33,836 nucleotides of DNA from Candidatus Fraserbacteria bacterium (GCA_037443265.1 JBBIOR010000018.1:1-33836), one strand, 5' to 3'; counted from the stretch's first letter, positions 1-33,836 are shown. Made by a program: numbers and translations. Notes: generated from the letters alone by a model not told the origin.

Positions 1-50
1 AGAACGCCATCGCCGTAGCCGCCAAGGCCTTGGAATGGCTGCCTGCCTGA
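1..50 (+). CDS. 3' end of an upstream gene (partial; ...NAIAVAAKALEWLPA*)
   Basis: Open frame from 3 to TGA 48-50 with GC-rich codon usage, followed by a promoter. Too short to assign a product. Confidence 0.5.
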   Translation, partial: NAIAVAAKALEWLPA

Positions 51-59
51 TTGGCGCAC

Positions 60-89
60 TTGACAACTCCCGCAAGCTCATTCTACGAT
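60..89 (+). promoter_or_regulatory. sigma70-type promoter for the RHH gene
   Basis: TTGACA (60-65), 18 bp spacer, TACGAT (84-89). Confidence 0.6.
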
Positions 90-136
90 GGAATGAATCC
101 GACCAACGGAGTGAGTTCTGTCAGAAAGGAGCCCAG

Positions 137-322
137 ATGCAACTTACGATCTATTACACAGAAGACGACAAATGGCTGCTGGATAAGATCGAGGCCAAGG
201 CCTATGCGGAGCGCCGAAGCTCAAGTGCGCTCATCATGAAAATCCTTCATGAGTACTTTGCTAAGCAAGAGGGTGAGTCTTCCCGGGATAAGCGGAAACC
301 CAAGCGCAAGACCACCCCTTAG
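137..322 (+). CDS. small ribbon-helix-helix (CopG/Arc-like) DNA-binding protein, 61 aa
   Basis: AAGGAG SD before ATG137. MQLTIYY beta-strand, then helix, then 'ERRSSSALIMKILHEYF' RHH-like second helix, and a basic tail. Confidence 0.6.
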   Translation: MQLTIYYTEDDKWLLDKIEAKAYAERRSSSALIMKILHEYFAKQEGESSRDKRKPKRKTTP

Positions 323-356
323 CCACTGGCGGGCTGCTCTTTTGGGAGGCTGGGAC

Positions 357-387
357 TTGACACGATCCTTGCGCAGGGTGCTACAAT
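357..387 (+). promoter_or_regulatory. sigma70-type promoter with extended -10
   Basis: TTGACA (357-362) and TGcTACAAT (379-387). The 19 bp spacer is long, but the extended -10 is present. Confidence 0.5.
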
Positions 388-423
388 GCCCTCCTCAGAG
401 CGAGCATCGCAAAAGGGGGCAAG

Positions 424-642
424 ATGGAGCTCCAGGAGGCACTCACATTCTGGGCGAGCACTGCGGTCGACAGCGGCGCGGAAGATCAACCCATCGCGAT
501 CGACGCGGAATCGATCCCCGGTTGGGTGATCGCCTTGCGTCGCCCGCGCGATCGGGCTCCATATGTGGAGATCTGGTCCGCCAAGGATTTCATCACCGAG
601 ACTCAGATCCATCAACGGACTCGGACCCAGAGGAGCTTTTGA
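424..642 (+). CDS. hypothetical protein, 72 aa
   Basis: Purine-rich SD (AAAGGGGG), own promoter, protein-like composition. No family recognised. Confidence 0.55.
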   Translation: MELQEALTFWASTAVDSGAEDQPIAIDAESIPGWVIALRRPRDRAPYVEIWSAKDFITETQIHQRTRTQRSF

Positions 643-695
643 GCCGCACAGCGCGAAGCCTCCCCCGTACGGCTGCCACCTCCCGCAGCTGAGCT

Positions 696-1385
696 ATGCC
701 TCAAGGCAGTGGGGCCAGAGGGAAGATCAAGCTGGCCCCTTCCATTCTCGCAGCGGACTTTACGCGGCTCGGCCGGCAGCTGTCTGAAGTCGAGCGGGCG
801 GGGGCGGATCGCATCCACGTCGATGTGATGGACGGACATTTCGTGCCCCCCATCACCCTGGGGCCTGTGATCGTCGAGGCCGTGCGAAAGGCTACGACTC
901 TGCCCATTGAAGCGCATCTTATGGTCGAGAGGCCTGAGCACGTCTTTTCTGATTTCATCGGAGCCGGGGCGAATATCGTGATTGTGCATCAAGAGAGCAC
1001 GGCCCATCTCCATCGGCTCATCCAGCAGATTCGAGCGCAGGGGGCAAGAGCCGGCGTGGCGCTCAATCCGGCCACGCCCGCAGGCGCCTTGGAGGAGATT
1101 CTGGAAGAGATCCAGCTTGTGCTCGTAATGACCGTCAACCCCGGCTATGCCGGTCAGGCCTTCATCCCAAGGATGCTGGACAAGATCCAGCGGGTGCGGC
1201 GGATGATCGAGGCCAAGGGGCTTTCTTGCGAGCTGGAGGTCGATGGCGGCATCGGGCCGCAGACGGCCCAAAAGGTCGCCCGAGCCGGGGCCGATGTGCT
1301 CGTTGCCGCCTCGGCGATCTTCCGGAGTCGAGCGGGCATCAAAGCTGCGATCCGTCGCCTCCTAGAGAGTGCCGAGCAGGGTTGA
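696..1385 (+). CDS. rpe: ribulose-phosphate 3-epimerase
   Basis: Motifs APSILAADF, HVDVMDGHFVP, AHLMV, VMTVNPG, EVDGGI. Confidence 0.97.
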   Translation: MPQGSGARGKIKLAPSILAADFTRLGRQLSEVERAGADRIHVDVMDGHFVPPITLGPVIVEAVRKATTLPIEAHLMVERPEHVFSDFIGAGANIVIVHQESTAHLHRLIQQIRAQGARAGVALNPATPAGALEEILEEIQLVLVMTVNPGYAGQAFIPRMLDKIQRVRRMIEAKGLSCELEVDGGIGPQTAQKVARAGADVLVAASAIFRSRAGIKAAIRRLLESAEQG

Positions 1386-2240
1386 TGGTGAGCGCGTTGG
1401 GTGCGGAAGGCGCCTTAGGGCATACAGGCCGGCTCCCAGCCCTATGAGGGCGATGGCCAGGACCACCGGCGGATAGCTTGTGCCCAGCAGAATCTGGACC
1501 GGATCGATGTCTGGATGATATCTTTGCCAGAGGCCCGCCTCCAGCGTGGACCAGAGATTATTGAAGGCATGGGCCGCCATAGCTGGATAGAGGCTCCCTG
1601 TCCTCACCACCAGATACCCCAGATAGATTCCCGTAGGGAAGACCATGATCACCTGGAGGGGGTCCAGATGGACGAGCGCGAATAAGATCGCGGTCAGGGT
1701 CACGGCCAGCCTAGGGCGAAAGCGGGAGAGAAGCCCGCACAAGATGAACCCGCGAAAGGCCAACTCTTCGCCGATCCCAGGCCCTACGCTAATCGCTAGG
1801 ACAAAGAGCGAGTACTTCAGGGGATGCCCGAACTGAGACGCGCGAATCAAATTGAGCAGGTTTTCAGATAACAGCCCAGGCCATAGCACCAGCAGAAAGG
1901 CGGTGAGCCGCCCCACGATCATGCCCAGGGCTATGACGGTCACGGCCGACCAGAGATAGAGGCGCAGAAGGCAAGGGCGCAGACTCAGCGTCTCTCTGGC
2001 ATCGAACCGGCCTCGCGCAAGCAGCCAAGCAATTAAGAGCATCGTGAGCAAGAGGGAGATGGGCCCGGCCATGATATAGCCCAGTTGGGGATCGGAATGG
2101 GGATCGACGCCCAGCGCTATGAACACGAAAGCGCCCAGCACTCCGACGCCGAGGAAGGAGACGATCAGCCACAGGAGAAAGAACACGACGGCATGAGATA
2201 GCTGGGGCGTACGAGTCTCAGGGGCCTGAGGCTCTATCAT
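1362..2240 (-). CDS. CPBP (CAAX/Abi) family intramembrane metalloprotease
   Basis: Multiple TM segments; EELAFRG, FALVH and AMAAHAFNN motifs. 3' end overlaps rpe by 24 bp. Confidence 0.92.
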   Translation of the reverse strand: MIEPQAPETRTPQLSHAVVFFLLWLIVSFLGVGVLGAFVFIALGVDPHSDPQLGYIMAGPISLLLTMLLIAWLLARGRFDARETLSLRPCLLRLYLWSAVTVIALGMIVGRLTAFLLVLWPGLLSENLLNLIRASQFGHPLKYSLFVLAISVGPGIGEELAFRGFILCGLLSRFRPRLAVTLTAILFALVHLDPLQVIMVFPTGIYLGYLVVRTGSLYPAMAAHAFNNLWSTLEAGLWQRYHPDIDPVQILLGTSYPPVVLAIALIGLGAGLYALRRLPHPTRSPSTLLGTL

Positions 2241-2248
2241 GGCGACTC

Positions 2249-2278
2249 ACTATAGCAGGAGCCCTACGGGACCGACAA
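2249..2278 (-). promoter_or_regulatory. promoter directly before the CPBP ATG (leaderless-type)
   Basis: Minus strand TTGTCG-18-TATAGT with TG extension, 8 nt before ATG2240. No SD. Confidence 0.55.
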
Positions 2279-2413
2279 TTGTCATGGGGCGGAATTGAGC
2301 CACTGCCCGAAGGAAAGCGGACGAATCTCCTCCAGCCGCTTAGACATCTGGCCTTCTGTGGGATCGCTCTTGTGTCTACAGTACGAGCCGTGCTGACGCT
2401 CTCACAGCTGCCC

Positions 2414-3469
2414 ATGCGTAAGGCTCGCTCGCCTCGCCGACGGTTCTGGGTGCTGTGTTCTTTGAGTTTGAGTCTGCTGGCCCTTCTTGTGAGCCGTCTA
2501 TTCCTCGGGGGTGCCATTGACTTGGGAAGCGGCGTTGTCGGGGAAGACGCTTTTGAGCGCTCCAGTTGGCAGAATCGCAGGGGCATCTATCTCACCTCGC
2601 TGCTGGCGTCGCGCCCCGAGCGCTTAGCAGAGATCATCGAGCAAGCGAACAGGCACGGACTCAATGCCATCGTGATCGATGTCAAAGACAACCATGGGGT
2701 TGTCGCGTATGACACTCAGGTGCCTTTGGCCCGAACGATCGGTGCCCGCGAAGTCCGCTTCGATCTTAAAACGCTCGTCGAGAGCCTGAAAGCGCGTGGG
2801 CTGTACGTGATCGCCCGCCAGGTGGTGTTCTATGACCCCAAGCTGGCGTCCCATCTAAAGAGCCGGCTTGGACCCTGGGTCTCCCCGACGGAAGAGCGCG
2901 TGGTGGCCTACAACTTGGCCATCGCGGAGGAGGTGGCGGCCGCCGGCTTCCATGAGATCCAATTCGATTACATTCGCTATCCTGACGGAGGGGATCTGCG
3001 GCCCATCTACGGGACGCGCTATCGAGCTATTCGAGATTTCCTAAGGCGGGCCTACGAGAGGCTGCATGCCCAGATCAATCTCTCGGCCGATGTGTTCGGT
3101 CGGACGCTTTGGGATTGGAATCTTAAAAAGATCGATCCCATCGGCCAGGCGCTCGACGAGCTCAGGCCCTATGTCGATCTGCTCTCGCCGATGGTCTATC
3201 CGTCGCATTACGAGGATCGTCGCTTCTGGGACGATCCGTATGGGACGGTCAAGAAGAGCTTGCAGAACGGGCTGGAGAGGGATTTGAAGATGAGGCCCTT
3301 CTTGCAGGCCTTTGAGATGCGCTTGCCTGTGGGGATGACTCAGGAAGAGTACATCCTGGAGCAGATTCGGGCCGTGCGTGAGTTGGGCTTTGGGGGCTAT
3401 CTCTTCTGGAACCCTGAGGGCAACTACGACCCGCTCTGGCGGGCGCTCGCCCGCCTTGGGGAGCCCTGA
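2414..3469 (+). CDS. putative glycoside hydrolase (DUF4015-like TIM barrel) with N-terminal membrane anchor
   Basis: NAIVIDVKD, YVIARQVVFYD, GFHEIQFDYIRYP, SADVFG, SPMVYPSHY and FWNP motifs. Start uncertain (GTG2390 or ATG2414). Confidence 0.8.
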   Translation: MRKARSPRRRFWVLCSLSLSLLALLVSRLFLGGAIDLGSGVVGEDAFERSSWQNRRGIYLTSLLASRPERLAEIIEQANRHGLNAIVIDVKDNHGVVAYDTQVPLARTIGAREVRFDLKTLVESLKARGLYVIARQVVFYDPKLASHLKSRLGPWVSPTEERVVAYNLAIAEEVAAAGFHEIQFDYIRYPDGGDLRPIYGTRYRAIRDFLRRAYERLHAQINLSADVFGRTLWDWNLKKIDPIGQALDELRPYVDLLSPMVYPSHYEDRRFWDDPYGTVKKSLQNGLERDLKMRPFLQAFEMRLPVGMTQEEYILEQIRAVRELGFGGYLFWNPEGNYDPLWRALARLGEP

Positions 3470-3575
3470 GTCCCTAGTAGCCTCTGCGGAAAATGAAGAA
3501 TGTCCATCTTTATAGCGCTTAGTTTGTGTTCTTGCTGTTTTATATGCCACATAAGTGAAAAATTGTCAGCTTTCC

Positions 3576-3604
3576 TTGCGGATCTTGCCTCTTTGTGCTA
3601 TAGT
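3576..3604 (+). promoter_or_regulatory. promoter of the glutamate-synthase-like cluster
   Basis: TTGCGG-17-TATAGT with TGTG extension and an AT-rich upstream region; 5 nt before ATG3610. Confidence 0.65.
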
Positions 3605-3609
3605 GTAGC

Positions 3610-5046
3610 ATGGCCATGGATGCCCCAGTCACGAGCGACGTCTTGCCGTCGAAGCTGGAACGGCTCTATCATCGCTACCACATCGAGACCAGGGTGGCGC
3701 CAGAGATCGTGCCCCATCCCCATCGCTTCCGCGTGAAGGTGAAGAAGCACGGCTTGGCGCTGTTGCTCCTAAAAGAGCTCATCCACTATCGCGGGAAGAA
3801 GGAAGTCATCCTGAGCCGCCCGTGCGTGTACGGTGTCTTTTCGGGACCGTTGGGAGGGTTCGCGCCCCGTGAGCATCTCTGTGTGGGCTGTCTAAGATGC
3901 ACCACGCAATATCCCGAGTTCGTGCAGATCTATCCCAATCCCGCACGTTCAAAGCTGGGCGACTCATTCCTCACCCCCGACCTTGTGGACACCATCGTCT
4001 ATGAGGCGCGCACAGGAAGGGTGCCCGTGAAGGGCGCGGGCTATCGCGGCCCCTTCGGAGGAGAGGGCTGGGACGGCATGTGGACGGACATGTCTGAGAT
4101 TGTCCGTCCCACGCGCGACGGCATACACGGGCGAGAGTACATCTCGACCGCGGTGGATATCGGCGAGAAGCCGTCGTTTTTGAAGTTCGATGAGCGCGGC
4201 CTTCCCCAAGGTCCGACCCCAAGGGCATTCTCGATTCAGATTCCCATGATCTTTGATGTCCCGCCCGTTTCTGTCCAGTCCCAGAGGCTCTTTGAGATAC
4301 TGAGTCGAGCGGCCCGCGAGGTGGACGCGCTCTCCATCGTGCCCATCTCTCAGATCTTCAGATTCAAACTGGAAGGCCCGCAGATCGTCCCCCTGATAGC
4401 GCCCTCGGAGCGCCCCTCTCTGCGCCATCTAAGCTTTGTGCCGCGCATGATCGAGCTGGCCGGCTGGGATGAGGCGCTCTACCACACGATTGGGGAGCGT
4501 TTCCCAGAGAGCATTATCTGCTTGAGAATGGAGTTCGAAGACGATGTGCTCTCAGAGGTGAAGGGAGGCCTGCGGGTCTTCCATCTGGTGGCGAACTATC
4601 ACGGGCGCGGCAGGGGCGGGCGGTTCGTGCTGGATTTGATTCGCAGGGTGCATCAGGCGCTCGTCGGGGAGGGCATGCGCGAGGAGGTGACGCTCATCGG
4701 CAGCGGTGGGATTGTGGCCGCCGAGCACGTCCCGAAGGCGATCATCTGCGGGTTGGATCTGGTAGCGCTCGATCTTGCGTTGCTTGTGGCCTTGCAAGCC
4801 CGCTTGCAGGGCGAATGCCTCGATGCCCAAACGAGTCGCATCCGTCTGCCCAGGAGGCTCGCGGTGGATTGGGGCGTGCAGCGCATAAAGAACCTAATGG
4901 CCTCCTGGCGCGATCAATTGCTGGAGGTGCTTGGGGCGATGGGCCTAAGAGAAGTTCGACGGCTAAGAGGCGAAGTGGGTCGGGCCATGTTCCAGAGCGA
5001 GCTCGAACAAGAGGCTTTCGCCGGCATTGAGGGATACTCCGCATGA
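3610..5046 (+). CDS. Fe-S-containing, degenerate glutamate synthase FMN-barrel (GltB domain 2-like) protein
   Basis: PCVYGVF...CVGCLRC ferredoxin Cys set; GWDGMWTDMSEIVRPTRDG; GMREEVTLIGSGGI...KAIICGLD; LGAMGLREVRRLRG. Lacks QGAKPG. Confidence 0.8.
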   Translation: MAMDAPVTSDVLPSKLERLYHRYHIETRVAPEIVPHPHRFRVKVKKHGLALLLLKELIHYRGKKEVILSRPCVYGVFSGPLGGFAPREHLCVGCLRCTTQYPEFVQIYPNPARSKLGDSFLTPDLVDTIVYEARTGRVPVKGAGYRGPFGGEGWDGMWTDMSEIVRPTRDGIHGREYISTAVDIGEKPSFLKFDERGLPQGPTPRAFSIQIPMIFDVPPVSVQSQRLFEILSRAAREVDALSIVPISQIFRFKLEGPQIVPLIAPSERPSLRHLSFVPRMIELAGWDEALYHTIGERFPESIICLRMEFEDDVLSEVKGGLRVFHLVANYHGRGRGGRFVLDLIRRVHQALVGEGMREEVTLIGSGGIVAAEHVPKAIICGLDLVALDLALLVALQARLQGECLDAQTSRIRLPRRLAVDWGVQRIKNLMASWRDQLLEVLGAMGLREVRRLRGEVGRAMFQSELEQEAFAGIEGYSA

Positions 5047-6368
5047 AGGCATTAAACGGAAAGACGACAGAAGAGCTCATCCTCGAGAAGCACGTAGAAG
5101 CCCTGCGCCGGGGCTTTCACCTCTGGCCCACGCTCGAGTTCGGCAAGATGCCGGCCTTGGGAGATCATCGCTGGACGGCGGATCTGATCTATTCCACGTG
5201 GGTGCAGGCCGAGACGGGAAGGCCACCGGACAACGGGCTTGAGTATCGTGTTGGGAATTCGGGCGGCGGCTTTGACGCGCTCGATTTCAAATTCTTGCCC
5301 GAAGAGGAGTGGCTGCCGGAAGACGCTGAGATTGCTCTTGTGATCCCGCTCAATCGCCGGCCCTTTGATCGAAAGCTTGAGATTCCCATCCCGTGGTACG
5401 GAGCTGGCATGTCTTACGGGTCAATCAGCGAGCAGATCATGCTGGCCCGCGCCAAGGCCGCGCAAGAATGGCGGACGTTCACGTCCACAGGCGAAGGCGG
5501 CTATCCCGAATCGCTCGTTCCATACAAGGAGCACGTGATCACGCAGATTGCCACGGGCATGTTCGGCGTGCGCGAAGAGACCATTCAATACGCCCCCATC
5601 GTCGAGTTCAAATATGCCCAAGGCGCAAAACCCGGCCTAGGCGGACATCTTCTCGGCGACAAGACGACCGCGGCCGTAGCGAAGATCCGCGAGAGCGTGC
5701 CTTGGGTGAGCCTCTTCTCGCCGTTTCCGTTCCACAGCGTCTATTCCGTCGAAGATCACAAGAAGCACATCGATTGGGTCAAGACTGTCAATCCCGCCTC
5801 TCTTGTCTCTGTGAAAGTTTCTACGCCCACGGACATCGACATGGTGGCGGTGGGTAGCTATTACGCGGGCGCACACATCGTGCACATCGATGGCTCCTAT
5901 GGGGGCACGGGGGCTGCGCCGGAGATTGCCAAAAAGAACATCGCCATGCCCATTGAGCTGGCCATCCCCAAGGTGCATCGCCATCTCATCTTGGAGGGGA
6001 TTCGGGATGAGATCGTCGTGATGGCCTCGGGCGGGATTCGCACGGCGTATGATATGGCCAAGGCCATCGCGCTGGGAGCCGACGGCTGCATTCTGGGCAC
6101 GGTGGAGCTGGTGGCCCTAGGCTGCACGAGGTGTAGCAACTGTGAGCGCGGCCGTGGCTGTCCCTTTGGGCTCACGACTACAGACCCGGAGCTTTCTCAG
6201 CTGGTCGATCCCGAGTGGGGAGCCGAACGCCTCAGCCGTCTCTACGAATCGTTTGCATGGCAGCTGCGCGAGATCTTGAGGAGGCTGGGCTTAAAGAGCA
6301 TTCGGGAGCTTCGAGGAAGGACGGATTTGCTCATCTATCGAAAGGGAGGCCCTTATGGCTCAAACTGA
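5043..6368 (+). CDS. FMN-binding glutamate synthase family protein (GltB domain 2)
   Basis: GMSYGSIS, TGEGG, QIATGMFG, KYAQGAKPGLGGHL, SGGIR..KAIALGAD, CTRCSNCERGRGCPFG. ATGA overlap with the previous gene. Confidence 0.92.
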   Translation: MKALNGKTTEELILEKHVEALRRGFHLWPTLEFGKMPALGDHRWTADLIYSTWVQAETGRPPDNGLEYRVGNSGGGFDALDFKFLPEEEWLPEDAEIALVIPLNRRPFDRKLEIPIPWYGAGMSYGSISEQIMLARAKAAQEWRTFTSTGEGGYPESLVPYKEHVITQIATGMFGVREETIQYAPIVEFKYAQGAKPGLGGHLLGDKTTAAVAKIRESVPWVSLFSPFPFHSVYSVEDHKKHIDWVKTVNPASLVSVKVSTPTDIDMVAVGSYYAGAHIVHIDGSYGGTGAAPEIAKKNIAMPIELAIPKVHRHLILEGIRDEIVVMASGGIRTAYDMAKAIALGADGCILGTVELVALGCTRCSNCERGRGCPFGLTTTDPELSQLVDPEWGAERLSRLYESFAWQLREILRRLGLKSIRELRGRTDLLIYRKGGPYGSN

Positions 6369-8937
6369 AGCGGAGAAGATTATCGCCTCGCGAAGGTCGC
6401 TCCTCTGCGGCCTAGAGATTCCCAAGCAGAAGGCCGAAGCGGAGGGAGGCTGCGGCGTGATCGGGATCGCCTGCGATGAAAAAATCCCTGCGCGCCATCT
6501 GTTGCAAGCGTTAAAACAGATGCGCAATCGGGGCAATGGCAAGGGTGGTGGCATCGCAGCGGTGGGCCTCATCCCTGAAGAGCTGGGGGTAAATCGAGAG
6601 ATCCTCGAGCGCGACTATCTGCTCGCCGTAGCCTATCTCGAGCCCGCCGTGCGCCCACTCGTCGAGAAGACTCATATCTACCCGACCTTCGACGTGGATC
6701 ATGTGGGGCACGTCCCCACGCTCAAAGATTTTCGAGCGTTGCCGGGACTCGAAATCCAGCCGCCGGACGTCTATTACTACTTCGTACGCGTGAAACCCGC
6801 TCTCTTGGAGGAATTTCAGAAGAGTCATGGACTGGAAAGACTCTCTCGCGCGTGCATCGAGGATGAGATCGTCTATCAGAACACGTATCGCCTGAACCGT
6901 GAGTATTACGCGGCCACGGGCGAGAAGCGGGCCTTTGTTCTGTCACATGGCAAGGACATGCTCGTGCTCAAGATGGTCGGTTACGGCGACGACGTCATTC
7001 GCTATTATAAATTAGAGGATCTGCACGCCCACGTCTGGATCGGTCACCATCGCTACCCGACCAAGGGGAAAGTATGGCACCCTGGCGGCGCACACCCGTT
7101 TGTGGGACTCCATGAGGCTCTCGTGCACAACGGAGACTTCGCAAACTACGCTTCCATCACGACCTATCTGGCCCAGCGCAACATCCAGCCGCTCTTCCTC
7201 ACAGACACGGAAGTCTCCGTGCTCGTCTTTGATCTGCTCCATCGGGTCTACCATTATCCTCTGGAGTACGTGATTGAGTCTTTGGCCCCCACAACAGAGC
7301 GGGACTTTACTCTGCTTCCTCAAGAGAAGCAGCGCATCTATCAGATGCTCCAGGCCGTTCATATTCACGGCTCGCCCGACGGCCCGTGGTTCTTCCTGAT
7401 CGCCCAAGCTCTGCCCTCCCATGGCCTGGCGGCCGTCTATCGCCTCATCGGCATCACCGACACGAGCATGCTGCGGCCTCAAGTCTTCGCGCTTCAATCA
7501 GGGGAGGCCACGATCGGCTTTGCGGCTTCAGAGAAGCAGGCCATCGATGCGGCCTTAGAAAGTCTGGCGGGCGAGAACCCGCGCTTCTGGAGTCGCGCAG
7601 ACAAATACTGGAACGCACGGGGCGGCAGCCATACCGACGGCGGAGCCTTTCTATTCACAGTGGCTACGAACGGCAGCGGAAGAGCACAGCTGGTATGCAC
7701 GGACAAATTTGGCCGACGCATTGACGTAAGCCGGGCGAAGCGGCCTTGCCCTCAGGGAGCTTCTCGACGCTCGGCCCCTGTAAAACTCGAGGGCACAGCG
7801 GCAGAGATCTTCAAGCGCCTGCAAGAAGAGCTCCCTTCTTGGGATTATGGTGATGTGATCCGCTTCCTCAGCGAACTCGAAGCCTCTGCTCGCAAAGACT
7901 GTGAGCGCGGTCGGGCCATCGAAGTGCTCACGCTGCTTATGGATCGACGCTATGCCACGGGCGAGCTGCGCCGAAGCAGCCTCTTAGCTCTTTATGATCA
8001 ATGCTTTGCTGCCATCGTCGAGTCCATCCGCAAAGCACCTTCCGAGGCGTATGTGTACCTCAGCGTAGCAGGCCGGCAGCCCGAGCCGGGGAGCGCAGAT
8101 CAGACGCTCGTGATCGACGCGCGCGGCTATGCTCCTGAGGGCCTAAACTCCTTAGCTCTAGAGATCGTACAGCAGTACCGACGCGGCTTCCGAAAATTTC
8201 TCATCGCGCACGCCAAGGGGCATCGCTTCATCGCCAACGGGCTGGGGCCCCACACCCAGGGCGTGCGCATCGACGTCTACGGCTCATCGGGAGATTATCT
8301 GGCTTCAGGCATCGACGGGGCGGCAGTCTACGTGCACGGCCACGCGCAAGACCAACTCGCCCAGATCATGAAAGACGGAGAACTCGTGGTCTACGGGGAT
8401 GTGGGTCAGACGTTCATGTACGCGGCCAAGGGCGGACAGGCTTATATTCTGGGCCATGCGGCGGGTCGGCCCCTGATCAATGCCGTGGGCAAGCCGCGCG
8501 TGGTCATTAACGGGACTTGTCTGGATTATCTGGCGGAATCGTTCATGGCTGGAGATCCCTTAAGCGGCGGCGGCTTTGTGATTCTAAATGGCATCGCCCT
8601 GGATGACGATGGGCAGATCCTCGAGCTAGACACGCCCTACCCCGGCGGGAATCTCTTCTCACTCGCTTCAGGGGGAGCGATTTACGTGCGCGATCCTCAT
8701 GGCAGAGTGACGGAGGATCAGCTGAACGGCGGTGAGTTTGCCCCTCTCAGCGATCAAGATTGGGCTGTGATCAAGCCATATTTGGAGGAGAACGAACGAT
8801 TGTTTGGCATTCCCGTGGAACGTCTGCTCAGCGTCGATGGCCAGAGGCTTCTGCCAAGGCAGATCTATCGCAAGATCAAGCCCGGCCCGGTGCGGGCGCT
8901 CCAGGCCGAAGAGGCGTGGGTCAAAAGACACGAGTGA
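6355..8937 (+). CDS. glutamate synthase amidotransferase (class II GAT, domain 1) fused to a GXGXG beta-helix (domain 3)
   Basis: EGG|CGVIG Ntn cysteine (C33), RGNGKGGG, GHHRYPT, AHPF, HNGD, TDTE; C-terminal repeats YGSSGDYLASGIDG and GDVGQTFMYAAKGG. Confidence 0.9.
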   Translation: MAQTEAEKIIASRRSLLCGLEIPKQKAEAEGGCGVIGIACDEKIPARHLLQALKQMRNRGNGKGGGIAAVGLIPEELGVNREILERDYLLAVAYLEPAVRPLVEKTHIYPTFDVDHVGHVPTLKDFRALPGLEIQPPDVYYYFVRVKPALLEEFQKSHGLERLSRACIEDEIVYQNTYRLNREYYAATGEKRAFVLSHGKDMLVLKMVGYGDDVIRYYKLEDLHAHVWIGHHRYPTKGKVWHPGGAHPFVGLHEALVHNGDFANYASITTYLAQRNIQPLFLTDTEVSVLVFDLLHRVYHYPLEYVIESLAPTTERDFTLLPQEKQRIYQMLQAVHIHGSPDGPWFFLIAQALPSHGLAAVYRLIGITDTSMLRPQVFALQSGEATIGFAASEKQAIDAALESLAGENPRFWSRADKYWNARGGSHTDGGAFLFTVATNGSGRAQLVCTDKFGRRIDVSRAKRPCPQGASRRSAPVKLEGTAAEIFKRLQEELPSWDYGDVIRFLSELEASARKDCERGRAIEVLTLLMDRRYATGELRRSSLLALYDQCFAAIVESIRKAPSEAYVYLSVAGRQPEPGSADQTLVIDARGYAPEGLNSLALEIVQQYRRGFRKFLIAHAKGHRFIANGLGPHTQGVRIDVYGSSGDYLASGIDGAAVYVHGHAQDQLAQIMKDGELVVYGDVGQTFMYAAKGGQAYILGHAAGRPLINAVGKPRVVINGTCLDYLAESFMAGDPLSGGGFVILNGIALDDDGQILELDTPYPGGNLFSLASGGAIYVRDPHGRVTEDQLNGGEFAPLSDQDWAVIKPYLEENERLFGIPVERLLSVDGQRLLPRQIYRKIKPGPVRALQAEEAWVKRHE

Positions 8938-8960
8938 GAGCAAAGAAGGAGGCGCGGGGT

Positions 8961-9062
8961 ATGAATCGCGTCTGGCTTATAGTGCTCTTGGTCATCTCCG
9001 TGCTCAAGATCGCTGGAGCGCGTGGCCCAGCCGCTCATGGATCACGTCTTCCAGACTCATAG
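8961..9062 (+). other. 33-codon ORF with strong SD, signal-peptide-like (small protein or gene remnant)
   Basis: AAGGAGG at 8946-8952, ATG8961, MNRVWLIVLLVISVL..., then runs antisense into the 3' end of the next gene. Confidence 0.4.
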
Positions 9063-10338
9063 GTTTAAGCTCCTGCAGCTCGTACCGCACCCGCGTGGTG
9101 GGCACCTTAAAATCTATAAGGCGTGCCAGGTCCACCGGCGTGGCGACCACCACAGCCTCGCAATCTGAGCGGTTGATCGTCTCTTCCAGATCGCGAATCT
9201 GCTCTTCGCCATAGCCCATGGCGGGCAGAATATTCTGTAGATGCGGGTATTTTTGGAACGTCGCTTGAATGGAGTTGACCGCAAAGCGTCTGGGGTCGAT
9301 CAGCTCGCGCGCGCCATATTTTTCAGCAGCGATGGCGCCCGCACCGTACTCCATCTCGCCGTGCGTGAGCGTCGGGCCGTCTTCAATCACCAAGACGCGC
9401 TTGCCGCGGATCACCTCCGGGTTTTCGACGTAGATGGGGGAGGCCGCTTCGATGACGATCGCTTGCGGGTTGTGCTGGCGCACGTTAGCCCGCACGCGCT
9501 CGATGTCTTTATTGTCGGCTGTGTCGACCTTGTTGATGATCACCACATCGGCCATGCGCAGATTCACATAGCCGGGGAAGTACGCGAGTTCATGCCCTGG
9601 CCGGTGGGGGTCCGCTACGACGATAGAGAGATCGGGCTTATAGAACGAAAAGTCATTATTGCCTCCGTCCCAGACGAGCACATCGGCCTCTTTTTCAGCT
9701 TCTCTTAAGATCTTCTCGTAATCGACGCCGGCATAGACGATGTTGCCACGCGCCAGATGGGGCTCGTACTCCTCGCGCTCCTCAATGGTGCAATTATATC
9801 GATCTAGATCGTCGAAGCGGGCAAAGCGCTGGCAGATCTGCTGCGTGAGATCGCCATAGGGCATCGGGTGGCGGACGACGACGATCCTAAGGCCCATCTT
9901 CTTAAGAATATCGGTCACACGGCGGGTGGTCTGGCTCTTGCCCGCCCCGGTGCGCACGGCCGTTACAGATATTACGGGCACTTTTGCTTTGAGCATGGTC
10001 GAGTTTGGCCCCAACAGCGCAAAATCTGCTCCGGCCGCCATGGCTACGGAAGCCCGCTCCATCACGTATTGATGCGAGACGTCGCTGTAGGCGAAGACGG
10101 CTAGTTCCACGGCATACTCTTTGATCAGCTCCACGAGATCTTCTTCAGACTCGATGGGGATGCCCTGCGGGTAGAGCTCCCCGGCCAGCTCCGGCGGATA
10201 TCTGCGCCCCTCGATATCTGGAATCTGCGTGGCGGTAAAGGCCACGACTTCATATTGAGAGTTGTCGCGGAAATAGACGTTGAAATTGTGAAAATCCCGC
10301 CCGGCCGCGCCCAGGATGATGACGCGCTTGCGCTTCAC
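9004..10338 (-). CDS. arcE: COG2403 P-loop enzyme (cDPG-synthetase-like family), likely arginine synthetase ArcE
   Basis: ILGAAGRDFHNFN, TATQIP, AVRTGAGKSQT, RHPMPYG, TIEEREEYE, WDGGNND, EDGPTLTHG, LPAMGY; these match my recollection of the Thermococcales ArcE family. GTG start with AAGGAG SD. Confidence 0.8.
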   Translation of the reverse strand: MKRKRVIILGAAGRDFHNFNVYFRDNSQYEVVAFTATQIPDIEGRRYPPELAGELYPQGIPIESEEDLVELIKEYAVELAVFAYSDVSHQYVMERASVAMAAGADFALLGPNSTMLKAKVPVISVTAVRTGAGKSQTTRRVTDILKKMGLRIVVVRHPMPYGDLTQQICQRFARFDDLDRYNCTIEEREEYEPHLARGNIVYAGVDYEKILREAEKEADVLVWDGGNNDFSFYKPDLSIVVADPHRPGHELAYFPGYVNLRMADVVIINKVDTADNKDIERVRANVRQHNPQAIVIEAASPIYVENPEVIRGKRVLVIEDGPTLTHGEMEYGAGAIAAEKYGARELIDPRRFAVNSIQATFQKYPHLQNILPAMGYGEEQIRDLEETINRSDCEAVVVATPVDLARLIDFKVPTTRVRYELQELKPMSLEDVIHERLGHALQRS

Positions 10339-10370
10339 AAGATCACTCCTTTTCCCTGTTCGATGGCTTG

Positions 10371-10838
10371 CTAGAAGATCTCCAGGATTTGAAATTGTTG
10401 GGTTCCCCGTGGGGCCTGGACAGAGACCCGCTGGCCCGCTGTCCGGCCCAGGAGGGCCAGCCCCAGCGGAGAGTGAGAGGAGACGGGCATCAGCCCATCC
10501 TCCGTGGCCAAGCTGAGATCTGAGACGAGCACGACGCGCAGCTCTTCGCCCGTGAGCAGATCCGTCAAGCGCACCCGCGAGCCCGGCCGGACCTCCCCGG
10601 ACGGCCCCTTCTCATCCACAAGCTTGGCTTGCCTAAGCCTGCGGCGAATCTCAGCGATCTCGCCCTCTAGGAACGCTTGCTTCTCTTTAGCCGCATGATA
10701 GGCCGCGTTCTCCCGGAGATCGCGCTGGGCCCGCGCTTCGGCGATCTCCTGGGCGACGGCTAAGCGCTGCTTCTCCAGCTCCTCCAAGCGCTCTTTGAGC
10801 CGCTCGTATTCGTCTCGCCTCAGATAGAACTCTTCCAT
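10371..10838 (-). CDS. greA: transcription elongation factor GreA
   Basis: Coiled coil with ARAQRDLRENAAYHAAKE; C-terminal VSSHSPLGLALLG. Confidence 0.93.
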   Translation of the reverse strand: MEEFYLRRDEYERLKERLEELEKQRLAVAQEIAEARAQRDLRENAAYHAAKEKQAFLEGEIAEIRRRLRQAKLVDEKGPSGEVRPGSRVRLTDLLTGEELRVVLVSDLSLATEDGLMPVSSHSPLGLALLGRTAGQRVSVQAPRGTQQFQILEIF

Positions 10839-10846
10839 GGCCCGTT

Positions 10847-10876
10847 ATTATTATCGAGATGGCCCGCGGCTGTCAA
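10847..10876 (-). promoter_or_regulatory. greA promoter (leaderless-type)
   Basis: Minus strand TTGACA-18-AATAAT (within GATAATAATAA), 8 nt before ATG10838. No SD. Confidence 0.6.
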
Positions 10877-10913
10877 ACAGCTGGCACCTCGAGGGCAAGT
10901 GGCCTTCCCCACA

Positions 10914-10942
10914 TTGAAAATCTCAGCCCCATCCCCTATGCT
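10914..10942 (+). promoter_or_regulatory. mutS2 operon promoter (leaderless-type)
   Basis: TTGAAA-17-TATGCT, 9 nt before ATG10952. No SD. Confidence 0.55.
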
Positions 10943-10951
10943 TCAGGCCGA

Positions 10952-13303
10952 ATGACTGCATCGCCCATCGTCAATGAGCGCACTGTCAGGGACCTGGAGT
11001 TTGAGCGAGTAAAGGCCCAGATCCAGCGTTTCGCCGTTTCGCCTTTAGGGCAGGCGGCGATCGCTGCGCTCTTGCCTACGGCTGAGCTTAGCGCGATCGA
11101 GCGGGAGCTAAAGCGCGTGGGAGAAATGAGAGAAGCGATCTTGGAGTTAGGCCTGGCGCCGGGGCCCATGGAGGACCTGGAACCCATCTTACAACGAGCC
11201 CACCAGACCACCTCGCTCGACGGCCCAGAATTTTTGATGATCTTAAAGACGCTGGAGAGCGGACGGTGCCTGAGAGAAGCCATTCTAGAGGGTTCGTATC
11301 CCGAGCTTAGGGAGATCGCCGAGCGGGTTCACGTCTTCCGCGAGCTGGAAGGAGCCATCCGCAGGAGCTTCGATGAGGAAGGCGAACTTAGCGAAGATGC
11401 CTCGCCGCGTCTTAGCCAGCTCTATCGGCGAAAGAGAGCCGTCGAAGAGCAAGTCGAAGAGCGCCTGAAAGCCTTCTTAAATGCCCCAGAGTACGCGGGC
11501 CTGATTCGAGAGCCCATCATCACCCGCCGCTCCAGTCGCCTGGTGATCCCCATCAAGAGCCCCTCCAAGCACGAGATCGACTGCGTGGTGCATGACACCT
11601 CGGATTCGGGCCAGACACTCTACATCGAGCCGCGCTCGGTAGTAGAACTCAACAACGAAATCCGCGAGCTGGAGGGCGAGATCCGCGCGGAGAAGACCCG
11701 CATCCTCAAAGAGCTGACTGGCAAAATTCAACAAGAGAGCCGCGCGCTTCAAGAGATGCTCCGGGCCTTGCGTCTGCTCGATGGGCTCTACGCGCGCGCT
11801 CAATATGCCCAGAAGCTGGGCTGCTCCGTCCCTCGGATCAACACCCTGGGGAGAATTCGCTTGAAGGGCGCGCGCCACCCGCTGCTCGATCCCGAAAGAG
11901 TCGTCCCCATCGACATCGAGTTCGGGGAAGAGCATCTAGGGGTGCTCATCACAGGGCCCAACACCGGCGGCAAGACCGTCACGCTCAAGACGATCGGGCT
12001 GCTTACGCTCATGATCCAGTCTGGCATTCCCATCCCGGCGGATCCGGAGAGCGAGTTTTCCATCTTCGAAAGAATTAGAAGCGACATCGGCGACGAGCAG
12101 TCTATCCAACAGAATTTGAGCACGTTCTCGTCCCACATGAGGAACATCGTGGGCATCTTGAAAGAGAGCGATGCCCGCTCGTTGGTGTTGCTCGATGAGC
12201 TGGGGGCTGGCACGGACCCCCAAGAGGGCGCGGCGCTGGGGATTGCGATCTTAAGACGCCTGTTGGACAAAGAAGCCCGCTTGGTCGTGACTACGCACTT
12301 AAGTGCGCTCAAGCACTTTGCCTATCAGCATGAGCGGCTCAAGACGTGCTCTGTGGAGTTCGATGTGCAGACGCTCAAGCCCACGTATCGGCTCCTCGAG
12401 GGCGTGGGTGCCAGCAACGCTTTTATTATTGCGGAGCGGCTGGGGCTGTCCACGGAGATCGTCAGCGATGCCCAGCATTTTCTAGCCGAAGGAGCCGTCC
12501 GGGCCGAGGAGATCATCCGGCTGTTGGAGCAAGAGCGCCTAGCGCTCTCAGAGGAGCGAGCTCGTCTCTCTCAGGAGCTGGAGGCCGCCCGCCAGCAGCG
12601 CAGGCTCTTTGAAGAGCGCCTGCGCGAGCTGGAAGAAGAGAGAGTAGAACATCTGCGGGCCGAGCTGCGCGCGCTCGAGCTCCTGCTCAAAGAGACTCGT
12701 CACAAGCTTGAGCAAGCCCTCCATCGAGCCCGCTCCGGCTCTGAGGCAGAGATCAAGACGGAGCTCAAGCGCCTGGAACAGACGACACAAGCGCTGGCGG
12801 TGGCCGCGGAGCAAGTGGCGCAGCCGCCGGAAGAGCCGTTGAGCTTCGCGCAGCTCAAGAGAGGCATGCGCGTGCGCGTGGAGCCCTTGAATCAAATCGG
12901 CATCGTTCGAGAGATCATCAGCACAAGCCGCGTGGAAGTCGAGATCAACGGACTGAGGGTTCAAGCGAAGCTGGGAGATCTCCGCCCGGCTCCCGCTGAG
13001 AAAGCTCACGGGGAAGAAGCGTCCCCTGAGCCCGTCGTCCACGAGATCTCACTGAATAGCCCGGGCCTTGAGCTCCACGTGCGAGGCCTTACGGTGAGTG
13101 CGGCGCTGCGCGAAGTCGATCTGTATCTGGACAGACTGGTGCTGGGCGAGATTCACAAAGCGTATATCATTCATGGGAAGGGGACGGGGGCGCTGCGCCG
13201 GGCCATCGGGGAGCAGTTGGCGCGTGACCCGCGCGTGGCGCGCTTCTACCCTGCTCCCGTCCAACAAGGAGGAGAGGGTATCACCATCGTCGAACTCAAA
13301 TGA
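10952..13303 (+). CDS. mutS2: endonuclease MutS2 (Smr domain)
   Basis: N-terminal LEFERVK, ITGPNTGGKT, DIGDEQSIQQNLSTFSSH, LDELGAGTDP, coiled coil, Smr IIHGKGTGALR. Start refined to ATG10952. Confidence 0.96.
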   Translation: MTASPIVNERTVRDLEFERVKAQIQRFAVSPLGQAAIAALLPTAELSAIERELKRVGEMREAILELGLAPGPMEDLEPILQRAHQTTSLDGPEFLMILKTLESGRCLREAILEGSYPELREIAERVHVFRELEGAIRRSFDEEGELSEDASPRLSQLYRRKRAVEEQVEERLKAFLNAPEYAGLIREPIITRRSSRLVIPIKSPSKHEIDCVVHDTSDSGQTLYIEPRSVVELNNEIRELEGEIRAEKTRILKELTGKIQQESRALQEMLRALRLLDGLYARAQYAQKLGCSVPRINTLGRIRLKGARHPLLDPERVVPIDIEFGEEHLGVLITGPNTGGKTVTLKTIGLLTLMIQSGIPIPADPESEFSIFERIRSDIGDEQSIQQNLSTFSSHMRNIVGILKESDARSLVLLDELGAGTDPQEGAALGIAILRRLLDKEARLVVTTHLSALKHFAYQHERLKTCSVEFDVQTLKPTYRLLEGVGASNAFIIAERLGLSTEIVSDAQHFLAEGAVRAEEIIRLLEQERLALSEERARLSQELEAARQQRRLFEERLRELEEERVEHLRAELRALELLLKETRHKLEQALHRARSGSEAEIKTELKRLEQTTQALAVAAEQVAQPPEEPLSFAQLKRGMRVRVEPLNQIGIVREIISTSRVEVEINGLRVQAKLGDLRPAPAEKAHGEEASPEPVVHEISLNSPGLELHVRGLTVSAALREVDLYLDRLVLGEIHKAYIIHGKGTGALRRAIGEQLARDPRVARFYPAPVQQGGEGITIVELK

Positions 13304-14652
13304 AATCTCTATGGCTCGTTACACTGGGGATCTTGCTGTTTTTCGGGAGCGAGGCGTTAGGCGCTTTAAATAAAGTTGTGATCATCGGGCTCAAGCGCCC
13401 CGGAGGGCTCTCCGCTCAGAGCGTCATCGAAGCCCTCCAAAAAGAGATCGAAGGGACCGGAGGGCACATCGAGCTGGAGCGCCCCTATACGCTCATTGAT
13501 GCGGTCGTGGCTCGAGTCGATCCCGCGACGCTCAAACAGCTAGCGCAGAATCCCCACGTGCGCTACCTCGTGCCCGATGGGCTGGTGGCCACGCCGGAGC
13601 GCTGGGCGGAAGACTCATTCTTTTTCTTTCAACCCCAGAGCGTGGAGCTTTACGGGACACCCGTGGAGTTCTACTCCTGGGGTGTGAAGCGGGTGAGGGC
13701 ACCTGCCGTCCATCGAGCCTCGCCCTCCGAGCTACCCTCTTGGGGGGGGCTGCTCGCTTTGGGGATGCTAGGAGCCTGGGCGCTGGGGGTGCGAAACTCC
13801 CGACGGCTCTTTGTGGCGCTGGTGCTCGGCTCCTTTGGGCTCTTGTCGGGTGGGTGTACGCTGAGCGTCGTGCTGCCGCATCCGGGGATCCTAGGAGAGG
13901 GGGTAGAAGTTGCGCTTCTGGACACGGGCATCGATCTGCGCCATCCCGATCTTCGTGAGAACGTTCTGGGAGGCATAGATCTCTTCAATGGCGATGATAA
14001 TCCGCAGGACGACAACGGTCACGGCACGGGGGTGGCGGGGCTTCTGGCGGCCGCCGAGAACGGCGTAGGGCTGATTGGCGTCGCCCCCAGAGTCAAACTC
14101 TGGGCCATCAAGATGTTGGGCAGGGACGAGCAGGGCTCGATCAGCGATCTCATCCGAGGGATCGAGTGGGCCGTTGAGCGCGGAGCTAAGATCCTCAACA
14201 TGAGCCTAGGCACGCCGGATGATAATCCAGCCTTGCGCGAGGCCATTGGGGCGGCGTATCGGGCCGGGGTGCTGCTGGTGGCAGCCGCAGGCAATAAGGG
14301 CGATCGGGTGCTCTTCCCGGCGGCTTATCCCGAAGTGATTGCCGTCGGGGCCACCAATCGCAATGATCAGCGGGCCTGGTTCAGCAACATGGGCCCTGAG
14401 GTGGAACTGGCCGCTCCAGGCACGGATCTGCTCTCTGCAGCTCTCCAGGGAGGGTACAGAACGTTCAATGGCACATCCTTTGCTGTCCCTCATGTGAGCG
14501 GGGTGGCGGCCCTGCTCTTCGCGGCGGGGCTACAAGATGCTCAGCGGGTACGCCAACGTCTGGATCAGACTGCGGAAGATTTGGGCCTGCTCATCACCGC
14601 ACAGGGCTACGGCCTCGTGGACGCGGAGCGCGCCGTCCTCGGGCGGGAGTGA
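13300..14652 (+). CDS. S8 subtilisin-like serine peptidase with signal peptide, I9-like prodomain and an internal hydrophobic insertion
   Basis: Catalytic motifs LDTGID, GHGTGVAG and NGTSFAVPHVSG; AAAGN oxyanion motif. ATGA overlap with mutS2. Confidence 0.93.
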   Translation: MKSLWLVTLGILLFFGSEALGALNKVVIIGLKRPGGLSAQSVIEALQKEIEGTGGHIELERPYTLIDAVVARVDPATLKQLAQNPHVRYLVPDGLVATPERWAEDSFFFFQPQSVELYGTPVEFYSWGVKRVRAPAVHRASPSELPSWGGLLALGMLGAWALGVRNSRRLFVALVLGSFGLLSGGCTLSVVLPHPGILGEGVEVALLDTGIDLRHPDLRENVLGGIDLFNGDDNPQDDNGHGTGVAGLLAAAENGVGLIGVAPRVKLWAIKMLGRDEQGSISDLIRGIEWAVERGAKILNMSLGTPDDNPALREAIGAAYRAGVLLVAAAGNKGDRVLFPAAYPEVIAVGATNRNDQRAWFSNMGPEVELAAPGTDLLSAALQGGYRTFNGTSFAVPHVSGVAALLFAAGLQDAQRVRQRLDQTAEDLGLLITAQGYGLVDAERAVLGRE

Positions 14653-14698
14653 CTTTGGAGCTACGATTTCAAGCGCAGCGGGAAACAGCGCAGCTATT

Positions 14699-15619
14699 AT
14701 GGCTAGAGATAGAGATGAGGACGTTCCGATGACGCTGGGCGAGCACCTAGAAGAGCTGCGCAACCGACTGTTCTACTCGCTGTTCGTTGTCTTTCTCTTG
14801 GCCATCTTGGCCTATGTCTCTAAAGATCAACTGATGGCCATTGTGATTTACCCCTTTCAGAACGCGCTTCGGAGCACCTTGGGGCTTACGCTCTCCTCGG
14901 ATCAGATCCAGATGCTGGCGGCCAAGATGCGGGAATGGCTGAGTGCCCAAATCTGTGGCGATCGCCCCTGCTTTACCCAGGCGGAAGTCGAGGCCACGGT
15001 CAGCAGCTGGCAGCGCAGCTTCTCCGCCGGCAGCGGGCTCATCTTCACCCATCCCACCGAGGCCTTCTTCGGGTATGTGAAGCTCTCGTTCTACGTGGGG
15101 CTCTTGGCGGGCATGCCCTTTGTACTCTATCAAGTCTGGAGGTTTGTCGTGCCTGCCCTCTATCAGAAAGAGCGCAAGTACATGCTGAACGCGCTCCTCT
15201 TCGGCTCGGCGCTCTTTTACGGTGGAGCGATCTTCTGTTTTGTCGTCGTCATCCCCGTCGCCTTGTATTTTTTGATCGGCGTGGGGCAGCCCTATCTGGT
15301 CCCCTTATTCACCCTCAACAATTATATCTCGTTCGTGATGTTGCTCATGCTGCTCTTCGGCTTAAGCTTTGAGCTGCCGCTGGCGATGTATCTGCTCGTC
15401 AGGGTCGGCCTGGTGGAGCATCGGCTGTTCGTCCAGCAATGGAGGTGGGTCATTGTGGGCGCGTTCGTCGTCGGGGCCGTGCTCACTCCCACGCCCGATC
15501 CGTTCACGCAAGTGGCGCTGGCGGGCCCGCTGATTGTATTATATGGTGTGGGTTTGCTGCTGACGCGCTTTGCCCAGCCGCAGGCCGCGCAAGAGGTGGC
15601 CATCGAGAAGACCAGCTAG
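14699..15619 (+). CDS. tatC: twin-arginine translocase subunit TatC
   Basis: MTLGEHLEELRNRL, YQVWRFVVPALY..E, FELP, LTPTPDPFTQ. Confidence 0.95.
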   Translation: MARDRDEDVPMTLGEHLEELRNRLFYSLFVVFLLAILAYVSKDQLMAIVIYPFQNALRSTLGLTLSSDQIQMLAAKMREWLSAQICGDRPCFTQAEVEATVSSWQRSFSAGSGLIFTHPTEAFFGYVKLSFYVGLLAGMPFVLYQVWRFVVPALYQKERKYMLNALLFGSALFYGGAIFCFVVVIPVALYFLIGVGQPYLVPLFTLNNYISFVMLLMLLFGLSFELPLAMYLLVRVGLVEHRLFVQQWRWVIVGAFVVGAVLTPTPDPFTQVALAGPLIVLYGVGLLLTRFAQPQAAQEVAIEKTS

Positions 15620-15635
15620 GAAAGGGGTGATTCCC

Positions 15636-16196
15636 ATGGGTGTAAGCGATTTGGGAAGGGGCATGACGATCGAGTGGAACGGCGAACTCTATTTCATCGA
15701 AGAGTATGCGCACATGAAGAAGGCCCAGCGGCGGCCCGTGGCCCAGACGAAACTTAGACACCTCAAGACGAATCGCATCTTGTTTCAGAACTTTACGGAT
15801 GTCGATCCTGTCAAGATCGTGCGGCTCGAAGAGCGGCCGCTCCAATATTTGTATAACAGCTCCGGGATCTATTACTTTATGGACATGCAATCCTACGATC
15901 AGTTCTCGCTGGCGGAGGAGCAGTTGGGCGATGTGCGCTATTATCTGAAGGAGAACATGGAGCTGGTGGGACTCTTCCATGAGGGCCAGTTCGTGAAGAT
16001 CGAACTGCCGCTGTCGGTGGAGCTGCGGGTAGTGGGAACGGACCCCGGCGTGCGTGGGGACACCGTGGCCGGGGCGGAGAAGCCAGCCACCCTGGAGACC
16101 GGCCTGGAGATCAAAGTCCCGCTCTTCATCAAAGAGGGAGACGTCGTGAAGATCGATACTCGCAGTGGCAGCTATATCGAGCGGGTGAGCGGCTGA
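15636..16196 (+). CDS. efp: translation elongation factor P
   Basis: QYLY...YYFMD..SYDQ, DPGVRGDT, KPATLETG, VPLFIKEGD, IDTRSGSYIER. Confidence 0.96.
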   Translation: MGVSDLGRGMTIEWNGELYFIEEYAHMKKAQRRPVAQTKLRHLKTNRILFQNFTDVDPVKIVRLEERPLQYLYNSSGIYYFMDMQSYDQFSLAEEQLGDVRYYLKENMELVGLFHEGQFVKIELPLSVELRVVGTDPGVRGDTVAGAEKPATLETGLEIKVPLFIKEGDVVKIDTRSGSYIERVSG

Positions 16197-16600
16197 TGGA
16201 TCTACACACCAGGCCGCTAGAGCGCCGACGCCGGTCAGGCCAGGTCAATATCACGGAGCAAGTGATCGCCTCCATAGCCGGGCTGGCCGCCCTGGAGGTA
16301 GAAGGCGTTGCGGGGCTGTGGGGGAACGTAGCGGATCGGCTCAAGGCCCTCTTGGGCGATGAACGCCACGGTGTGCTGGCCCGCCTCGGTGAGGGAGGCA
16401 CGGTACGTCTCATCCTCCATGTGGCCATCCAATACGGCTACCCTATTCATCAAGTGGCCCGTCGCCTTCAGGCCCGCGTGAAGGAAGAAGTCGAGAACAT
16501 GACCGGACTTCGTGTGAGCAGCGTGGACGTCTACGTGCAGGACCTGACCCTCCCGGAGAAGAAGGAGCCCAAGGATGAGACGGCTGCTGACGTATCTTAG
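16196..16600 (+). CDS. Asp23/Gls24 family envelope stress protein (YqhY-like)
   Basis: GQVNITEQVIASIAGLAALEVEGV...LQARVKEEVENMTGLRVSSVDVYV. Confidence 0.9.
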   Translation: MDLHTRPLERRRRSGQVNITEQVIASIAGLAALEVEGVAGLWGNVADRLKALLGDERHGVLARLGEGGTVRLILHVAIQYGYPIHQVARRLQARVKEEVENMTGLRVSSVDVYVQDLTLPEKKEPKDETAADVS

Positions 16601-17192
16601 CGAAGTCGGTCACTGGATGGCCTTGCTTCTGCTCCTCTCCCTCGCTGGATTGATCATCGCGGCGCTGGCTGGCTCAAAGGCCCTCGAGCGGGTGGTGGAC
16701 GCACTCGCCAAGCAGCTGGTGGCAGGCGTTCTGGTGGCCCTGATCGTGCTGATCATGGCATTGTACTTTGGGGTTCAGGTCATCCGCGCGCGTCGGGAGC
16801 GGGGGCTCATTACGCATGCGGGCACGCGGGGGGAGATTCGCATTGCTCCGGGGGCCGTGCGCGAGTTCATCGCCCGGGTGCTGGAGGAGGAGCTGGATCT
16901 CACGGACTGTCGGGTGCACCTTAAGACCGGATCGGGGGAGGACGCGCCTCTTATGATCCGGGTGCGAGTCTCGTTGCCTTTGGGGCAGAACATGGTGGAG
17001 GCGGGAGAGCGCATCCAGGAGCTTCTGGCAAGGCGGGTGGGGGAGCGGATTGGCCTGCCTGTGGAGCGCGTGGAGGTCATCACCGCCAGCATCCGCCGCA
17101 GTGGCCCTGCTTTTGGACAAGGGACGCCCTCTCAAAGATCCTACATCACCTCCTTCAGCGAGGGCGATTTCGAGGAGGAGTTCCGTGGGTAG
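16575..17192 (+). CDS. amaP: alkaline shock response membrane anchor protein (AmaP-like)
   Basis: Two N-terminal TM helices, GEIRIA...IGLPVERVEV; position in the asp23-amaP-DUF2273-nusB block. Confidence 0.7.
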   Translation: MRRLLTYLSEVGHWMALLLLLSLAGLIIAALAGSKALERVVDALAKQLVAGVLVALIVLIMALYFGVQVIRARRERGLITHAGTRGEIRIAPGAVREFIARVLEEELDLTDCRVHLKTGSGEDAPLMIRVRVSLPLGQNMVEAGERIQELLARRVGERIGLPVERVEVITASIRRSGPAFGQGTPSQRSYITSFSEGDFEEEFRG

Positions 17193-17379
17193 TCTAAGCC
17201 CCGCAGCTTGGGGAGCACTCATCGGCTTCCTGGTGGGCGTGATGCTGCTGGTGATCCCCCTCTCTAAAGTGCTGCTCGTTGCGTTTTTAGCTTTTGTGGG
17301 GTATGCCATCGGGAGGTTAATTGAGTCAGAGGAGCTGCGCGGCCGCATCCGAGAGCTCTTTTCGCTGCTGTTTCACTGA
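17185..17379 (+). CDS. small membrane protein (DUF2273-like)
   Basis: GAGGAGG SD, GTG17185; GALIGFLVGVMLL...FVGYAIG; synteny before nusB. Confidence 0.75.
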   Translation: MGSLSPAAWGALIGFLVGVMLLVIPLSKVLLVAFLAFVGYAIGRLIESEELRGRIRELFSLLFH

Positions 17380-17382
17380 GAT

Positions 17383-17757
17383 ATGCGACGGCGTCGAGCG
17401 CGTGAACTCATCTTGAAGAAGCTCTTCCAGAAGGATTTTGTGGGGACTATCAATGGGGGTTCCGAGTCCTCTGATCCTTACGTGCGCGAGGTGCTGATGG
17501 GCATTCTCTCCCACCAAGAGGAGATCGATCACAAAATCGAGGAGCGGGCGCAGGGTTGGCGCCTGGAGCGCCTCCATTCTGTGGATCGCAATCTCTTGCG
17601 GCTGGCCGTCTATGAACTCCTCTATCGCCAAGACGTCCCTCCGGAGGTCGTCATCGATGAGGCGGTGGAGCTGGCCAAAAAATACGGCACGGAGAGATCG
17701 CCTGCCTTCATCAACGGCATCTTAGATCGCGTTCTGAAGGAGCGGGCCGGCTCATGA
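17383..17757 (+). CDS. nusB: transcription antitermination factor NusB
   Basis: RRRARE, WRLERLHSVDRNLLRLAVYE, VIDEAVELAKKY, FINGILD. Confidence 0.96.
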   Translation: MRRRRARELILKKLFQKDFVGTINGGSESSDPYVREVLMGILSHQEEIDHKIEERAQGWRLERLHSVDRNLLRLAVYELLYRQDVPPEVVIDEAVELAKKYGTERSPAFINGILDRVLKERAGS

Positions 17758-18617
17758 AGGGGCGCCTCATCGATGGACGGGCGATCGCCCAGCATCTGCA
17801 TGAGCAGCTCAAGCATGAGATTTCTCACTGGAAAGATCAGGGGCTCGTGCCCACGCTGGCGGCGCTCTGGGTAGGGGACGATCCGGCCTCAGGCGTCTAT
17901 TTTCACGCCAAGGAGCGCCTGGCCCGCGAGCTGGGCATCCAATTTCGCGGCTTGCATCTGAAGGCCTCCATTTCGCCCCAAGAGCTCCTTGAGCAGATCG
18001 AAGCGCTAAACCATGCTCCAGAAGTCGATGGGATCTTCGTGGAGTTTCCGCTGCCCCCGCGCATCCCGCCGGAGGCGATTCGCGAGGCGATCGCGCCGGA
18101 GAAGGACGTCGATGGGATCACGCCCGTCAATTTGGGAAGATTGCTCATCGGGCAGGAGGGGCTCATCCCGGCCACGCCCTACGGCGTGATGGAGCTTCTG
18201 CGGGCCTCGGGCGTTAAGCTGTGTGGTGCCCATGCCGTCATGGTAGGCCGCAGCGAGATCGTCGGCAGGCCCTTGGCTCTGCTTCTTTTGGCGGCCGACG
18301 CCACGGTCACGATCTGCCACAGCCAGACTCACGCGCTAGGGGAGCACACGCGCCGAGCGGATGTGCTCTGCGTGGCTGTGGGAAGACCCAAACTCATCAC
18401 GGCGGATATGATCAAAGAGGGCGCGGTGGTGATCGACATCGGGCTCAACTCGACTCCTGAAGGCATCGTGGGCGACGTAGATTTCGAGGGAGTAAGAGAG
18501 AAGGCTTCGCTGATTACGCCGGTGCCCGGTGGGGTCGGCCCGATGACGGCCACCATCGTGATGAGGAACACCTTGGAGGCGGCCAAGCGCTTGCGCCTGT
18601 CCGCCTTGAAGAGCTAG
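17754..18617 (+). CDS. folD: methylenetetrahydrofolate dehydrogenase/cyclohydrolase
   Basis: KDVDG, PATPYG, GRSEIVGRP, TICHS, GDVDF, ITPVPGGVGPMT. Confidence 0.96.
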   Translation: MKGRLIDGRAIAQHLHEQLKHEISHWKDQGLVPTLAALWVGDDPASGVYFHAKERLARELGIQFRGLHLKASISPQELLEQIEALNHAPEVDGIFVEFPLPPRIPPEAIREAIAPEKDVDGITPVNLGRLLIGQEGLIPATPYGVMELLRASGVKLCGAHAVMVGRSEIVGRPLALLLLAADATVTICHSQTHALGEHTRRADVLCVAVGRPKLITADMIKEGAVVIDIGLNSTPEGIVGDVDFEGVREKASLITPVPGGVGPMTATIVMRNTLEAAKRLRLSALKS

Positions 18618-18626
18618 AGTGGGCTC

Positions 18627-19859
18627 ATGCTGATTGTCAACATCGGCCAGCTGGTGACTCCTTTGGGCAGCTTGGCCCGAGGCGGCGCGGCCATGGGCCA
18701 GCTCGAGATCTTAGAGGATGCCTATATTAAGATCGTCAAAGGTCAGATCGTCGATGTGGGCGAGATGGGCGATCTCACCCGCTCGCGCCCGCTGCGCGAG
18801 CCTGCTCTGGATGCCCGGCGCGGCGTGGTCATCCCCGGCCTAGTCGATCCCCATACCCATGCCGTGTTTGCCGGCAGCCGCGAGGAAGAGTTTCTCGCGC
18901 GTTGTCAAGGCCAGCCCTACGGAAAGGGGATCCTCACGACCGTAGAGGGCGTGCGCGCGGCCACAGAAGAGCAGCTCTATCGCGAGTCCAAGCGCTTCTT
19001 GATGGAGATGCTCAGAGGGGGCACCACCACGGTGGAGATCAAGAGCGGCTACGGCCTAGATACGCCCAACGAACTCAAGATGCTGCGCGTCATTCGACGG
19101 CTCAAGCACGAGCTGCCGATGGAGATCGTGCCGACGTTTCTGGGGGCCCATGCCGTGCCGGATGGTCAAAGTAAATCTGAATATATCGGGGAGATCATCG
19201 GGCGGATGATCCCGCAGGTCAAGGGCAAGCGCCTGGCGGAGTTTTGCGATGTCTTCTGTGAGAGGGGCTTTTTCGATGTGAACGAGGGTCGCGAGATCCT
19301 GCGGGCGGCGCAGGGAGCAGGGCTAAAGCTCAAGATTCACGCGGAGGAGTTCAGCCATTCGCGCGGGGCGGATCTGGCCGCGGAGCTGGGAGCCGTCTCC
19401 GCAGATCATCTCTTGCACATCTCGCCCCAGGGCATGGAGAAGCTCCTCTTAGCAGGCGTTGTCCCCGTTCTTTTGCCGGGGACGGCCTTCACGCTCAATC
19501 TCGACTACGCCCCGGCGCGCGAGATGATCGATCGGGGCTTGCCGGTGGCCTTGGGAACAGACTTTAATCCCGGCACGTGCTTGATCTACTCGATGCTCTT
19601 CATCATGGCTCTGGCCGTGATGAAGATGCGCATGACTCTTGAAGAGGCCCTTACGGCAGCCACGCTCAATGCGGCCGCGGCGCTGGAACGGGCCAGGCAG
19701 ATCGGGAGCCTGGAGCCGGGCAAGCGAGCAGATCTAGTCGTGCTGGATCTCAGTAATTACAAGCAGATTCCTTATTTTATCGGCCATGATCGCGTCCGGG
19801 CGGTGGTCGTGGCCGGGCGGGTCGTGTACGAGAAGCGCCGTGAGATCCCTTCGCCTTAG
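18627..19859 (+). CDS. hutI: imidazolonepropionase
   Basis: PGLVDPHTH, GTTTVEIKSGYGL, FLGAHA, DVFCE, KIHAEE, SADHL, TDFNPG. Confidence 0.95.
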   Translation: MLIVNIGQLVTPLGSLARGGAAMGQLEILEDAYIKIVKGQIVDVGEMGDLTRSRPLREPALDARRGVVIPGLVDPHTHAVFAGSREEEFLARCQGQPYGKGILTTVEGVRAATEEQLYRESKRFLMEMLRGGTTTVEIKSGYGLDTPNELKMLRVIRRLKHELPMEIVPTFLGAHAVPDGQSKSEYIGEIIGRMIPQVKGKRLAEFCDVFCERGFFDVNEGREILRAAQGAGLKLKIHAEEFSHSRGADLAAELGAVSADHLLHISPQGMEKLLLAGVVPVLLPGTAFTLNLDYAPAREMIDRGLPVALGTDFNPGTCLIYSMLFIMALAVMKMRMTLEEALTAATLNAAAALERARQIGSLEPGKRADLVVLDLSNYKQIPYFIGHDRVRAVVVAGRVVYEKRREIPSP

Positions 19860-20664
19860 GGCCTACGCCAAGATCAATCTGGGCTTGAAAGTCTTGGGAA
19901 GACGTCCGGATGGCTACCACGGGATTGACACCCTGTTGCAGAGCATCGATCTGGCGGATGAGTTGTTCTTGCAGCCCAGAGCTGCTGCTGAGATCACGCT
20001 GACGATGGAGCCGGATTTGGGCCTCCCCCTTAGAGAAAATCTAGTCATGCAAGCGGCGCGGCTGATCTTGAGAAGGGCAGGCGTGAGGCGGGGGGTGAGC
20101 ATCCATCTGCGCAAGGAGATTCCCGTGGGGGCGGGCTTGGGCGGGGGCAGCAGCGATGCCGCGGCCGTGCTGGCGGGACTCAACGAGCTGTTGGGGTTGG
20201 GCTTTAGCTTAGAAGAGCTCCAAACTATGGGAGTCGAATTGGGCAGCGATGTGCCTTTCTTCTTGCTGGGGGGCCGTTGTCGGGCCCGAGGCCGAGGAGA
20301 GCTCTTGGAGAAGCTTCCCGAAGATCCCTCTTTGGGTGTGATCGTGCTGTTGGTCCCTCCATTTGCGAAAAGCACGCGGGAAGTCTATGAGGCTTTCGAT
20401 CGTCTCGTGCCGCGCACGCTCCCTTCTTTTTATCCCAACGATCTAGAGGCTGCGGCTTTGGAGATTCACCCGGTGCTGTGGGCGTATCGGGCGTATCTCG
20501 AGCGCGCTGGGGTGCCCTTTGGGTTGAGCGGCAGTGGGCCCACGTATTTTGCGCTGCTTCAGGGCAACGTAGAGGAAGGGCGTTTGGCAGGCCAAGTCCG
20601 GGCTGAACTCGGTTGCCGGGTCTTTCTATGTCGACCCACGCTCTGGGGTCATCAGATCGTGTAA
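19840..20664 (+). CDS. ispE: 4-diphosphocytidyl-2-C-methyl-D-erythritol kinase
   Basis: AYAKINLGL, GYH, KEIPVGAGLGGGSSDAA, LGSDVPFF, NDLE, LSGSGPT. GTG19840 start. Confidence 0.95.
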   Translation: MRSLRLRAYAKINLGLKVLGRRPDGYHGIDTLLQSIDLADELFLQPRAAAEITLTMEPDLGLPLRENLVMQAARLILRRAGVRRGVSIHLRKEIPVGAGLGGGSSDAAAVLAGLNELLGLGFSLEELQTMGVELGSDVPFFLLGGRCRARGRGELLEKLPEDPSLGVIVLLVPPFAKSTREVYEAFDRLVPRTLPSFYPNDLEAAALEIHPVLWAYRAYLERAGVPFGLSGSGPTYFALLQGNVEEGRLAGQVRAELGCRVFLCRPTLWGHQIV

Positions 20665-20944
20665 GGAGCAAAAGATGAGTGAGAATCCGACTAGCATGAC
20701 GCCGGCTGACAACCACTTAAATTGGTTCTCGACGAAAGAGTATCGACCCCCTCCTAGAAGGATCATCACACCGATCTGCCTTCCGTGGATGTCATTGAAA
20801 GTGAAGGGAGCTGCTCCCAGGGAACGAAGGCATAGAGACTGTAAGCAAAGTTGTCAGCGATATTGGAAGGATCTACGGGTATCTAAGAAGCCACTGCCTA
20901 CAGCCAACACCGTATTCAGATAGCCGGATGCAACACGCAAAAAG

Positions 20945-20953
20945 TGCTATGAT
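20945..20953 (+). promoter_or_regulatory. extended -10 element upstream of cmk
   Basis: TGcTATGAT, followed by AGGAGA SD and ATG20972. Confidence 0.45.
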
Positions 20954-20971
20954 GCTCACAAGGCAGGAGAT

Positions 20972-21589
20972 ATGAAGATCGCCCTCGACGGAAAGGCGGG
21001 CGCAGGCAAGACGACCATCGGAAAAGCCCTGGCAAAGCATTTCCATTGCACGTTCATCAACACGGGCCTGATGTACCGCGCCGTCGCCTGGGCACTCCAA
21101 CAGGGCTCCTCGCTAGAAGAGATCAAACTTCACCTCGTAGAGGAGGGCAGAATCCTCGTAAACGCTCAGCACTTGGAGGAAGATCAGCTCTATCAACGCA
21201 AGCTTGATCAGCTGGCCTCCCAGATCGCCCGACGAAAAGAAGTGCGCGCTCATCTCATCGCCCTCCAGCGCCAATGGGCCAAGGAAGACGGCGTGGTCAT
21301 GGAAGGTCGTGACATCGGCACCGTCGTCCTTCCAGACGCAGACGTCAAGCTCTACGTGGAAGCTTCTCTCGAAGAGCGAGCCAGACGGCGCACTCTGCAG
21401 CGCCCAGGCACATCATTTGAAGAAATTTTAAAAGGGCTTCGAGAGCGCGACCGGCGCGATCAGGGCTTCGGGCGCCTGCTGCCCGCCCCCGATGCCCTCA
21501 TACTCTCCACCGATGGCAAGACTCCTGAGGAATCCATCGCCGAGGCCATCCGCCTGATCGAGGGGAGCCTCCAGCGGCGCGTTGCATAG
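20972..21589 (+). CDS. cmk: cytidylate kinase (bacterial type)
   Basis: IALDGKAGAGKTT, TGLMYRA, VMEGRDIGTVVLPDA, RDRRD. Confidence 0.95.
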   Translation: MKIALDGKAGAGKTTIGKALAKHFHCTFINTGLMYRAVAWALQQGSSLEEIKLHLVEEGRILVNAQHLEEDQLYQRKLDQLASQIARRKEVRAHLIALQRQWAKEDGVVMEGRDIGTVVLPDADVKLYVEASLEERARRRTLQRPGTSFEEILKGLRERDRRDQGFGRLLPAPDALILSTDGKTPEESIAEAIRLIEGSLQRRVA

Positions 21590-21643
21590 CCCAAACGGGT
21601 TTGGTAAGCTGGCAGGTAGCCAGCATCAACCGGAGGCGGATGC

Positions 21644-22294
21644 ATGGCCATGAAGGACCTGATCTATCTGATCGGCACATGGGTCTTGACGCTCTTTCTC
21701 AAAGTGCTCTTCCGCCTGCGGGTGATCGGCCGAGAACACGTCCCCCCAGGGAGAGGGGTTCTGCTCGTGGCACGCCATCGCAGCTATTGGGATATTCCGC
21801 TCATCATTTCTGCCCTAGGAGGTAGAAATCGCATCTATTTCGTGGCCCGCCATACTCTTTTGAAGAACCCCTTCTTCTATCCCTTTGTGAAGGGCTTTGC
21901 CATCCCCATCCATCGAGAGAACTTCGGGCGCGAAGATTATCGGAAGATCCTTGAGGCCATCTTTTCCGATCGCCTGGTGGGGATCTTCCCCGAGGGCACC
22001 ACCCGGCCCACGGACCAGATCCGCCTTGGCACCATCCGATTTGCGGAATATTCCCAGCGCGAGTTTCTCCCCGTGCGCCTGGAGGCCAACGGCCCTTATC
22101 CTCCCCGCTACCCCTTTGGGTTCCCACGGATTACGGCCTGGATCGGAAGACCCTTCGGCTTGCAGGAACTCGAAAGAGATCTTCCGACTCTGTCACGCCG
22201 CGAGCGATATGAGCGGCTGGCGCGCCGACTCATGGAACGCATCGATCGGGTAGGGCTAGAGGAGCGACTGGCCGTGGCCGCCAAGGGGGCCTGA
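21644..22294 (+). CDS. plsC: 1-acyl-sn-glycerol-3-phosphate acyltransferase (PlsC family)
   Basis: HRSYWD (HX4D) and IFPEGT motifs; cmk-plsC-ispH synteny. Confidence 0.85.
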   Translation: MAMKDLIYLIGTWVLTLFLKVLFRLRVIGREHVPPGRGVLLVARHRSYWDIPLIISALGGRNRIYFVARHTLLKNPFFYPFVKGFAIPIHRENFGREDYRKILEAIFSDRLVGIFPEGTTRPTDQIRLGTIRFAEYSQREFLPVRLEANGPYPPRYPFGFPRITAWIGRPFGLQELERDLPTLSRRERYERLARRLMERIDRVGLEERLAVAAKGA

Positions 22295-22297
22295 GCG

Positions 22298-23179
22298 ATG
22301 GTGGAGATCATTCGGGCCAAGAGCGCCGGCTTCTGCTTCGGAGTGGAAAGAATCTTGGAGATGGCGGAAGAACTGCTGGCCCAAAGAGACGGCGTGGCGA
22401 CCTACTGTCTGGGTGAGCTGATCCATAATCCCCAAGAAGTCAGGCGCATTGAGCAGTTGGGCATGCGGTTCATCCGTGACCCGGCTGAGCTGCCTCCCCT
22501 TGGGCCGGGCCAGCAGGGCCGCGTGCTCATCCGCGCCCACGGCGTCTCCCCCCAAGTGAAAGAGGCCATCCAGGCTCGAGGCTATGAGATCGCCGACGGG
22601 ACCTGTCCGCTGGTGACGATCCCCCAGCGCTTCGCCCGAGAGCTCGTCCTTGCCGGCTATCGGCTTGTCATCATGGGCCATGAGGATCACCCCGAGATTC
22701 AGGGCATTGTGGGAGGAGTCGAGAGCCTAGGAGGGCGCGTGGACGTGGTGACTGGCGTCGAGGAGATCGAACGGCTCGCCCTCAAGGCTTCGGATCGGGT
22801 GGGGCTCATCTCTCAAACCACCCATCCCTATCCCAAATTTGCGGAGCTAGTCTCGGCCGTGTTGGAAAGAGTTCTCGAAGTGCGGGCATATAATACCATA
22901 TGCCAGGCGACGTTTGAACGGCAAGAGGCCATGCGGGAGTTGGCTCCTCAGGTGGACGTGGTCATCGTAGTGGGCGGACGTCAAAGCTCGAACACGAATC
23001 GCCTGGTGGAGATTGCAGCAGAGTACACCAGATGCTATCATGTGGAAGAGGCCGCAGAGCTCAGGCCGGAATGGTTCCAGGGTGTAAGGCGGGTCGGTGT
23101 CTCAGCGGGGGCTTCCACCCCAGAGCGGGTTATTAGTGCTGTGTGCGAACGAATCCGGACGTTAGTGGGTGACTCGTAA
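22298..23179 (+). CDS. ispH: 4-hydroxy-3-methylbut-2-enyl diphosphate reductase
   Basis: GFCFGV, IHNP, RAHG, TCPLV, HPE, SQTT, TICQAT..RQ, SSNT, AGASTP. Confidence 0.96.
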   Translation: MVEIIRAKSAGFCFGVERILEMAEELLAQRDGVATYCLGELIHNPQEVRRIEQLGMRFIRDPAELPPLGPGQQGRVLIRAHGVSPQVKEAIQARGYEIADGTCPLVTIPQRFARELVLAGYRLVIMGHEDHPEIQGIVGGVESLGGRVDVVTGVEEIERLALKASDRVGLISQTTHPYPKFAELVSAVLERVLEVRAYNTICQATFERQEAMRELAPQVDVVIVVGGRQSSNTNRLVEIAAEYTRCYHVEEAAELRPEWFQGVRRVGVSAGASTPERVISAVCERIRTLVGDS

Positions 23180-24832
23180 ATGCAGAGCGATAGGATGGGA
23201 GAGTTCTTCGAGGCCAAGGACGTCATGCTCTATAGCCGTGGCGATGTGTTGCGAGGGCGGGCTGTACAGGCCACCGAGTCGGTCATCTTAGTGGATATCG
23301 GCTACAAGTCGGAGGCGCAGCTTAGGCCCCAGGAGCTGGCCCCCTTCCGGCAGGGCGTCATCCAACCCGGCGAGGAGCTGGAAGTCATCATCACCTACAT
23401 CGATGAGGAAGAGGGTACTATCTACGTCTCCGAGAAGCAGGCCATCTACGAGAAGTGGATCGGCGAGCTGGAGAGGCATTATCGGAGCGGCGAGCCCGTG
23501 ATGGGCGTGATCGAAAGCGTCGTCAAGGATGCCGGCTACAATGTGAATCTCAAGGGCATCCGCGCCTTTCTGCCCGGCTCGCACTTGGGGCCGGATCTGC
23601 CGGCGGATATTGAGAAACTCCGCGGCCGAGAGATCCCCTTAAAGATTTTAGAACTCAACCGCCGAGAGAAGAATCTGGTCGTCTCCCACAAAGAGTATCT
23701 GCGGGACCTGGAGCGCAAGCGCCTGGAAGAGATCTTCTCCCGGCTCCAACCCGGCCAGATCATCGAAGGCCAGATCAAGAGCATCGTGGATTTCGGGCTC
23801 TTCGTCGATGTGGGCGGGTTTGAGGGGCTGGTCCACCGCACGGAGATCAGCTGGAAGGATCTGCCGGCTCCTCCAAACACGTACAAAGTGGGGGATCGCG
23901 TCAAGGTCAAGGTCCTCGAGGTCGATAGGGAGAAGCAGAGGATCTCGCTCTCGATCAAGCAGACGCGCCCCAACCCTTGGGTGGGGCTCAAGGAGCGCTA
24001 CCCAGTAGGCAGCAAAGTCCAGGGAACCGTGGTGGCGATTACGGATTTTGGGGCCTTCGTGCGGCTGGAAGAGGACGTCGAAGGGCTGGTACACGTCTCG
24101 GAACTCTCGTGGGGATTTCCTGAGGACCCGCGGGAGGTCGTCCAAGAAGGCGATGTGGTCGAGGTGGTTGTGCTTGACGTCGACGAGCAGGGCCGGCGCA
24201 TCAGCTTGAGCATGCGCCGCGCTCAACCCGACCCCTGGGAACACATTGAAAAGAAGTATCCCGAGGGGGCCGTGGTCATAGGCAAAGTGACAAAGCTGGT
24301 GGACTTCGGAGCCTTTGTCCAGCTGCAGGAAGGGGTCGAGGCACTCTTGCATATCTCGGAGATGAGCTGGGAGCGGGTCAATCATCCCAGCGAGATCCTC
24401 AAAGAGGGGGACGAGATCACAGTGAAAGTGATCAAGTCGGACGGCGCTCGGCGCAAGATCCGGCTCTCGCTCCGAGAGATGCAGCAAGACCCTTGGCATC
24501 GCTTCGTGGAGGACTACCCCCTGGGCACGGTCGTCCACGGCACGATCACGGAACTCAAGGACTTTGGAGCCTTCTGCAAGATTACCGATGAAGTCGAGGG
24601 GCTGATCCACGTCTCTGAGATCTCAGACGATCGCATTAACAAGCCCTCGGATGCGCTTAAAGTCGGCGATACTGTGAGGGCACGGATCATCGGCATCAAC
24701 GAAGAGAAGCGTCAGGTCCGGCTCTCGTTGCGCAACGTGGACGTACGACCTCAAGAACCCCAATCCAAAGAAGAGGCCAGGCACGAGGCGCTCACCATGA
24801 GGGAGCACCTGCGGGGGAAAGGGCTCGTCTAA
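23180..24832 (+). CDS. rpsA: 30S ribosomal protein S1 (six S1 domains)
   Basis: Repeated DFGAFV...EGL.H.SE.SW units; VDIGYKSE; AFLPGS. Confidence 0.96.
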   Translation: MQSDRMGEFFEAKDVMLYSRGDVLRGRAVQATESVILVDIGYKSEAQLRPQELAPFRQGVIQPGEELEVIITYIDEEEGTIYVSEKQAIYEKWIGELERHYRSGEPVMGVIESVVKDAGYNVNLKGIRAFLPGSHLGPDLPADIEKLRGREIPLKILELNRREKNLVVSHKEYLRDLERKRLEEIFSRLQPGQIIEGQIKSIVDFGLFVDVGGFEGLVHRTEISWKDLPAPPNTYKVGDRVKVKVLEVDREKQRISLSIKQTRPNPWVGLKERYPVGSKVQGTVVAITDFGAFVRLEEDVEGLVHVSELSWGFPEDPREVVQEGDVVEVVVLDVDEQGRRISLSMRRAQPDPWEHIEKKYPEGAVVIGKVTKLVDFGAFVQLQEGVEALLHISEMSWERVNHPSEILKEGDEITVKVIKSDGARRKIRLSLREMQQDPWHRFVEDYPLGTVVHGTITELKDFGAFCKITDEVEGLIHVSEISDDRINKPSDALKVGDTVRARIIGINEEKRQVRLSLRNVDVRPQEPQSKEEARHEALTMREHLRGKGLV

Positions 24833-24873
24833 GGCCCAAAGCTTTTAGTGACGACCGTGATAGATCATTAAAG

Positions 24874-25458
24874 ATGTCACTAAAAGCTCTGTTGGAGTTC
24901 GTCCTCTTTGCACTGCTGGCCTATCTGATCGGCTCCATTCCGTTCAGCTGGTTCATAGCCCGGCTGGCCCAAGTCGATTTGCGGCGCGTGGGCAGTGGGA
25001 ACATCGGGGCCACGAATGTGGCCCGTTCGGTGGGCCTGCCCTATGGCCTGCTCGCTCTGATCCTCGATGCCGCCAAGGGGAGCGTCCCGGCGTATCTGGC
25101 CCTGAGCTGGTCTGTGCCCATCTGGCTCTCTGGGTTTGCGGTCATCGGGCACAACTGGAGCGCTTTTTTAAAGTTTCAGGGCGGCAAGGGAGTGGCCACC
25201 TCCTTGGGCATTCTGCTGATGCTCTCCCCTCCCGTTCTTGTGCTCACCCTCACGATCTGGGTTCTTGTGGCCGCTACTACTCGCTATGTGTCGCTGGCCT
25301 CGGTCTGGGCACTGCTTCTTTCGCCTCTTCTTCTGCTGCTTTGGGGAGCTCCTCGGGAAGCGATCCTCTTGATGGCCGCGCTAGGAGCTCTAAGCGCCTT
25401 CCAACACCGATCGAATTTCCGGAGATGGCTTGAGGGAAAGGAGCACAAGCTCAGTTGA
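24874..25458 (+). CDS. plsY: glycerol-3-phosphate acyltransferase PlsY
   Basis: YLIGSIPF, GSGNIGATN, DAAKG, GHNW...GGKGVAT, HRSN. Confidence 0.95.
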   Translation: MSLKALLEFVLFALLAYLIGSIPFSWFIARLAQVDLRRVGSGNIGATNVARSVGLPYGLLALILDAAKGSVPAYLALSWSVPIWLSGFAVIGHNWSAFLKFQGGKGVATSLGILLMLSPPVLVLTLTIWVLVAATTRYVSLASVWALLLSPLLLLLWGAPREAILLMAALGALSAFQHRSNFRRWLEGKEHKLS

Positions 25459-25984
25459 GCTTCGCTACAATGCGCTCCACGATCTCCTCCGGAGTAAGCG
25501 AGGAAGTATCAATCACAAGATCATAGAAAGATCTATCATGCCAATCCAGCTGATAGATCTCCCGATAGCGCTTCTGCTCGGAGTGCTCCCGTTGCAGCAC
25601 CGCTTGACGCACAGCCTCATAATCACTCGTCTTTTCGCGCTGCATAATCCGTCGGATACGAACCCCAAGCGGCGCCTCGAGGAGGACCTTGAGCGCCTCA
25701 ATATGATTCTTATGGGCGAGATATCCCGTAAGACGGCCTTCGAATACGCCCTCAGGCTTTGTGCGCATCAGCTCTAATATTTGGGCATCGAGATCCTGAT
25801 CGATCTTCCAATGGGTCTCCGCCCTTCTTCCCAGCTCCTCGAGTGAGACTCCGGCTTCACGGCTCATCCGGCGGAAGATCTCGCCTGAGGAGAGGTGATC
25901 CAGCCCCAGCTTTTGGGCTAAGAGCGAGGCTACGGTGCTCTTGCCGCTGCCCGGAGGCCCGCTGATCGTGATCCTCTTCTTCAT
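25451..25984 (-). CDS. archaeal-type cytidylate-kinase-like NMP kinase (COG1102)
   Basis: ITISGPPGSGKSTVA, SSGEIFR, IDQDLD, EGRL, RE.SEQKRYREIY, YDLVIDTS. Start ATG25984 (or 25993). Confidence 0.88.
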   Translation of the reverse strand: MKKRITISGPPGSGKSTVASLLAQKLGLDHLSSGEIFRRMSREAGVSLEELGRRAETHWKIDQDLDAQILELMRTKPEGVFEGRLTGYLAHKNHIEALKVLLEAPLGVRIRRIMQREKTSDYEAVRQAVLQREHSEQKRYREIYQLDWHDRSFYDLVIDTSSLTPEEIVERIVAKLN

Positions 25985-26001
25985 CACACCCAACTAAAGC
26001 T

Positions 26002-26868
26002 TTACTCGATGTTTCGGATCTGTTCTCTTAGGCACTCAATATGGTTCTTCATCTCGATGAGCCGCTGGGCGAGCTCGCCGTCGCGGGCCTTGGCGGCCAT
26101 GGTGTTCACCTCGCGGTACATCTCCTGAGCCAGAAAATCGAGCGGTCGACCGGCAGGCTCAGGGCCCTTAAGTGCCTCCTCGGCTGCCCCTAGATGGATC
26201 CTCAAGCGTGCGATCTCTTCAGTGATGTCCGCGCGCTCCGCCCAGAGGGCCACCTCTTGCTCCACCCTCTCGGCGTTGAGCTGGATGTCCGGCTCCAGCG
26301 CGCGAATTCGTTGCTGAAGCCGCTCCCTGTAGAGCCACTTGAGCTGAGTGGCATGAGCTTCCACTTGAGCGAGCGCCTGCTCGAGTGCCCGAAGATGCTG
26401 AGTCAGCTCGGCGGCCAGCGCCTGGCCCTCGCGGCACCGCATCTCCCATGCCGCATCGATGGCCTTCTGAAACGCTTCTTCGAGCACAGGCCATAGGCCC
26501 TCCGGATCCGGAAGGAGCGGCTGGAGCGCGCCTGAAAGCCTCAAGAGATGATCCAGCGAGATGTGCTCATCGAGCCCGAGCTCTTGAGCCAGATGCCGCA
26601 GGGCCTCGTAATGCTGGCGTGCCGTCGCCACGTCGAACGTCAAAGCGGGCCATCCCTCGCGTTGGAGTTGGATGGCTGCCTCTATCCGGCCTCGGCGGAA
26701 GCTCTTGCGGAGCAGTTCCATGGCTCGAAGCTCCAGGGCTTCATAGCCCTCCAGGCCGCGGACTTGGAGATCGAGGTATTTATGATTGAGCGTTTTGATT
26801 TTGACGGAGACGATCCAGCTGTGGCCTTGCGCGGCTCCCTCGCCGTAGCCGGTCATGCTCGTGATCAT
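26002..26868 (-). CDS. yicC: YicC/YloC family endoribonuclease
   Basis: SMTGYG, N(H)KYLD, DITEEIARL, GRPLDFLAQEMYREVNT, LREQIRNIE. Confidence 0.94.
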   Translation of the reverse strand: MITSMTGYGEGAAQGHSWIVSVKIKTLNHKYLDLQVRGLEGYEALELRAMELLRKSFRRGRIEAAIQLQREGWPALTFDVATARQHYEALRHLAQELGLDEHISLDHLLRLSGALQPLLPDPEGLWPVLEEAFQKAIDAAWEMRCREGQALAAELTQHLRALEQALAQVEAHATQLKWLYRERLQQRIRALEPDIQLNAERVEQEVALWAERADITEEIARLRIHLGAAEEALKGPEPAGRPLDFLAQEMYREVNTMAAKARDGELAQRLIEMKNHIECLREQIRNIE

Positions 26869-26876
26869 GTCGGGGA

Positions 26877-26905
26877 ATTATAGATCGTTATGGAGCCAGG
26901 ATCAA
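26877..26905 (-). promoter_or_regulatory. yicC promoter (leaderless-type)
   Basis: Minus strand TTGATC-17-TATAAT, 8 nt before ATG26868. No SD. Confidence 0.7.
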
Positions 26906-27067
26906 AAGAGGAATGAGAAACCGGCGCTATACTCCGGCTGGAGGAATCTCGCGTTCAGGGGCACATTCAATTCCAGTTCGTTAAAGAACTCCAACGAACG
27001 AGGTGGCTAGCGCGCTGGGAGCGAGCAAGACCAAGACACCCAGGGCAGAACCCAGCAGCTTTATCAT

Positions 27068-28064
27068 TCAGGGTTTCTTGAGGAATCCTGGCGGCCAGGG
27101 AAAATCCGCCGGGCAGAGGTCGCCTTTGCCGTTATCGGCAGTTTCATTGTCAAGGCCTTGTATAACCCTTGCCTACTACAGTGATCTGGCTCAGCTCGAC
27201 CAATCCTTGCATGCCAGTGTAGATTTCCATGCCACGGCCATTGCCTATAAAGGAAGACCTCGATACCATGAGTTTTACGCTATGCCCTACCCAGGAAATC
27301 CCGGTCAAGCGATTGCCAGAGAATGTGCTGTCACTAATGTCGATCTCGCTTCCAAAGCCAGCAGTTAAGAGTCCGTGACCGCCATTGCCCGAGATTGTGG
27401 AGTCCTGGAGGGTGATGGAGTCTCCTTCTCTATCGCAACCCCAAACCACCGCTGATCCTCGATTGTTAGCAAGGCGTGAGCGCACAATAGTTAACTTTAC
27501 GCTCGCCCCTTTGAACTCGGGTCCGCTACAGACCAGTCCAGCCCCGTAGCTATCCACGATCTGCAGATCCACTAAGGTAAGAGCCAGTGCCCCTTGGCCA
27601 CGCACCTCTAGTCCATGAGGGCAGATGAACTCCGAGCTCGGCCCCAATGGCGCATAAAAGCAGGGCTGTTCCGCGCTGGCTGGAGGAGCCCCTGCGATCG
27701 TCAGTCCATCGAGTAGCAGCTTCAGCTCCCCTTCCACCTGCAGGGTGATGACTGGCTTGCCTGCTTCGGCCCCTTGCAGGCGCACCAGGTCGCGTCCTGC
27801 CCCCACCAGTCGCAAGCTCTTGCTGATCACCAGGGTCTCGGTGTAGGTTCCCATCTGAATCTGAATCAAGTCTCCTGGGTTGGCAGCGGTTAGGGCTTCT
27901 TGAATCTTGGAGAACTGGCAGAGAGGCGGCCCTTGGGGGCAGACCGACCAGACAGCCGGCAGCGTCGCTTCTTGCTGGTCGTCTTGAGAAAGGGGCCATG
28001 AGGAGACATTCACTCCAGCGAAGGACATCAGTAGTATAAGAGTCAGCTTAAGGTGGCGCATCAT
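27068..28064 (-). pseudogene. secreted right-handed beta-helix protein, copy 3, internally deleted and frameshifted
   Basis: Signal peptide plus VCPQGPPLCQFSKIQEAL from ATG28064; the frame ends at 27150, while the family C-terminus IQGLDNETADNGKGDLCPADFPWPPGFLKKP* lies in another frame (27163-27068). Confidence 0.8.
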
Positions 28065-28083
28065 GCGCGTTCTGCCTGTAGAT

Positions 28084-29319
28084 TTAAGGTGCCTTGATGA
28101 AATTGGGTGGCCAGTTGTAGTCCTCAGGGCACAGATTCCCCTTGCCGTTATCGTGAATTTCATTGTCTTGGCCTTGGATGAAAATGGGAAAAGTGAAAGG
28201 CGGGTCATCCACACAAGGGGAGCGGAATAAGGCGACACCCCACTCTCGGTTCTGCCGGACGATGTTCCTACTCAGCTCAAGAGAGTTGGTGGCTTGGTAG
28301 ACCAGCAAGCCCGAGCCATTCTCTTGAATGAAGTTGTTGCGCAGGCTCATGCGGTTCGCAGTTAAGATCACAAGACCATACTGGCGATTGGCGAAGAAAG
28401 AGGATTCTTCAATGCGCACGACGGAATCTTCTGGCCCTACCCCTAGCAAGAGACTCTCCGTGCCTATGCCGATGTCATTGCCTATGAATCGATTCACGCG
28501 GATCGTCACAGTGCTATCTTTTAGTCCATCGATCGTGGCTCCCCATTGGTTGTGCAGGAACGAGTTGTTCAGTAGGGTGAGCTGTACCTTGCCAGACGGT
28601 ATGACCCTCAGCCCTGTGACATTCCCCAGGAAGCTGCTGTCGATCACGTCGATCACCGCGCCAGGGCTGCTGAAGTTCATGCCGATCAGGTTGCCTGAGA
28701 AGTCGACCTGCTCAACACGGAAGAAGGTCTCTTGAAACCTACAGCTCCAGTTGAATCCTATTCCTCCGTTGGCTGCAACGCGCGAGTTGGTGATCGAAAC
28801 ATAGGCCGAGCCCTGAAAGCGATGGTGAGTTTTGCAGCGAACGCCGTCCACAGCAGCTTGGGTAATATGCACATTCATTAAGCTCAAGACTAAAGATCCT
28901 TGACCAGCAATATAAATCCCGTCAGGACATACCTCTTTGGAATTGGAGCAAGCCGAGTCCCCCCCTTCCGCTGGTGGCCCCCCCAAGATGGTGAGCCCTT
29001 CCAATGTGATACGGAAGTTTTCTTGGACCTCCAGAGTCAGGGTAGGTTGGCCGGGTTGTATTCCCTGGATGCGCACCTGTCCTGCTTCTGTGGCTACCAG
29101 GCGAAGACTCTTGTTAATTTGCAGGTTCTCGCGATAAGTGCCGGCCTGAATGAGAAGGATGTCATCAGAATTGGCGCTATCGATAGCTTCCTGGATCTTG
29201 GAGAATTGGCAGACCGGTGGGCCTTCGGGGCAAATCGTAAGGATCTTAGGCTGCTGGGCTTCCCCGAAGCCACCTAAGAGCATTAGGAAGGTGACAAGTA
29301 AGATGATCCACCGTCTCAT
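28084..29319 (-). CDS. secreted right-handed parallel beta-helix (pectin-lyase-like fold) protein, copy 2
   Basis: Signal peptide MRRWIILL...GEA, ICPEGPPVCQFSKIQEAID, GTYRENL, Asn-ladder repeats, C-terminal NLCPEDYNWPPNF. Confidence 0.85.
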   Translation of the reverse strand: MRRWIILLVTFLMLLGGFGEAQQPKILTICPEGPPVCQFSKIQEAIDSANSDDILLIQAGTYRENLQINKSLRLVATEAGQVRIQGIQPGQPTLTLEVQENFRITLEGLTILGGPPAEGGDSACSNSKEVCPDGIYIAGQGSLVLSLMNVHITQAAVDGVRCKTHHRFQGSAYVSITNSRVAANGGIGFNWSCRFQETFFRVEQVDFSGNLIGMNFSSPGAVIDVIDSSFLGNVTGLRVIPSGKVQLTLLNNSFLHNQWGATIDGLKDSTVTIRVNRFIGNDIGIGTESLLLGVGPEDSVVRIEESSFFANRQYGLVILTANRMSLRNNFIQENGSGLLVYQATNSLELSRNIVRQNREWGVALFRSPCVDDPPFTFPIFIQGQDNEIHDNGKGNLCPEDYNWPPNFIKAP

Positions 29320-29343
29320 GTTCCTCACTCCCCGTCCGCTGTA

Positions 29344-30941
29344 TTAGATCAGACATAACCTTCCTTGACAAGCTGCGGGTATATCTCCGTGTGCGGCGGG
29401 AATCGGGACTTGTAAGGTGGTCGGGGGTGCTGGAGGCTCTGAGGTTGGCGCTACCGCTGCCGTTGGTGAGGGTGGCTCAATCCGACAAGTGGGAAAGCCC
29501 ATGGCTTGGCAGATGCGGAGAGCCTCTGCATCGTCAGTGTCTTTGCTGTAACATGCGATTGAGCCGTCGGATCGGATGATGATGGTAGGAACCCTTGAGA
29601 AGGTCCGGTTACGAACTTGGCCGCAGAGTTGATCTAGAGATCCTTCCTCCGCATTGTCGATGATTTGAATGAGAGACTTCCGGGTTTCAGCACCTGCAAC
29701 CACTCTTGCAATCTGCTGAGCCGCATTTTCAATCTGGCTGATTAGGCGATTTATCTCCTCCACTTTGAGGTAGGGTTCAATAAACCCATAAACTTGGACA
29801 TAGCGGTATACTTGATCACCATTTGGTGATTGAAATGATTTTCCCAAATTTTTATACCCAAAGAAGCTTGGGGCACCGAACCCTGTGTCAAACCTGAGAT
29901 CTTGCCAGCCATTGCTTTGCAACTGGGGATAGATCTGTTGGATGAGCAAGGTAGCTCGTGCAATCGCTTCTAGAGCACCTTCGCCTTCCAAAGAGCCCAT
30001 CCCACCACGTTGAACCGCTTGGTAAGCTGCGGCTGCTAAGTATTGCACTAAAGCGTCGAAATTAGTAACCGTCCCTTTGAACCGATACGCATTCTCGAAG
30101 AGCGTTCGAAGATTGCTGGGGAATGCATACAAGCTGTTCGCGAGCGGCTGTGCTTCCACCAACTTGGCATACGCAAAGATGCCTACCGCACCAAACTGCT
30201 GCATGATCCCCTGCATGAGGGCCGCATCCCCATAGGTTGTCTTGATTGAATGGATGAAGGTGCACACAGCGGTAAGAGCTTCATGCCTGGCCTGTTCCAG
30301 GTCGGTGTGGAGACCGGCATTGACAAGCGTTTGCGCAATGGCATTGATGAAGTTGGTGTAGGCCCTCGATTGATCGGAAGGGATCGGAGGATTGTAGAAG
30401 TTTCTACATTCTACCAGTGAATCGGACCAGATGTACTGGAATGCGTCTGTAACGGCTTGCCGTTCGGCAGCTTGCATCCTTTGCCAGAGATTCCAGAGAT
30501 CTCGCATGGCGTTGATGAAGATGACTGCCAGCGGGTATTGCCATTGCTGGGCTTCTACTTCACCTTCCTCTGCCGTGTTCAAGCGTTGTCCTTCCACAAG
30601 GACTTTATACATTTGCTCCAGTCTCTCAGGCGTCAAATCTTTGGCACCCACTACGAGCAAGCGTCCCTTTGGACCGGACATACCTACGATTCCGCCTAGC
30701 CTTCTCCCCGTTTGAGTTGTTTGCACCGCTTGATTATGGATGGTGGGCGTGTTTCTGGTTGCGCGGTCGAAGGTGACTGCTGGACCTTGGGCGCGGCCTT
30801 CTGCTCCCACTGATAACACAAAGGCTTTGTAAACGGAGCCACCCGCCCATAGTGCTGATAGGGACAGAGATCAAAGGGCGCAAAGCTCAGCTGGCTGCCC
30901 TGCTTCAGTCGCGTGGGCAGAGCACTCACCCGCACCGTCAT
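29344..30941 (-). pseudogene. large Cys-containing protein, module B; 5'-truncated and frameshifted homolog of 32179-33836
   Basis: The ORF at 30941-30696 matches the N-terminal junction of module A (KQGS..CP..YGR..PF); homology continues in the ORF at 30819-29344 (RxTR, GG, TPE, EAQ, GW, EPYL, C..C..RICQ..G..C). Confidence 0.7.
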
Positions 30942-32182
30942 GGGTGGTTTATAACGAAATTGGGGGGCCAGGGGTAATCCTCAGGACACAGGTCTTGTTG
31001 GTTCCCTACCAAGATATTCCCTTCTCCAAATACTTGTAATGCCTGAGAAGCTGAAGTCACAGATATGATTTTGATCCCACAGTCCAGACTTCCTTCTATG
31101 ATGTTCTCTCGCATCTCTAGCAGGGAAGGGGGCTCGTTGGACATAAGGACAGTGATGGCTCGGCGGTTATTTGTAAAGGCATTATCACGAAGGTAGAGAC
31201 GACTTCCTTCACCGACAGAGATGCCCTGAGCGAAGCCCCGAATCTGATTGTTACGGGCTTCTAAGACGGCTTCAGAGGAGGCCGAGAAGATCTGAATTCC
31301 GGTGTTGTGATAGATATCATCCTCAACGCTCTCAAGACCTGGTGGAGGTTCAAAGATATTGTCTAAGAGCACTACCCTGCTACTCGATGAGATGCCCATG
31401 CGAAGGCCAAAGCCGTAGGATTGCAGTGAAAAGCGATTTCCAACGACTAGCACACTGCTGCCGCTGCCTACGCCCAGGGAAGAGAGCTCATTACCTCTAA
31501 ACTCGGCGTGACTGCCCCCAGCAGCTACTAACCCTGAGCTAAAGAAGTATGGACCCTCGGCACCAGCTACACCCACAGGAACATCGAGTCTATTCCCAAA
31601 GAACTCTGCCCACGCTCCATTAACCACTTCGATTGCGCCACCTCCGTATCGCTCATGGGGCAAGACCAGGTCCTCTCTCATGGACAGCCTAGATCTAGGT
31701 CCAAGGACCACGATCGTATTTACCACCCAATCTTGGAAAGTCACTCGCTCGATCGTCACCTCTGCGCTATGAAGCTCACCTGGAAGGACCTGGAGTGCCA
31801 GTTCCGCGAACTTCCATCCGCCAAACTGTGGTGGTTGAGGGGGAATGGGGTTACCTTTGAAAGTGAGGTTTTCGATGCGAATCCCGCGGTTGCGCACCCG
31901 CAGCACCGGCCCATATTCCTCTCGGGCGGTGAGGATCACCTTGTCCCGATCTACACCCTTGATCGTGACAAAGCCGATGTCCACGGTGGCTGCCGTAGGA
32001 TAAGTTCCTGGATGCAAAAGCAGCGTCACGCCCCCCGGATAAGCCGCCTCCAAGGCTGCTTCGAGTGTGGCATACGGACAGCCCTGAGCACAGATCTCCA
32101 GTACTTCTTCCGTGGACCCACCTGCCCCTCTTAGAAGAACAAGAGATCCCATCAGCCACATCAGGCATAAGACTTGTCTCAT
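30938..32182 (-). CDS. secreted right-handed beta-helix protein, copy 1
   Basis: GGAGGTG SD and ATGA overlap with the upstream gene; signal peptide, ICAQGCPYATLEAAL, PGTY, C-terminal DLCPEDYPWPPNF. Confidence 0.85.
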   Translation of the reverse strand: MRQVLCLMWLMGSLVLLRGAGGSTEEVLEICAQGCPYATLEAALEAAYPGGVTLLLHPGTYPTAATVDIGFVTIKGVDRDKVILTAREEYGPVLRVRNRGIRIENLTFKGNPIPPQPPQFGGWKFAELALQVLPGELHSAEVTIERVTFQDWVVNTIVVLGPRSRLSMREDLVLPHERYGGGAIEVVNGAWAEFFGNRLDVPVGVAGAEGPYFFSSGLVAAGGSHAEFRGNELSSLGVGSGSSVLVVGNRFSLQSYGFGLRMGISSSSRVVLLDNIFEPPPGLESVEDDIYHNTGIQIFSASSEAVLEARNNQIRGFAQGISVGEGSRLYLRDNAFTNNRRAITVLMSNEPPSLLEMRENIIEGSLDCGIKIISVTSASQALQVFGEGNILVGNQQDLCPEDYPWPPNFVINHP

Positions 32183-33836
32183 CTGCCTTTCACCTCCAAG
32201 CCCAGCAGTCGAACACCATGAGGATTGGCCTTGGGCCCAGGAGCTGAGATCATATAGTCAGTGAAGTAGCCACCACCACCTCCGCCTTCGACTCCGCTGC
32301 TACATAGCCCTTGCTCTTGGCAGATTCGCTGTGCATCATCATACGAAATGTTGGGCGTATGGCAAACGACTTGTCCTCCTTGGACTACCATAACGGGTGC
32401 ACGCTGGGAAGCATTCTGGACGTACGAGTCGTTGCATACCTGAGTAGGATCTGCCCCGGCTGCCAACTGGCTGATGGAGACGACTACCACACGCCAAGCG
32501 TCCAAGGTTCCTGTCTCATACAAGGTAAAGAGTGATGCGGAGGCGAACGTGATGGCCTGTAATACCCTAGCGATAAGCGTATTTAGATCTCGAGGATTTT
32601 GAGCGAATGACTCCAGGTACGGTTCGAGGATTGTATAAGCAGCTACCTGGCACGTCCCACAGTACTCTAAGCCCGTGATTTGCCTCTTGGCAACCAGATC
32701 AACCCCAATCCCGTTATAGGGCAGACCTCCTCCTATCTCTTGCGTTGGAACTCCAAGCCTCTTGATGACCCAACCGCGCTGGATGAGATCCGAGGCGAGC
32801 TTGAAGGTCCCCAAGGCACGTGTGAGCAGTTCGCGGGCTTGCTCAGCTGGTGGTTCTCCCAAGGCCTTACCTACCAGCCCGGCCAAGAGCACGATGAGCG
32901 CATAGGCATCTGTCACCGCTCGGCTGCCCGGGATCAGACGGGGCAGAAGATCCGCAAAGACTTTGACCATCTGGCTTCCTGAGATCGCTGGATAGCGTGG
33001 ATCTTGAATTACTTGCCCCAGGTAAGCGTCCAACAGGAGAGGCACACTCAAGGCCGTAGATCCCAAGTGGTAAACCGTCACCCCAACATCCAGGTTTTGA
33101 TTCTTGTAGTAGGAGAAGATCTGCTGCAACAGGCTGATAAATTCCGAGTCATCTTTGACGTTTTGAGTTTGAGAGCGATTCGCTGCAAGGATCCCAGCCT
33201 TGATCCATAGCTCCCTGACACCTTGCAAGAATGACTCTAATCTACTGCTTGAGATCACCGCACTTTCCAGACGCGCCCTAAAGTCTGTGGCTTGTTGCAG
33301 CTCTTGAAGGATTCCCAAGAGATTCTGTGACTCTACAGTATCTCTAGAGCTTATCCAGCCAAGAATGCCACTAACAATCACATCGCAGATAGCGCTCGCC
33401 ACCATGGTAGGGACAAGATTGCAGAGCAGGCTGATGTCGAGCCCTTGAGCTTCCAGCCCCTGGGTCCCTAATTCTCCGTTCTGCTGATAGAGCGCTTGGG
33501 CCAGCTCGGGAGTTATAGTCTGGAAGCCAGCGAGCACCAAAGCCCTATCCTTGTTTCTTAAGACAGCCACTCCCCCCTTTGGAAGATTCAAAGTGGTAGT
33601 CAGGACAGCACTGACGGCCGCATAAGAGTTTGCTAGTGTGCGGGTGCTGCGTTCGACCGTCCAGGGCAAGGTCCACCCTTGACAGAGAGCTTTGCCAAAG
33701 GGTTGGATTCTCCCATAGTAGTGGAAGGGGCAGAAGTTGTAATCCAGATTCTGTTTCAGTTCGCTGCCCTGCTTCACCACCGGCTGCACCTCTTTCCGCT
33801 CTGGAGTAGGCCTGACAATCTGCAGCTTGGGCCTCG
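32179..33836 (-). CDS. large hypothetical Cys-containing protein, module A (5' partial; frame open to the window edge)
   Basis: No stop upstream of GTG33789 (RPKLQIVRPTPERKE...). At least 550 aa; homologous to module B along its visible length. Confidence 0.8.
   Translation of the reverse strand, partial: RPKLQIVRPTPERKEVQPVVKQGSELKQNLDYNFCPFHYYGRIQPFGKALCQGWTLPWTVERSTRTLANSYAAVSAVLTTTLNLPKGGVAVLRNKDRALVLAGFQTITPELAQALYQQNGELGTQGLEAQGLDISLLCNLVPTMVASAICDVIVSGILGWISSRDTVESQNLLGILQELQQATDFRARLESAVISSSRLESFLQGVRELWIKAGILAANRSQTQNVKDDSEFISLLQQIFSYYKNQNLDVGVTVYHLGSTALSVPLLLDAYLGQVIQDPRYPAISGSQMVKVFADLLPRLIPGSRAVTDAYALIVLLAGLVGKALGEPPAEQARELLTRALGTFKLASDLIQRGWVIKRLGVPTQEIGGGLPYNGIGVDLVAKRQITGLEYCGTCQVAAYTILEPYLESFAQNPRDLNTLIARVLQAITFASASLFTLYETGTLDAWRVVVVSISQLAAGADPTQVCNDSYVQNASQRAPVMVVQGGQVVCHTPNISYDDAQRICQEQGLCSSGVEGGGGGGYFTDYMISAPGPKANPHGVRLLGLEVKGR

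Follow-up and report, generated by a model that had tools for sequence, protein, structure and literature searches.

The window is a complete contig of 33,836 nucleotides from a Candidatus Fraserbacteria genome, a bin of 44 contigs with 88% completeness and 1.7 Mb, and was analysed throughout by comparative inference from sequence and predicted structure. Near its end, five genes or gene remnants follow one another on the minus strand: A, which is open at its 5' end, H1, B, which is 5'-truncated and frameshifted, H2, and the decayed H3. The features are as follows.

32179..33836, minus strand: gene A, with the end of a Pro-rich linker, the junction motif VKQGSEL and a variable head of ~520 aa (ORF 32179-33834, 551 aa, 5'-open at the contig end)
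33753..33836, minus strand: junction DNA common to A and a paralogue at C1:1-84 (97.6-98% identity; the similarity ends where the head starts)
32305..32817, minus strand: alpha/beta domain of A, residues ~340-510 (modelled; PD-(D/E)xK-like topology, motif D...E-P-Y without Lys)
30938..32182, minus strand: H1, beta-helix partner of A, 414 aa (ORF and Pfam Beta_helix)
30696..30941, minus strand: first piece of B, 81 aa, with the motif KQGS..CPY..YGR (ORF; start at the H1 stop, ATGA)
29344..30819, minus strand: main piece of B, 491 aa, in another frame than the first piece (ORF)
28084..29328, minus strand: H2, intact beta-helix behind the broken B, 414 aa (ORF and Pfam Beta_helix)
27071..28238, minus strand: H3, decayed beta-helix (ORF 27150-28238, 362 aa; C-terminal motif out of frame at 27071-27163)
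26900..27163, minus strand: conserved 3' flank of the array (77-98% DNA identity to C1, C20, C15 and C9)

The ORF calls match the gene order given in an earlier sequence-only reading of this DNA. The ATGA overlaps described there for A/H1 and H1/B follow from the ORF coordinates, and the second was also read in the sequence. The lower GC content noted for the region was likewise recovered, with 0.515-0.555 in the five 1-kb segments of positions 28001-33000 versus 0.564-0.637 in the 27 segments of positions 1-27000, and the motifs said to be common to A and B are present, at an overall identity of about 21%.

B had been described as a truncated homologue of A. The truncation stands, but the picture was incomplete, as a one-base deletion near 30777-30781, judged by intact relatives, also splits the gene into two frames. 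B starts 12 codons ahead of its KQGS motif, directly at the H1 stop, and therefore lacks signal peptide, N-domain and linker. H3 aligns to positions 7-270 only of the helix profile (A5 profile, ~375 positions), and its C-terminal CP.DY.WPP piece lies in a separate frame (27071-27163). Besides window B, 5'-cut copies occur inside arrays as C1 B', L021a, L027b and L031 6053. A helix lies behind such truncated A pieces in the window (B and H2), at C1 (B' and helix), in G001 (L021a) and in G010 (L031); none was found downstream of the 5'-cut, broken L027b of G001. Intact helix genes also follow broken A genes, namely window B and, in G001, L021b and L024, which have single in-frame stops each.

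The copies with stops or frameshifts, the many copies at contig ends and the origin from a 44-contig bin at 88% completeness would suit an explanation without any system, in which paralogous hypothetical genes decay and the junctions and truncations come from metagenome mis-assembly. However, an independent assembly of the source reads matches the window letter for letter over H2 and B as well as over H1 and A, and its Logan contig for 28189-30809 reproduces the frame break in B. Sixteen genomes that were assembled separately show the same architecture, 75 representatives are recovered by the family profile at E <= 1e-30, and the predicted models of the family are confident (pLDDT 79.7 and 80.6). 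We regard this explanation as very improbable.

A and B belong to a family without a name, with 196 matches among 1.84 billion representatives, and neither protein has a match above the Pfam cut-off. In agreement with the lineage-specific family that had been claimed, members were found in one order only among the genomes searched (20 of 184 genomes of the phylum). Full-length members consist of a signal peptide with lipobox, an N-domain of ~290-300 aa formed by two alpha+beta modules, a Pro-rich linker and a variable head of ~500 aa. The contig ends before the N-terminus of window A is reached, and the assignment of A as a lipoprotein comes from homologues and from C17, a contig of the window's own genome that also carries a lipobox at its end. 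The homologue P0001 (857 aa, 61% identical to A) has a lipobox and an N-domain of ~300 aa, which is the kind of signal peptide or delivery domain that had been expected for A. With a crude pattern, the lipobox was found in 32 of 150 representatives, most of the others being fragments. G001 holds at least six intact full-length copies with lipobox and two more with in-frame stops. The N-termini of distant members are Ig-like arrays (16 of 24 long members scanned). No toxin, immunity or delivery family was matched in searches with Pfam (6 + 22 + 24 + 22 proteins), NCBIfam and PADLOC; TPS/CdiB, YD repeats, PAAR, LXG and T6SS/T7SS parts were not detected by Pfam in 22 + 24 + 22 family members, and no known delivery genes were seen in the flanks that were read.

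All three partner genes of the window match Pfam Beta_helix above the cut-off, with E values of 2.7e-10 (H1), 2.3e-12 (H2) and 8.2e-8 (H3). H1, a right-handed beta-helix, has a hydrophobic, signal-like segment at its N-terminus and the tail DLCPEDYPWPPNF at the C-terminal side, and the invariant C-terminal tail of the helix proteins is DLCP.DYPWPP.FIK.P. With 414 aa, the Beta_helix match and an N-terminal hydrophobic segment that is present in 26 of 28 helix proteins, the partner is consistent with the exported beta-helix of ~410 aa proposed from the sequence. The pairing of the two genes extends to relatives: of the 41 A units that could be assessed, in 16 genomes, 37 are followed immediately by a helix gene of the same orientation, a set that includes distant A members with Ig-like arrays at the N-terminus.

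In the A proteins, the conserved part gives way to the variable one at the motif VKxGxEL. A stretch of 84 nt is common to window A and C1 A' (97.6% identity), and one of 315 nt to L020 and L028b of G001 (98.4%); beyond these stretches neither pair has DNA similarity. Among the G001 paralogues the N-domains are 63-79% identical versus 28-32% for the C-regions, and the first 105 aa show a mean identity of 73% among eight G001 paralogues and 50% between G000 and G001. All heads are homologous to one another along their length. Between two genera, the same head types are 55-86% identical and their helix partners 49-79%, and housekeeping proteins of these genera are 61-86% identical. For 15 of 20 modules, head and helix had their best matches in one and the same module, and H1 is 75-76% identical to the partner of an A-type gene in G001. 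These comparisons show concerted evolution of the N-domain inside a genome, whereas the head-plus-helix types are old and occur across genera. As the N-domain DNA is only 70-82% identical among G001 paralogues, homogenisation is not always recent. Within a type, nothing suggests the rapid turnover of an arms race, since conservation of the head types between genera is about that of housekeeping genes. Neighbouring genes will be inherited together through linkage in any case, so that their joint inheritance is no proof that head and helix bind as cognates.

Arrays are flanked by conserved DNA at both ends, and intact ones are closed by a small conserved gene, S, whose protein has a signal-like N-terminus. 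Its last ~40 codons were located by tblastn in the 3' flank of the window array, at 26905-27033. Intact S copies from different modules and both genera are 75-90% identical in amino acid sequence, diverged or decayed copies 48-62%. The chromosomal site beside yicC carries different cassette types at its orthologous position in G001, and at another site G001 has a module where the window has none.

Sharp junctions, the concerted N-domain and the adjacency of A and helix genes bear out the proposed arrangement of a full-length gene and its partner followed by 5'-truncated variant cassettes with partners. Because of the sharp DNA junctions, this adjacency, the co-travelling head and helix types and the array-closing gene, a polymorphic cassette system is well supported, and exchange of cassettes probably takes place. 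A new head-plus-helix cassette would come in by homologous recombination on both sides, in the conserved 5' part formed by N-domain and linker and in the conserved 3' part with S and its flank, and would thereby be placed behind the expressed N-domain. The displaced older cassette would move downstream, lose its export signal and decay, as seems to be the case for B, while its helix gene may remain intact, as H2.

As to the function of the cassettes, the helix partner itself suggests one alternative. Its profile matches PL6 alginate lyases (E 2.7e-17 and 5.6e-16), pectinesterase (3.9e-13), NosD (3.2e-10) and mannuronan C5-epimerases, so that PL6 lyases, CE8 esterases, C5-epimerases and NosD are its nearest relatives by profile. 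With right-handed carbohydrate-active beta-helix proteins and NosD (7dmk and 5gkd for the PL6 lyases, 3uw0 for CE8, 7o0y for NosD, and the AlgE/AlgG epimerases) it has in common an N-terminal cap motif and repeats of PbH1 type (Pfam Beta_helix and NosD), whereas the tail DLCP.DYPWPP.FIK.P and the pairing with an A gene are found only in this partner family. Together with the size of ~400 aa and the signal-like N-terminus, the matches speak for glycan chemistry no less than for protection. The cassettes could encode glycan-directed surface modules, in which the beta-helix binds or cleaves polysaccharide and the lipoprotein head anchors or presents it; the old types would then be specialisations for different glycans (food, own matrix, partner or prey surface), and the truncated copies would reflect ordinary decay and unequal recombination of paralogues. 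The stability of types between genera at housekeeping-like identity, the Ig-like stalks on which distant members place the head, as surface proteins do, and the many full-length copies in one genome are consistent with such modules. However, the likeness to PL6 lyases lies mostly in the cap and generic repeats, and the Arg that was mutated in 5gkq, a PL6 lyase structure, presumably the catalytic residue, aligns with a profile position that is not conserved. The scores against the NosD family TIGR04247, 27.8-52.4 bits, are far below the cut-off of 300 bits, and no transporters or sugar-use genes lie beside the modules inspected. This explanation also does not account for the sharp junctions between conserved and variable parts, the concerted evolution of the N-domain, the conservation at the ends of arrays or the arrays that have helix genes only. 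We consider it unlikely.

The head of A was modelled with AF2 (pLDDT 79.7) as a helical region, a PD-(D/E)xK-like domain and a Cys-rich tail. The order of secondary structure elements in the model fits an alpha-beta-beta-beta-alpha-beta core, and the predicted alpha/beta domain resembles PD-(D/E)xK nucleases at the level of the fold: matches (VIA) include Upx (Z 7.1), FokI (6.9), BspD6I (6.6), NucS (6.0) and CdiA-CT (5.7), with three CdiA-CT toxins in total and a range of Z 4.8-7.1, all below Z 8 and hence in the tool's own non-decisive zone. The top matches are mostly PD-(D/E)xK nucleases, though Rossmann-type folds are mixed among them, and Foldseek returned nothing for the head at E <= 0.001. 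The canonical D..ExK motif is absent from window A (D...E-P-Y) and B (...E-P-Y), where E-P-Y replaces ExK and the catalytic Lys is missing. By eye, in an alignment of 88 rows, it was recognised in C1 A', L021b, L026, P0046, P0072, P0083, P0095 and P0012; some paralogues retain D..(E/Q)xK, and a third subgroup has RGD..C. P0083 also has a weak Pfam match to HSDR_N_2, below the cut-off (E 5.9e-4). Nuclease activity, if it was ever there, would have been lost or altered in most members, and this predicted fold is the only toxin-like trait of the family.

The toxin/immunity-like or antigenic-variation function put forward in the sequence-only reading remains hypothetical: no toxin or immunity family was matched, A and B of the window have no canonical motif, the heads form one homologous family, and the partner has a signal-like N-terminus and is nearest by profile to carbohydrate-active beta-helix proteins. 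A classical polymorphic toxin/immunity system would have the head as an entry domain and PD-(D/E)xK nuclease, passed to neighbouring cells on an outer-membrane lipoprotein, with the beta-helix as specific immunity. The architecture suits it, with a conserved N-part, a sharp junction, a variable C-part, a co-varying downstream gene and 5'-cut orphans whose partners are intact, as do the fold matches to CdiA-CT toxins (4g6u, 4g6v and 4zqu), the canonical motif retained in very diverged paralogues and the weak HSDR_N_2 match. Myxobacterial SitA lipoprotein toxins, with their predicted beta-barrel helper, provide a precedent (PMC5562445). A nuclease acts in the cytoplasm, however, and nearly all partners have a signal-like N-terminus; the window heads lack the Lys of the motif, neither Tox-REase nor another toxin family was found by sequence, the heads are all homologous, and the partner is ten times the usual size of an immunity protein and looks like a carbohydrate-active beta-helix. 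We judge a system of this classical kind to be unlikely.

At the boundary between conserved and variable parts, CDI proteins carry the motif VENN and Rhs proteins the motif PxxxxDPxGL. The junction at VKxGxEL is comparable, and exchange by homologous recombination, as it is inferred here, would be a further likeness. CDI and Rhs loci are reported to contain toxin/immunity modules as orphans (Poole et al. 2011, PLoS Genet, PMC3150448; Koskiniemi et al. 2014, PLoS Genet, PMC3967940), and the 5'-truncated downstream copies in the present arrays similarly retain part of the conserved stretch and the partner gene. In contrast to these loci, CdiB/TPS, YD-repeat, PAAR and T6SS parts were not detected here in the members and flanks covered, export relies on a lipoprotein signal, the partner is large with a signal-like N-terminus, and no toxin domain was recognised. 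The tips of CDI, Rhs and SitA proteins carry unrelated toxin folds, whereas the heads here belong to one family.

Also similar in organisation are the SitBAI lipoprotein toxin cassettes of Myxococcus, here compared by their published description (Vassallo et al. 2017, eLife, PMC5562445; Vassallo et al. 2021, mBio, PMC8546572). In both, the lipoprotein is of the outer-membrane type, conserved within the family in its N-terminal region and variable in the C-terminal one (the lipobox being seen here in homologues and at the end of contig C17). In both, the partner gene is linked to it and overlaps, each genome has many copies, and the occurrence is confined to one order. SitB, a small accessory protein with a type I signal and a predicted beta-barrel, has a counterpart in S, as judged by eye, although SitB lies upstream and S downstream. 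SitI belongs to immunity families such as SUKH, whereas the partners here are beta-helix proteins of ~400 aa that match no immunity family in Pfam and mostly have a signal-like segment, unlike a cytoplasmic immunity protein. SitA tips are unrelated toxin domains, as opposed to one homologous head architecture of ~500 aa. One SitA tip is homologous to the CdiA-CT tRNase of B. pseudomallei (PMC5562445), and the fold of this tRNase (4g6v) is also among the weak fold matches of the window head.

Overall, a lineage-specific polymorphic cassette system whose products form a cognate surface pair explains the comparisons best, and we give it about even chances. In this reading the region is one array, and its unit would consist of an outer-membrane-type lipoprotein with an exchangeable head, a translationally coupled beta-helix and S at the array end. 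The helix would diverge in step with the head, and both would act outside the cytoplasm as a cognate pair at the cell surface. Given exchange, a function in conflict or recognition is slightly favoured; the most likely use would be discrimination or antagonism between related cells, following the logic of SitA, CDI and Rhs, with the helix as an extracytoplasmic escort or protector instead of a classical cytosolic immunity protein. Only tentatively do we suggest a new system for kin discrimination or antagonism in a diderm lineage without cultivated members, in which effector heads would be exchanged on outer-membrane lipoproteins and the cognate secreted beta-helix would give specificity and self-protection outside the cytoplasm. 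Such an effector/partner pair would form a class of its own, and SitA-like warfare by lipoproteins would have been invented a second time, independently of the myxobacteria.

If the cassette reading is true, the cassette-swapping logic of CDI, Rhs and SitA runs on entirely other parts, a lipoprotein family without a name and a beta-helix, in a little-known uncultivated subsurface lineage with a small genome. It would give a name to the family of 196 representatives, and would offer a testable protein pair, with regard to cognate binding of head and helix and to the head as nuclease or ligand. Such genomes assemble badly because contigs break in the repeated N-domain; the window contig ends inside A because the sequence upstream is repeated in the genome.

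The window is an entire contig (C18 of genome G000). The array lies on the minus strand, from position 33836 down to ~26900, and comprises two copies, A and B, of an unnamed lipoprotein family together with three beta-helix partner genes, H1 to H3:

32179-33834, minus strand: A, 551 aa, open at the contig end
30938-32182, minus strand: H1, 414 aa
30696-30941 and 29344-30819, minus strand: B, in two frames
28084-29328, minus strand: H2, 414 aa
27150-28238, minus strand: H3, a decayed beta-helix gene

Gene calls, overlaps and base composition confirm what the sequence-only reading had observed of this region, namely the gene order, the coupling of A to H1 and of H1 to B by ATGA overlaps, and a GC content of 0.515-0.555 over 28001-33000, lower than the 0.564-0.637 over 1-27000. 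H1, H2 and H3 pass the cut-off of the Pfam family Beta_helix; H3 covers only positions 7-270 of a helix profile of ~375 positions, and its C-terminal piece with the motif CP.DY.WPP is found in another frame at 27071-27163. The N-terminus of A is located beyond the assembled sequence. B begins at the stop codon of H1 and therefore lacks the signal peptide, the conserved N-terminal part of the family (N-domain) and the linker.

Compared with intact relatives, B has lost one base near 30777-30781. The letters at this position are identical in an independent assembly of the source reads; other contigs of the source sample continue here as in the intact relative, which loose ends at 30777/30780 in the source run also resemble. 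That the cassette system as a whole is an artefact appears highly improbable. Summed contig depth in the source run is raised about three- to five-fold at 30795-31029, the end of H1 and start of B, and at 26800-27034 in the 3' flank; both are conserved stretches also present on other contigs of the source sample. Among sequencing runs, the stretch is present only in the probable source run, and no RNA run is listed with it.

The complete architecture of the family is seen in P0001, a close relative of A from a word-based search (857 aa, 61% identity over 99% of A), in which a lipoprotein signal is followed by ~300 aa, a Pro-rich linker and then the part seen in A. A 22-member profile searched against 1.84 billion proteins found 196 representatives at E <= 0.001, 75 of these at E <= 1e-30. 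A crude pattern flagged a lipobox, which is a feature of full-length members, in 32 of the 150 listed members, the rest being mostly fragments; the calls of signal peptides and lipoboxes, and of the product of S, a small gene closing the arrays, as a barrel, relied on simple patterns or on inspection by eye. Distant members carry Ig-like arrays (HYDIN/VesB-like, ASH, DUF1573) instead of the N-domain (16 of the 24 long members scanned), and one further member of these 24 carries PKD. Pfam gave no match for A and B, and no family in Pfam, NCBIfam or PADLOC covers the N-domain or the variable C-terminal ~500 aa (head), with one Pfam scan taking in 22 A-family members. Searches of A, B, S and the N-domain against PADLOC and NCBIfam returned nothing, and A had a best score of 0.75 in the ESM Atlas, with nothing usable. 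Titles and abstracts retrieved in searches on Fraserbacteria, Bipolaricaulota/beta-helix and beta-helix immunity contained no description of the A/B family. Among the genomes searched, the family is confined to one order: the matching genomes, 20 out of 184 in the phylum, belong to families f1, f3, f4 and f5, and there was no match among the 149 genomes of the six families outside the order.

In the window's genome (G000), nearly every further family copy sits at a contig end:

C1: A', helix, 5'-cut B', helix, decayed S
C15: A'', helix, S
C11, C20 and C36: helix pieces
C17, 37823-38137, plus strand: contig end, A-family gene start with lipobox ILTGC
C8, 1-173, minus strand: contig start, A-family gene start with lipobox LVSGC

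In the C8 copy, the signal peptide runs directly into a more distal stretch of the N-domain read in a different frame, a jump that may stem from a deletion or from chimeric assembly. The sequence-only reading had asked whether A-like genes always pair with beta-helix genes. Of 42 A units mapped in 16 genomes, 41 were assessable, as L023 runs off its contig; all comparison is from metagenome bins, and kin genomes are not independent. A same-strand helix gene directly downstream was found in 37 of the 41, the four exceptions being L027b, L029, the first A of L041, and L048. Helix-only runs are found in a further genome, G010, at L032 (C14, 1785-5882) and L031 (C5), and in the window as H2-H3. 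In the L032 and L031 runs, three to five beta-helix ORFs, whole or in pieces, follow one another uninterrupted by any A gene.

Sequence comparison of these copies indicates that cassettes are probably exchanged. Window A and A' of C1 have 84 nt in common at 97.6% identity and then no DNA similarity, and loci L020 and L028b of the sister genus genome (G001) share 315 nt at 98.4%, then nothing; both junctions are at the motif VK.G.EL. Junction motifs of CDI/Rhs systems are VENN and PxxxxDPxGL. The G001 paralogues are 63-79% identical in their N-domains versus only 28-32% in their C-regions, and for the first 105 aa the mean identity is 73% among eight G001 paralogues versus 50% between the two genera. 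Across the genera, head types are 55-86% and helix partners 49-79% identical. Therefore, the N-domain evolves in concert within a genome, with head-plus-helix types that are old and shared. For 15 of 20 modules, head and helix had their best matches in one and the same module; linkage alone could suffice for such co-travel.

Internal array copies lack 5' sequence to varying extents, starting at profile position 272 in window B, 207 in B' of C1, 256 in L021a, 77 in L027b and 564 in L031. The site next to yicC/plsY holds other cassette types in G001 than in the window. Next to the array, window positions 24874-26868 carry plsY (plus strand), a cytidylate-kinase-like gene and yicC (both minus strand); the same order is seen beside the array on C11 of G001, the proteins being 61-69% identical. 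On that contig, a complete A-helix module (L028, 8591-12283) lies between cmk and an ispE-like gene; the window counterpart (20577-21173) holds no module, and no remnant was detected by eye or by tblastn over 20400-21300. A is often broken while the helix gene behind it is intact, as for window B and for L021b and L024 in G001; L027b is also broken, by a stop and a frame change, with no helix found behind it, and in L030 and L033 A is split into overlapping frames. Three in-frame stops in G001, one in each of three A genes, which may reflect recent inactivation or on/off variation, are inside the N-domain:

L021, 10950-10952: TAG (L021b)
L024, 7526-7528: TGA
L027, 3788-3790: TAG (L027b)

The architecture and the probable exchange mechanism follow the same logic as CDI/Rhs orphan arrays, and most closely that of the Myxococcus SitBAI lipoprotein toxins. 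According to the published account (PMC5562445), SitBAI combines a lipoprotein, conserved in its N-part and variable at its tips, with a partner gene that overlaps and a helper predicted to be a beta-barrel. Unlike in CDI/Rhs and SitBAI, the heads here are all homologous and share a single architecture, a toxin family cannot be recognised, and the role of partner falls to a large beta-helix whose N-terminus is signal-like. Because of this likeness and these three differences, we regard it as an even prospect that the genes encode a pair of exchangeable surface proteins that serve in discrimination or antagonism. That they form a toxin/immunity system in the strict sense, as the shared logic would allow, is unlikely, given the lack of a toxin family and a partner whose signal-like N-terminus fits badly with immunity to a nuclease acting in the cytoplasm.

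The helix profile is nearest to carbohydrate-active beta-helices (PL6 alginate lyases, CE8 pectinesterase, C5-epimerases) and NosD, which would be expected of a glycan-directed surface module. This alternative is rather improbable, as the similarity to PL6-type proteins is mainly in the cap and generic repeats, and the position of the Arg mutated in entry 5gkq, presumably catalytic in the PL6 lyase, is unconserved in the partners. Scores for the NosD family are far under the cut-off. A complex prediction of the A head with H1, each with an alignment, gave scores of 0.00, 0.37 and 0.27 (mark 0.32) and yielded no verdict.

The model of A (pLDDT 79.7, pTM 0.69) shows helices to residue ~352 and then an alpha/beta domain (356-507) with the strand and helix order of PD-(D/E)xK nucleases. 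Foldseek at E <= 0.001 found nothing for this model (pdb, viral) or the N-domain model (pdb), and the family profile matched only designed helical bundles among PDB sequences (E >= 0.0012). Matches of A residues ~280-515 from the all-against-all aligner VIA are mainly PD-(D/E)xK-fold nucleases, with Rossmann-type rows among them, and all stay below Z 8: Upx (7.1), FokI (6.9), BspD6I (6.6), NucS (6.0), CdiA-CT 4g6u (5.7), as well as 4g6v and 4zqu. At the expected catalytic site, the family splits three ways, into canonical D..(E/Q)xK (e.g. A' of C1, L021b, L026, P0046), D..E-P-(Y/F) in window A and B, and RGD..C in a third subgroup. A PD-(D/E)xK-like head fold is thus likely from the models, and enzyme activity of A and B is doubtful. 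A pore-forming role was rejected, as no conserved hydrophobic hairpin recurs in the helical region of 23 sampled members. The N-domain model (pLDDT 80.6) consists of two small alpha+beta modules; its best VIA match, to cystatin/PepSY-like small alpha+beta domains, is not decisive at Z 5.0.

S, which closes the arrays, has 142-151 aa, an N-terminal signal-like segment, the ending ..VSLRF and no family. By eye, this ending resembles an outer-membrane beta-signal. Intact copies and the window remnant are:

G000 C15, 38319-38744, minus strand: S, intact
G001 L028, 2049-2501: S, intact
G001 L020, 6226-6678: S, intact
G001 L024, 1765-2217: S, intact
Window, 26905-27033, minus strand: S remnant, last ~40 codons

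Whether modules or genera are compared, intact copies share 75-90% identity, which equals or exceeds the conservation of housekeeping proteins between the two genera (61-86%); diverged or decayed copies are 48-62% identical. The window remnant sits in the 3' flank, which has 77-98% DNA identity to four other contigs.
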